The notes under the pieces were generated by a model. The model was not told where the DNA came from and ran no database searches. It worked only from the letters and a program-made list of their open reading frames with translations. A stretch of 63,016 nucleotides of DNA, the filler included, from Reticulomyxa filosa (lineage: Eukaryota; Protista; Foraminifera): NCBI GenBank assembly GCA_000512085.1. It is 18 parts of 18 records of this genome, joined end to end, with 100 filler letters (N's around TTAATTAATTAA, not from the genome) between each part and the next. Parts side by side here need not be neighbours in the genome. Positions count along the whole stretch, not along the records: positions 1 to 7,352 come from ASPP01028263.1; 17 more parts are not named here. One strand, 5' to 3'. The translations under genes were made by a program, and so were the position numbers. Shown here piece after piece: positions 1 through 63,016 of this stretch (within the stretch, counting starts at the first letter, position 1; every line of letters begins with the position of its first letter).

Positions 1-1
1 C

Positions 2-943
2 TCCAATGACATTCACACATGTACCATTCTCAGTCAAAACTGCAGTACCAGAGCCCAATGGAATAGGCAAAGTATGTTCAAACATCGTCCATTTGTCTTC
101 TTCAATAGAATATTTGTGCACTTTGTTTCCCCATTTTCCGAAATCCATTCCGCCAAAAAATAGTACATTATTGTCATTAACACGTACATATGCATAATCA
201 TTAAGATTTGCAATACTGTCACAAACAGACAAGCGATGGCCTTGAAATGTATTTCTGTCTTCATCATATTCAATTAACAATCCTGTCTTTTTACAAAATA
301 ACAGCATTTCATTCTTTTTTTGATTACTGTTTTCACGTCTGGAAATAAAACAAGGGTATTGAACATGATCGTCAACTAGAAAAGTACTACGATTAATATA
401 TTCAAAAGTATTCAAATTGAATACTGAAATATCTTTTGGAGGATGGGCAATAAACAATAAATGATTTTTACTTCCTCCAATTAACGACCTTGCTCCAGTG
501 TAGTCGTTTTGTCCTCTTTCCATTTGAATTGGATTGTTGCGTTCATCAACTAATGGTTTCCATTCATTGAAAGCCCTATTTGCAATGACATTCCAATTCC
601 CATCATCATCCCAAACACTCTTGTAATACATTCGCAATATATTTTTGTCTCTATTACTCTTGCCACCAAAAGATAACAAAGTGATATCATTTAATATTTT
701 ATCGTTGTTATTGCGCACATCTGCCACCACACAGCGCACATCTGTCACACAGTGCACATCCATTTTGGTATAGGAACAAATTGATTTGTACTGCTTTCTA
801 ATCATATTGTATGAAAAGCATTCGCTTTCTGGGTCGCTTCCACAAAGCAGCAATTCTTTTTTGTACACCACGCATTGACTACGACGTAGTGAAACTGGCA
901 AAGAAGGCAATGTTTTAAATCTAGTGACAGTTTGCTTTGCCAT
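2..943 (-). CDS. Kelch-like beta-propeller protein, 3' end runs off the window (absent from the ORF track)
   Basis: Manual translation from ATG 943 gives 314 open codons: MAKQTVTRFKTLPSLPVSLRRSQCVVYKKELLLCGS...ITLLSFGG...RSLIGGSKNHLLF...VLFFGG...VHKYSIEEDKWTMFEHTLPIPL. Repeated hydrophobic-GG...Y...W...LP motifs are kelch-like. Confidence 0.8.
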   Translation of the reverse strand, partial: MAKQTVTRFKTLPSLPVSLRRSQCVVYKKELLLCGSDPESECFSYNMIRKQYKSICSYTKMDVHCVTDVRCVVADVRNNNDKILNDITLLSFGGKSNRDKNILRMYYKSVWDDDGNWNVIANRAFNEWKPLVDERNNPIQMERGQNDYTGARSLIGGSKNHLLFIAHPPKDISVFNLNTFEYINRSTFLVDDHVQYPCFISRRENSNQKKNEMLLFCKKTGLLIEYDEDRNTFQGHRLSVCDSIANLNDYAYVRVNDNNVLFFGGMDFGKWGNKVHKYSIEEDKWTMFEHTLPIPLGSGTAVLTENGTCVNVIG

Positions 944-1688
944 AGTTGTTGGTAACGTCAAAACCTTTGGCAATTTTTTAAGTAAATGAAAACAAAAAAA
1001 AAAACAAACGGTTTTTGGAAAAACAGAGCCAAAGGGAATCAACAGTCATTGTAGTTTATTATCTGTGATTATTTTTTAATTGAAGCAATAATTGAACAAT
1101 TACAAGAAATTTATCAAACAAAACAGATCATCAACATTGAAGAATCAATCCTTTCACATTTAAAAACAGATATATGAGATGATTTATTGAATAATTGTGC
1201 ATGCAAACAACAATTTATTTTTTTTTCCAAATCCAATCTTTTGGAAAATAAAAATATTTTCTGGAAAATTCGTTGTATTTCCATCTTTCAGGGACGACTA
1301 ATGTTTATATATTCGTACATATTCGAGAGAGTGAGCCTATTTTACATTGTATTTGTAATGTATTACAAATACAAATTTCTGTCGCAAGAATGCAATATCT
1401 TCCAACATCCAGACCGTTTTTAGAACGTTTTTAAGGAGGTTGGATTTATTGTCATTGTATTAATGAGTTACTTCTTCATTATAGCTGAACACAAAATATT
1501 TTTTTCTACAATAAAGAGGACATCATTTTAGTTGAATTTGCTATATTTTTTCTCTTTTTTAAATAGTTAAAATAAAGTGTAATTTCGTAAATCACGAGTA
1601 AGGAAATTCGCCTAAACTACAAAAAACAAACTAGTTTTAATAAAGTTCAAAGGGGAGGAGAAACGTTTTTGATTTCCCTTGTGCAGAC

Positions 1689-4600
1689 ATGACTAAAGCA
1701 ACTGACGCAACAAAACAAAAATTGAAAGACTATTACAAGTCACAAGACGAGCTGATTCCATTATTTGATGACCACCAACAATCAATTGCCAATTGTTATA
1801 TTCGATTGGTTCTTTTGACTCAGCAACAGTTTCAAAAAAGAAAAGACAAAATAACAAATAAAAGCAATGAAGAAAGTGAAAAATGGCCGAACACGTTGGA
1901 CTATTCATTATTTTATGGTGGTGAACAAGAGACAACAGAATTAGAAGATATTTGGGGAATAAAAACAGAAACAGGTAGATTAAAAATACGTTATATTAGT
2001 ATCCATGGAGAAGCAGGGACTGGAAAAAGTGTATTGACACAAAGGATTGCATGGCTATGGATAAAAAAACAAATGTGGCGTGATCATTTTCAATTGTTGT
2101 TGCATATTCCTTTAAGAAAGATTGCCAATATTTTTGACAACACTTTAGATGAAAAGGATAATGTTATTGAAATGCAATGGTCAAAAATAATGGGTGAATT
2201 AAATATTCCGCGATGGAACACAAATGATACAAAATATATCGTACACGCAAAGGATGGATTGTTGTTAGTGTTGGATGGATTTGATGAAATTGCAAATGAA
2301 TTGAATTCAAAACCAGGTTTGAAACATTGGTTGAAACGTTGCACTAAAAACACAAACTATTCGATTATTATCACAAGTCGTCCCAATTCAATATGTTCGT
2401 ACTTGGATGTTGGATAGGATTGAAACATGGACAAGCTATCATTCTTTGCGAAATGCAAGAAAAACATTGGAATGGATTAACAAAAAATATCTACGCAAAT
2501 GTATTGCAATTCCATCTCAATGGTCTCGAATTCATTCATTTGGATTTTTACAAGGACAGGAATCTATGAGTCCATCACACCCAACTAATCCAGTGTATTT
2601 CCCTCATTTGACATTTCAAGAATAGTTTGCTGCTTATTGTTTGGAGCATTGTTTATATGAACCAATTGAATCAAATGAAGTATGTCATGTTTTGATTAAT
2701 GAGCAACTCACTCCCAAATATTCAGTGAGCAGACACAGTTGGGACAATAGCACTAAGGATGAGTGAAACACAAATGGATGATATTTTCAAAGTATTATGG
2801 AAGGGATTCGATAATCGAAATAAATTTGTCCATGAAACATGTGCCAAATTGATTGCAAAAATATTGTGCAATATGAACGAGAGGCAATTGAGTAATACTT
2901 TTGAATGTTTGATGAACAAATTTGATAAAACAAAGACTAGTATACATTTGACAAAATCCAACAAAAAGATAACGTATCATTATTTAAAAGATACAATGTC
3001 TCAATTTGATAACTCAAGACGACAATTCTTACTAAGGGGGCATTCAGGAGTCCCTGAACCTGTGCACGCATATGAAAATAAAGACAGTGTTAAAGATGAA
3101 TGCCTGCATTGGTCATCTGCAAGATTACTTGCAATAATCTCAATGAAATTGAATACAAATCAATTTTGCATACTTTTTCAACATTTGATAAACGGATTGC
3201 AAGATAAACAAAAAATTGTTCGTCTGCGTTATGTGTTATTGCTTGAAAAAATTGTAATGACGTCAGGTCAAGAACAATTAAATGTTACATTTAAACGTTT
3301 AACCAATGAACTAATTTGCAATAAGAACAAAAGTAGAAATTGGCTATATAAAAAATTATATACAGAAACTTTAGTCCGATTGAATGATATACACTCAGAT
3401 ACAGCTTTCGAGTATTTAATGAAGGGTTTGAAACATAAGAGATCACGTGTTCGCAAATTGTATGTTGTTGCCTTATTAACAATAATACCAATAAAATGGA
3501 ATCAAACACAATTGGACAATCTCGTTGCATATTTGATACAGAATGAACACAAATACAAGAATAAAAATGTTCGCTATTCATGTGCAGAATCACTTGGGAG
3601 GATATCAACGAGATTGAATGAAAAACAATTGAGTGCTGTTTGTGACTATTTAAAGGAAAGATTAAATGATAAAAATGAAGATATATTGGTTCGTATGTCG
3701 TGTGCAGAATCCCTGGGAAGAATAGCAATGAAATTGGATTCACAACAATTTAAAAACATTGTTGAATGTCTGATGAATGGAATAAATGATGACAAAGAAA
3801 ACCCATTTGTGCAGAAATATTGCACATATTCACTGGAAAGAGTCTTACCAAAAATGAATGAAAGGGAAAGGAAAGCGTTGATGGAATACAAAAAAAAACA
3901 AGTGAATTGTTTGATTAAAGGACTCAAAGATGAAGACAAAAATAGTTGTTATTATTCTGTAACATCGCTTGCAAATTTCTTGACAAGATTAAATAAAAGA
4001 CAATTGAACAATCGTTTCTATTTTAAAAAAATAGCATTGCACATAGATGATTTGCTTCACTGTTTTAATAAAGGAATCGAGCACAAAGATTATCATATCC
4101 GACATTCATGTGAAATAATATTTAAAATAATATTACCAGAACTCAATGAAATACAATTGACTAATTTGCTTGCTTGGTTAAAAAATGGATTCAATAAAGC
4201 TTATGAAATTAGATATTTATGTGAAAACCTTCTTACAGCAATATCATCAAAATCGAATAAACAACACATTTGCAACATGTTCGAATCTTTGATAAATGGA
4301 TTCAATAACAAAGATGGTAGCATTTATCAAGCATGTATGGGTGGACTTCAAACAATAACTTCGAAATTAAATGAAACACAATTGGATAGTATGCTTGATT
4401 ATTTAAAAAAGGGATTCCATAGTGGAATTAATAAGGCTGGACATTCATGCATACAAATACTCGAAATTATATCACCGAGATTGATTAAGCGACAAGTTAA
4501 GATGCATTCGAATTTTTAATAAATGGACTTAATGATGGAGATCTTGGCATTTTCGGATTATGTGCAGATGGACTTCAAAAGATAGCACCAAAATTGGATG

Positions 4601-6663
4601 GACAACAATTGAGCAAATTGATTCAATGTTTACAAAAAAGACTCAATGATATAGATAATATTAAATATTCGTGTTTATATATCGAGACAATGGCGTCCAA
4701 TTTGCATGACCAACAACTGAACGACACAGTCAAATGTTTAAAATATGGGATCGATAGTAAAGATAATGCTGTTCAATCTTCCTTTGGACATATACTTCAA
4801 GAAATATTCAAAAAATTGGATAAACAACATCTGAACACGTCAGACCATTCTATCTATTCATGGGTAACTGTATTTTCAATCATTGCAATGAGATTAAATG
4901 ACGAGCAATTTTGTTCTTTGCTAAATGATCTTTTACAAAGATTGGCAAATAAAAACGCAAATTCAGTGTTGTCAGCCATTTCAGAAGATATATGGAGACG
5001 TGCTACTATTATCACCTTAAAAGAGAACAAACCAAAAAAAATGAGAAAAAACAACATTGAAATAGAATCGCTGGCATTTGGTTTGTCGCAATGCAATCCT
5101 TGTATTTACTTTGATTATAATGATACAAACAGCAATCTTGTCAACTCTGATGCTTTCGATGAATTAAAACGCTGTTATGATAGACAAGCCAAAAAGTGGG
5201 GTCTTCCAACTCAACAAAAATGGGATGGTTATGATACTCCAGAAATTAAATTGAAATTACAGCGTTCAAACAATAACGTACAAAAAGATCGCTATAGCGC
5301 CATTCATGAAGCAGCAAAATTAGGTGATATACCACAGTTGAAGTTAGCTCTAAAATGTCGTATTGACATCAATGAATTCAATGAACATGGACAAACTCCA
5401 TTGCATGTGGCAATACACAATAAACAATGGGATGCTGCTCGTTATTGCATTGAAAAATATGCATGGATAGATGTCAGAGAGAGTGCATTAAATGGGGACA
5501 CCTCGCAAACTCCTTTTGAACATGTCATTGAACTGATGAAGAAAGCAGATTATGAAAAAGATAAAAAAAAATATTTAGAAATGTGTAAATTCATATTGAA
5601 AAAACGGACAATATATCCAATGAACCAAATTGAATATGCGATTGATTATGTCAAAGATAAATTAGTTAATGAAGACGGTGTCCGTAAATTCATTGATGAC
5701 GAAAGTTATCAGACATTGTTACAAGAAGGTGCAACTTTTCTATTGGGTGTAAATTTTGGACAATTGCAACAACTGTTAACCAATAACAGTCAATTTTATT
5801 GGGCAACTCGCCAAAATATTCTATCCATCAAAGCTGAAAATTCAGACAGAAAAGAATTTGATGAGGGGTGGTATGTAAAAGAATTTCTGGAGTATCGAAT
5901 ATTTTTGTTGTTTGAAATATGTGTCCGATTGAAACGAGAAGGAAGAAGTTTCATTGGATTACCAAAAGATACAACGTTTGAACAAGCATATGAAAAAGGA
6001 ATAAAAGAATTGCAAGTGCAATTGACAACTTATTGGGATTACATCACAGCAATGAAAGTTCATTTCGTATGTCCAACATTGCTTGGTAATTGGAGTTGGA
6101 ATGTGGTAGATCGTTTGGTGAATTTAAAACCAAATAATAAGTGTTGTGAAATGAGTTTAGTGGTTGGCCATAAAGATCATTCCATTTATTTGAGTTTGTG
6201 TAAAACATCGACTCATATTTTGATTCGGATTGACAATCGATGGATGGAAACTATTCCATCTGATACTCATCCAAGTAAAATTGTATCGACAAATGACAAG
6301 AATTGCACATTAATCCAGCCTTATTTGGTCGCATACTTTTTATGTAATAGCACAAATGTTGATCAACATAAGGAATGGTTGCAAAATTATATCAAATGTG
6401 CATTTCGATGGAGAAAGCGTAAAAGTAAGAAAAGTATGGCACATTTGTATTGTCAATCATCGTGTAATATTCCTCCTCGTGAGGGGAATTTGTTATCAAT
6501 TGTAAAGAATTGGCCGTATTTTTCTGTTCAAACTGATGCAAATAACTGCTATTTGCGAAATCACAATGTTGGATATCGAATTCGTTTGGGTAATGACGTT
6601 TATTATTGGATTTATAATCAAGAAGGTAAGAGTTTTGTGTTCAATAGAGATGTTCCAAAATAA
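1689..6663 (+). pseudogene. NLR-like gene: NACHT NTPase - HEAT/ARM repeats - ankyrin repeats - C-terminal globular domain; disrupted
   Basis: Walker A GEAGTGKS (2007-2030), Walker B LLLVLDGFDE, sensor IIITSRP, winged-helix motif YFPHLTFQE*FAA with TAG at 2623-2625. HEAT-like repeats (VRYSCAESLGRI, VRMSCAESLGRI) in 2759-4519. Frameshift at about 4498-4500 into the 4594-6663 ORF, which has ankyrin motifs (AIHEAAKLG, GQTPLHVAI). Apparent internal deletions near 2410 and 2727. Confidence 0.8.
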
Positions 6664-7352
6664 GATGAATGGACAAAAGGAAACCAAAGAAGTCGGCAAA
6701 AGGGTCCTGTCAAATCAAAAAACACAAAAACAGTGGCAAGGCAAGGCCTTACGACATACTAGCAAATCTCCAAGAGTACCATGGAATACTTTTCCACTTG
6801 CCTTCCAGACAACTTTTTCTTTTTTGTTTGTTTATTTAGTCATTTTCGCTTCTAAAGGTATTAATTTTGCAAATACAATAGAATGCGAAAGAAATTTGAC
6901 ACCTAAAATGGTATCTTATATAGATAATTGATTTTCTTCACAAAGAAACAATATCCAGACCTAATTTTTTTTAGAATTTAAATGTTTTATTGTTTTTGAA
7001 ATTTTTGAGAAAAGTTTACAATCGTGCATGTATCATAACCACGAAATTTCCAACTTTTTTAAAGCATTTTCAAAAAATGTTCCATCATAAATATTTTGCA
7101 TAAAAATAACAAGTTTTCGCAATGAAAACGAATAATAAAAATTTGTTGAAAAATGAATTAAAAGCAAATAAATTTTAAAGATGTTATAATTTAAACGAAG
7201 ATTTAAATTTTTCAAATTAGGAAAGATAATTATTACAAGAATCAAAAATAGGAGAATACACAAGAATTTTTTTGATCATGCAAAAACTAATCCTTTTCAA
7301 AAAAAGTATTTTTATTGATTTCTCATTCTCCTTGTTAACAAAAAATTCACTC

Positions 7353-7452
7353 NNNNNNNNNNNNNNNNNNNNNNNNNNNNNNNNNNNNNNNNNNNNTTAA
7401 TTAATTAANNNNNNNNNNNNNNNNNNNNNNNNNNNNNNNNNNNNNNNNNNNN
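7353..7452. other. Artificial contig linker N44-TTAATTAATTAA-N44 (first of 17)
   Basis: Identical 100-nt linkers start at 7353, 10724, 14680, 16044, 24861, 28803, 34007, 35341, 37923, 42331, 45253, 46360, 53014, 54338, 55654, 58001 and 61073. Confidence 0.99.
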
Positions 7453-9604
7453 TAAACTTCGAACTCAGTAAAACAGGCTTGTATATGTGCGAATTTATCC
7501 AACTGGATCTTTAATTCATTCGGATTATCAGTGTTATTCCATATGCTATTAGCCAACATAGTAACTTGATCAGTTAAATTTTGGGATAATGAGTTGCTGC
7601 TTACTGTATCTGTCAGGTGTACTCGTAATTCATCCGCCTCATGAAACTTATCAATAGTTTGTTTGTAAAGCATAACATCTTCTTTGCTAATATTATGTGC
7701 AGAGATCATACATTTATTAAACGAACATTTACTTTCTTCACATTTTTCGTTCCACTCTCGAGTTAAATGAGTTACGCATTCTTTGTACTGCACTCCAATT
7801 AAGTTATTCCTTAACACTAAGTTTAATTCTACGAGTTCGTCCAGTTTGATTTTAGCAATTTGGAAATTATTATTTTTAAAAGCAGATATAATGTTGGATT
7901 TGTGTTGTTGCACTTGAAGATTTACCGCTTTTTCAGATTTGTTTGTGAGAAAGAGTTGAAATACGTCCTGAGGATTTTTTATAAAATGTTTGATATCACA
8001 AAATTTTTCTAACAATTCGGTAGGATCGTCTTGCAATATGTCCGGTGCGAGTACCTCTTTCTTGGTCTTTTTGTGAATATCTTTTAAAATGAATTGGTAT
8101 CCTTGATCCTCATCGTCTTTGACTGACTCGTATGCATTTTGTGCTTTCTTAGGGATAGATTTCTTGTCACGTTCATGGAATTTGTTGAATATATAAGAAA
8201 AGGCACTGGTATAATCTTCAATGGATGGAATAATGCTTATCAAAGTGCGAGCTAATTCTTTGACGCAACTCAGGCGATAGCCTAAAGCTTCCGCGCTGAT
8301 CACTACAACAGGTTTGACACGCTTGCAATGTTGGAGTGCTCGTATGATGCCAATGCCATTGGCAACATCGACTTCGGGGCCATTGGTATCTTCAAATCCA
8401 GGAGTATCACAAAGTACAACTGTTTTCATTTCTGTAGTCACGCCCATTTTTTTTAGATTAATAGGAACCGCGGTGATGTATTGGGTTGCCGACTCTGCAT
8501 CTGCACTGGTCACAATATCAGATAAAGCTTTGCTTTTGATTTTAGTAGGTACAATGTGAGATTGTCCATCTACTATTTCTTCTTTCAATTCCGATCCTGC
8601 AAGGAAGTGAATTAATGTTGATTTCCCGGTGCCAGTGCCTCCAAGAAATAATATCACGTCTTTGTCTTTTATTGCTTTTGCTGCTTCATCTGCTTTTTTT
8701 GTCAACTCTAACATTTTTGCAATGTCAAAATATTTTTTTTCTGTTGTATTTGAGCCTTCTTCTTTTCCTTCTTCTTCTTCTTCTTCTTTTTTTTTTTTTT
8801 GTTCGTTATCTATAATCTCGTCACTATTTTGAGAGGAAAACTTTCTTTCCTCTTGTTTTGTTTCTTCCATCTCATTGTCAATCACTTTTAATGACAGCCA
8901 ACATTTGTCCATATCATTGTATCGATCTTCCCACACTCTTTTTAAATCATCACCACTCCGAATCTCAGTTTTTTCCTCGTCATCTTGAAAAAAGCCATTC
9001 TCATTCGGTACCCCAAACTGTCCTTTTAAATCGCCAAAGTGCTCATCCCAATCTTCTCCGTCCAATTCATTACGAAAATTTGGAGTGTCTGATCGTTTTG
9101 GGCACCATGTCACTTTTTCAGCATTATTTATCATTGCTAGGCATCTCTATTTTTTTTAAAACGATATATACACTTTTGAATTTTTTTCTTTTTTGATTAC
9201 AAAAATTAACTATTTCAACTAACCAATTTTAACACACAAGATTTTTTCTTTTTATTTCCATTCAGTCTACTCATAAAGTCACGCAAATCGGCCCCATTGT
9301 CGACTTGCTTATAATCGCTTTTTACAAAAAGAAATGATGACTCATTTGACAATCCCAATTTTTTTTTAACATCATCTACAAAATTTTTCCAAATAGTCTC
9401 TAGCACATTGTTTGGACAATCATTATTTAAATTCGTTGACACAAAACGCGCTTTTAAATTTCCATACGCTTCCACGACAATCGACTTGCCCTTTTTGTTT
9501 TATTTGCGCACTCCAAGAGTAGCTCTAGTTTTTTTTTTGCGCTTCTCTTGTTTCAAAAAGTAAAAACAAATTGAAAAATAAACCGTCTTTTGCGTGCTTG
9601 CCAT
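7453..9604 (-). CDS. TRAFAC-class P-loop GTPase (AIG1/GIMAP/Era-like) with two N-terminal PB1/ubiquitin-like modules and a helical C-terminal region; 3' truncated
   Basis: Exons 9604-9584, 9490-9224 and 9146-7453 are joined in frame by GT-AG introns 9583-9491 and 9223-9147. G1 ILFLGGTGTGKST, G3 LCDTPGFEDT, G4-like IFNK. Confidence 0.8.
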
Positions 9605-10469
9605 AGATCTGTCCGTAGGTGCTGAAATAAAAATCGGGAAAAGAATGAAATAAAACCAAAAAACAAGGACTGGGTCGCTTAGTTTTCCTTCAGCAAGTTT
9701 TTTTTGCACAAAAAGGAAACACGTTTTTGCTTGCGACAATCGTTTGAATTGTTGGAAAATCAACACTTTCAAATATTAGTTATTTTTCAATTTGAAAATG
9801 TGAAAGAAAAAATTGAAAAGTCCATACATTTCAATGGGCTTGATATTTGTTGTTGTGATATCAGTCAAAAAGATAATGGACAACAATACAAAATATGAGT
9901 ATTTTTTGATAAGCAAACTTTGTCGTGGAGTGGACATCCAATTATATTTTTTGATTTAATGTGCTTTTATTTATTTTGATAGCACCATTTAGTTTGTAGA
10001 GCAACACCCTACTCACCTCGTCAAGTGTGAATCTTTTTGTTACCAAAACTTTTCCTTGTTTCTTCTTTTTAGTCTCGCGTTTCGTGGTTTATCTTTTTAT
10101 TAATTTACTTTTGTTTTATTGAAGACTCATTCCAGTAACAATTCTTTCGTATTACATTTAAATAGTCAGTTCCACAACTTCAAAAGACTCCCAAAACGAC
10201 ACTGAAAAATTTGCAATACTCATCCCGAAAAGGCATCTTTTTAAATAGTGAATATAAGTTATTTTAAAATATTTTTCTTCACTTTTTAAAAACACATGTT
10301 TTGAAAATTTTTAATTTAGCTTTAGATAGTTTTTGTCGAAATACGGCAGTTCCAATACTGTATTGTTTGTTTAATGATTTTTGTTTTCGTTCTCTATTGA
10401 AACAAAAAAAAGTTGAGTAGTGAGAAAATAACAAGAAAAGACGTTTGAAAATTCAAAAAATAAACAATG

Positions 10470-10721
10470 TCAATCCACATCATAAAGTAATTTGTCTGTT
10501 TCATCCCATTTTGCCCTGTCAAAAGACTGTGATCTATTGTTTTGCGGACTGCGCTGATTATTGTTGGTACTAGCAGAACTGGAAGAGCTATTGCCACCTT
10601 CCCTTTTCGGCTTCATTTTCAGTTTGCGTTTGAATTGTTTGCAGTTGTCACAGACGGTATAACTCTCCGAGTTTCTGCTGCGACAATGATGGCAAACCCA
10701 TCCTCCTGTCCTCCCCCCCGA
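10470..10721 (-). CDS. C-terminal fragment of a RanBP2-type zinc-finger protein (absent from the ORF track)
   Basis: SGGRTGGWVCHHCRSRNSESYTVCDNCKQ...LLYDVD* matches W-x-C-x2-C-x3-N-x6-C-x2-C exactly. Confidence 0.85.
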   Translation of the reverse strand, partial: SGGRTGGWVCHHCRSRNSESYTVCDNCKQFKRKLKMKPKREGGNSSSSSASTNNNQRSPQNNRSQSFDRAKWDETDKLLYDVD

Positions 10722-10823
10722 AANNNNNNNNNNNNNNNNNNNNNNNNNNNNNNNNNNNNNNNNNNNNTTAATTAATTAANNNNNNNNNNNNNNNNNNNNN
10801 NNNNNNNNNNNNNNNNNNNNNNN

Positions 10824-11076
10824 AGTGGCACTTTGCAAAGTATTTGCTTGGGGTTTGCGCTGGGATTACATGCTCTTTTTCATGATTATTGGCATCCTCG
10901 GCACTTTTGTTGGCCAAACTGCCTTAAATTATGCTTTGAAGCGCTATGGAAGACAAAGTCTGGTTGTGTTCTCTGTTCAAGCCATGATGGTACTGGCCAT
11001 TCTCATGATGGGTATCAAAGGGATTTTAGAAATGGTTCAAGGAGATAGTGACATGCGTTTTCAAAGTCCATGTTAA
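10824..11076 (+). CDS. Sulfite exporter TauE/SafE-family membrane protein, C-terminal fragment
   Basis: Two TM helices flanking GQTALNYALKRYGRQSLVVF and a terminal FQSPC, typical of eukaryotic TauE C-termini. Confidence 0.7.
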
Positions 11077-13249
11077 ATAAAACCTTTTTCGGATACTCAT
11101 TTTTTATCCATCTTTTTTCATCAAGTCGGTTCGATTTTGTCTAATGCGTGACTTTATGTGTGTGTTCTTTTTCTTTTTTTCTTTTTTCTATCCCTCTCTC
11201 CTTTTCACTTTGCTTGGTCGCAAAACGATGCTTTGACTTTGACCAATTGCTCAAAGACAAAAAAAAAAAAAAAAAAAAAGCCCTTTCTTCCCGTCTCAAT
11301 GTTTTCATTGAGTAGATAGTTGATCATTGCAAACAATAACAACGTCTCCATCATCAAATGTTTTTTTAATCTTTGGGACAAAAAAAGGCTCATTTTTATT
11401 ATGGGAAAATAAGACTATGCGAACTCAATGAGGTGCAGTGCATTAAAAAAAAAAAAAACGTATACTATCGACTACAAAAAAAATCCCACTAAAATAATCC
11501 TTGAAACAGTTAACACTTTTTGCTGGTCGCCCTTTAAACACTGCCGCAAATTTCGAAAAGTGAAAGTAACGCTGATAATACAATTGTCTTGGAAAGTATG
11601 TCATTGAGAGGCTTAATATCCAAACACAACAATTTTTGTAAAATGATTTGGTGTCGTGCTTCTAATTTAATCGTATTCAGCATGTACATATCAACAAACT
11701 TGAATTATAAAGAAAAAAAAAATAAGATACTTTTTCTTTTTTTCTATATTTGTTATCTCGTGACTGGAATAACTTTTATATCTTATTTTGTAACTTCCTC
11801 ACTTTTCGACTAAAGAAAAACAAAAGATCTTTGCAAGTAATTGAAGAGTTGTGAGTAAAATTTTTTATGCTGACTAATGATTATTTAGAATATTTTATTT
11901 GATACTAAATGAAATTTAATATTTAACATTCGAACCCAATGATGAATAATTATTTAGACCTCTTCTTTTGGCTGTTTCAATCACAAAGCAAAAACGATAA
12001 ATAAACAATAAATAATAAAAACCTAAAATAACTTGAGTTTAACTTTCGTGATGAACTTAAGTCATTTTTTCAACTTTTTTGATTTTTCTCTTAGGTCACA
12101 AGATATAAAAAAAGCTTTTAACTTCTTTTTAAGATCAATGAAGAATTAATGAAACATTGAGGCGACATTATAAATCACAAGACAAGTTAGCTCCTTTATT
12201 TGGTTATTCTGGACAATCTATCAATCATTGTTACACTCGACTGGCTCTTTTGAAGAGCAAAAAGAAAAAATGATATGTAATGAACAGTAAAATGTTGTTT
12301 CTATTCGAAATTTATTTTGCATTTTTGTTTTTTATGTATTTATTGTGCTGATTCTTATTAATTTATGCTGAGTGTTAGTTTTAGTTATTTTAACTCAAGT
12401 TTTCCTTAGGAACATTAAATTAAACTTTGCCTTGCAAGAGTTACCAATTCATTATAATTCTTAAAGCAAATACAGATGAATGAAAAAAAAAAGAAATTTG
12501 CACTTCTTTATTTTATTCATTTTATCCTTAATGACGATTTTGAGTGGCGCAAGATTTTTATTTTCAATACTTTGTTTGATCCACTTGAGAATCTGTATGT
12601 TTTTTTTGAGTGGATCGATATTGTAATAATCGAAATGCTTTCTTTTGAATGGTATAAAAATACCAGATATATTTGGAATTGTCAGTTGTTTTTGCACACC
12701 TCCTGATAATGTTACCCCGTAAATACGTGAGAATGGAAATTTTCATCACTAAATGTTATCTCTTTTTGTTTTACCAACAAGAATATAATATTTGTTAATA
12801 TTATCAAGTAATGTAGCTTCTGGTCCAAAAGATTTTGACATTCAAGTTATTCATCATTATCATAAAAACTTTTGAAAGATCAACAAAATAAAGCAAATAA
12901 ATATACAGAAGAAATTCGTTATTGTCTCAATTTATATGTGTTATTTGACATATTTACTGTTGTATCAATCAGAAACAAGTCATTCATATTGGCTTGAAAT
13001 TTTTTTTTTATTGAAGTTCTTTTTCACTCTGATTTTGGTTAAAATTTTAAGAAACTCCAATTTTTGGAGTGAATATAACATAATTTTAGCGCAAAAATAA
13101 AACAATTTAGAATTAATCATAAAATTAAAACAATTAGCATTTGATCTTTTCTGCACTTCATTGACACTTTTTTCCCGTATATTGAAGCAAAAATAAATAA
13201 AACTTACAACAATGAAAAAAATTTTCAACTATCAAATTTTTGGAGAAAA

Positions 13250-13830
13250 AATGTTTTTTGTATCATTTTTTCTTTCTAAGACGATTAAATGATTTTAAAA
13301 TAGATAATTGTATTTCCTTGCTATCAAAAAAGAAAAATGTGTTTTTTTAGAGTTGCGAATTCGCGAGGCTGTTAAAAGTGACAAAACTGAACTCGTAATT
13401 AAATTTAGAATTTTTTCTCTTTGATTTGTACAAGTGAGAAAACGTTGTTTAATTTTTGTGATAATTTTATCAAAATTGATATTTTTGCTAATACTGCTAA
13501 GTCAGTACATTTCTTTTTTTGTGAAAAAGAAAATCTGTTTGGAATAATTTTTCTGAAATGGTGTTAATCTTGACTCACACCACTTCTTCTTAATATTCCT
13601 AAAATGATTGTCAATACTAGAAGAAAATGTTTCTTTTTTGTATCATTTTTTTTTTGCCGTCTCGGTCAGTTAGATTGACCTAAATCAAAATACCTTAAAA
13701 CAAGATATTGTGTTGCTTATCAAATAAGAAAATAATGTGTTTTTTTATTTTTTTTAGAGCTGCGAATTTGCGAAGCAGTTAAATTAGATGAAATTAAAAC
13801 GAAAAAGCAATGTAATAATTGAAATTCTGT
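13250..13830. repeat. Diverged non-coding direct repeat, two copies
   Basis: tgctatcaaaaaagaaaaatgtg-Tn-agagttgcgaattcgcgaggctgttaaa (about 13319-13377) versus tgcttatcaaataagaaaataatgtg-Tn-agagctgcgaatttgcgaagcagttaaa (about 13714-13783); both are preceded by aaatgtt..ttgtatcatttttt. Confidence 0.6.
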
Positions 13831-15509
13831 TTTTCAACAATTGTTTACTTTTTATAAGATTGTAATAATTTATTGGATATTGGTGTTTATTTTTTTTCTC
13901 CAGCTCATGTCGAAAGAGATTATCAAACAAAATTTGTCTAAGAAAATTTTTAAGATAAAAATGTGAAATAAACAATGGACACACCTTGAAATAATCAGTT
14001 CGAACTTGACGTCTTGTTCCCAACGAAAATCAACAAATTACTTTTTTGCCAACATTGTATTATTTTGAGTAAAAAGTAAAACTTATGTCTGAAACTTTAG
14101 TATAACATTAACGCTTTGGAAGGATGAAAAAAATACACTCTTAGACAAGAAATAGCTTTTGTATCTTTATTATTACATCATTGTGTTACGGTGGTCCTTT
14201 GCAATTGATTTTATTACTAATTTTGTTATTTGCGAAAAAGCGACTTACGTTTTTGCACTTTTTTAACTTTTGTTGTAAACTTTCTCATTTGTCAAAGCTA
14301 AACACATTACTCAAACATTGATCTTCCACCAAAACTGACCTCAATATTATATACATCCATAGAAGAAAGAATTTACAGTTTTCTGGAATTTGAAATTGAT
14401 GAAACATTGAAGCAATTTAGAGCCTTCATGGATTGAGGTTAAGTTTTCTTTCTTTTCAGTTGATTAAATCATGCCAATGTCAAGATGTTTGTGTAAAATT
14501 AGGATGATAACAAGTACAATATTTTATTTCATGTTGAGGCAAATAGCCACGTAGAAAGTTTTTAATATTTTTTAAATACATATACAAAGACTTCCAATGA
14601 GCATGGACAAAGGATCTGGAGTAACTTTGTTACGAATAAGCAAGAATTTGCATTCTCGCTCGAACTTGACGTTAAGACCNNNNNNNNNNNNNNNNNNNNN
14701 NNNNNNNNNNNNNNNNNNNNNNNTTAATTAATTAANNNNNNNNNNNNNNNNNNNNNNNNNNNNNNNNNNNNNNNNNNNNTGAAATTATTCATAAATAAAT
14801 AAATTAGATACTCGATCATACACAATTTCATAATCAAAAATAAAGTGTACAATATTATCTTCTGTTCATCGATCAAAATTGATTGTCCACAATAATCAGT
14901 AAGTGGAATTACAAAAAATCGTCACAACAAGGAGGGTCAATTGTTACAACGAAGCTTCGTAATGTTAATGTACGTATTATTTTTTTATTAGATCATGTTT
15001 TTATGTTGTTTTTTTTTGTCGCTGTTTTGTGATCAAATAAAAAAAAGCTAAAAACTCATTTCAAAACATTTCGAGTCTAACACTTCAATACTTTGACTAT
15101 CCAAAAAAAAAAGTCATCAATGCTCCTTTTTTTTTTGGAATTATTACAAGTGGAAAAAATATTTGATACCGAAAACAAGGAAACAGATGAAAAATCTATG
15201 ATTGAATGAAATAAAAAAATAATTTGAACGCAAACTGCGGCAATGCTGACTCAATAGTGAAAACGCGTGATTACCGAAGACACAAATGTGCAAGACAACG
15301 AGTTTGAATTGAATCATCGGTTTACCACAATCAGCAAAGATCGAGAAAAGTTGAAATCAAAACGAGTTGTTGATGTGGGGACAGAATTATCGTGTTGAAA
15401 TAGTTGTAGAACGAACAGGTTTATTTTAATAATCATTTATAATTCATAATTTTGTTTTGTGTATTCAAATGACATAATAATAAAATATATATACATATAT
15501 GTATATGAA

Positions 15510-16043
15510 AGGAATCAATAGAAATGAAAGTATTGGATAAACCACTCGCTCAAGGCCATGATAGCAAAGGCAAGTTTTCTACGAGACATGTCTGGCGATG
15601 AAAGACATTGACAAAGTATCCATACAATTATCCGAACTGAGCTAATCGAATTGCGAAGTTGTGGTCGTCCACTACATGGAACCTTTGATGAAATTGAGGA
15701 AGGATCAACAAAGACTCTCGTGGAGTGGAACTAGACGAATGGGATGCCAATGTTATGATCGGGACATTCAAAGGACGTAAGTTCCAATAGAGGAGCATTT
15801 GTGCATTGATCTCAAGTAATCAGATACTACGATATTATTAGATTGGAAAATGGAAGTGATTGGAATATAGATATCAAAGAGTATGTCATCACGGAGTTTG
15901 CCAAAGACGCATGGGTCGGACTCGTGTTTGAATGACTTTTCGGCCAATGCCATGGCCATGGACCAGCACAGTCAAGAACGTTGTTGACTTTAGGACGCGT
16001 CCATATCGAGGATTTTTTCGCGCACGCCAAAGCATCTCATCGA
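15510..16043 (+). pseudogene. Decayed coding sequence, family not recognised
   Basis: Coding-like composition and protein-like stretches (DIIRLENGSDWNIDIKEYVITEFAKDAWVGLVFE) broken by stops and frameshifts. Confidence 0.3.
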
Positions 16044-16260
16044 NNNNNNNNNNNNNNNNNNNNNNNNNNNNNNNNNNNNNNNNNNNNTTAATTAATTAAN
16101 NNNNNNNNNNNNNNNNNNNNNNNNNNNNNNNNNNNNNNNNNNNAAAAAAAAAATAATCAAAATTTTTTTTTTAAAAAAAAATGTTTCAAAATTTTAGTTT
16201 AATGTGTTTTCAACACATTAAAACCAACTTTTTTTTTTTTTAAAAAAAAAAAAATTTAAA

Positions 16261-16837
16261 CTTTGTGTTGGTAGCATCAATAACTCTTCACACGCAAATT
16301 TAGCCAATTCATAATTGTGCTGTTTCAAATCAAAAGCATCAACTCTTTCCACGCGTACATGTCGTTGCAATACAAGGACAAGTATTCGTTCAGTTTGTGG
16401 ATGGCCGCCTTTTCATTGCGTTGAGAAATCAAAAGTGCGATTTTGCGCTTCAAGGCGCCCGTGTTGTTGTTGTCTTCTTTCAGTATCAGGTTATATATGT
16501 GCTCTGTTTTATTCCATTCCTCTTGCTTCTCCAATATCATCCCTCGAAGCAATTTTATTCGCTTACTGTCCTCGCCGAAACTTTGACTCAATTCATTCAG
16601 ACATTCCGTCGCCACTGATGTTTTGTGGCATTGCAGAGCACTTATCACCACTCTCTCCAATAGTCGCCATCTTTTGTTCGCTGGTACGTTCTTGCTGTCC
16701 AATAATATTTTACCGTAATGCGTCACCTCCTTTGGTTTATCCAAATTATTATCTTCTAAAAATTGCAAATATCGCCACGACTTTTTTGGATTTTTTTCGG
16801 CTTCTTTGCGAAGTTGCTCTAATTGCTCAGAAGACAT
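16261..16837 (-). CDS. EMC2: ER membrane protein complex subunit 2 (TPR), 3' truncated
   Basis: WRLLERVVISALQC...F GEDSKRIKLLRGMILE...ALKRKIA...LNEYL...AWKEL. After a 1-nt shift at about 16330 it continues LKQHNYELAKFACEELLML, matching EMC2/TTC35. Confidence 0.88.
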
Positions 16838-17641
16838 GCTCAGATTTTCAGATTGTGTTGCTTTTTTTTTTTTATAAAGAAAACACCCCCCAACAACACC
16901 CTAACGGAACTAACAGCAGTTTATCCAGTTTTTGAAAGAGTTTTTTAGTCTTTTAACACTGACTTTGTAACAATATTTTTTTTGGGGATGAACAATTGTA
17001 ATTATCATCAAGTTATAGCCACATCATCTGTGCGCAGGAAAAGTGTCCTCAAAGAGCTGACAAAAAAGAAATTGCAAATTAACGTCTCCAAAAAAGATAG
17101 TACATATTGCCACAGTCGCAAAAATGGAGTAGGATACACTGTTGGATGTAAGTAGCATAGAAGTTTTGTGTTACGTAGTATTAATAATTTTTAATATGCA
17201 GTACATAATTTGTAATTATTAGAATAAAGAGCATATAAGAAACGTATAAAGCAAGGATTAAACCGACCATTATAAAATAATAGATAAGAAACTTGCAAAA
17301 TATAATACTAATTTTTAAAAATATATACGAATATTATAGTTTTTATAGTAAAATTGTTTTTTGTTAATTTTTTTAAGAGCTGCTCAAACAAAACAAATAA
17401 AACTAACAGATTATTACTTAATTTATCTGGATTAAATCAAATTGAAAACACTTGTTGATTTAAAACAGAAATTAAACGAAAATAAAACAACATAACAAAT
17501 TTAGAAAAATTGAAAAAATTTATGAGAAAAAGATACATTTGTAAGTGCAATTATTTTCAACTTTTAAAAGTGGCCCAAATCAAAGTTTTTCCCGGACAGT
17601 TTTTAAAAAACTCAATTTCAATTTATAAGATCTTTGCACAA

Positions 17642-20621
17642 ATGTCGTTATTCAAAGCATATGTAAATGATGGACAGAAAATATATACGATACTGTTGTC
17701 GATGTTGACAATAGGACACCTGAAGCAACAAATTGTCCAAGTTACTCAGTTGACACACGAGGACGATGTGTTGACAGCGATCATTGATGAAAACGGTATC
17801 AACATTAAAAGTGATGAAGATTTGACTTATGCATTTAAAAAGAATCCTTTATCTCTCACTGCCCAATTTCGATCAAGTTTTTTAATTTTATTTTTATAAT
17901 ATGCAATATCTTTTTAAGTTAAAAGTAATTTTAATTTTGAATAGAAAATATCTCAAAAATGAATGAAATTGAAAAGCAAATATCGCCGTCATTGTGTAAA
18001 ATGAAATGTCCATTGGTATTGTTGACTGGAACGGCGAAACATGATATTAATTTATTACAATCTTTATTTCAATCAAAATTCGGGTATCAAGTATTCAGCA
18101 CTTACAATCCACAAACACCAAAGACTGAATTTCTCACTTTAAAAGAATTAAATAATTTTATTGTGGGGCTTCGTTTAAATTTTGCTGATGATGATGATAA
18201 TCCTATTTATGATGGATTAATCTTTGTGTGGTGTGGATATGATGACTTTGGAGCAAATGAAAATATATTAATCACAAGTGATAATAAAAGTAAAGATTTC
18301 AAAGAAATTCAAAATCATTTTATGACAAAAACAGACTATTTTATCGGAAAACCAAAAATTTTTATAAAAATAACATACAAAGCACAAGAAGAAACAAAGA
18401 TAATAGCCACTCAAAAGAAGATATGGTATAACCATGACACAGATGTTTTCACAATTTTTGCAAACACCTCAAAAAAATCAACAACTGAAGCTTCAGGAAG
18501 CTATTTCACTGAAATATTTTGCCAAGAGACTACAAACAATGTAGGTAAAAGCTTAGAATTTATTATCAAACAAGTGACCAAAATTGTGCTTGGTCAAGTA
18601 TTTGAAAGAGAAATTGGACAAATTATTTCAACTACATATTCCGATATTTATTTGCTCCCAAGGTTTTCAAAATCATGTATTCAACATAATGACGGTGATG
18701 ATACCAAATATGAACAAACAGCAATTAAGAATAAAGATATTCCAGAGACATTAGATTTTAAAAAACATTGGAATAGACAATGGAGGAGATCAAATGTAGA
18801 TGCTGCAAAAATAGTTGAAACAATGATTTGTGAAAAAGAACAAGGATTGGTTGTGGTTGCATTTGATAAATCAAAATGGAAAAAAGAAAATGATAATTTT
18901 TATTCAATAATTAATTTAATAAATGATAAACAAAATGATATTAAAAAATATAAAGACTATTGTTTATATATTATTAAAACGAAAACAACAATTGTTTTGG
19001 AAGAAATAGTTATTGATGGAAATGTTTATGTTGTTGATTGCAAACTTGAATGCAAAGGAATTGTACAAATTACAACACAATTATTTGTTACAAACAATGC
19101 TGTTATTCATCAGCAATTAAACAATCCATTTCTCCAATTCCATGGAATACCAAAATACATCATGATATTCCAATACAACTCCAAGCTTTTGAATGCAAGG
19201 AAGAAGAATGTACAAAAAGAGAATTGTTTACTAATTCGATCTCTCATATACAAAAATATTATCAGCTTTCGATTGATACTTTTGGATTGAATCACCCTTT
19301 TGTTGCAATTTCATACAACTTACTTGCGCTTACCCACGACAATAACAAACAACCTGACAAAGCAATTGAATACTTTGAAAAAGCATTAAAGATTACATTA
19401 GATATATTTGGAGTTAATTATAGTTTTGTTGCGCAATTATATGACAATTTAGGGAATACATACGAAAGAAAAGGACAATACGATACAGCAATTGAATGTC
19501 ACTCAAGATCATTACAAATTAGATTAGAAATTTTTGGAACCAGTCACGTCGAAGTTGCTTGGTCGTATATTAATTTAGGAAGTACTTATCAAAATAAAGT
19601 CGAATATGATAAGGCAATTGAATTTTATGAAAGAGCATTACAAATTAGATTAGAAATTTTGGAAATGGATCATGAAGATGTAATTGATTCATTTTGCAAA
19701 TTGGGATATTTGTATTATGTTAAATCACATTACGATAAAGCCATTGAATTCTATGAGAAGGCATTACAGAGTAGATTACAAGCTACTGATACCAATCCTT
19801 GTGATATTGCTGATTCATATTTTGATTTGGCATACACTTACCAATGTAAAGCGGATTATGATAAAGCAATTAAACTTTATGAAAAAGCATTAAAAATCAG
19901 GATAGATACTTTGGGGGCTAACCATGAAGATGTTTCTCATGTATACAATAATTTAGCAAATTCATATCAAAATAAGGATGAATATGACAAAGCAATAGAA
20001 TGTCATGAGAATGCATTAAAGATCAGATTGGAGATTTTTGGAGATAATAACGAAGACGTTGCTACTTCATATTTCAATTTGGCAAATGCTTATGAAGACA
20101 AGGGCGAGCATAACAAAGCAATTGAATGTAATGAAAAGGCATTAAATGTTCGATTAGCGATACTGGGAGATAATCATGTTGATGTTGCTTCATCTTATCA
20201 TAATTTAGGACTTTCCTATGAGAAGCTAGATAAATATGAAAAAGCTATTGATTTTTATGGCAAAGCTTTGAAAATAAGAATAACTCTCTTTGGAACCTAC
20301 AATGCCGAGGTCTCTAAATCATACATGTGTTTAGGCCTCGTGTACATATATAATGGACAGTATGATAGAGCAATTGAATGTCATGAAACTGCAGTGGAGA
20401 TAACGAAAAAAATATCCACTATTGTTGACTCCGTACTTGGAGCTTTATATGAACTTTTGGGATTGTCGCATGAAACTAAAGGAGAAATGAAACCAGCGTG
20501 TAAGTATTATGTACAAGCCTGGAAAGTATATAGTACAGTAGAGGGCGAATGGGATGAAAGAACAGTGAGAGCAAAACAAAAAATTGAAAGAAGTGTCGAC
20601 TCGGACGTTGACATGGATTGA
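17642..20621 (+). CDS. PB1-like - inactive caspase-fold (C14-like) - linker - kinesin-light-chain-type TPR array
   Basis: Exon 17642-17876, intron 17877-17944 (in frame with ORF 17959). Caspase-like strands YDGLIFVWCGY and GKPKIFIKITYK, plus GSYFTEIFCQ. A 1-nt frameshift at about 19118-19121 (TTAAACAA) leads into about ten 42-aa TPRs (e.g. VASSYHNLGLSYEKLDKYEKAIDFYGKALKIR). Confidence 0.8.
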
Positions 20622-20791
20622 TATTAAAGAGATGTTTAGATGTTGTGAAACTTCTGATGAATTTTTTTGAAAAGTGATTTTTTTTTTAATTAATTTTTGT
20701 GGGTTACACCAAAAGTAGATTTTATCTTAAAACAATTACGACAAAATAGTTACAAACTTTGTGTTCGTCCAAACATGGAGTCAGGTAGAAT

Positions 20792-22166
20792 TTAATACAC
20801 AAACAGTAGCTCAACAATGTAAACATACAGAAGATTCTCATTTATCCAACATTCACCATCTTTCGTTTCCATCCTTTTTTTTTTTAAAAAATAACAATTC
20901 TGGAAAAAAAATAAACACAAAATTGTATATATACATATATGTACAAATAAACCAGTGAGGCTCTGATAAGAATTCGAAGAGGAAGAAGCTGTAGTAGTGC
21001 TGTCGTCGATGGAATCGCCAGAAGTGGAAATGGTATGCGAGGCAAAGACAGCCAATTGATAGACTTCATAGCATAAGAGCACCAAAGCTATGACGGTGTC
21101 CAAATTCCACAAAAAGACTTTGGGCGAAGAAGAAGGAGAAGATTCAGAAGAAATAGAAGAAGAATGGGTAGCACGGGCATTCGGCTGCTGTTGTGAGTTA
21201 TCTTGAAGTATTTGATAGTAGGACCTGAAAGCGCGATACGTACCAAATGCTTGGAGCAACAAGATGGACAACACATAGACGCCGAGGATGGCAATGTAGT
21301 TTTGCGATTGACATTTGACAAGCATGTTCGTGGTGAAAAACAGAGGAAGGATCGTGAGGTATGCAAACATCAAACTACTTCGCATGAATTGCCACAGCAC
21401 GCGTTGAAAGCGCTTTGTGCAAGACTCTATTTCAAGGACTCGTTGTCGATGTGCCACTTTCTTATTTTTGTCTCCATTTTGTTCATCCGCACTACCAACA
21501 GCAAGTAGCACGATGGCAGTGTGATCCATATACATGCGGCCATTATTAATGGGTATACACATTCAATATAGTTATAATATCAACGCATATAAATACACAA
21601 ATAAAAATAAATAAATTATATATGTACATATGTATGTATGCTGTATACATGTACATATATGTACATATATAAGTGGCACCTGCCGAGAAGCTTCAATAAA
21701 GCAATGCACATGACGACCCAACATCGAAAAGTAGACTTTGGTAATGGACTCCATTCTACGAATGCCACCAAACGGCTCAATAAATAAAAGGCATTTTCCA
21801 GATCTGTAAATACATTATTAATCAACGATTTTGCACCGTTCCTTTTTTTATTTTTTATTTTTATGCAGTATGCGTATATGCATGCACAGCAGATATACGT
21901 ATGTATGTGTATACGTATATATGTATATATCCGGTAAGTAGAGGTACTGACTTGCATAGATATTGAAACCAATAAAACCTGTCGTCTTGTTTGTGAGAAA
22001 ACAACTGGTCCAGGTTGGTAACGCGTTTGAGCCTCCGACTCTTCAAACTTGTTATTTCCATTAGTCCACCCACCAACTCCTTCTGTCCAAAGTCAAGAAT
22101 GTCATAATCCTTTCTTGGATATTCCTTAACCAACAATCTTTGAGTTTCGATAGGTTCATTTAGCAT
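20792..22166 (-). CDS. Multi-exon putative membrane protein of unknown function; boundaries uncertain
   Basis: ORF segments 21861-22166, 21616-21972 and 20792-21562 are separated by (TA)-rich introns; there are several hydrophobic helices. Confidence 0.45.
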
Positions 22167-23053
22167 TTACTCGATCAAACTATCGCCTTCAACAAATGGA
22201 GGACTCGAAAAGAGAAAGAGGAAGAAAGAAGAAGACTCTATTTTGCAGTTCTGATGTTTTTTTTATAAATTACATTTCTCTCTCCTTTTTTACTTCGGCA
22301 AAGACTCCAACGGTAATGGAGTTAAACACTTTTGCAAATATGAATTCTATGCGGGTTTTCCTCCAAAATCTTTTTGTTTCAATTGTAGACATTGTTATAC
22401 AGTGGACATAGGATCCCTCTTCCATAGTTTTTCGTTCAAACATGACTCTATTCTCTCTTGGAATTTTCTTTCACGCCGTCTTGACGATGCTATCACCACT
22501 TTCTTTTTGTCCAAATACAAAAAACAGCACGCTACATGTGCATTTTCCATTCTTTTTTATATTCAATTATTATTCCTAAATTTTATTCTTCCAATTTTTT
22601 TGAAACGACAAAAAAACAAGAGTGGTCTGTGAATCAGCAAAATTTTAGAACAAATTAAATTATTCCATTTTTCGAACAAATATGAATTAAAACAACAGAA
22701 AAGTGTATGTTTGTGCAGCAAACATAAAACTGCCAAATGAAAACTTTCCTTTATATCTTTTATAGAGAGATCTTAAAAAAAGTGTTTTAATTGAATAAAG
22801 TACCTTTCAAAAAAAAAAATCAGGATAATAAAGTCTTACTTCAAAAAAGGAGAAGGTGATAATAACGACAAGATTACAAGCAACAAATGAAAAGTATATT
22901 TTGCGACTACGAAGATGACGGAAAAGGAATAATTTGATCCGGTGTAAAAAAAAAAAAAATTTCTGATTTTTTTTTAAAAAAAGAGGAAAGAGAGAGTGGA
23001 TTATGCAAGATGATATGATTGGACGAAATATTTGTATTGTTTATTTTCTTTAA

Positions 23054-23572
23054 TCACATGTTAAGGGGTGATTGGGATGGGGTTTGTTTGATTAAATGAC
23101 TCTGGCCATAATGTGCCTTATAAGGCCCATAAGGTTGTCTTGCTTCCATTTGTTTTCTGTGACGATAAGGATATATCACAGCGGAAACGCCAATGGCAAT
23201 TACTGCCGTTCCTTGGAAAAATATGCGGCCTTCCAAATATCTCATGGCTGTGTACGTGTAGCCGCGAGACAGTGCGTTTAGCCCTGCGACCAAACAATAC
23301 CCTACCATTGGAACGGCTGAGTATACAACACAATAAAACAAAAATTGCACATTGTTGTTTGTTGCTGGAAAGAGGGGTCATTGAACTTTTTTTTTTTTTT
23401 AAGTTGTACCCAAGTAAGGCAACGGGTTGTATTTGACTTTTTCGATGAACGCTTTTGTTGCACTGTGTTCATTGCGAATAGCTTCAAAGCGTCGGATTTC
23501 TTGCTCTTCAATTTTGTCCCAGTCGCGAAAGTTTAATTGGGTATTGTTGTCTGCCATTTTATCGTGTGCCAT
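23054..23572 (-). CDS. HIG1-domain (Rcf1/HIGD-like) mitochondrial membrane protein
   Basis: Intron 23409-23317 joins EKVKYNPLPYL to AVPMVGYCLVAGLNALSRG...MRYLEGRIFFQGTAVIAI, matching the HIG_1_N pattern (K-x-NP...GL...G...R-I-x-x-QG). Confidence 0.8.
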
Positions 23573-24157
23573 CACTTCAAAAAAAAAAAAATGTAGCGGC
23601 ACCCAGACTCTAAAAAATAAAAGTGAACTTTGGAAAGTATCAAATGAATCTGTTTTTAAATTTTTTCAGCGCTTCATTTGATTTTATGTTGCTTTGAAGA
23701 GAAACATGGCTTCTTGCTTATAATTTTATGTAGCGTCAAAGTGTTTGAAGAAGCTTGTGATTCACCAGACCATCATGTAACCGACAAATTGACAAAAATT
23801 TTTATTTTGATGAAAAACAATACAAAGAGCCAATTAAATAACATAGCCGAAACAAAACATACAGAGTTGTGTATGTTGAAAAGGTCCATTTTTTTGTTTT
23901 TTACGGTTTGAACCGAAGCGTTGGCGAAACCAAAATATATCTATAAAATAAAGATACAAAAAATACCGCAAAAAAAAAAAAAAAAAGAAGCAAACATTCT
24001 CTGTGAAATAACTAGTGATTGTTGGATTTTGTTGTTTGTTTTTTTTTTTTGTAACTTTGAACTTTAATATTTTTTTTTTTTTTGCGATTGAAACGTTTGT
24101 GAAGTTGGATTCAACCAATTTGAGAAGCAATAAAAAAAAAAGAAAAAGTGATTTGAA

Positions 24158-24404
24158 ATGTATGAAGAAGGGCAGTCGGATGTGGTCGACGGAGGTCCGA
24201 TATACAATCCATATGCAGATGACCAATTATTCGTTGAGATGCAAAGCAACCCTGCACAGAGACATGAGCCAGAAAAGAAAGAAGGAGAAGAGGAAGAAGA
24301 AAGTGTTGACAATGTGAATTATAATTATAATTATAACTATAACTATAACTATAATTACAATGACAATGGTGATATTGATATTGACCGCAATGGAAATGGA
24401 AATG

Positions 24405-24467
<63 letters not shown>

Positions 24468-24811
24468 TGATAATGATGATGAAAGGAGGAGAAAGAGAAT
24501 GACAAGAGAACAAGGACAACCGAGTGGCTCATCCAACGCGAACGGAACGCATTCGGCGCAGCGACGGAGGGACGATGTGGACCCGATGCACTTGCGTGAC
24601 CAGCTGCGTCCGCAAGGGGGCACGGAGTCGTCGGCGAAGATGAGCCATTTCGTCGGCAGTGACATCCCAGCCGCATATCAGCTCGACGGCTACTATGGCC
24701 ACGGCCATGGCTACTATCCGCCGACCGTCGTATACTCGCCACCGCTGGGACATTACAACCACTATTACGAATATCCCAAGGCCATTGCAAGTCACAACCG
24801 CCATTATTCTG
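24158..24811 (+). CDS. Low-complexity Asn/Tyr/His/Gly-rich protein fragment
   Basis: ORFs 24158-24502 and 24499-24912 join with a frameshift at the end of the (AAT)n tract (about 24463); the second half is GC-rich and coding-like. Confidence 0.45.
24316..24463. repeat. (AAYTAT)n hexamer and (AAT)n microsatellites
   Basis: aattataattataattataactat... followed by about 19-20 AAT units. Confidence 0.95.
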
Positions 24812-25699
24812 GTTCAATTGAAGAGAAGAACAAAGAGAAAAAGGAAGGGGGGGGGGTAGGNNNNNNNNNNNNNNNNNNNNNNNNNNNNNNNNNNNNNNNN
24901 NNNNTTAATTAATTAANNNNNNNNNNNNNNNNNNNNNNNNNNNNNNNNNNNNNNNNNNNNGGCATTTTAGGTGTCAACTTTCTTTTTATCTTACTGTATT
25001 ATGTCATTCACTTTCCAGTTAGCCTTAATGTATTCAATTTTTTCATATAATCATATACTTTTGACAATACTTCTTTCTTTTTAGAATCACTGTCATAACT
25101 ATAACATGGTATATGTTTGTCTGCTATTACTACATTTATATCTTTCGCAATTTCTTTATTTTACTTATGTAACCTTGGCCAATGCAAATTAAAAGTTTTT
25201 TGTTTTTTGTTATTGAAAAGGAAACATAATGCATAATCAATTTTTGATAAGTTTCTCCAATTGCACTTCGTAAATATATGTACAATCGTATTAGTGTCTT
25301 TGGATTTAAATCTATTTTACATTTAGTTCCAAATGAAAATACTATTGTCAGTAATTGTTTCATCATATTATTTCTTTCGTTTTCGTTTTTGATATAGTTG
25401 TCCTTTTTATATCTTTTTCAGATATCTTCGGAAATATTTGTTATTTCTGAATTTAGCTAAAAAAAAATTAGCTGTTTTGCTTTCTATCAGCAATTTGGAT
25501 ATAGAATTTTTTTGCAAAAAAGTGGCGATTACAGAATTAGTTCAAACAAATTTTTACAATTAAAAATAGTTTTATGTTTTAAAGTCATTCAAAAATTGAA
25601 GACTAAATTCTGGTCTTGTAATTATAATATTATAGTAAAACTAGTACTAAGATATAGTAATAGAAATTAGAATGGAAACATAAAATGTAATTTAAACAG

Positions 25700-26190
25700 T
25701 AAAAAGAATGAAACTTTCTACGTCAAATGATGACCCAATTGTGGCCATGTTTCACGTGGTTATTGTACTACAATATCAAGAAGTATGTTTGCTTTGTAAT
25801 ATCAAATTAACTCGAACTACAAATTCATTGTTGTCATTATTCAAATGTTTGCTTGTCAGTGACAACCAAGTTTTATTATTTGATACTTAAAGTAATATGT
25901 AAAATTCAGTTAGAAAAGTTTTTTGAATAAATTTGTTAACAAAAGTATTAGCTCTTAATTGAGTTGAATTTTAATTATTTAGTATCCATTTTTATTTCAA
26001 TTAAGAGTATTGTTGAACACGTTGACATTTGGCTTTTAACAATTTTCTTAGGAATTGTTGTTATTTCCTTTTATGTGTATCTTCAAATACCATGTTGGAC
26101 ATCAAGACACTATGTTGTATTCCAAGCACATCTGATATATCGAAAGGATATAGCATTATAAAATAATAACAGACAATTTTTGCGTGCTTC
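25700..26190 (-). pseudogene. Probable decayed WD40-repeat gene
   Basis: Remnant WD40-like peptides with many stops; weak evidence. Confidence 0.3.
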
Positions 26191-26353
26191 AAAATTTCTA
26201 GCTTGCCATGGACACAATCTTTTCGTTTGTATTCTCTTTTGTCTTCTGTTATTCTTGTAGAAAGTTGGAGGGGAAAAGAGCCGAAGGAAGCAAGTTTTTT
26301 AAGAAAAAAAAGTTTGATTGTGCTATCCCGACATCATTAAAATCTGAATTGTA

Positions 26354-28099
26354 ATGTCTTACGGAGGTTTTGAGAGTAGCAATGTGCCCCTTGTTGTTGA
26401 CAATGTTACGAAATGTTCTGTTGTGCATTTGGATTACTGTTTCAATACAATTTGCTTGTGGACAGGGTACCGGCACAATAAAAGTTGGCCAAGCAGAAAA
26501 ACCATGGCCTCAAGCACAAATTCCCAACATGTCAATTAACTTTTATGTCATTCTTTTTCTTTGTATTTTGTGTGAAGGAAATATGTAGAGACCAGAAAAC
26601 AAATGCGACAGCGTCGGGACGCCTCGACACACAAGAGTAATTTTGTCCGCAGCCAGAAGAGTTAACTTATCTTTTCATGCGTCATGGCAAAGCTGTCAAA
26701 AAAAAAAACACTTTGCAATATTCAAACAAATAGGAACGTATTATAGGCAGTGAAGCGTTAGAAAAAAAAGGCTTGTTTCGACTCTCACGACCAATGAAAC
26801 ACGGTGTAATTGAAAACCATCAAGACATGACCGACATTTGGGAACACATGTATAATCACGTTTTGAACGTTCCTTCAAAAGAAGTTAAACCTATGTTTTA
26901 AGTAAAAAAGGAACGTAAAGGGTTTAGAAAGTTAAAGGCGGGGGATGACATCAAAGAAATTTTTTGATTGACAAATGCGTGAATTTTCATATGGAATTGG
27001 GATGGACGGGAAATAGTATCCAGTGTTGTTGACAGAAGCTCTGGATAACCCAGTTCGAAACCGTGCGGCCATGGCAAAGACATTCTTTGAGGCCTTTGAT
27101 GCACCGGCGTTATTTTTTGCACCTCCTCCAGTGTTGGCGTTGTACGCATCAGGGAGATTGACTGGATGTGTATTGGACAGCGGTCATGGCATAACACAGT
27201 GTGTGCCAATTTATGATGGATTCGCTTTACCTCATGCCGTTAGCCGAATGGAAGTTGCCGGTGGTGATGTTGACAAGTACTTTGAGTATTTGATCCGAAA
27301 GTTTTCTGGGGTCACGTTCCATACCAGCAGCGAGTTGGAACTTGTCAGAGAATTAAAGGAACAATAGTTAGTTCAACTGCTGTATTTTATCTTGTGTTTG
27401 AAGTCCTCACATTCAAAAATGAGGAGGGGGGACATATTTTGTGCGTTTAATTAATAAGCAACATGACACAAAAATGAAAAAAGTTGCGAATTAATGGACA
27501 CCAAAAATAATCGTAACGCACTCCCGTCGTTGGCTGGACGATCATTAAATCAAAGAAACGAAGAAGAGGGTAATTCTATTGAGGTCAAGTTGCCAGATGG
27601 AAAAACATTGAATTTGGGCAATGCTAGGTTCCGTGCTCCTGAGGTACTTTTTGAGCCATCGTTGATCGGACTGGAATATCGTGGTATTCACTATTGCGTG
27701 TTGGACAGTATTGCAAAAGCAGATTTGGAATTAAGACGCAACCTGTATCAGCAAATTTTGTTGAGCGGAGGATCTACTATGACCAAGGAATTTGGTAAAC
27801 GATTGCTGGCTGAATTAAAACTTAATTGTGGACTGAAAAATCCTAAATTCAAAATCTTCGCTCCAGTCAAAAGAGAGTTTCGTATTTACTGTCTTCTCAG
27901 TCTGCTTTTTTTTCCTTTCAGATCTGTTGGCCTGTGTCATACACGTTAAAATTTGTGTTTGTCAATTTACTCAAGCTTAACGGCTTGGGCAGGTGGTTCG
28001 GTTCTTGCGATGATTCAAGGATTTCAGGAAATGTGGATCACCAAGAAAGAGTACGATGACTCCGGAAATCGCATTTTGTACAAAAAGAGCTTTTTCTGA
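26354..28099 (+). CDS. ARP1: Actin-related protein, Arp1/centractin-like
   Basis: Spliced: PLVVDN|GTGTIKVG...IVGTPRH...PMKHGVIE...|YPVLLTEA...LALYASGRLTGCVLDSGHG...FHTSSELELVRELKEQ|YCEL...LSGGSTM...WITKKEY. The FHTSxExE motif is Arp1-like. Stop at 28097-28099. Confidence 0.85.
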
Positions 28100-28902
28100 A
28101 AAGATTAAAGAGGCTTTGAAAGTGATTTGTTGTTTGTGGCAAAGTCAAGCCCAGGTCAGCTTTTTGATGAACTGCGTGCTTTGAATGTCGCACATGTCTT
28201 GTTACTTGCCATTTTTTGATGATTGAGGGAAGTTGCAAATATCAATTTTCAAAAAACACTCCCAAAATGTCTTTTTCTAATTTTGCAATTTGGCATTTCT
28301 CCGACAGTTAAACAACATTGTCCGGATTCTGACATTAAGTTCATGAGGATTGCGGTTGCGGAAACTTGAATATTTTCCAATAAAAACTATCAAACTAGTG
28401 CTTGACATTTACTTATGGAATTATATAACACGTACCAACTCATCGTGTTATATAAAAGACGAATAAAAAACCATCTAAAATATTACCTTATAAAAATATT
28501 GATTTTCTCCATGAAAAATCTGCATGAAAATACTCATGTAGGAAGATTGAGAGGTAGCACCAAGTGTAATACGAAAGTAAAGAGATAAACAACTCACTGA
28601 CAAAGAAATACCTTTTATTCTATCTTTCAAAACTTTAATTTTTTTAATTTTAAGCAATTCAAATATTTTATATTCAAAATTTAATATCATAATGTAGGAG
28701 AAGCTCCTATAAAGTAAAAGGGGCTGATGAGCCCCCGGTGGGTTAAACTTTCCTAACTCTTCACAACAACCTTTCTTGTGTTTTTTTCCCTTTACTCTTT
28801 CGNNNNNNNNNNNNNNNNNNNNNNNNNNNNNNNNNNNNNNNNNNNNTTAATTAATTAANNNNNNNNNNNNNNNNNNNNNNNNNNNNNNNNNNNNNNNNNN
28901 NN

Positions 28903-29342
28903 AATCAATTATTATAATGTATGTGGCATCGATGGAAAAAAAAAAAAAAAGTACCGGCACTATATTGGAATATTGATGCATTGATGTAGTACTTGTTTTC
29001 AATTGGGGCAAAAATCGAGTTTGTTTTTGAGTCATATGCAAGGTCGCCAATGTGGTCACTTTGCACTGCGGGCGCATTGATTGCACACTGGGGAATTGGG
29101 TTTGCATTGATTTTTGTTGTCACAAATGGAACTTTTTGACTATCTGCTGACAAAATTAGCCATTGCCCACTGAGAAACAACGTCCCGTCAGACGCAAATG
29201 TTAAACCCTCGTTGACAAACATTTGGACGGGTTCGGTTAGCGCTGTTTGCGCTACCAACGTCCACTCACAATCAGCCAATGTTCTTGTTAAATTCACAAA
29301 CCATGCAATTACAACAAAAATGATAAATTGAATCCTTATCAT
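28903..29342 (-). CDS. Secreted putative beta-propeller protein, 3' truncated
   Basis: N-terminal signal peptide MIRIQFIIFVVIAWFVNLTRTLA; blade-like motifs EGLTFASDG and DHIGDLAYD...IFAPIE. Confidence 0.55.
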
Positions 29343-29755
29343 GTTCTTCGATTTTTGCCCTAATAAATCTTTTCAACTTTTTGCCTCCCTTCTTTCACAG
29401 TTTTATTGTTTTTATCAAACGACACCACAAATAATGAAAATTTTTTATCGAAACAAAATATGTCGATCAGAAATGCATATATTCGTGATTTTTTATCATC
29501 TATCATAGTGAATAAGTGGAAAGGAAAATGAAATATAATTAGCACTTCAAAGGAAATTTTTAAAATTTTGTGAAGATATCTTGGATGTCCCCAATAGTAA
29601 CAATACAAAAAAAAGGGAAAATTATTTTCATACACAAAAAAAAAGAGTACTTTCTCCCATTTTTTTTTTTGTTACACAGTAAAAACTAATTTATTGTTTG
29701 CACAATGAAAGAACGCAGTAAAATGTGTCGTCCTTGGAGAGAAAAAAAATATGTT

Positions 29756-30582
29756 ATTGTTTGGCGCTTAGCAGTTTGACGATATCCCTATGGTGTCATT
29801 GAAAAGCACATAGAAGAACATATCGACTCGGCAAACGGTATATCGAAGATTAAAGAAGCAAAAAAAAAAAAAAGAGGAGCGGAAAAGAAAAACCTGAGAT
29901 TCTGTATCTCAGAAGAAGTTTGTTGAACCAAGTGCAATTTTTGCAAATGCAAGTGTTTGATTTGGCGTTTGAGTACTTTTACTTGCTGCTTTAGCATTGG
30001 CTTGGTCATATCTTTGAACTGGTCGTTAGTACGTATATCTGATGGAAGTGAAGGAGAGGGTAATGGAATTGAAGAAATTTTGATTGGAGAGTTTTGCAAG
30101 TGACTTTTTATTTCTTGGATTTGCTTTTTTTTTAAACGAGATTTTTCGTGTTCCAATTTAATCTTTTCTTTTAAATATTCAATTTTTTTTTCCGTTTTTT
30201 TCGACTCAAGTTGTAATTTGCTCATTATTTTGTCAATTAATATTTGCATTTTTTGTTTCAATTCGCTATTTTTACCTCTTTCTTGATTCAATTTGGTGTT
30301 CATTTCTTCAATGTCTTTCTTTATTCTATTTTCCTCACTATTTGCCTCTTCAGGACCTTTTGGTGTCTCTATTGCATCATCTTCAATATTGAACTTAAAC
30401 GTCCTCGTTTCTCCTTCTTCCGGTATTATTTCCACATTCGTCGTTGCTGCGACTGGTGCTATTCCTTCTTCTCGGCCTTTTTCTTTGTTTGGGTCATTTG
30501 AATTTCTGTCAAGTACACTTGGAATATGGTATCGAGGTGTGTCATTTTTCAATAAGCGGTAAGGGTTCTGTCCAGTGCTCAT
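29756..30582 (-). CDS. Hypothetical coiled-coil protein
   Basis: 264-aa ORF with heptad-rich K/E/Q/L stretches; probable final intron (from about 29894) leading to RDIVKLLSAKQ*. Confidence 0.6.
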
Positions 30583-31514
30583 TTAATTGCTGCTGCTTTT
30601 TTCTCGTAATTTACTTTGTTTACCTTAAAGTCATCAATTGCATATCCTTTTTTTCAAAAGAACAAGTTTTGCAAATTTACTTGCACTTATTCCAAATATT
30701 TTCTTCTTTTGAGTGTGATATTTTGTTATCAAATTTTGTGTATCGTTACCACACATGCAATATTGTTAAATTTTTCAATAAAAAACCAAAATCATATTTA
30801 AAAACTACACTATTCGACGATATTTTTAAAAAATTAGATCTGGATGTTGTTTTTTCATGAAGAAAATCATCTCTATATGTGCCATTTTATGTTTTAACTT
30901 TTGCATTATACTATATATTGTATCCATAATGAGCTAGTGTTTTATATTGACTCATTTTTTCTAATCTATTTACGTTTTTTATTGACAAATATCTTTTTTT
31001 CGGATTATAAGCCGATACATATCTCATTATACACTACGTTTCCTGCTGCTGGATTATTATTTTTTGTTTGAATTGATGTGTCAATACATTATTTTCGTTC
31101 ATTTTAAAGTTCATTTCTTTGCAATAAGGATTATTTTTTCTTGTTGCAATAATTAAATATTATTAAATAGTTTTTCCGAAAATGTATTCTTCAAAAAAAA
31201 ATTTATTTTTGGAAACACTTTTGAGCCTCTTACTGCTACCAAGACCGATGTAGACTTTGCTAAAAATCTGTAGATTAGAAAAGGTTGCAACGAGATCCTT
31301 GTTTTCATGCTTGTTAAAAAACATAATAGAAAAAATGGTTTTCACCACAAAAAAAGGGAAAGAAAAATATAGCAACCACGTTGGTCATGAATCCGGAAAG
31401 TATTTACTCTTGAGCAAATACAACAGGGCCTATTTATAGTTTATTATACAAGCGACATAACAATGAAAGCGTCTGCTAAAAAAGAATATTATTTATCGCC
31501 TCTCCCCATTTAGC

Positions 31515-33963
31515 TTAACCAAGTTTTGCAGTTTTATAATCGGTTCTGACTTTTAACCATTCCATGATGTCATCCAAATCACCGCTCCATTTGGCTTGGT
31601 GAATTAAATCTTGCACACTTTCAGGTGGCACTCCCAATAATTGAACTTTTTCACTAAATACATACAAATAAATAATGAATATTGCGGATCAAGAAAAAAA
31701 GAGGTGTGAAAAAGAAAGTTCTTAACACTAAGTTTAAGAACAATTCATCCACCCTTTCGATATGGAAGCTGGCCATGGTATCTCGATACTCTTTCAAATC
31801 TTGTGTTAATATCATACAACCCAATTCTGATACTTGCATTTTTTTCAAATGCACAACCAATGCACTTTTACAGAAATGCACAAAGATCAACAACAACAAA
31901 AAAAACAGAGTGAGTCAAGAAGATCAATAATTGCAAATTGATAAACAGATATAAAAGCAACAAACTGGTGAAATCGTGTTCCAAAAATCAAGAAAAATCG
32001 GTCCAAGTTTCTGCCATCCAAGCTAATAATTGCTTTTTTTCGGAATGTAGTTAAAAAAGCAACAACGTCTCGGCAAGTTTGAGTTTTTTCTAAAGTGTCA
32101 TCCATTTTAGGTCGATAATCAGTTTTTTTCTGCGTATCTTTCAATATTTTGGCGATATAATTGACAGAGGCTTGCAGTAAATGTTGCAATCCAGACAAGA
32201 TCTCTTTTTCAAAATTGGCATATTTTGCGTTTTTCGTGTCCACACAAACGGACTGCTCATTCATATCGCTCATATGAGGCAAGACAAAATTGACAAAGAA
32301 TTCCTCCAAGAGCTGGACTCCACCGTTGATTGTTTTCACAGCGTCAAAATAGTGCCAATTTTTGATTTCCGCCGGATGAGTCTTTGGCAAAGTTGCCCGA
32401 CATCTAGTTTTGTTATTGTTATTGTTGTGTTATTGGTCCATTACTTTGCTTATATCTTTTAACCATTGGACATGACACTGATTATATACATATAACATAT
32501 ATGCACGTACATACATATATATATATATATATGTATATATGTATATATGTGTATTTGCAAAAACAAAGCACGAAACAGTGGTAATAAATTACGTAGCAAC
32601 ATGTCCTCAACGGTGTCTAATAATAACATAAACAATGCATGGGCATGCTCACTCAATTTTTCACCATTGGTAAACAGCGGCAGTGAGTAGATGTCTGCCA
32701 ATCGGTCCAATACTCCTTTGGAGTTTTCCATTTGCAAACGATGGGACAACATATCCTCAAATGTTTTGGAACTTCGATCTGCGCTAACGGTGTTGATTAA
32801 CAGCAGATTCACTTTCATATCTTGGTTTGTTTGCTGTACATTTGGATGACAAATGCTTCGGCACATATGTGGAATCAGTTCATTTACTTTTGTGTCCAGC
32901 GCTTCTTGCAACCGGTCAAATTGCATTTGCTTCTCTTTTTCACCTTTCATTACGTTGACACTGGCTAACAATTTGCGCGCTTGTGGTTTCGATTTCTTCG
33001 AACTTTGTCTGCTTATTTCTTCTTCAATGTCCTCTTGATCTTCCAAATTCAGTGATCGGATCAGTTTTGACCAAATCTCTTCTTTCATGTGCTCTGCACA
33101 TGCATGCATACATATTATTATTATATATGTATATGTATATACGTACGTATAAATGTTATTCCAAAAAAAAAAAAAAAAAATATGAACAATAATTTGATTA
33201 TCTGAAAGCACGTCCTCACAATTGCAATATTATAAACATTGACTGTTTTGTATAACTGTGAAGTTCTTCTTTTTCAAAGCTAAAGTATCTTGACTCGGTG
33301 TCATCACTTATTTTCATCACATGTTCTTTGAACAAAATTGTAATATTACGACTTCTTCCAGTATTGCCGACAGACTATAAATGCATTTCAAAAAAAACAA
33401 AAAGTGACAATCAAAATGTTGGATATTTAATGATTATGTTATTATGATGAAAAGAGCAAAGATCATATATACATGGACATGCCAACCTATTTTGTCCCTC
33501 TTCGGCACTTCCTTCAAAGATGATCGTCACGACCGATTGTTTCAATCGTTGCAGCAAATCCTTGACGAACACATATAAGATGTGAACAACTTTGCAATAA
33601 GTGAGTTTAGGCGAGTGTATGATTTTGATGGTCCTCGTCTTTTGTTCGTTGGCATTGGATGCGGGTGCATTGTCTTCAGTTTTCACCTCAGGGGGTTCCA
33701 CAAACTTTTCTTCGGTCGCAAGCAAATTGCTGGAAGATTGATTGGTGGCAACGTCATTTAAAATTGGGTTGACCACGATATCTACAAACGGTTTGATCTG
33801 TTCGTGCACAATTTTCCCAATCAATACGCGTATCACATCGCTCGGCTTCAAGAATATCTTCACAATGTCTTTCGCGCTCTTTTCAAACGTATCGACTACG
33901 GAGTTACAAAACAAAGCCGTTTCTTTCCCAAACTTTTCGTAGGTATCATAGAAATGGTTTTGC
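31515..33963 (-). CDS. SEC10: Exocyst complex component Sec10 (EXOC5), 5' truncated, multi-exon
   Basis: TQKKTDYRPK, SLDGRNLDRFFLIFGTRF, HLKKMQVSELGCMILTQDLKEY and the C-terminal LLGVPPE...WLKVRTDYKTAKLG* are Sec10 hallmarks. Confidence 0.88.
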
Positions 33964-34006
<43 letters not shown>

Positions 34007-34119
34007 NNNNNNNNNNNNNNNNNNNNNNNNNNNNNNNNNNNNNNNNNNNNTTAATTAATTAANNNNNNNNNNNNNNNNNNNNNNNNNNNNNNNNNNNNNN
34101 NNNNNNCCATCGAGCCGCC

Positions 34120-34308
34120 CTACCCCTCGGCCGTCAGCGGGCAGGTCGCAACCTTCGGGCAGCGGCTGGCCAGCGCGCAGGCCTCGGCAAGCACAACCGG
34201 CTCGGCATCGTCTTGGCCGATCCCGCTCACCCATTCGATCCGCTGGAACACGGGCACAGAGCGCCGCAGCTCGGCGCAGTGATACTGGGTCTTGTTGATG
34301 GTCTGCAT
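34120..34308 (-). CDS. Small Cys-rich bacterial hypothetical protein (62 aa)
   Basis: GGAG Shine-Dalgarno upstream of ATG 34308; MQTINKTQYHC...CALASRCPKVATCPLTAEG*. Confidence 0.5.
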   Translation of the reverse strand: MQTINKTQYHCAELRRSVPVFQRIEWVSGIGQDDAEPVVLAEACALASRCPKVATCPLTAEG

Positions 34309-34415
34309 GGAGTCGATCTCCGGTGGTTGAACAAGCCACCATGCTTGCGTCACGACTCCCCGAGCACCACAACAAGCTGCTTGCGGCATATCTATATATA
34401 TACCTATATACCTAC

Positions 34416-34454
34416 AAAAAAAGGCATTGGCCGGGCATCGACCCGGCCGGTGTT
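34416..34454 (-). terminator. Intrinsic terminator-like hairpin
   Basis: GGCCGGG-6nt-CCCGGCC stem (34429-34448) followed on the minus strand by T7. Confidence 0.5.
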
Positions 34455-34820
34455 CGGCTGTTGGAGAAAGAGCCGGGTCAAGGGCCGTAGGGGTGGCTGG
34501 CGCGGCCCGCAGCGCAGCGAGGACACGGGCCACCCCGAAGGGCGCAGCGCACCCTTGACGTGGATCGAGCGACCGGAGCCTCAAGCCGTGGAGCAGTGGA
34601 GTCCAAAGGCCGCTAGGCCGTCCCCACTGCTCCCACGGCGTGTGGGGCCAAGACCCCACACCGGGGAGTCCAGAACCCCAAAGGGGGGTTTTGGTCGCCG
34701 GGACGGCGAAAGCGTCAGCCGACCGAAGGGAGGGAAGGATGGAAGCCCGCAGGGGTCGAGACGCCGCAGGTGGCTCGATGCGCAGCACGACAGCCCGGCC
34801 CGAAGGGAGACGCCCGGCTG

Positions 34821-35174
34821 CTACTCGTGGCGAACTGGACGACGCTGGCCAGCCACACCGGCACCGGACGAAAGCAGCTTGACCGACTGCACAAAATCCA
34901 GCGACAGCAGGTGCATCACGAGGTCGATGCCACCGCCGCCGCCCTTCTCTGCCCGCGTGTCGTACCACTTTGGGCCTGTGACCAGCAGCTCCCAAGCATG
35001 ACCCTCCGGCGACGACACGTAGAGCCGCACCGTTCGCACGTCCTTCTCGGGCTTGAAGTCAGCGTCCCGCCGCCAAAACAGCTTTCCGGCATCGCGCAGC
35101 CGGTCGAGAACCTGCGACAAGGGCATCTCCCGCACCCATCGCAGCGTCTCATCGTCGAAAGATTTTCGAGCCAT
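34821..35174 (-). CDS. Bacterial mobile-element protein resembling the N-terminal domain of plasmid primase/Toprim proteins
   Basis: Purine-rich SD (GGAGGGGTAGAGG) before ATG; motif KWYD...GGGGIDLVMHLLSLDFVQSVKLL resembles the G-G-x-x-ID-L...F-x-x-A-V tail of primase zinc-binding domains, but without cysteines. Confidence 0.6.
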   Translation of the reverse strand: MARKSFDDETLRWVREMPLSQVLDRLRDAGKLFWRRDADFKPEKDVRTVRLYVSSPEGHAWELLVTGPKWYDTRAEKGGGGGIDLVMHLLSLDFVQSVKLLSSGAGVAGQRRPVRHE

Positions 35175-36149
35175 CCTCTACCCCTCCAAAACGACACTCA
35201 ACTGACCCAGCCACCACGCCGAAAAGTCACGGGGGGGCCGCGCTGACGCGCGGCGGAACACCCTCCGGGCTTCGCCCTGCGCACCCCTGATGGACAACTC
35301 TGACGAGTTGCCCACGAGGGGCTTGCGGCTACTCGCGATTNNNNNNNNNNNNNNNNNNNNNNNNNNNNNNNNNNNNNNNNNNNNTTAATTAATTAANNNN
35401 NNNNNNNNNNNNNNNNNNNNNNNNNNNNNNNNNNNNNNNNTGATTGATAAGTTTAAATTCATTCTTGTAACTTTTTTTAGTTTTTTCTTGAGATAATGTT
35501 TGATGATGAAAGATGAAAAAAATAATTGAACTTTTGTTTAAAAAAGGAAAAATTGAACTAATGTGTACATAAGAAACATTTTGAAATGAAAGATAAATGT
35601 TACATTTTGTAAAATATAAAAATATCTTTGCATCGCAATAATCAGTAACAACAATTTTACAACGCAAAAATTTTAAAATTAAAAAATAGAAGGTTACTTA
35701 TTTTTTAATTTTGTATTAAATCTGTGTAAGCAGAAATACTTTTTAGAATAAATTGTAAGATATTTGTGAATGAAATAAATAAGCGTTGATATTTATAAAT
35801 TTCTTTAATGTTAACAATTTCAATTTAATTTTTGTTAGATCTTACGACAAAACAATTTGTTTATGATCAACTTTGTAAATTCAATCTAAAGGGAAAGTTA
35901 TTTATGTAATTTTATTTGAATATTTCAAAAAGAAGTAGAAGAAGATACCACAATGTTTATTTCCATAAATATCCTTAAGCAAGGATATGCAAATTTTCGA
36001 TTGCCATCAGATGGATTAAAAAATTTACAAATCAAAAGCAATCATAACAAAAACGTCAAAATATACTTTTCCAATGAAACAACTTAACAAAGTAATAGAT
36101 ATTGGCATTTCTATCCAAAGTTTAAAATATAAAAAACACTTTATTAAAA

Positions 36150-37204
36150 TGAATCATTTGGACCAGTAAATTGATGTTCTTATGTAGCTGACCAAATGGT
36201 CAAAAATCCATTGTTATTATATCCATATAATGAAATATTTTTATTTATATTTATTCCTCTCGTTGTTGGAATATTTTCACCACGATAATAAATATTTTTG
36301 AAAAATCTTTGAAAGAGTCCATTTCATGACAATTCAATATTGTACGCATTTTTGTCAATTGATAAAGAGCTTAATATTTCTATCCTTTCATGTCCACAAA
36401 TTATTATTATATTATCAATTCATCATATTTTTTAGTATTTTCGTGAAGTTTATGCTTTGCAATTGTTTTATCATTTGCGTAGATTGATTGCATTCAAACT
36501 TGGTATTCTTACATTCTATCTGTCAAATATACAATATAATTGGTTTTTTATTAATAGCTTTATGATCTACATCTCCAGCAATACTTTGATCAGAATCAGG
36601 AGATTCTACTAACATAATATATTCCAATTGATATCTTGTACAGTACATTAGCGTCATGAAATACAGATTCTAATAAACTATCAAATAAAAATTTATCATT
36701 AAAGAGCGTATTAAAATACTTAAATACATTCTTCCATTTCTGCGAGCATACGTATAATATCACCATTCATTTTTTCTTTTTCTTCAAATAAAACAATTTT
36801 GATAACAATTGTTCTGCAGTACTAAAATCTTGTGAAAATAACATAACTTGTGCTATTAATATACGAATAGTATTTATTCTTCTAATCGATTGAAACATTG
36901 ACATCAATCAACGAATATTCTTAACATTGCATTGTAATCAACAAAATACTAACATAAACCTTCCTAATTGTGCACCTAATGCTTTAACCGATTCTATTTT
37001 ATCACCCAATTTAGCATATAATGCTAAATATGCTTTATCTGTTAAAGACATTGTACTAATTTTTTGTTCTATATCATTTGTAGATGAACATATTGGCCAA
37101 TTTGTATCTAATGTTGTTCTCCATTCCTCTATTACTTCTACTTCTTCTATGTTATTACCAATCAAACAGTTGTCATGAGCTTCGACTGGACAAGAATTTG
37201 AGTT
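36150..37204 (-). pseudogene. Decayed chimeric gene containing a RING-family remnant
   Basis: NSNSCPVEAHDNCL (37204-37163) resembles NSNSCPVQPHEN in the gene at 62237; it is followed by unrelated coding-like sequence with stops. Confidence 0.5.
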
Positions 37205-38022
37205 TTGACTGTTTTATCATCAAATGAAAATATAACCATTTGATAGTGGCAGAATATTACACATGAATAAATGCAATTGTATCTTAAGAAAATATTTTAT
37301 GCAAAATTTTTGGTGAAATGTTATATATTAATTAACAATATCAAAGATTTTATCCCAAGACAATATTAATAAAATATGCAAATAATGTGTAATTTCAAAT
37401 GCAAAATAGAAAGTTTAAATGATCATTGAATAATTTTTGTTGATTGAAATCATTTGGATGTAGATACAAAGTAGAAAACGATTATGTATCAATCAAACAT
37501 AATGAATGAAGGAATATTGAATTAAGTTATTTTTTAAAAAATGACAATCTTAATTTAAAAATGTTGGTGTTATAATTATTAAATGTAATCTTTTTTGAAT
37601 GCAAAATTAAAGTTGTTTTGCTTGAATAAAAAAGTAAAGATATAATGATGTGTCCTCCTAGTTTAAATTGAGTTATTCGTGCACATAATTTAAAAATTAG
37701 TGCTTGGATCAAAGAAATGGCTAAAAGAAAACAGGATCTTTAAAAATTAGATTTGACCGAATACTCCAAACAAACACTTTTATCAGCTGATCTAGATAAT
37801 ATCATATTTTCACAATCAATATTTCCATCAAGCAGAAAACATATTTTACCATTTTGAGGACAAAGAAAAGGAAGTAATGTTACCAAAAAATTTTATTTAT
37901 TAAAAAAAGTTTGTGCCTTTTTNNNNNNNNNNNNNNNNNNNNNNNNNNNNNNNNNNNNNNNNNNNNTTAATTAATTAANNNNNNNNNNNNNNNNNNNNNN
38001 NNNNNNNNNNNNNNNNNNNNNN

Positions 38023-39512
38023 GGGAGAACACAGGAAAAAGAAAAGGAAAAAAGTATCCAGCAAAACAGAAGTATGGCGAAACAAAATGGCCAAATTGCA
38101 AGTTAGCACTGTTCATTCAAATAAACACAAATAAACAAAGGAACGTGACATTCAACAACAATAACAATAATAATAATAATAATAATAATAAAAGTCCCAA
38201 TGTGATACAGAAAAGACAAAAATGACGCAAGTGCAAATTGAAAACGAAAGAATGATTTCGGAGAGAGATGAGGCATTTCGATTGCTACGCAAAGTGGAAA
38301 AAGAACATGAATCGCGACTGCAGAAACTAAAGTCTCAGCACAACGAAGAATTGACAGTTTAATTAAACAAATGCTTCCACACAAAAATCAAAATAAAGTA
38401 TTTTTCTTATGTTTTTACAATACAAACGTACACAATGACAATAATAACAATAACAATAACAATAACAACAATAATGATAATAAGCAACTCTCAAACCGTT
38501 TTTTGGAATCTGTTGGAGCCGAGAATGAACAAGAAGTAAAAACGATAATAAACAAATTAAAAGAAAAAAATGAATCATTACAACAGCAAGTCCAGATACT
38601 TTCTGAAAGAGTTTAACATTTTTGAAAAATGAAAAAAATTTTGGAGTAGATCACTCTATTTTTTCTGCTCCAAATAACGTAACATATACATATATGTATA
38701 TATATCTTACTTTATTTATATCATTTGTATGTATACATCTATTTCAAGTACACAAAGAGTTTTTAATCACATATTTGCTAAATAGTTAATAAGAAAAGAA
38801 CAGTCGTTGTTAGAAGCACTGCAAGCAGTGAATGATATAAGCATAACCACGGATGATGGAAGCAAAGCGGCTCAACCAACCACTATTCATCGACCTGCAA
38901 TAGGGACAGACCGTTCATTGCCTGATGACAAATGGAAAAAAACACAAACCCCAACCTGGCCTGGTTTAGTAAGTAGTCCAAATTCTCGCTCCGCTGCGAG
39001 TTCAATTCTATCTCCTAATTATAAAAATGGAGGCAATCCATCTTTTTCTTCTTACAACAATAATGAGTCGAACACAAACTTTTTCAGAAATACTCCCAAT
39101 CGATCGTCTGCAACTCCACAAGAACGCTTGCAATCTCCCCCTCCTGTCAAATCGCCGTCAGGAAAACAAAAACCAATCGAATTGGTGACTAATGTCTCTT
39201 TGGCAGATGACGTCACAATGAAACACGAGGTCATTTTTATTAATTTTTTTTTTTTTTTTTTACAAAAAAAATTAGTAATGTGCATTATTGTTGCTAATAA
39301 ATGATCAGACAATAGTGAATTTGGAAATGGTGAATTCGTTGCTGGGAAAACAAGTTGCAGAATTGCAACAACAACTGGAAGACTTAAAACCAAAGATTGG
39401 CCCTAAGAGCTCTCCAGATAAACTTAAAAATAATGACAACTATCTCAACAATGTTGAAAGCTTAGAATCTACAGCTCACTTTGCCAATGGAATGCCTTCT
39501 GATTTGCCATAG
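38023..39512 (+). CDS. Multi-exon coiled-coil/Ser-Pro-rich protein, 5' truncated
   Basis: Coding-like exons (38371-38612, 38786-39228, about 39309-39512) separated by AT-rich GT-AG introns. Confidence 0.55.
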
Positions 39513-39941
39513 AACTACTTTTTTACGTATCTGTGGCCGCTTCCAATTTGGAACTATTTTTATTTTTATATTTGGGACAAGTGTATAGCTGACGTGGGGC
39601 ATGTGTACCTTTTTTTCTCTCCTGTTGTGTTGCTTGAGTGGAACTGCTGCAATGTTTCAATGTGAATAAATACCTTTCGTGTTAATTATTCTTTTGTTGC
39701 ATTTCTTTTCTAAGCCCTCTCAGAATGTTTGTCGTTTTATTTCCAAATTTTTCGATGAAAAGATTTATTTCAGTTTAGAGTTGAAGGTAATTTTTCCTTC
39801 TCTAAGCTCAAAGAAATGCGTGTGTTAGTTATTTTTTTTACAACTTTAGTTCTTTTTTCTTAGCAAAAATTTTTGAATGGTCTTGAGAATTTGAATCAAA
39901 AATAGAAATCAAAATCTAAAAAAACAAATATGTCAATCATT

Positions 39942-42179
39942 TTAATATCCTTTCACTTTTCTTTTTCTTTTAATATTCTTTTGTTCATATTTGACAGGTC
40001 TTCCAAATAAAGGGAACGAACCACCCCAACCAATGAGAGAAGAACTACTGTCAGGTTGGCGATATGTAATTACATAAGCAGGATAGGTACACTCGTTTTT
40101 GTACACGTTCAAAATTGTGTCTTGACGAATGAATTTACAATCCATACCAACCCCAGTTGCTACCAAACCCAAAAAGATTTGATGACAATTGCTTCCGTCT
40201 TGACAAACATATTGAAATCCATTCATGGAATAAGTGTTACTTACAGCAAACCATAAACAGCCCCCAATTCGAGCATATTGAATATCAAAGCCAGTTCCTT
40301 TCCACATTTTAGAAGGTTCAGTTGCTCTTGTTCCGTGCCAAAAAGCACGTTCTTCTGGGTTAATTCCTCTGCTTTTTAAAGCTTGGCAATATCGATAATA
40401 GGAAATCCACAATTTTCCTTGTTGGATTCGTTCTACTTTTACCCATTGACGTTTAATGGTAGCTTCATCTTCGACATAATTCAAAACAAATTTCCATTCC
40501 TCGCTGTCCCTCTTAACATCATACGATTTAGAAATATTGGTCAACTTTTCTAAGTCAATCAATTCCTCGTTCTCACTCGCCCCTTCTTTGTTTACAATAC
40601 TATCTTCAATGTCCTCCCATTGATCAAAGAAGTATTCATTGTTCAACCACTCCTTTCGATTCAAAATTACTGCCAAGGTAGGTCTGCCTCCAGGTTCACC
40701 GTTGTGACGAGGACGTATTGGTATTGGCATTGGCAATGATGGAGGGATTATAGGTAGTCTCACTTGAGGTTTCAATGGGCATAATTGAGGTGGATGAATT
40801 TCTACATCACATTTTTTGTTTGGGGGGAGAAAAATATATAATTGCATATACTTTCTTTACATTAGTTTGTATGCATCAAACACAGAAAAAACACCGAGCA
40901 ATTGAAATAGAAATAACACAACTTTTGCACAAAATGCAATTGTTCTGATTGCATTTTGGACACCGGAATTGATCAACAGTTCTTTGCTCAATGGCCAAAT
41001 AACCACCGCATTGAGTGTCATTGCAGTAATACAAGTCACCGAACTCGGCAATCTTTTTTTCAGTGAGCATGTCACTCAGCTCTTGGGCTTTGTTTTTAGA
41101 AATGTGCGTAGTAATGTCTTCCACATTAATTCCGGACAGACAAGTCGGACATTGTGGCGATTGCTTGGAGCTAAGGGCCGTGTTGACGATATTGGAAAAG
41201 CAAGTGTAGCAGATAGGATCTTGACAATTTCTCAATTCGACACCGCCAGCCGTTTGTTTGTTTTGGCATCCATTGCAAGTGAATTCTTTCAAGTAGTGTC
41301 CATCCTGGAGCATGCGGGCCATCTCTTCGCTGACCAAGGGGTCGTTTTTCTCCTGTTGTAATCTTCGGGCTTTCTCTTCGTTCTCTTTTCTTTGGATTTC
41401 GGCAATGAACTGTATGCATTATGCAGTTGCACAAGTTTTGCACAGATATGTATACGTGTACGATATTTTATCTTACATATTCAAAGTTGAAATGGCAATT
41501 AATATATTGGGGAAAAAACTTTTATGTTAAAAAAAAAAAAAAAGGGGGCGTATTCGCGAACTTGCAATTTTTTTCCTCCTTTTTTTTTTTTTTTTTTTAA
41601 CTTTTTTTGACATTTCTCTTTTTTCAATTCATCCAACAAACGAAACGCTCGACTTCGAGAACGGTCACTTTCAACGCCCAACTGTTCCATTTGTTTGATA
41701 AAACCTTCAACATTGCGAAAGGGGTTATCGACAATGTCCAAAACAGATCGAATGTATTCGGTGAACACAAAGTCATTGGTATCTTCCCATTGGTCTTTTT
41801 CGTGAAGTATGTTGGTATCTACTTTTTTTTTTCTTCCTCTTCTTCCTCCACTCGCATCTGTTCTTTTTCATCAACTTCCATGGAAGTCACATCGATTTTG
41901 CGAAGTTCTTTGGCGCTCGCTTTGACAAAGTAGGGCTCGTTGTTGCCACCCTGTTTGTTGATTTCCACAAAGTACTTGTTGTCGTCAAACAATCCGTGCA
42001 CAATGCCATCAAACCACTGTTGTGCATTTTCGTCAAACACCCGCACTTTCTCTTCGCTTTTAAAGTCCTCGGCCTGGTTGTTCTTTTCGGCGGCACGCTC
42101 ATTATTCGGGCCTGTCTGCACATTTTTCATTTCCGCATCGACAATTTTTTCTTCTTTCGCGGGTTGTTTCTTGTTACTC
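39942..42179 (-). CDS. Tudor/Agenet-like - RING - IBR - PARP-family catalytic domain fusion protein, probably 5' truncated
   Basis: KVRVFDENAQQWFDGIV...KYFVE; RING CNGC...CQDPICYTC...CPTC; IBR CNDTQC...CPKCNQNNCILCK|KIHPPQLC (intron 40922-40802 in frame); PARP VERIQ..LW..Y...ERAFWHGT...GFD...WFA...QIFLGLVATG...YPAYVITY. One poly-A frameshift near 41825. Confidence 0.85.
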
Positions 42180-42292
42180 TATAATCGTTGGTATTTCACA
42201 AAAAAATTGGGAAAAAATTTTTTTTTTTTTTTCAAAGTTTTTTTTTGTTAAAAAAAAAATTTTAAAAATTTTACTTGTTGCATGTTGTCCCC

Positions 42293-42330
<38 letters not shown>

Positions 42331-42430
42331 NNNNNNNNNNNNNNNNNNNNNNNNNNNNNNNNNNNNNNNNNNNNTTAATTAATTAANNNNNNNNNNNNNN
42401 NNNNNNNNNNNNNNNNNNNNNNNNNNNNNN

Positions 42431-42643
42431 AAACACATGGATGAAACTCCACTGTCTACATCCAATCCGCCAAATCAACCCGATTCATCCTCGATCCCTC
42501 CTTCACAAAAAAAAAGGCCTCCGTTCCAAAAATACACTGGCGAATGGAAAGATGTCAACATTTATGACAAGGGAGTCATCAACAATGTCATGCAAGTACT
42601 TTTCCCTTTTCGAAATTATTCAAAGCTGTATGTACAAAAATAA
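42431..42643 (+). CDS. DHHC palmitoyltransferase, C-terminal fragment
   Basis: PaCCT-like motif NIYDKGVINNVMQVLFP. Confidence 0.7.
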   Translation, partial: KHMDETPLSTSNPPNQPDSSSIPPSQKKRPPFQKYTGEWKDVNIYDKGVINNVMQVLFPFRNYSKLYVQK

Positions 42644-45352
42644 CTCAACGTGCAAATGTCTTTGTTTGTTGTTTGGCGGATTGTAATGAGGATATTTTTA
42701 AATTTGGGTTCTATCGAATGATAAAATTATTCATCCATGCATTAATTTGCTAAATAATTAACCCTCATTTTGAAAAAATTGTTTCGAAGTGGAACGCATT
42801 TGTTTTGACTGAAAGGAGATAGAAAAAGGTTCGCCAAAGCAACAAATGCGTGTATAAATTAGTAATAAATAAAAACTTTAGTAATTTTGGGAAATAAAAA
42901 CTACAAAATCAGTTTTCCTTGGACTTGATAATGATACTAACGAGTTAAACAAACACAGCGGAACGGGTCCTGAGAATAAAAAAGTTTTTTTGATGTTGTA
43001 ATCAATGATCTTTTAAAGTACAAGCAGCTATTGAATATCCAACAAAAAGAAAATGAAGAAAAAAAGTGTATCATTGTGGTGGATGTTATGGTGTAGCACT
43101 TTGGCTGTGTGGATGGTACTGGTAACGACTGTCGTCGTGCAAAACTGTTCGATAGAAGACTGCCTGTGTGTGTGACGATGCCAGCAAACGGACACAACAT
43201 TGACGCACACGACGAAGAGTTGTTAGTGGAGACTGAACACATGGCGCGCTCGAACACAAACAAGTTGTTTGAGTTTTCGTGCATTTTCGGATGGCGTTGG
43301 TACGTCCCTCCCGACCCGCAATTATACGTAACTCAAAGTGATATGATCGCTATCTACGTATACGGATGAAAGAACACCCCTGGACAAATGACATTCATGA
43401 CCTTTGTCAATGCACTGACGCAGTATATTTTCGAGATCACTCAAAATAAGTTCAATTACACTTTATCATTTGGGATGGTACACATCAAACACTGCTTTTA
43501 TAATTTCACTTCACAAGAACCACCCATGACTGGACCTGCTTTACTTTGATGTCACTGAGACCACCTCACCTCCTTGCTGACACTTTTTTTTAATTTTGAA
43601 TTAGTTGTGGTCTTATATATGTGTACATGTTCTAGGTGATTAATGATTTTTTGTATGCGTGCATCTTTTTACATTTTTGTGTACGTTGTTTGAAATATGT
43701 TAACTTATTGTAAGTGCCATTTGTTCATACTTTTTTTCCCAATGTTTTTTAACCAGTTGGATCACATTAAAGAATAGTTTATGTTACTTTTTTTTTATTT
43801 TTAAAAAGAAAAGAATGATATCTTTTTTTTCTGAAATGATATTCTTCATCTCAAAAGTTTAGTAATGCACAAATGAACTCTCCAAAGAGGAAACACTTGG
43901 AGATGATGTGTTTTAGACTGCGGAAATAGAGAGAATGCAAGAAAGGATTGCTTTATTTCAATCAACAGCAAAACAACGATTGGATACAATCATTTGTGTC
44001 ACAATGATAACAACAAAGCACACAATGAGAATTGCAAAAAAAAAACAACAACAAAATAATGTTGCAGCGTATTTCATTATCAAAGGGATTGAACGGATAA
44101 CATTGCACAATTTGTATATTTATTTCCGCGTGATTTGTGTGCATCTCGAGCCCATAATATGTGCATTTAATTTGCTTTGGCTGGTGCAACAACAACACGC
44201 TTTGCAATATATTGAATCTAAATGATAACTATGATGATATAAGCGAAAGGGTCTTTGGCAGCAGCCAATGCAATAAGCGAAGAAGAAGAAAGGGGAGATA
44301 CATTGATACAATTACGACCCCAAGATTAGGCCATAATATCAACGTTATCTCAAGTGCCCATGACAAAATAGCAACGAAACGGAGACAATCAATTGGAAAG
44401 CAATATTCATGGACTTGCTACATTCACATTTAATACAATGGTTTGATCATTGTATAATGTGTTGAGCTGTCTTTTTGTCTCTGGACATGAATGAATGCAA
44501 GGGGAACGGCATTGCTTTGACGCGGAATAGTAGGTCGAGTTCACGTTTATAATGACCGGATTGTTCGCGTATTTGGTAAAGCGGAGTGGCTCTTGAAAAC
44601 GCAGTTATTACTACAAGGACGAGATATGATATTGAGAGTTTGTGCATTGTAAGAAAGATGAAATTACTTTCTTGATTTGGATATCGTCTTGGAAAGACCC
44701 ACCACATTTGTGTTTGATCCACGTGTAAATGATAATCTCAATATTATAGATACACTGATATTATTTCACGAACCAATCTCTTTATACGCTTGTTGCATTG
44801 CCACTATTCGTTGCCGTTAATATTGTTTACGTGAAAGCATCACATTATTATTTTTTGGATATCATTTGCACGACAATTTCCTTGTTGTTTTTATGACGCT
44901 TCCACTCTCACAAAGACAGCAATATTTGCTTCAGTGTGTCTTCTCCTTCTTGCGATCCCATTATCTCCACTTCTTGTTAACTTAGCATATTCTAGTCATT
45001 GTAAAAACAAACAACAAATTAATTCAAATTTTTAGAGAGAAAGACAATAATAATCAATGTTTTGTTAACTTCAATCTTCTTTTGAAAAGTATTCAAATCA
45101 ATGTGTCTAATTATCTCCTGCCAATCTTACCTGACTACAATTTACCAAATCAACGTCAATTGTGTCTTGGAAATATTTTGATGTATCTTTGGTTTGTCGA
45201 CATCTGGAGGGGGAGAGGTCACAAATAGCATAACCATAAATACATGTAAATGNNNNNNNNNNNNNNNNNNNNNNNNNNNNNNNNNNNNNNNNNNNNTTAA
45301 TTAATTAANNNNNNNNNNNNNNNNNNNNNNNNNNNNNNNNNNNNNNNNNNNN

Positions 45353-45882
45353 ATGAATGCAAATGGAAAAATGAAATCACAAAAGATGATATCACTCCTA
45401 TTCGTTTTTCCATTGATGCTTACCTTGAATTTATTAAACATAGTCCAGAAAACAAAGAAGAGGAAGTTAATTAATTGTGTAATCTTTGACAATTGTTTTT
45501 TCTCCAAATTACGATAACAAATATAAAATAGTGGACAGCATGTGTGATAATTGATGAAAGAAAAAAAGGTATAAAAATGAAGGAATTGTCATTTGAAGAA
45601 CTTCTTTTCCAAACATATCATTGTTTGGAGTCAAAAGCCTTCCAAAAGATCAACAATGAAAACTTAAAATTGCAATTGGTTGATATGAGGAATAATATTA
45701 TTGAATCGAATGAAGATGTTATGAAAGAATTTGAAAGTAATGAACCTACATTTAAAATTATTTGGACTTCATTTCAACAATCAATAATACTTGGGAAAAC
45801 AAAGACAATTAAAAATGCATTGGTAATACTAATTGCTTTCTACCTTGTGTATAGTCTCTTTTACGTCAGAAAGAAGATTTGA
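45353..45882 (+). pseudogene. Truncated PB1-like/caspase-family gene
   Basis: Intron 45466-45531 is in frame. LVDMRNNIIESNEDVMKEF resembles the N-terminal module at 17642, and KTIKNALVILIA resembles the first caspase strand. The sequence switches abruptly to unrelated DNA at about 45838. Confidence 0.55.
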
Positions 45883-46691
45883 AGCAAAACATGCCTCTTG
45901 AGTCCCAACAAGAGCTTTATCTTTCATCTCAACAATCTCGTTCTCTGAATGGAGATTGATATGCCATGAAAACTTGTCACTCGTTATTTGGTTTAATTTT
46001 GATCAACACAAACTTCTTCCGTAATAAGCCCAAAACATGAAGTGTGTTTGATAGAGGTGAGAGTGATAAAAGTGCCTTGAAACATAATATAATACGAGAA
46101 GCGTTCTACTCACTCTACTCCCGGGATGACAAATACATCACAATCTTCAAAAGGTATCCAGAAAAAAAAGGATTGATTTATTCGCTTTACTAAAATTGGA
46201 GTATTTAATCAATTAAAACTTGTATATTAATTATATTATTTTTTTTTTGTTTTAGTTTTTGTTGTAATGTTACAATGAACTTTTGATAGTACTTTTCTTC
46301 AATTTCGAATAACAGAGAAAAATTGAAAGATAGTGATTTCACTAGCTTTCATAATCATCNNNNNNNNNNNNNNNNNNNNNNNNNNNNNNNNNNNNNNNNN
46401 NNNTTAATTAATTAANNNNNNNNNNNNNNNNNNNNNNNNNNNNNNNNNNNNNNNNNNNNATAGTTTGTAAATTTTCAGAGTTACTCCAATTGATAAGTAC
46501 ATTTTCAGATGAATTTTCTTCGGACATAAGAAAGCAATAACTTTAATGCTGAGCTTTTAAACATACATGCAATTTGTTTGTAACATCTAGTTTTTAAAAT
46601 GCTATTTTTTCAAATTTAAAGCTTTTTCAAAAATAATCATGTTCAAACTTTTTTTTTAAAAAAAAAATTTTTACTTATTGTTGTTGACTGT

Positions 46692-47044
46692 TAATGAATA
46701 TTGCCCAAAATGACGACGGTCATGCTGCTGATGATTGTACTGGTGATACGTATAATTATTGCTTCTTCCTAAAAAAAAAGAAAATAACAACAAAATATTA
46801 AATGAAAAAGAGAAAAATATTTTATTAATTAACTGGTAAGTGGCATTACCATTATGACCACACTAAAAAATGATGATAAAAATATAATCCCGAAAACTGC
46901 CAATACAGCTTTGTAATAATCCAAGTTAACGGAATAAACCAGAGCAGCAAAACTTAAAGTAATAACAAATACGATTAAACTCAACTGGTAGGCATTTGAA
47001 TCTTGACATTTACGTACAAGTTGGTTTACATGTTTCATGATCAT
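46692..47044 (-). CDS. Small multi-pass membrane protein
   Basis: Two hydrophobic helices in ORF 46829-47044 and a possible second exon near 46692-46768. Confidence 0.35.
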
Positions 47045-47931
47045 CTTTTTTCTTTATAATAACTAGCTGGAAAAAAATTCAAGGGACAGTAAATTTTAAA
47101 TTTTTTTTTTCTAAGTTATAAATATTTATATTTTATTTTTTGAATATATGATAAAAATAACAAGTTAATTAAAAATTATATCTAAATAATTTTATTCATG
47201 CCAATGTTGAAATATAACACAAACCATTCAACAACATCATGTGTCTTTATTTTTGATTTTTGTAATAAAATAATCATATACACTCTGACAAATGACAGTC
47301 AAGTAATGTGTATTGTATGAAACTTGCATATATCATTTCGTAATGTTATTTTTACTTCATCAATTCACAACATCATTTGCTGCTGGGACTTTAAAGTAAT
47401 CAACAATTAAATATTCAATGAACACAGCTACTGTTTATGATATTGCATGTTTACTATTTGAAACAAAACAGCTGATTGTATTTAAAGAACATCAAAATTG
47501 GATTTTTAAAATATCGATTAAATCTAACAATTAAAAAAACGTACTAAATAGCATAAGTTAGAAATTAAACGGCAAGAAAAATTTGAAAGATGTGGTACTA
47601 CGTTTTTATGAATTTAAGACTTACTAAAAAATTCAAATAAATATGTTAAGTCATAAACCGCATTATTAGAAACATTGATAGTATAAGTATCGTGCGATTT
47701 TTCTGCAAACTACTGAAGACGAACTTGCGAAATCAAAAACGTGTTTTTCTCAAATTCTAAGATAGATACGATGATAATCTTTTTTTAAACTATATTTCGT
47801 GACTTGAGTGTCAAAACACAGAATATTTTTTTACTTTCATGAATTAAAAAACGACCAAGAGCATGTGTGGCCAGATATAGCAAAAACTGTTTAAAAAAAA
47901 CCATTAGGATCTATTATTAAAAAGTTGGAAA

Positions 47932-48946
<1,015 letters not shown>

Positions 48947-49526
48947 AGTCTATAATCTCAATACTGATACCCCTTTCTTTCTGTGCTACAAGACATACAG
49001 TTATCTTCGTTTTTGTTGTGTTTCATTCCCATTTTTGTTGACCTAAATTTACTCGCTTTTAATGAAAAGTATCTCATATAAAGAGTTTCGTATTATATTT
49101 TGTGCTAGTCAAGTGATAGTCAGCAAATTACATAAATATTTAAGTTTTTATTCATTTTTTTTTGAGCGATAATGTAAGAAGGATAGTCAAATTACAATAA
49201 AAACACAATAAATAAAAATTGACAAATTGTACGACGTGAAAAACACAGCTGTTACCTTTTTAAAAACAGTGAAAAATTCGAAATATAGAACGAAAATCAA
49301 ACTACTTGAATAACTTTTTAATACAAAATGTTTGATATAAAAGTTTGATTTAATCTTGTGTTAACTTCTCCAGAAATAAAATATATGACTGAATAATGAT
49401 TAATTGAAGAATGTGAGTTTCAAAAATTTAAAATTTTTAAAAGTGTTTATCATAAATTTGCAAATAAATACAACAAAGTTCACCAACTTATATAACATAA
49501 AATTAAAACTTTTCAAAGAAATTTTC

Positions 49527-52378
49527 TCAACAAATTTCAGTTAGAATCTTGGAATATTGAGTTATGATTATATTATTTTTTTTGTCATTTTCTACAAACG
49601 GCAAACCAAAAATCACAGTATGTGCCGTTGCATATTCAATATCATCAACTTGTATTAGGTTACTTTCAAAAAGAAACATAGACAATAAATTAACAAGGTG
49701 ATTACAACAACGTCGTTTTTTAAATTCTTCCGTTCTCTTTAGGTACTTTTCTACATTCTCAATTTGCCATTCGTTAAATAAGGATAAGTAAGTAGTTACA
49801 TATATATCGCTCTTCATGAATCCTAATAACAAATAAACAACGTTGAGATCAATGGAATGATTCCACATTGCACTTATTTGAATAGTTTGTTGAAGAAATG
49901 CATCATATTTTGCACACGTTAACAATATCGTTTGTGTATATTCATCTTCACGCTCCACTTTTGCATTCCAAGAGCTTAATTCTTCATGTATTTGAGTACT
50001 CAAATTACTAAAAGCGACCGATCTTGCAAATAAAATTTCACGTTCATGTTTATACGGAGATATCCATGACACATCACAGCTAGAAATGAGTGTACGCCTC
50101 ATGGAAGGATGAAAATGTAAAATACATCCTTGATCACTTCTATACATTTGTGCAATTTGAATATCATCAGAAGTACTCACATAATTAATAAAATAACCTG
50201 CTTTTATTTCTTTGATATTTTCCAATCTCACATCTCTCAATCCACAATATAATTCTATTGCACTTTCTTCTCTTCTTTCATGTTTATGCAATATATGTAT
50301 ACCATCCTGCAAGCAAAAATCCAAAAAAGGCCATAAATGATGTTTAAATTGTATTTGATCACGACTGAATTGGATATTACAGGTTTTTCCACAATACAAC
50401 AATATTGCACAAATATGATATAATTGAAGTGGATATCCCATTTGTTTATGAATCTCGTCATAATACAGTGTCTTCAATTCATTCAATATTGTTAATATTT
50501 TATCATTTAATATTAATTCATTTGAATTTTTTTTATTATAATTAATTTTTCTTTTAATTTCTTTATGAACACGTGAATTTGCTACGTCATTTTCACTTAT
50601 CAAATCACACAAATATTTATTCTTTATTATTTCATGAGAAATGCTTTTCAATAAATTGTCTATTGATAATCCAACCGGTGTCGAATTATCTTGAATGATT
50701 TTAACTTTGTACAAATCACGTTCATATAAAAATGGATCGAACTTAGGTTTTTCATTTAATGGAATATTATCTTTGCTTGGAATACTCTTTGGTAAATTAT
50801 TTCTTTCTATGGCAATCGTACATTTGTAAGATACCATAGTTATACATTTTATCTCCCAATATACCTGGATAATTGGATAATGAGTGCAATGTTTGTAAAT
50901 ATCATGTAATAATACATCCCCAGTATTTATATGTGGTTCAATTGATGGACTACATTCGTTTGGTACAAATTTGCAATATATTACTTCATTTGTTCCTACA
51001 ATAAAATGTATATACAATTGATATTGATTTTGTAAATGTTGAAACCCTTGTTTTAATGTCATTGAAAAAGGATTCAGTGACAACCTGGCGGAACTTTACC
51101 TTTATCTTTCCAAATGATATTAAAAGAATTGAATTCCTTCATAGTATATGTAAATATAAATACAAGTCGATTTGTACAGTATAGAAATTGTCGTTTCAAA
51201 ATATTAACTGAAAGAACATCTGAAAAGAAATTTCTTTGATTTGAATCAATTAATCGAAAGTACCAAGAATGATTTAGCGAAATACAAGCATATTTTGTAT
51301 TTGTGTAATTACTGTCAATATCAGTGTGATTATTGCGATATTCAATATGAACATTGAATTCTAGTGAATATTTGTTTGGATTTCCAACTTGTAATATTTT
51401 TACTGTTAATTTTTTTTTGTTTTTTTTTATTTTCATTCAATAGCACAATACTTCGATGACCATAATCCAATAATATTGCATATTCTTTCCATTTTCCATT
51501 CGATATCATATGAATTGTTTGTGGTATGTTTCTTATTTTGTATCTATTTTACAATAAAAATAATGGTGTTAAGTTATTTGCTTAATATATCAATTATCGA
51601 TTGCAAAATTTAAAACAAAACATAAATACAAGTACATTATTTGATTATAAATCCATTTTTGATAGTGTTTCCACAACTCCAATAATTGAATATTATTATG
51701 ATAATACCAATTTTCATCATTTCCTTTTTCAAATCCAATTTCTTGTAAATAATATTCCATTGCCGTAGATATTTCATCAAAATCTGCATTAAATTGGACA
51801 CATGTTTTTTTTAAATTTTGTGATAAGGTCTGGTGATTAATTTGACGATATTTGATGTTTGCTGGATGCTTTAAAATGTTCCATAATATGTGAATACACA
51901 TTTCTCTTATTATTTTTATCACACTATTTTCTTTCACTCTATTTCATATAATTGTATTTCATAATATTTTATTTCTTCAATATTTGTGTGTCACAGATCA
52001 AAATTTAACTCATTAATGTTACGAGCGGAATTGATCATGTTTAAATGATTGAGTGTTTCAATAAAAATTTGATTATATTCCTTCCATGTTTCTAAAATTA
52101 CGGCTCTACTAATTTGCTTGTCAAAGGCTCGCAATAATTTGATCAAAAGTTTTTGGTGTTGAGAAGGTGTGCTATGATTGATGGTTATTATGAGTACCAT
52201 TAGACAAAGATAAGTAATATTATACCTATGTTCAGCTACTTAACTTGTTCTCTTTGACGAAACGCAAGACTGTAGTTGCTTCGTCGAAATTTCCATCACA
52301 GCATTCCCATATTTGAGAAACAATCTTTTTTTTAATAGTAATGAAATTTTCTTGGAGTTGTTGCAGTTGATTAGCCAT
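49527..52378 (-). CDS. CUE/UBA-like x2 - PUB domain - unknown region - ARTC-type (R-S-E) ADP-ribosyltransferase domain; two frameshifts
   Basis: ATG 52378; introns 52244-52172 and about 52009-51939 splice in frame. PUB motif ILWNILKHPANIKYRQIN...LQEIGF. ART motifs AILLYCG, LYCGL (50241-50252), YVSTS (50169-50177), WISPYKHEREILF (ERE 50037-50045). Frameshifts near 51415-51430 (poly-A) and near 51090. Confidence 0.8.
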
Positions 52379-53113
52379 TGGCTGAGACTTGTTGAACAAA
52401 AAAAACTCTTAACTTTCAGAGTTCAGTTTATTTATCTGTTTTCCCAAAAAAATCAGTTTTATGTTATTCACGAATGTAGGCAAAAAAGTTTATTTTGTAA
52501 AATATAGCAGTCTTTTACTCTTCAAAGAAATTTTAAAATGGGATTTTTTATGATATATTTTCATAAGTACTACATTTTCATCATCTTTAACGAAATTTTA
52601 CCAAAATATCATTATTACCATTATCTCAAAAATTGTTTAAATAAGCTTTACTTTTGAAATTTCTCCATTCTTATTCTTTTGGCAAATAATAGACATTGAA
52701 TGACAGTAGTCTTTTCATTTGATAGTTTTCATGATGTCGGTTGCATAAACATTACGAGTGAAAAAACCGCGTATTCGTTAATCTCAATAATTAGTTATTG
52801 TGTCTTAGATCCTTTTTGCTTTGAGAAATGAAAATAAAATGAATAATGAAAATGTTCAATTTTCTTTTGCAAATTTAATTTTTGTTTTCAATCATATTAT
52901 CTCCTTTTCAGTAAATGGCAAGCCATTGTTTACATTATTTAGTACTGCATGTTCAAAATCCGTTCTATGTTTGTATTTTTCAGAAAAAAATATACAGAAT
53001 AAATTGACATTGTNNNNNNNNNNNNNNNNNNNNNNNNNNNNNNNNNNNNNNNNNNNNTTAATTAATTAANNNNNNNNNNNNNNNNNNNNNNNNNNNNNNN
53101 NNNNNNNNNNNNN

Positions 53114-54140
53114 GGTCGAGCTGTTCCAGCACCTGCACGATCTGCTGGTCGGCGTCGCGGATGGCGTTGAAGTAGTAGTTCTGCCGCAGACGCATGCGCC
53201 ATTCCTCCTGCGGGATCAGCCCGGTCAGGATGGCATTGGCCCCCTTGTAGATGTGATGCGCCGGCACGCGATCGGGCGTGTCGAGCGACTGCTGCCAGGT
53301 CTTCTGCAGCGGGATCTCGTTCCATTCCCGCCGATAGAAGGAATCGTCCGGCGGATAATCGATCTTGAGCTTGGCCTCGACCGCCTGCACCGGCTTCTCG
53401 CCGCGCTTGTCGGTGTTCACCCACATGACGTCGTGCGGGTTCACGAGATTGACCGCGAGATACCAGGGCTGCTTCCGGTCCGTCATCGGCCGGCCCTTGG
53501 CCTTGAGCCACTGGATGGCCTGCGCCGCCGTAATCTGGTCGTACTGGTAGCCGCCCTGCGGCCTTCGATGAAGTCGCCGACGCCGGTATAGTCGTAGAAG
53601 CCGTAGTCGCGATCCATCATGGTCTCGAACAGAGCCTTGATGTCGCCGGCGTGGTTCTCCATCGCCATCGCGCCGTTCAGGTGCCACTTGCCCTTGTAGG
53701 CGGTGTAGTAACCCATCTTGCGCAGGATCTTGCCGATGGTCGGCAGGCTTGGATCCAGGCTCTTCATGTAGGGCACGCCGGCATTGTCGAAGATGCCGTT
53801 ATGCGGCATGTGCAGCCCGGTGTAGATCACCGCGCGCGAGGCCGAGCACATGTCTGCGGCGATCTGGTGATTCTCGAAATAGGTCCCCCGTCGTACGCAG
53901 CCGTTCGTGTCCCGGCAGCGGTATGGGCCAGCCGGGTCCCATGTAGTGCTCCTGGTCCGTCAGGATGAAGAGGATGTTGTAGCCGCCCTCGTTCGAGCCC
54001 GGCGCCTCGGCGGACGGAAAGGCCGATTCGGTGCCGCCGGTGATGCTGGTCGTCTGCGCCTGGGCGGGCGTATCGCACGCGGCCGTAGCGGCGAGAGCGG
54101 CACTGCCGGCGATGAAGGTTCTGCGCGTTGTATCGGTCAT
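53114..54140 (-). CDS. Bacterial Tat-exported formylglycine-dependent sulfatase, 3' truncated, two 1-nt frameshifts
   Basis: SD GAGGA; Tat motif TRRTFI; NILFILTDQE; CSASR..YTG signature; GYYTAYKGKWHL; NPHD; YYFNAIRDAD. Frameshifts at 53885-53889 (G run) and about 53562. Confidence 0.92.
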
Positions 54141-54162
54141 GGCTTCCTCGAAGAGAGCACGC

Positions 54163-54336
54163 TCACCTCGTAGCACCGAATCGTGGCACGCGCGCGAGGT
54201 CGAGAAGCCGCGCGCAATCGACATGTTCTTCGAGATGATCGGCCAGCCGGTCGAGCGTGTCCTCTATTCCGGCCTCGTAGTCGAGACCGGAGCTCGCGGC
54301 GCCGATCCGCTGCAGCCACCGACGCCGTTGACGATC
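54163..54336 (-). CDS. cobQ: Cobyric acid synthase, C-terminal fragment (absent from the ORF track)
   Basis: [49 protein letters not shown] matches the recalled CobQ C-terminus (LDxLAxHLExHxDxxxL). Confidence 0.8.
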
Positions 54337-54437
54337 GNNNNNNNNNNNNNNNNNNNNNNNNNNNNNNNNNNNNNNNNNNNNTTAATTAATTAANNNNNNN
54401 NNNNNNNNNNNNNNNNNNNNNNNNNNNNNNNNNNNNN

Positions 54438-55603
54438 TAAAATTCAATATCCCATCATAGCCATACGAAAAATATTGAGCATTATGAGGATAATTGGTTG
54501 CGTTTTTCAACGTGTTATTGGATACTTTCGAATAGTAACAAACACATTACAATTTCAATAGCATTTCATTACGTTATTCATGGGTTTAAAAATCCGTGTA
54601 TGCACGTACGTATACATATATATACATATCTACGTATAAATGCATTTCAAAAATGAAAAAATAAATACAAAACGTCTGAATCTCCACAATTCAAGTCCAT
54701 TGGAATGAACGACTTGGTCGAAAGTGTAATTGACTTTTCTGGAGAAAGGCAAATGCCAAACGAGCAATGTGTCATTTTTGGAGACGTATTTCCATGGCCA
54801 GTTTCTGGTTTCGCGCGAAGGATAGACAGGTTCCATGGAAGACCAGTATGAGATATTGGTAGTGTTCCAAATCTCTTCTAGCACTCGCAAATCATAGCGA
54901 TCACAGTAGCCAGTGCGTTCCACCATATTTATCGAGGCTTGGTTTAGTAATCCATACTTTGTTTCTTCCTTTTTTTTTTTTTTTATTATTGATTTTCTTC
55001 GTCTACCTCCTTCCCTTCCTCCCCTCCCCTCTTCTCCAAAAAAAAAAAAAAGGGGAAGAAAAACGTATACGTTTTTAAAAAAATTATATGAACATTCCTT
55101 TTTTTCTTTCATACTTGTGACTGATTACAGAAACAAAACAAAATAAAGAAATAAAGTATGTAACAGCAACGAAACAACAGATTTGAAAGAGATTTCTGCC
55201 AATCCAGGATCGGTGACCCCTAAAATAACATTTCGAATAGGCACTTGATAAAACAACTTGATGGCGGGTAGAGAGCCGAAATATTCGGCCCAATTCGCGA
55301 GCGCAAATCCTGTGTTCATTGTATTGAAAAACGTAAGCATGCCTGGATTCAAAATAGTCACTGTTTCATTGATGTCGATGCTATTCTGTGAATTTGTCAT
55401 GTCCGCTTGGTATTCAAATGTAAATTCATAACGATAACTGACTGTGCAAGAATCTTCCGAAAACACGACGTCCTTCTTAAACTCGAATCGTCGATAGATA
55501 TATGGCCCAATCTCTTGTAATTGTGGTATTGATCCATTCAACACTTCGTATGGATTTGTTATATTGTACACGTAAAAATTAAACAATTGTACTCCACTAT
55601 CCT
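54438..55603 (-). CDS. CD36/scavenger receptor class B (LIMP-2-like) family, internal fragment
   Basis: FYVYNITNPYEVLNGSIPQLQEIGPYIYR...TVSY...TVTILNP; later LLVWHLPFSRKVNYTF...GLELWRF. Confidence 0.9.
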
Positions 55604-55613
55604 ATCCCATTTC

Positions 55614-55653
<40 letters not shown>

Positions 55654-55761
55654 NNNNNNNNNNNNNNNNNNNNNNNNNNNNNNNNNNNNNNNNNNNNTTA
55701 ATTAATTAANNNNNNNNNNNNNNNNNNNNNNNNNNNNNNNNNNNNNNNNNNNNCATTACTA

Positions 55762-55799
<38 letters not shown>

Positions 55800-55823
55800 C
55801 ATATATATGTATATGTATATACA

Positions 55824-57425
55824 TGTTTTGGGATCCATTTGGTTTGTTGAAAAGACTTGGTAGATAACATGCGAATGTGTTTGATATGGGAGTCGAAAGT
55901 GATTGCACACATCCATCAACATTTGAAGCCGTCACGATCAACGTACAGTTCGACGGATGCAATTGAACAATTACTGGTTCAGCCTTATGGAAAGCAAGTC
56001 CAATGGCAAGTCTCGTGCTGGTACGTCCGAGATTTAATTGAAAGTAGAGTCATTCGTATGCCAAAGGCGTCTTTTATCGACGGCCTTTTTGATCACTCCT
56101 TTTTTTCCAATGTGTTCACTTCACAGCAATTAGCTTTAGTTCATTCCAAAGATGAATCCGTCGAACCTCTTCAAAAAGTCACACGTCGACTGGTCGAACT
56201 CTTGCAAAATAGTCACAGCAGTGACACTTGCTTGTCTTACCTATTCGAGTTGTCGACTGTCGATCTCCACACGTGTCGCTTTGTGGTTAACACACTTGCA
56301 TTGTATTTTGTCACGTTCAAGTCCTTTCAAGCACAATGGCACTTCATTCAACACAAACTCATTCCCTTATTCATTCAATACCTACCGTATTTGTCACCAC
56401 AAGTTTCACGCTAAACAAATATATATTACATATATATATATATATATATATATATGTAATATATATTTGTTTACTTTGCTTTTTCTTTTATGGATCCATT
56501 TATTGACACAGGAATCCGAACTCGTCATCGAATTGCTTCTTGTCAACTTGTGCCAGCCAATTCAATATCCAATTCGATTGGACTTAGACAATGTCAGGAC
56601 AGGTCATTGTTTGACTTTCGATCGTTGCTTTATGATTGGGACAGTTATCTTTCGGACTCTTGACAAATTACTATGGACGTGTGCCCCCAGCGTTTTTGAT
56701 TACGTGTCCATCCATTTGTTGTCTTCTCTTAAAGTTTGCATTTGTTTTATTTTAGTACTGAAATTATAACATGCAGCATCACATACTTCATTTTGTATAT
56801 TTGTTTCCATATTCGCAAATAGAAAATTGCAAACGCATTGGCAGACGCCGATATGAAGACATCAAAGCAACAAAACACAAAGATTGATGCAGATTGGCCA
56901 GTAGTCGATGACAAATTAACGCTGCACTATTGGATTCTGCAGAGTCTGTGTCTTTTGCTAAGCAAAATCAAAGACTTAAATTTTCACACAAATCAATGCT
57001 TTCTTTTTTTATGCGATGTCTTAAAAGAGACACTACAAAATTGCAAAAAAACCTTGGACACATTTGATCTTTTTCATTCCATCGCCAATGATGTCAGACA
57101 TGCAGCAGATGCCAATGCATTGAAAATGAAATTGCGGAGCCGCTTAAAACTACTTTTCAAAAAATACAGTATCAATGACAGTGCAAATTCTAATGCCAAT
57201 GTAAGTGCCGATATCAATGCCATTACCCGAAAAAATAATCCGACTCAGATCATTTTCACTGACGAAATGATTCAAGAGGTTAAAAAAAAAGTCAGTCACA
57301 AAAGGAATGCTGTTGTCGACGAAATTCATAACATACATACAATGATTGCATTGGAGTTTAAACAATTGCCAACACAATTTCAAAGTTTGCTCGACCAAAT
57401 TTTAAGACAGTCTCGTGTTACTTAA
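55824..57425 (+). CDS. Multi-exon alpha-helical hypothetical protein, 5' truncated
   Basis: Three coding-like segments (to about 56402, 56512-56732, 56823-57425) separated by GT-AG introns. Confidence 0.55.
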
Positions 57426-58501
57426 TTCTAATTTGAATTTTTTTACTTTCCTTATCCGGTTACGGGTTGGTAATATTTATCCTAAAGATTTGTACAATGA
57501 AAGATCATATAACGGAAAGAATCAACACAAGAAAGCGTAAAAAAAAAATTACATTTATACGTTGTAAAACTTGACTTAAAGATAATCATAAGCGCAATAC
57601 GAATAGTCATATTTCGGCAAAATTAAAAAAAGGTATGCAAACAAAAGTAAATAATTCCTAAGTTTTATACGACACTTCACATTTACTGTGATTGTCATAA
57701 AGTACAGTATACTTTTTTGTCACATGATGAACAACGCATTGGATTTTGATACAGTAAGATAAAAAAGAAAGTTGACACATAAAATGCCACATTATAGAGA
57801 TGATTGCGTTTCTAAACGAAAAAACAACATTTAATAAAAATTTTTTAAAAAAAAAATCTACGAATCATGTAGTTTTTAAATATCATTTTGGTTTTTTATT
57901 AAGTCTTTTCAATTTTTTTCAAAATTTTAATATTTGATTTGATTTGGTAAAATTTCTTAAAAAAGTTGACAATAGTGTTTTTCTCGTAGTCATGAAATTT
58001 NNNNNNNNNNNNNNNNNNNNNNNNNNNNNNNNNNNNNNNNNNNNTTAATTAATTAANNNNNNNNNNNNNNNNNNNNNNNNNNNNNNNNNNNNNNNNNNNN
58101 CCCCCTCTCTCTTTTCCGTTTGTTGTCACTCTTTTTTTTTTTTTTTGGATTGAAATGCAAGGGAGGGGAAAAAAAAAAAAAAGCTTAACAAATGCTTGCA
58201 TTTGAGTGACTGAAAAACTGTTGCTCAAAGACCCCATTGAATCGAAGTTACTCTGTGAATTGCCTTTTGAAACCATGGATGCCTTTGATCGATGCGACAA
58301 ATTCGATACCTTTGTTTATTTGTTATACGTTGTTTCAACGCTAAAAAAATATGAATATTATGAGAACGCACATGTTTTTACAACGCGTATACGTTTCTCT
58401 AGTTCACTCGTACATATTCCTTTGTAAGTATCAATTAAATGCGTATATTCGTACACATTTATATATTTAAGCAATGCTTTTTTTTTTTTTTTTTTTTTTC
58501 G

Positions 58502-59359
58502 TTACAAATTAACTTGGCTATGTTTGTAGTAATGTTCATCTTCAGCTTGATTTAATGTCGACTTGGAAGAGCGTGGCCCTGACAAAGTGAGAGCGGCATT
58601 GTGCATGGGACCCATATTGGACGATCTGTCGTTTCGACGAAAGTATCGACTGTCACGAATCTCGTGAAAAGGGTTCATTTTTCCGTCTTTATCTGTGTTG
58701 GGATACGTAGGAGTCGAGATACCACGGGTACCCATGGAACCTTCTTGTGATCCACTTTTATCGTGTTTGGAATTGACGCCGTCATGTCCAAGTGTCTGGC
58801 TTGGTCGCAAAAGAGTTTGCGCTGCTTGCTCATTGTTGGCAATCACTTCATTGGTTTTAAAGCGGACATGCAGGCTATGAAACTTTGGCTTACTTCGCTG
58901 TTTTCGGCTTTGGCTATGAGACGTGTTGTCTTCATCTCGGCTCCGTTCTCTCTCATCCTCAAAGTTGGACATTGTCTTTTGTTTGATGTGCTGAACATAT
59001 GCTGGCGTATGAATTATGGTAGTGACAGTGGGCACATGACCGCTATCTTGAGAGCTGCCGTCGTCGTGATCATTGTCATTGTCGGACATTGTCGCTTTCG
59101 TGTCAATGAACACTGTGGAGACCACGGCTAAGTCATCTTGACTTTCAACTTCAGGGTTGGATATTTTTTTTGCTTCGCCTATTTCATTCCAACTTGATTG
59201 GGTCGGTGTTGATGCAGCTGAGGATTGTCTTTCATACACATTCTCATATCCGGAATTTTGAGTTGGTGATGGCAACTTGCTTTGGCTGCGCTTTGCTGTG
59301 CGAGCTTCTCGAGAATTCGATCGCACAAAATATTGACTGTTTATTGACATTTGGCTCAT
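58502..59359 (-). CDS. Ser-rich low-complexity protein exon
   Basis: 285-aa hydrophilic ORF with coding composition; it probably splices onward to a segment near 58200-58310. Confidence 0.55.
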   Translation of the reverse strand: MSQMSINSQYFVRSNSREARTAKRSQSKLPSPTQNSGYENVYERQSSAASTPTQSSWNEIGEAKKISNPEVESQDDLAVVSTVFIDTKATMSDNDNDHDDGSSQDSGHVPTVTTIIHTPAYVQHIKQKTMSNFEDERERSRDEDNTSHSQSRKQRSKPKFHSLHVRFKTNEVIANNEQAAQTLLRPSQTLGHDGVNSKHDKSGSQEGSMGTRGISTPTYPNTDKDGKMNPFHEIRDSRYFRRNDRSSNMGPMHNAALTLSGPRSSKSTLNQAEDEHYYKHSQVNL

Positions 59360-60184
59360 AATTTTCGTTTTTGTTTTTCTTGAAATTCTGTTTTGTTGTT
59401 GTGGGTTGCAAACTGGCTTGTGTCAGGAGATTTTCGATTAGTCTGTTTTTAACGATGCTTTGCAAACAAATAATATGCAGAGAAAAGAGACAAATACCTC
59501 AAATATGTCTATTGCATTACGAAATTCAATCCGTTCTTGGTTTCAGTTTTACTGAAGCCAACACCACTTGACTTCCCCGTTCAACAAAGTGTCATGTATG
59601 GACAGTATGTCTTGACTGATCAAACAAATTGCATTGCTTTACGTCAATGAAGACGTTTGTTGAATAAGAATATTTACTATACAAAAATCTACTATAAAAA
59701 TCTCAAATTAAATCTCTGCATTTTCGACAAAGAAAAGCTGTTATATCATTAAAACTCTAAATTAAAAGTTAAAACACAAAAAGTACGTATTTCGGCATAT
59801 AGTTTTTTCCAAAATAAAAAGCTAACACAAAAGGGTAACCCAAGCAAAAATGCAAAAAAGTTAATTTATGTGTTTCTGAACGTCCTTAGAAAAATTGTCA
59901 AATTTTTCTGGTTTTTCGTCGAGAAAATCTGTTCTCTCTATGATGGTTTTTTTTGTACTGCTGTATTGTTTTAAACTAACTCGAAAGCATTTGACAAAGA
60001 AAACGCTTGGGTTGTGTGCGACTAGTAGAAACACTTACTTAACTGATACAACCAAAAAGAATCAGTCCAAAAAAATTGTTTTTTGCTGAAACGATAGTCC
60101 TCCAAACATGGATAGTATTATCAAATAAATCATAATATTGTAAGACGATTACGTTGTTAAATGATAATACTTTAATTTTATAAG

Positions 60185-60560
60185 CTAACTTGTGTTATTG
60201 CTATTTGCATTGTTAATTATCTTTAATATCCAAAAACGAATGGCTTTGTCATGTAATAAGAACAAGTACATTACACTCATGACCATAGTAATGAATTGTA
60301 AACTCAACAGAACAGAATTAAAATTTGAAATCCAAATTAGTTTTTTATTATTAACACTACAAATATCCTTTGTAAACATTGTTCAAGACTTTATATTAAA
60401 TATATCAGCAGGAAGACTGTCAAAATCATAGATCCATTTGAATTTGATGTGTAATATTCTGATCCAATACGGAATAATTTTTTTTCAGCTTTGATGGGAG
60501 ATAGAGCAGTTGTATTATTAATATACACTTCCCTTAAGACCACTTTTTTGCATATAAAAG
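60185..60560 (-). pseudogene. Decayed WD40-repeat gene
   Basis: Remnants such as LHDKAIRFW and YSPIK...SVLDQNITHQI interrupted by stops. Confidence 0.4.
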
Positions 60561-61299
60561 CAAGTTAGAGTGCAATTATCCAATGGAACTATTAAATAAA
60601 ATAAGAAACTCACAAAAGACCGCTCATTTTCTCAATTAACACAGCTTAAATTATATATTGTTTATGCGTTTTGATGTTTCGCTATTTGATACAAATATTT
60701 CTTCTTGATTCTACTACAAATTTCATAACTTATTGACCGACATCTAATATGATGTCATGTTTCAATGTAGCTAGTTATATGATTAGTTTCAATTTTAAGT
60801 TTCTTGTAATTTTACTACAAGCAACTTGAAGTTTGAATGCCTTTAATAAAAAACGTTACATATAATCTGTTTCTTTGCATCAATTTTTTCCGATAAATAT
60901 GCACGTATTTATTAAATAATAATAAAAAAAAAAAAAAAAAAAAAAATCCTTTTCAAATATTCTCATGCAAAGCTTCATAAGCTAGGTGTCTGAGAAAAGA
61001 TGAACAGTATTGACAACATCATAATATGTTATGTTTTTGGACTTTCCTAACAACAAGCAAACACCTTACCATNNNNNNNNNNNNNNNNNNNNNNNNNNNN
61101 NNNNNNNNNNNNNNNNTTAATTAATTAANNNNNNNNNNNNNNNNNNNNNNNNNNNNNNNNNNNNNNNNNNNNTGATATCGTTTTAGGCGTTCAGTTTTCT
61201 TTGCAACATATGTAATAGGATTCGACATTAGACACACATTCTCTTGCGGTGTAGAACTGTTAAAAGATCAAATACTTTTTCGGATTTACATTTGTAAAT

Positions 61300-61520
61300 G
61301 AATCCCTGAATTTTAGCTTCAATCAAAGTTCTGCAAACTCAATTGCGAAAGCGTACTTTTTAAATTTTTTGGTAAGCTGAAACTGACATAAGACGTTTCA
61401 AGATCATAATGATCTTGATCTTGATAAATATAGATGGCACATTCATAACATCGGATTGCGAATTTATATTTGTCTGTTTCATAATAGCAATTTCCTAAGT
61501 GATAATACAGTCCTTTTTTT
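61300..61520 (-). pseudogene. Decayed TPR gene
   Basis: LYYHLGNCYYETDKYKFAIRCYECAIYIYQD is one clear TPR, flanked by in-frame stops. Confidence 0.5.
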
Positions 61521-62236
61521 TATAAAACAACACCAACATCCATTGTGTATTTGCGCACTGTTAGCTGCCGGCCTACCTTCATGAAGGTAAACTTATTACA
61601 TTTCACGTAGTAATGCAGTGATAAGTCAAGGTTATCACTATTTCATAAAAATAGCCACGACGTCCTTTATCATTAACAACATCTTGGTGATTGTTGTCAG
61701 TGATTCTAAAGTCTCACGTGTCATACTTCAGGTCATCTTTTTTTATGCTCGCTTTGAGTATCTCATACAATTCCTTTAGCAGACTTTTCATGGTCAAATA
61801 AGTGACTGTCACTCCATACAGATTTTTTTTTTTCGGCAAATAATGGCTTTTGATGAGTACCTTTTTTTTTAAAAAAGGATATGCTAGAACCCTTTCTGTT
61901 CTTGGTAAAAGCTCTTCTCCCTTCCAAACTATGATTCTTTTTTATTTGATTGCCGGACAATAATAAATTCAGCAACAATCTAGAGTTAAATAAGTTACAT
62001 TTGTGTATTTTCAATGGAAGATTCTTTTTTTATTTGTTTGTTCAAATCTTTTGAAGGATTTTTTAAAATTTATCAACTAAAGTGGATTTTTTCTTAAATG
62101 TACTGACCGCTGTTCGAACTCCTGTCCCCTTCCGTTGGTTAAAAAATTTCACAAAAAAAAAACCGTGTGAAATAAAACTCAATCAAAAGTATTAAAGAAC
62201 TTTCAAACCGAAAACTAAGAAAGCAAAGGGAAAAAG

Positions 62237-63016
62237 ATGAGTGGGGTGGATGACGAGAAAACTCCAAAAGGAACAAATACTGGAGTAACTCCAGTTTCTA
62301 TTGAACAACAGTGTTTCGACAAAAATTGGATATTGCAATTGAATGAACCAAAACAATTTGAACACTTCATTTGTTCGATCTGCAAACAAGTTGCCAACTC
62401 CCCTGTCGAATTGTGTTGCCCGCAACATAAAGATATTGACGAATCGACTATTGTTGGTGAAAATTGCTTGAAGCAATTTTTAAAAGCCAATTCAAATTCG
62501 TGTCCTGTCCAACCTCATGAGAATATCGAGTACTCTCGATGTGCTGCGCTGCAACGACACATTGGTGCACTGAACATAACATGCCCACTACAATTTCAAC
62601 AGGAATCACAAGGACAAAATCAAAGAAATGAAGTAATCGTATGTGATTTCAAAGGAGAAATTAAAGAGTTGAATGATCATTTGAACAATGTCTGTCCTTT
62701 GAAAATATCAAATTGTTGGTATAAACCATTTGGATGTGAATACAATTGCTACAAACACAAACTGAATGATCATTTGTCATCAGAATTTAAACTTCATTTT
62801 GATTTGGTTGTGAAATTCATTCAAACATTACAAGTTTATTTTATATTTCAGAAAATATACTCAAATAAAACACATAATGAAAACAAAAATAGGAAGAGAT
62901 AAAGCAATTGAAATCACAAATTCAAATGAATGAAAATAATGCAATATTAATGAATGAAAACACTTTATTGAAAAAAGAGATTTCTCAACTTCAACAAGAT
63001 ATCATTCAATCAAATT
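62237..63016 (+). CDS. RING-like plus TRAF-type zinc-finger plus coiled-coil protein, runs off the window
   Basis: CSICKQVANSPVELCCPQH...VGENCLKQFL...SCPVQPH; CP...CDFKGEIKELNDHLNNVCP...CWYKPFGC...LNDHL...H; intron 62834-62892 in frame into a coiled coil. Confidence 0.85.

Follow-up and report, generated by a model that had tools for sequence, protein, structure and literature searches.

What is encoded at the 3' end of an interrupted NLR-like gene in the foraminiferan Reticulomyxa filosa, where the repeat arrays give way to a domain that neither Pfam nor NCBIfam recognises? The window analysed here is the whole stretch of 63,016 nucleotides, filler included, joined from 18 parts of assembly GCA_000512085.1, and the gene lies in its first part (positions 1 to 7,352, ASPP01028263.1). 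A first-pass annotation had proposed that positions 5280-6663 belong to an NLR-like protein with ankyrin repeats and a putative C-terminal His-Asp-Gln-Cys protease effector, possibly shared with intracellular bacteria. We consider it probable that this region corresponds to the C-terminal output module of a NACHT-HEAT-ankyrin STAND protein, consisting of two to three ankyrin repeats and an AnkH/AnkD-like domain of likely bacterial origin. The window holds a decayed copy of it.

Gene architecture and decay of the window copy

One long gene on the plus strand runs from an ATG at 1689 to a stop codon at 6661-6663 and is interrupted, passing through frames 3, 2, 1, 2, and 1 in turn. The gene is in frame 3 up to 2414, garbled between 2402 and 2727, in frame 2 from 2729 to 4516, and in frame 1 from 4501 to 6660, and these pieces were searched separately rather than as one joined sequence. 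Along the gene, the order is NACHT, HEAT repeats, ankyrin repeats (all three with Pfam matches), and the AnkH/AnkD-like domain, in agreement with the first-pass annotation, which had placed NACHT, HEAT, and ankyrin upstream of the putative effector. The ORFs on the minus strand are short and lack support, and neither tandem repeats nor Rfam families were found.

The frame-3 segment (1689-2408, plus strand, as are all gene segments below) encodes an N-terminal stretch of about 105 residues, whose fold is unassigned, together with the first three quarters of the NACHT NTPase. The Pfam NACHT profile (PF05729) matches the frame-3 piece 1644-2414 with an E-value of 6.6e-16 over profile positions 1-132 of 167. 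Walker A (GEAGTGKS, 2007-2030) is found at residue 107 of the ORF starting with the ATG at 1689, in line with the earlier estimate of about 100 residues ahead of it, and Walker B is located at 2259-2288; the first 104 residues of the ORF have no Pfam match. A remnant of the post-NACHT helical or winged-helix region (2402-2727) was recognised by tblastn with the paralogues P0021 and P0025 and the ORFs of the paralogue L001. It is followed in frame 2 by a HEAT repeat array (2729-4498), with Pfam HEAT, HEAT_2, HEAT_EZ, and ARM_TBCD_2nd matches within 2729-4516. The overlapping frames reveal a one-base change from frame 2 to frame 1 within a HEAT repeat (4496-4501), beyond which the repeat motif carries on from the frame-2 piece into more HEAT-like repeats and a linker (4501-5259). 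Two to three ankyrin repeats (5260-5479), matched by Ank_2, Ank_3, Ank_4, and Ank at residues 254-326 of the piece 4501-6660, precede the C-terminal domain of 348 residues (5617-6660), in which a helical part is followed by a predicted alpha/beta cysteine-protease-like core.

The window copy is a pseudogene, having a truncated NACHT, one stop codon, and four frame changes. The NACHT match ends at about profile position 132, leaving the NTPase module incomplete, and about 130-150 codons are absent at around 2405, after the ITSRPNSICSYLD segment, relative to the paralogues P0021 and L001 (tblastn). Three frame changes lie near 2410, 2470, and 2728, the fourth being the one-base change at about 4499 within the HEAT repeat, and a TAG occupies 2623-2625 where the paralogues carry Trp. 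Sequencing error could account for small frame slips within short runs of bases, but it cannot account for the TAG-for-Trp substitution and the 130-150 codon deletion. The last 720 codons are still open and include all the conserved candidate catalytic positions. Decay or assembly error seems to be common in the R. filosa family because L001 is likewise broken, into four ORFs. The frame changes, the TAG, and the internal deletion are absent from the first-pass annotation.

The gene model P0023 matches the window exactly, exon by exon (tblastn 99.8-100% on three segments). As published, it begins downstream of NACHT, crosses the slip at about 4499 via a predicted 86-nt intron (4496-4581), and switches at 6447 from frame 1 into a non-homologous ORF of frame 2, with the result that Gln305 and Cys311 of the domain are omitted. 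An intron was considered as the cause of the frame change at 4499 and rejected: the two frames overlap by only about 16 nt, and the "intron" of P0023 deletes a recognisable HEAT repeat. Frame 1 is the true continuation because it is also found in the homologues checked on bacterial contigs, where spliceosomal introns are impossible. The splicing-out of the candidate catalytic motif in the published model, and perhaps in others of the family, may help to explain why the domain has been overlooked.

Conserved residues and predicted fold of the C-terminal domain

The four residues named in the first-pass annotation were located at 6178-6180 (His), 6232-6234 (Asp), 6529-6531 (Gln), and 6547-6549 (Cys). 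An exhaustive profile search with the domain identified 150 proteins at E up to 1e-3, and the 77 proteins covering at least 200 profile positions, 55 of them distant homologues with 17-33% identity, were aligned, giving an alignment of 78 sequences. The conserved residues of the domain are E131 (nucleotide 6007), H188 (6178), R204 (6226), D206 (6232), N207 (6235), and H218 (6268), followed by Y258 (6388), Y278 (6448), Q305 (6529), C311 (6547), G319 (6571), and R323 (6583). E131, H188, and N207 are each present in all 55 distant homologues and Y278 in 53; R204, Q305, and C311 are each kept in 52 of the 55, and D206, H218, and R323 in 51. His, Asp, Gln, and Cys thus belong to the conserved core of the domain family. 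Of the 16 paralogues in R. filosa, which have 50-68% identity, most retain all four residues, with a few single losses: Cys is replaced by Ser or Gly in P0007, P0008, and P0014 and His by Tyr in P0014 and P0015, while P0017 has Glu for Asp and P0012 has Glu for Gln.

The consensus motifs of the domain family are GxxGHxxYxxF, RxDNLG, and QxxGNCVxxSHNVG, and the corresponding window motifs are GHKDH, IDNRW, and ANNCYLRNHNVG. The present domain shares the order of His, Asp/Asn, Gln, and Cys with the CE-clan proteases (Ulp1/SENP, Den1, XopD, SseL, NopD; Pfam Peptidase_C48), whose catalytic order of His, Asp/Glu/Asn, Gln (oxyanion), and Cys is represented by H188, D206/N207, Q305, and C311. The CE-clan-like order H...D/N...Q-x5-C, which the first-pass annotation had recognised, thus falls on conserved columns. 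Either Asp206 or the adjacent Asn207, which is invariant, may complete the triad.

Sequence comparisons alone did not place the domain. The C-terminal domain gave no match to Pfam or NCBIfam at permissive thresholds, and none of the 78 aligned copies matches any Pfam family consistently. When two domain profiles were searched against all PDB sequences with hmmsearch, AnkH and AnkD were absent at E up to 10 (best match, E 1.6), and two single members searched against the PDB sequences retrieved designed ankyrin proteins only; the PDB and Pfam profile searches at E up to 10 revealed no sequence-level link to AnkH or Peptidase_C48. A first structural model, built from the paralogues only, was mediocre (pLDDT 71) and had no Foldseek match. 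The AF2 model from the 78-sequence alignment reached a pLDDT of 94.4 and a pTM of 0.93. In this model, His188 opens the strand 188-196, Asp206 ends the next antiparallel strand (200-206) with Asn207 adjacent, and Cys311, after a long loop, is the first residue of the helix 311-324, with Gln305 ahead of it and five residues in between. Judged from these secondary-structure positions, the His, Asp, and Cys residues would be brought close together in space.

We compared the model exhaustively with known structures and found Legionella AnkH (6mca) as the best match, with a score of 14.5 over 241 residues and an r.m.s.d. of 4.3, followed by AnkD (7ew8; 13.9, 221 residues) and LegA15 (7kj6 and 7xql; 13.8-13.9, 218 residues), while the next entries, of various proteins, scored below 6. 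Foldseek ranks the same AnkH/AnkD/LegA15 entries with probabilities of 0.75-0.84 and weak E-values. CE-clan proteases turned up repeatedly among the weaker matches, each of them individually within noise (XopD 5.6, Den1 5.0, SENP7 4.8, NopD 4.5, SENP5 4.4, SseL 3.9, and SENP2 3.4); the structural study of AnkH itself relates the AnkH domain to the CE-clan protease XopD (PMC6712400). According to the model, the domain and the "cysteine protease-like domain plus cap" of AnkH and AnkD/LegA15 are distant structural homologues with a CE-clan-like fold, and the kinship to an AnkH-type module of ankyrin repeats and a cysteine-protease-like domain, anticipated in the first-pass annotation, finds its counterpart in these four best-matching entries. 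In the EspL/ShET2 proteases, the residues follow the order Cys, His, and Asp. An assignment to ShET2/Toxin_15 (protein atlas, score 0.79) was dropped, as this order differs from that of the present domain and structural support was absent.

The comparison with AnkH can be extended to individual residues. The AnkH triad is H243/D258/C324, and the conserved motifs of the AnkH family are rGHa, D/NRg, and GNCSWANV (PMC6712400). The His, Asp, and Cys residues of our model are on secondary-structure elements matching the published description of this triad, and the motifs, as judged by eye from the quoted ones and not from an alignment, resemble GH, DNLG, and GNCVxxSHNVG of the present family. LegA15/AnkD shares the fold with AnkH and has the putative triad H268/N290/C361 (PMC9757750); four residues separate its Gln from the Cys (Q356, C361), compared with five in the present domain. 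In AnkH and AnkD, the ankyrin repeats are directly N-terminal to the domain, as they are in the window (5260-5479, with the domain from 5617) and in the bacterial homologues. However, AnkH and AnkD have about 40 fewer residues between Asp and Cys, and they stand alone at about 450 residues, whereas the present module is part of larger proteins (1400-2000 residues), in which it is joined to NACHT and HEAT repeats. They also come from Legionella pneumophila, whereas the present module is found in a eukaryote genome.

Residues such as His, Asp, Gln, and Cys are common, and with no Pfam or PDB sequence match in favour of a protease, H...D...Q-x5-C might be suspected to be a chance arrangement in an unrelated domain. 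This suspicion is hardly tenable, considering that precisely these columns rank with the most conserved ones of the family and that the predicted fold matches proteins carrying the triad on corresponding elements.

Bacterial relatives and origin of the R. filosa family

The sharing with intracellular bacteria, which had been raised only as a possibility, was borne out by the presence of the same architecture in Rickettsiales (Candidatus Jidaibacter acanthamoeba and Midichloriaceae), a proteobacterial MAG, and a chlamydia-like contig. The named bacterial members are from Jidaibacter (P0070 and P0095), a Midichloriaceae MAG (P0082), and a proteobacterial MAG (P0112). A further member, P0041, is on a TARA contig that we read as chlamydia-like from the adjoining genes for Hc1 and a TLC nucleotide transporter; it belongs to a set of three HEAT-repeat genes arranged in tandem, of which the first runs off the locus and the second also has NACHT and ankyrin repeats. 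In the bacterial homologues, NACHT at about residues 100-270 is followed by HEAT and/or ankyrin repeats and then by the C-terminal domain, which is the order in the window. Other family members pair the domain with ankyrin, TPR, or WD40 repeats. Among 81 small genomes related to the Midichloriaceae MAG, the domain was detected in seven, with 1-4 matches per genome.

All 20 matches in a word search with the C-terminal piece were R. filosa proteins. A quick maximum-likelihood tree groups the 23 rows taken as R. filosa in a single clade (SH-aLRT 100); the name Reticulomyxa is available only for the word-search matches and P0021 and P0025, and P0022, P0024, and P0026 were assigned by identity. The R. 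filosa clade is nested in a 99-supported clade with P0041, P0047, P0032, P0042, and P0061, which in turn is sister to a Rickettsiales-like group (96), and 37 further diverse sequences are outside the 96-supported clade. P0041 and P0032 lie on contigs whose gene content is bacterial. The phylogeny, one of the checks suggested in the first-pass annotation, therefore groups the R. filosa clade with metagenome sequences in a bacterial gene context where this was checked. One old horizontal transfer into the foraminiferan lineage, followed by expansion to dozens of copies, appears the most likely explanation of these sequence relationships. The tree is unrooted and its eukaryote sampling is thin, and it is with this reservation that we would place the transfer in the direction from bacteria to the foraminiferan. 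Tentative indications of further clusters, in haptophytes and rotifers, come from the protein atlas.

Could the contig instead have entered the R. filosa assembly from a bacterial symbiont or contaminant? Among the relatives outside Reticulomyxa, the closest that were checked are bacterial, convincing introns are absent from the gene, and its G+C content (31-35%) is within the range of some Rickettsiales loci (L008, 29%; L006, 37%). However, the nearest contigs examined (L003-L005) have a G+C content of 43-48%, compared with 31-34% in the R. filosa loci, a sign that the composition became adapted to the host. At least 23 divergent domain copies, along with many fragments, are assigned to R. 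filosa, whereas a bacterial genome with the domain gives 1-4 matches. Moreover, ORFs are absent from the 1.6 kb before the gene and the 0.7 kb after it. The 3' flank includes a dispersed non-coding repeat outside the gene (6874-7112, no strand assigned), which is common to another R. filosa contig, where it has a different position relative to the gene (L001 4364-4680 and, inverted, 4919-4823; 79-80% identity, blastn). Contamination is therefore very improbable, and we retain a transferred gene resident in the foraminiferan genome as the preferred interpretation.

Ubiquitin-fold neighbours and candidate activity

At five bacterial loci (L006, L002, L007, and the second copies in G001 and G003), a gene for a ubiquitin-fold protein (PF00240) is directly downstream of the domain gene on the same strand. 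At L007, the domain gene is additionally preceded by a U-box gene, and a weak RickCE-like match follows downstream. In G001 and G003 together, four of the five domain genes have a PF00240 neighbour, and six of the seven PF00240 matches are at these four loci. Three translated neighbours are 300-341 residues long, with a ubiquitin-like domain first and a Gly-rich hydrophobic tail last, and their make-up can be described as Ubl-Ubl-Gly-rich hydrophobic tail, with a membrane-active-looking character. The genes for the Ubl-tail proteins of L006 and L002 are at 11311-12285 and 15705-16607, respectively. No ubiquitin-fold neighbour was present in Jidaibacter, G004, G014, or the chlamydia-like contig. 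The ubiquitin-fold neighbourhood fits a Ubl-directed activity, for which it is the main independent support.

The domain would function as a protease or Ubl hydrolase, and we infer both its substrate and its activation by NACHT. In intact members, such as P0021 of R. filosa or the bacterial P0082 and P0112, ligand-driven oligomerisation of NACHT would unite or unmask the Cys-His-Asp domain, and the unmasked domain would cut a peptide or isopeptide bond, most likely beside a ubiquitin-like fold, with the ankyrin and HEAT repeats holding the target or the ligand.

The conserved Cys might also serve other chemistry on the same AnkH/AnkD fold, such as that of a GTPase like LegA15/AnkD or a YopJ-type acetyltransferase. 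LegA15 has been reported as an atypical GTPase employing the equivalent cysteine, in which C361 activates water and K367, R291, and R408 bind GTP, and the mutation H268A has little effect (PMC9757750). In the present family, however, the His that is dispensable for the LegA15 GTPase is invariant (55/55), the residue after Asn is mostly Leu (DNLG) and not Arg, and no conserved Lys is found six residues past Cys at the position of K367, where the family has SHNVG. We rate the GTPase reading lower because of these three features. In addition, the gene neighbours encode ubiquitin-fold proteins and not GTPase partners, and the Gln with its five-residue spacing from Cys is the oxyanion signature of the CE clan, which argues against non-protease chemistry in general. 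Such an activity is accordingly rather unlikely compared with the protease or Ubl-hydrolase activity.

It could further be asked whether the domain is a silent binding or scaffold module, a pseudo-enzyme in which the conserved residues serve folding or ligand binding. Activity has been demonstrated for no member, and some R. filosa copies have lost Cys or His, with Cys missing in three of the 16 paralogues. For AnkH, protease activity in vitro was absent, and the triad side chains in the crystal deviate from the active configuration (PMC6712400). On the other hand, the AnkH triad mutants lose function during infection (PMC6712400), and the retention of H, N, Q, and C at 17-33% identity, over more than 50 sequences from different phyla, would be unusual for a dead site. 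A pseudo-enzyme is thus quite improbable as a general description of the family, and we continue to favour a catalytic domain.

Like NLR and bNACHT STAND proteins, the present gene has its repeat arrays after a NACHT NTPase that carries Walker A and B. NLRs have an N-terminal effector, whereas only about 105 residues precede Walker A in the present gene and the presumed effector is C-terminal, past the repeats; furthermore, the repeats are HEAT and ankyrin instead of LRR, TPR, or WD40. The bacterial homologue at L002 is in an integrase/AlpA/DUF927 island beside an MmeI-type restriction gene, a context resembling a defence island. In bacterial and fungal gasdermin systems, STAND or repeat-linked proteases activate a neighbouring pro-toxin. 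The present bacterial loci are similar in combining a fusion of a sensor NTPase with a putative protease and an adjacent protein with a membrane-active-looking tail. In gasdermin systems, however, the protease is caspase-like or a subtilase and the neighbour is a gasdermin, whereas the present family would have an AnkH/CE-like fold, as modelled, and a ubiquitin-fold neighbour.

Tentatively, the AnkH/AnkD fold might represent widespread, unannotated Ubl-directed cysteine proteases located C-terminal to NACHT switches, of which the enzymes of protist-associated bacteria would process a co-encoded protein of ubiquitin-like domains and a membrane-active tail. The foraminiferan would have captured the whole gene and expanded it to an NLR-like repertoire whose protease effector follows the repeats. 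This reading, if true, would in turn suggest what AnkH, a core effector of Legionella, does biochemically, which has long been sought.

In summary, the AnkH/AnkD module has a new and unannotated relative in the C-terminal domain, which has a CE-like active-site layout, is attached to NACHT, and occurs in intracellular bacteria as well as in a foraminiferan. Few Legionella effectors are conserved throughout the genus, and AnkH is one of them; the activity of LegA15 is disputed between its protease-like fold and a GTPase. To these proteins, the present analysis adds a large and diverse sister family with invariant His and Asn, near-invariant Asp, Gln, and Cys, and a fusion to NACHT. The pairing with ubiquitin-fold genes in bacteria leads to a concrete hypothesis about the substrate, one that is open to bench tests. 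A rhizarian NLR-like family with a presumed C-terminal effector, apparently bacterial in origin, bears on how eukaryotic STAND immune repertoires have been assembled.

Conserved elements within and around the domain

The sole column invariant across all 78 sequences is Glu131 of the AnkH/AnkD-like domain (window 6007-6009). This residue belongs to the long helix 121-151 and lies outside the triad positions described for AnkH (PMC6712400). Several R. filosa paralogues (P0001, P0002, P0009, P0011, and P0013) carry a further conserved C-terminal extension of ~100-150 aa after the domain (457-606 in P0001 and 477-629 in P0002), for which no family match was found; the window ORF ends ahead of it. 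At the other end of the protein, the ~105 aa ahead of Walker A (window 1689-2000) also gave no family match. Because bacterial homologues likewise have about 100 aa in this region, the N-terminal stretch might possibly constitute a small conserved domain.

Gene models and a dispersed repeat

The published gene model of the window locus, P0023, contains three predicted introns, which bridge one frameshift and send the C-terminus into non-homologous frames (the segments concerned are window 4496-4581, 6448-6508, 6509-6910, and 6975-7100), so that the Gln/Cys motif is lost from this model. The paralogue P0016 likewise changes to frame 2 near window 6341-6375. Other family members in the R. filosa assembly may be similarly mis-modelled. 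A dispersed non-coding repeat with 79-80% identity is common to the window (6874-7112) and another R. filosa contig, L001 (4364-4680 and 4823-4919). Since the L001 copies form an inverted pair, the repeat may be a small transposon remnant.

Settings of the bacterial loci

An integrase/AlpA/DUF927 island harbours the copy in the proteobacterial MAG locus L002 (4962-18694), and a restriction-modification gene of the MmeI type comes after it; this setting is mobile and defence-island-like. The chlamydia-like marine contig L003 (1-14893), which also encodes Hc1, a TLC transporter, and EF-P, bears a tandem of three very large HEAT-repeat genes; the first extends past the locus edge, the middle one has NACHT and ankyrin repeats besides HEAT, and the domain was looked for only in the third (P0041). 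At the metagenomic locus L007, a U-box (E3-like) gene (1499-2533) lies upstream of the NACHT-ANK-domain gene, and the ubiquitin-like gene is followed by another (8196-9482), whose 428-aa product weakly matches a RickCE-like catalytic domain (E 0.004). Together with the domain gene, these three look like a ubiquitin-themed operon.

Ubiquitin-fold neighbours

Directly 3' of the bacterial NACHT-ANK-domain genes, we identified genes for ubiquitin-fold proteins at five loci: L006 (11311-12285), L002 (15705-16607), L007 (7167-8192), and the loci of second copies in two genomes (G003:C9, 212-397; G001:C6, 1735-1980). The three translated proteins, 300-341 aa in length, share the same layout, in which a ubiquitin-like domain is followed by a second beta-rich part and a Gly-rich hydrophobic tail. 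These neighbours may serve the protease-like domain as substrates or as effectors.

Follow-up and report, generated by a model that had tools for sequence, protein, structure and literature searches.

We confirmed that a RING1-IBR module of the RBR ubiquitin ligase type is joined to a PARP catalytic domain, in the absence of RING2, in a gene of Reticulomyxa filosa, and that this architecture is genuine and belongs to a foraminiferal gene family. The fusion had been proposed in an earlier note on the window (the whole stretch of 63,016 nucleotides of R. filosa DNA analysed here, filler included), and its elements were all found in place. We consider it genuine because the IBR is split across an intron, and because the same combination occurs in one reading frame in nine relatives from independent genomes, metagenomes and EukProt, none of which contains RING2. 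In our preferred reading, to which we assign a probability of roughly 0.5, the product would be a ubiquitin-guided mono-ADP-ribosyltransferase similar to PARP10, in which a decommissioned RBR serves as the ubiquitin sensor.

The gene lies on the minus strand of the piece ASPP01013058.1 (positions 38,023-42,330 of the window, 4.3 kb), a stretch of eukaryotic DNA rich in A and T and containing long A/T runs. Four coding stretches were recognised and searched separately, A (42178-41822), B (41795-41604), C (41409-40923) and D (40801-39942), and the nearest named relative of the PARP exon is R. filosa RFI_15207, most probably a paralog, with 60% identity. The features are as follows:

41822-42178, minus strand: exon A, open frame, with a Tudor-like barrel at about 42061-41888 (alignment with relatives and profile search)
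41796-41835, minus strand: poly-A run where the Tudor frame changes to that of the helical domain, relatives (e.g. L003) being continuous (enumeration of GT-AG pairs)
41604-41795, minus strand: helical domain of about 60 residues before RING1, found in all full-length RING1-IBR members
41410-41601, minus strand: intron between B and C, with its donor at 41601 (one base out of phase, by an A run) or 41561 (in phase) (enumeration of GT-AG pairs and paralog comparison)
41140-41277, minus strand: RING1, HOIL-1-like, with the motif CQDPIC (profile and structure match)
41271-41269, minus strand: Gly replacing the E2-contact Val of RING1, at the position of HOIL-1 V284 (alignment)
41220-41218, minus strand: Asp replacing the His ligand of RING1 (alignment)
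40923-41025, minus strand: first six Cys ligands of the IBR (Pfam IBR, E 1.4e-4)
40802-40922, minus strand: predicted GT-AG intron within the IBR, 121 nt, phase 1, 30% GC (phase and spacing)
40779-40801, minus strand: end of the IBR, His-x4-Cys (the motif is intron-free in P0003, P0009, P0158 and P0159)
40680-40778, minus strand: proline-rich linker at the position of the RBR IBR-RING2 helix (shorter Pro runs in P0003, P0158 and P0159)
40059-40679, minus strand: compact PARP (ARTD) catalytic domain with an N-terminal helix (Pfam, alignment, model and Foldseek)
40337-40335, minus strand: His of the triad (alignment with PARP14 and the family)
40259-40257, minus strand: Cys at the Gly894 position, in GGCLW (family alignment)
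40253-40251, minus strand: Trp of the triad (alignment with PARP14 and the family)
40115-40113, minus strand: Ile at the Glu position (alignment with PARP14 and the family)
39942-40058, minus strand: C-terminal tail with the basic cluster KRKRK and the stop codon (open frame)

Exon C encodes a helix, RING1 and six cysteines of the IBR, and exon D opens with the IBR His-x4-Cys, followed by the proline-rich linker and the PARP domain running toward the stop, as had been proposed. The intron at 40922-40802 that separates them, also predicted in the earlier note, was upheld: of the GT-AG pairs listed with compatible phase, this is the pair that yields the C-x2-C-x3-H spacing of intron-free relatives, and a GT is also found at this position in RFI_15207. 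Other donor and acceptor pairs were rejected, as they insert intron-like residues into the IBR or spoil its spacing.

The protein model built on this single splice gave the order of RING1, IBR and PARP correctly, but it missed the helical domain, and two further junctions are needed upstream. At the junction of A and B near 41821, no phase-compatible GT-AG intron joining the Tudor frame to that of exon B was present among the pairs enumerated, and the probable cause is either slippage by one base in the homopolymer or a genuine frameshift. Between B and C, homology points to a donor at 41601, although its phase differs by one base from that of the acceptor at 41410; an in-phase donor is available at 41561. 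The frame of RFI_15207 likewise resumes with FIAE after an A run and AG. Both frame problems adjoin poly-A runs, and the linker of RFI_15207 also bears a frame change in an A run; homopolymer assembly errors would be the simplest explanation. The model was also incomplete at its start. Since an AG acceptor ending at 42179 directly precedes exon A, and since relatives carry 150-250 extra N-terminal residues, including NZF fingers, in comparison with the R. filosa copy, the 5' end of the gene probably lies outside the piece.

Several further observations concern this locus and its paralog. The basic cluster of the tail (39945-39990, minus strand) resembles a nuclear localisation signal; the tail of P0004 is similar, and in most members the sequence stops where the PARP domain ends. 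As publicly annotated, RFI_15207 is missing the exon start with the IBR His-x4-Cys and the last PARP strand, both of which are contained in the genomic sequence (L001, 528-660). At 38371-39512 on the plus strand lie the 3' exons of a convergent gene, with low-complexity and coiled-coil sequence and a weak match to the Pfam 'short coiled-coil'; no similarity between this gene and the PARP family was found.

When 1.84 billion representatives were searched, about 27 close relatives emerged, clearly apart from ordinary PARPs, and in the tree the family formed one side of a branch with support of 100/99 against seven other PARPs. RING1, IBR and PARP stand in one reading frame in P0007, P0008, P0009, P0017, P0019/L004, P0021, P0158, P0159 and P0160, and two further members, L002 and L003, are intron-containing genes of marine metagenomes. 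Every named source is foraminiferal: P0158 is a EukProt/MMETSP1385 protein of Elphidium margaritaceum, P0008 comes from Nonionella stella, and Bolivina argentea (a member without RING-IBR) and additional R. filosa fragments complete the set. P0158 and P0008 are probably transcript-derived, given the MMETSP label and the nature of EukProt. The general order of domains is NZF, a variable part, Tudor-like or UBA, the conserved helical domain, a helix, RING1, IBR and PARP. In L004 (25-2133, Logan SRR25443653), an intron-free frame of 703 residues with 54% GC encodes two NZFs, a Pro-rich part, a UBA-like segment (called by eye), the helical domain, RING1, IBR and PARP. This locus also has an extra helical insert of about 50 residues after the IBR, its domain order recalls that of HOIP, and downstream of it lies what appears by eye to be the C-terminus of a convergent SNF2-like helicase.

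No RING2 was found in family members, as only one to five cysteines lie between the IBR His and WHG in the eight members compared. It is also absent from the R. filosa copy, in whose last exon the 153 residues that precede WHG include only two cysteines. The compact PARP domain with the H-W-I triad also occurs with other N-termini, in P0006, P0027, P0020, P0025, P0026 and P0015; these include ZZ-like zinc fingers, unannotated domains, and the helical domain plus Tudor combined with all or half of an IBR. P0006 (L010) combines IBR and PARP without RING1. Outside the RING1-IBR-PARP family, P0013 (1154 residues) was seen to consist of several tandem PARP-like repeats, with five Pfam PARP stretches.

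Among the modules that precede RING1, the Tudor-like domain named in the earlier note is moderately supported: exon A alone gave no Pfam match, and a seven-sequence profile of the region matched TDRD3 and Tudor-SN with E values of about 1e-3 to 4e-4. P0027 has a clear Pfam TUDOR domain, yet no pairwise similarity to exon A. The helical domain (P0009:178-243, and also L002 and L003) carries an invariant D-x-V-x-x-E-Y and a Gly/SRSRA motif; Pfam, ESM Atlas and PDB profile searches gave no assignment, and the fold search gave weak matches only (Z<=5.5). A second conserved domain, of about 170 residues, was noticed between NZF and the Tudor-like barrel (L003 at about 250-860, P0008:40-235, P0158:1-150 and P0159:35-195), and the pieces of it tested against Pfam gave no match. 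The NZFs of relatives have TF or TL in three of five cases and a hydrophobic residue before the last Cys in all five, a signature which we take to be that of ubiquitin-binding NZFs.

The RING1-IBR module most closely resembles that of HOIL-1, a relationship which we state as similarity and not as an assignment of orthology. HOIL-1 is the best PDB match of exon C, and the four top matches of a family profile of RING1-IBR are all HOIL-1 (best E 6e-10). A fold model made on P0009, a natural single-frame relative, reached a pLDDT of 87 and matched HOIL-1 residues 271-413 (7yui) with a Z of 10.9, followed by HOIP, Parkin and ARIH. In this model, the PARP fold comes directly after the IBR, with a pTM of 0.49 and without fixed packing between the modules. 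The C6HC IBR, claimed to be complete, is indeed whole once spliced, with six cysteines from exon C and His-x4-Cys from exon D; it ends in C-x2-C-x3-H-x4-C, as in HOIL-1, and it is intact in relatives. The IBR and PARP Pfam scores of the R. filosa copy both fall slightly below the curated cut-offs, and RFI_15207 is annotated only as hypothetical, which may be the reason why the architecture was overlooked.

The replacement of a RING1 His by Asp was correctly described, and was seen in the two R. filosa copies alone; it was rejected as a family trait, since the other RING1 sequences inspected retain the His. The zinc ligands of RING1 are mostly conserved, which would fit a retained RING function and speaks against a decommissioned RING, and P0017, P0160 and P0021 lose a ligand other than this His. 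The surface that should meet the E2 is more altered. It was shown previously that HOIL-1 V284 contacts E2, that V284A abolishes discharge of E2~Ub, and that RNF216 tolerates Cys or Ala at this position (PMC9834252). In none of 13 family members is the equivalent residue Val or Ile (it is G, K, R, A, S or Y), and the residue following the second RING1 Cys is polar or Gly in all 13; the hydrophobic position of the central helix is retained, and the loop-2 Pro is present in about half of the members. Since RNF216 accepts other residues there, E2 binding may persist without the Val. Contacts with ubiquitin fared differently along the module. Residues E383, V386, F389 and P392 of the HOIL-1 IBR bind allosteric ubiquitin, and HOIL-1(195-423), which is devoid of RING2, binds linear tetra-ubiquitin through RING1, the linker and the IBR (PMC10575588); this structure (7yui) is the one that the P0009 model matched best. 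In the alignment, these four IBR residues are identical in the R. filosa copy, with W379 replaced by Tyr and L400 by Ile. Against ubiquitin sensing, the linker contacts L354/I358/A361 are polar in the R. filosa copy (S/T/K), the residues through which RING1 of HOIL-1 touches the third ubiquitin (V296, E299 and L301) are not retained, and the conserved aromatic and Pro residues of the IBR may be only structural. Thus, of the E2~ubiquitin-binding scaffold suggested previously, the E2 side is weakened while the residues of the IBR that touch ubiquitin are kept.

The PARP domain was modelled with a pLDDT of 90 and a pTM of 0.87. Its nearest Foldseek matches are PARP12, PARP15 and PARP14 (E about 2e-10, TM 0.63-0.66); the model of a homolog scored a Z of 19.6 against PARP15, and TASOR, RCD1 and SRO1 share the fold with Z of 12-14. 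Alignment with PARP14 and with the family bears out the H-W-I triad read from the sequence earlier. His, Gly, Trp and the Cys at the Gly894 position are present in 26 of 26 members, an invariance that is partly due to ascertainment, as the members were retrieved with the R. filosa query. Ser at the S904-equivalent occurs in 23 of 26, Phe or Tyr at the Y907-equivalent in all, and Asn in place of Ile990 in 22; the Glu position is occupied by Ile in 22, Val in two and Cys in one, with one gap. The PARP1 numbering is assigned by motif. Distant PARP matches have the triad Tyr in 115 of 115, and Gly or Ala at the Gly894 position in 114 of 115 (Ala in 25). The domain lacks the insertion of about 30 residues which separates core strands four and five in other clade-3-like PARPs, and its donor loop is shorter by about 3-5 residues. 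The catalytic domain would be independent of RING1, since the same active site persists in P0006, P0015, P0020, P0025, P0026 and P0027, all of which are without RING1. Judged from its sequence, the R. filosa protein is neither an RBR ligase (RING2 is absent) nor a polymerase (Glu is absent), and has a PARP-family domain with a non-standard triad.

PARP10 provides a precedent for the preferred mechanism. PARPs in which Glu is replaced are mono-ADP-ribosyltransferases, and the UIMs of PARP10 recruit it to K63 chains, PARP10 modifying NEMO (PMC4695847). PARP10/ARTD10 and PARP12/14/15 share with the foraminiferal family the ARTD fold and Ile instead of the catalytic Glu, and in PARP10, as here, ubiquitin-binding modules stand N-terminal to the catalytic domain. 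PARP10 senses ubiquitin by UIMs, whereas the foraminiferal proteins are predicted to do so by RING1-IBR, NZF and UBA; their catalytic domain also differs from that of the clade-3 enzymes in having Trp for the triad Tyr, Cys for Gly894 and Asn for Ile990, and in being about 30 residues shorter. One may envisage that RING1-IBR, now without RING2 and without the canonical contact to E2, binds ubiquitin or its chains alongside NZF and UBA, that these modules bring the PARP domain to ubiquitylated targets and perhaps switch it on allosterically, and that the PARP domain would bind NAD+ through His-Gly, Ser and the aromatic stack and, devoid of Glu, attach one ADP-ribose unit either to the ubiquitylated protein or to the ubiquitin. 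Conservation of the His-Gly pair, the Ser and the stacking aromatic, with the mono-ADP-ribosyltransferases PARP12/15/14/10 as nearest folds, favours such activity, and the retained IBR contacts, together with NZF and UBA-like modules in relatives, favour ubiquitin sensing. Trp for Tyr and Cys for Gly/Ala could, on the other hand, block NAD+ binding. The architecture, folds and residue patterns were observed, and all steps of binding and activity are inferred from them. The suggestion that ubiquitin and ADP-ribose are coupled in one chain is thus supported as to the link itself, and weakened as to the route through an E2~Ub scaffold.

The main rival, given the Trp and the Cys, is a pseudoenzyme, a possibility which we regard as real though unlikely. 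The H-W-I/Cys pocket would then turn over no NAD+, and would bind protein, nucleic acid or ADP-ribose within a ubiquitin-reading adaptor, as may be compared with PARP13, TASOR and plant RCD1/SRO. Both substitutions in 26 of 26 members, the short donor loop and the missing insertion are consistent with this, as are the substitutions in PARP9 and PARP13 that abolish NAD+ binding (PMC4695847) and the fold shared with TASOR, RCD1 and SRO1. However, such strong conservation of His, Gly, Ser and the nicotinamide-stacking aromatic across proteins of about 30-60% identity is atypical of decay, and the closest folds are mostly active mono-ADP-ribosyltransferases. An artefact, i.e. two genes, a mis-join or a pseudogene copy, could be suspected from the A-run frame problems upstream of RING1 and in the RFI_15207 linker, but these problems sit in homopolymer runs between intact and conserved exons. 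The split IBR and the nine one-frame relatives refute it for the family, so that it is very improbable, and the architecture holds even if the R. filosa copy is a pseudogene.

Other readings retain a role for E2. It is doubtful, in our opinion, that the protein is a dual enzyme, in which RING1 would recruit E2~Ub and the PARP domain would ADP-ribosylate E2 or ubiquitin, or offer NAD+/ADP-ribose as ubiquitin acceptor in the manner of Deltex DTC, giving ADPr-Ub hybrids. The location of PARP at the position of RING2 behind a flexible linker (pTM 0.49 in the P0009 model), the retained RING1 fold with its central-helix hydrophobic position, and the precedent of Deltex RING-DTC (PMC12687431) are compatible with such a function, but the loop-1 E2 contacts are lost in 13 of 13 members and the loop-2 Pro in about half, prolines stand in place of the IBR-RING2 helix that binds donor ubiquitin, RING1 ligands have decayed in P0017, P0160 and P0021, P0006 is an IBR-PARP without RING1, and conservation of the active site is independent of RING1. 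We are still more sceptical of the general proposal that the PARP fold functionally replaces RING2, with RING1-IBR handing E2~Ub to the compact H-W-I domain, which would write ubiquitin-ADP-ribose hybrids or accept ubiquitin on its Cys. The specific form of the latter, in which E2 would load ubiquitin as a thioester onto the invariant Cys of GGCLW for onward transfer to a substrate, which could be ADP-ribose lodged in the same cleft, is improbable. A Cys in 26 of 26 members against Gly/Ala in 114 of 115 distant PARPs, in the very domain that replaces RING2, would suit such chemistry; yet the same Cys is kept in members without RING1 or IBR, its invariance is partly an artefact of the query-based search, the E2 contacts are degenerate, and Ala at this position in 25 other PARPs makes a packing role a simple explanation.

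To return to the ubiquitin-guided transferase that we prefer, known systems help to place it. HOIL-1L/RBCK1 shares NZF (present in relatives) followed by helix-RING1-IBR, is the best match in sequence and structure, and agrees in the spacing of the IBR end and in ubiquitin contacts; it has, however, RING2 with the catalytic Cys460, which is absent from the foraminiferal family, and the E2 contact V284, which is replaced there. Its UBL/LTM was not seen in the family, which adds the Tudor-like and helical domains and a C-terminal PARP. The likeness to DTX3L-PARP9 drawn previously proved imprecise, as it is the RING-DTC pair of Deltex, rather than PARP9, that performs the chemistry of that complex (PMC12687431). 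RING-DTC is therefore the proper analogy for the dual-enzyme alternative. Deltex likewise has RING near a domain binding NAD+/ADP-ribose in one chain, but DTC is not a PARP fold and the Deltex RING is canonical and E2-activating, whereas the foraminiferal proteins have an RBR-type RING1 with degenerate E2 contacts, and IBR and a linker between RING1 and PARP. No DTC domain was found in the C-terminal region among the Pfam, Foldseek and fold-search matches listed, the C-terminal domain being a PARP fold.

That PARPs are fused to ubiquitin-related domains is well established. Two surveys record U-box, UBCc, UBA, RWD, UIM and ZnF-RBZ partners, Rhizaria included, such as U-box-macro-PARP of Dictyostelium, fungal PARP6-UBCc, RWD-PARP6/8 of R. 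filosa, and rhizarian clade-3 PARPs with ZnF-RBZ (PMC4245714, PMC2964712). The latter, described by Perina 2014, may overlap the NZF-bearing members of the family. Neither IBR (no occurrences), nor a RING1-IBR module, nor an H-W-I triad is mentioned in these two surveys, no cluster with both IBR and PARP was among those listed from ESM Atlas, which covers clusters of at least 50 members, and no description of IBR with PARP was found in the searchable literature. The search for the combination of RING, IBR and PARP proposed in the earlier note thus revealed an architecture recurrent among foraminiferal relatives, and we found no published description of it; within the known theme, it appears as a conserved architecture with its own active-site signature.

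The named range of the family is one protist group, and its function is read from sequence and models. Nevertheless, RING1-IBR is usually regarded as inseparable from RING2, and here an old family of several species has kept it without RING2 and attached another enzyme. The family thus offers a natural test of the role of a stand-alone RING1-IBR, be it sensing of ubiquitin chains, allostery or recruitment of E2. Its minimal PARP, in which the H-W-I triad is conserved and the NAD+-cleft motif contains a Cys, a combination of which we found no description, probes how far the PARP active site may vary, and this domain is small, confidently modelled and easily expressed. If the PARP fold did replace RING2, the proteins would constitute a new class of single-chain E3/ART enzyme. 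The crosstalk between ubiquitin and ADP-ribose, a live topic in mammalian immunity, would be extended by this family to an independent foraminiferal solution.
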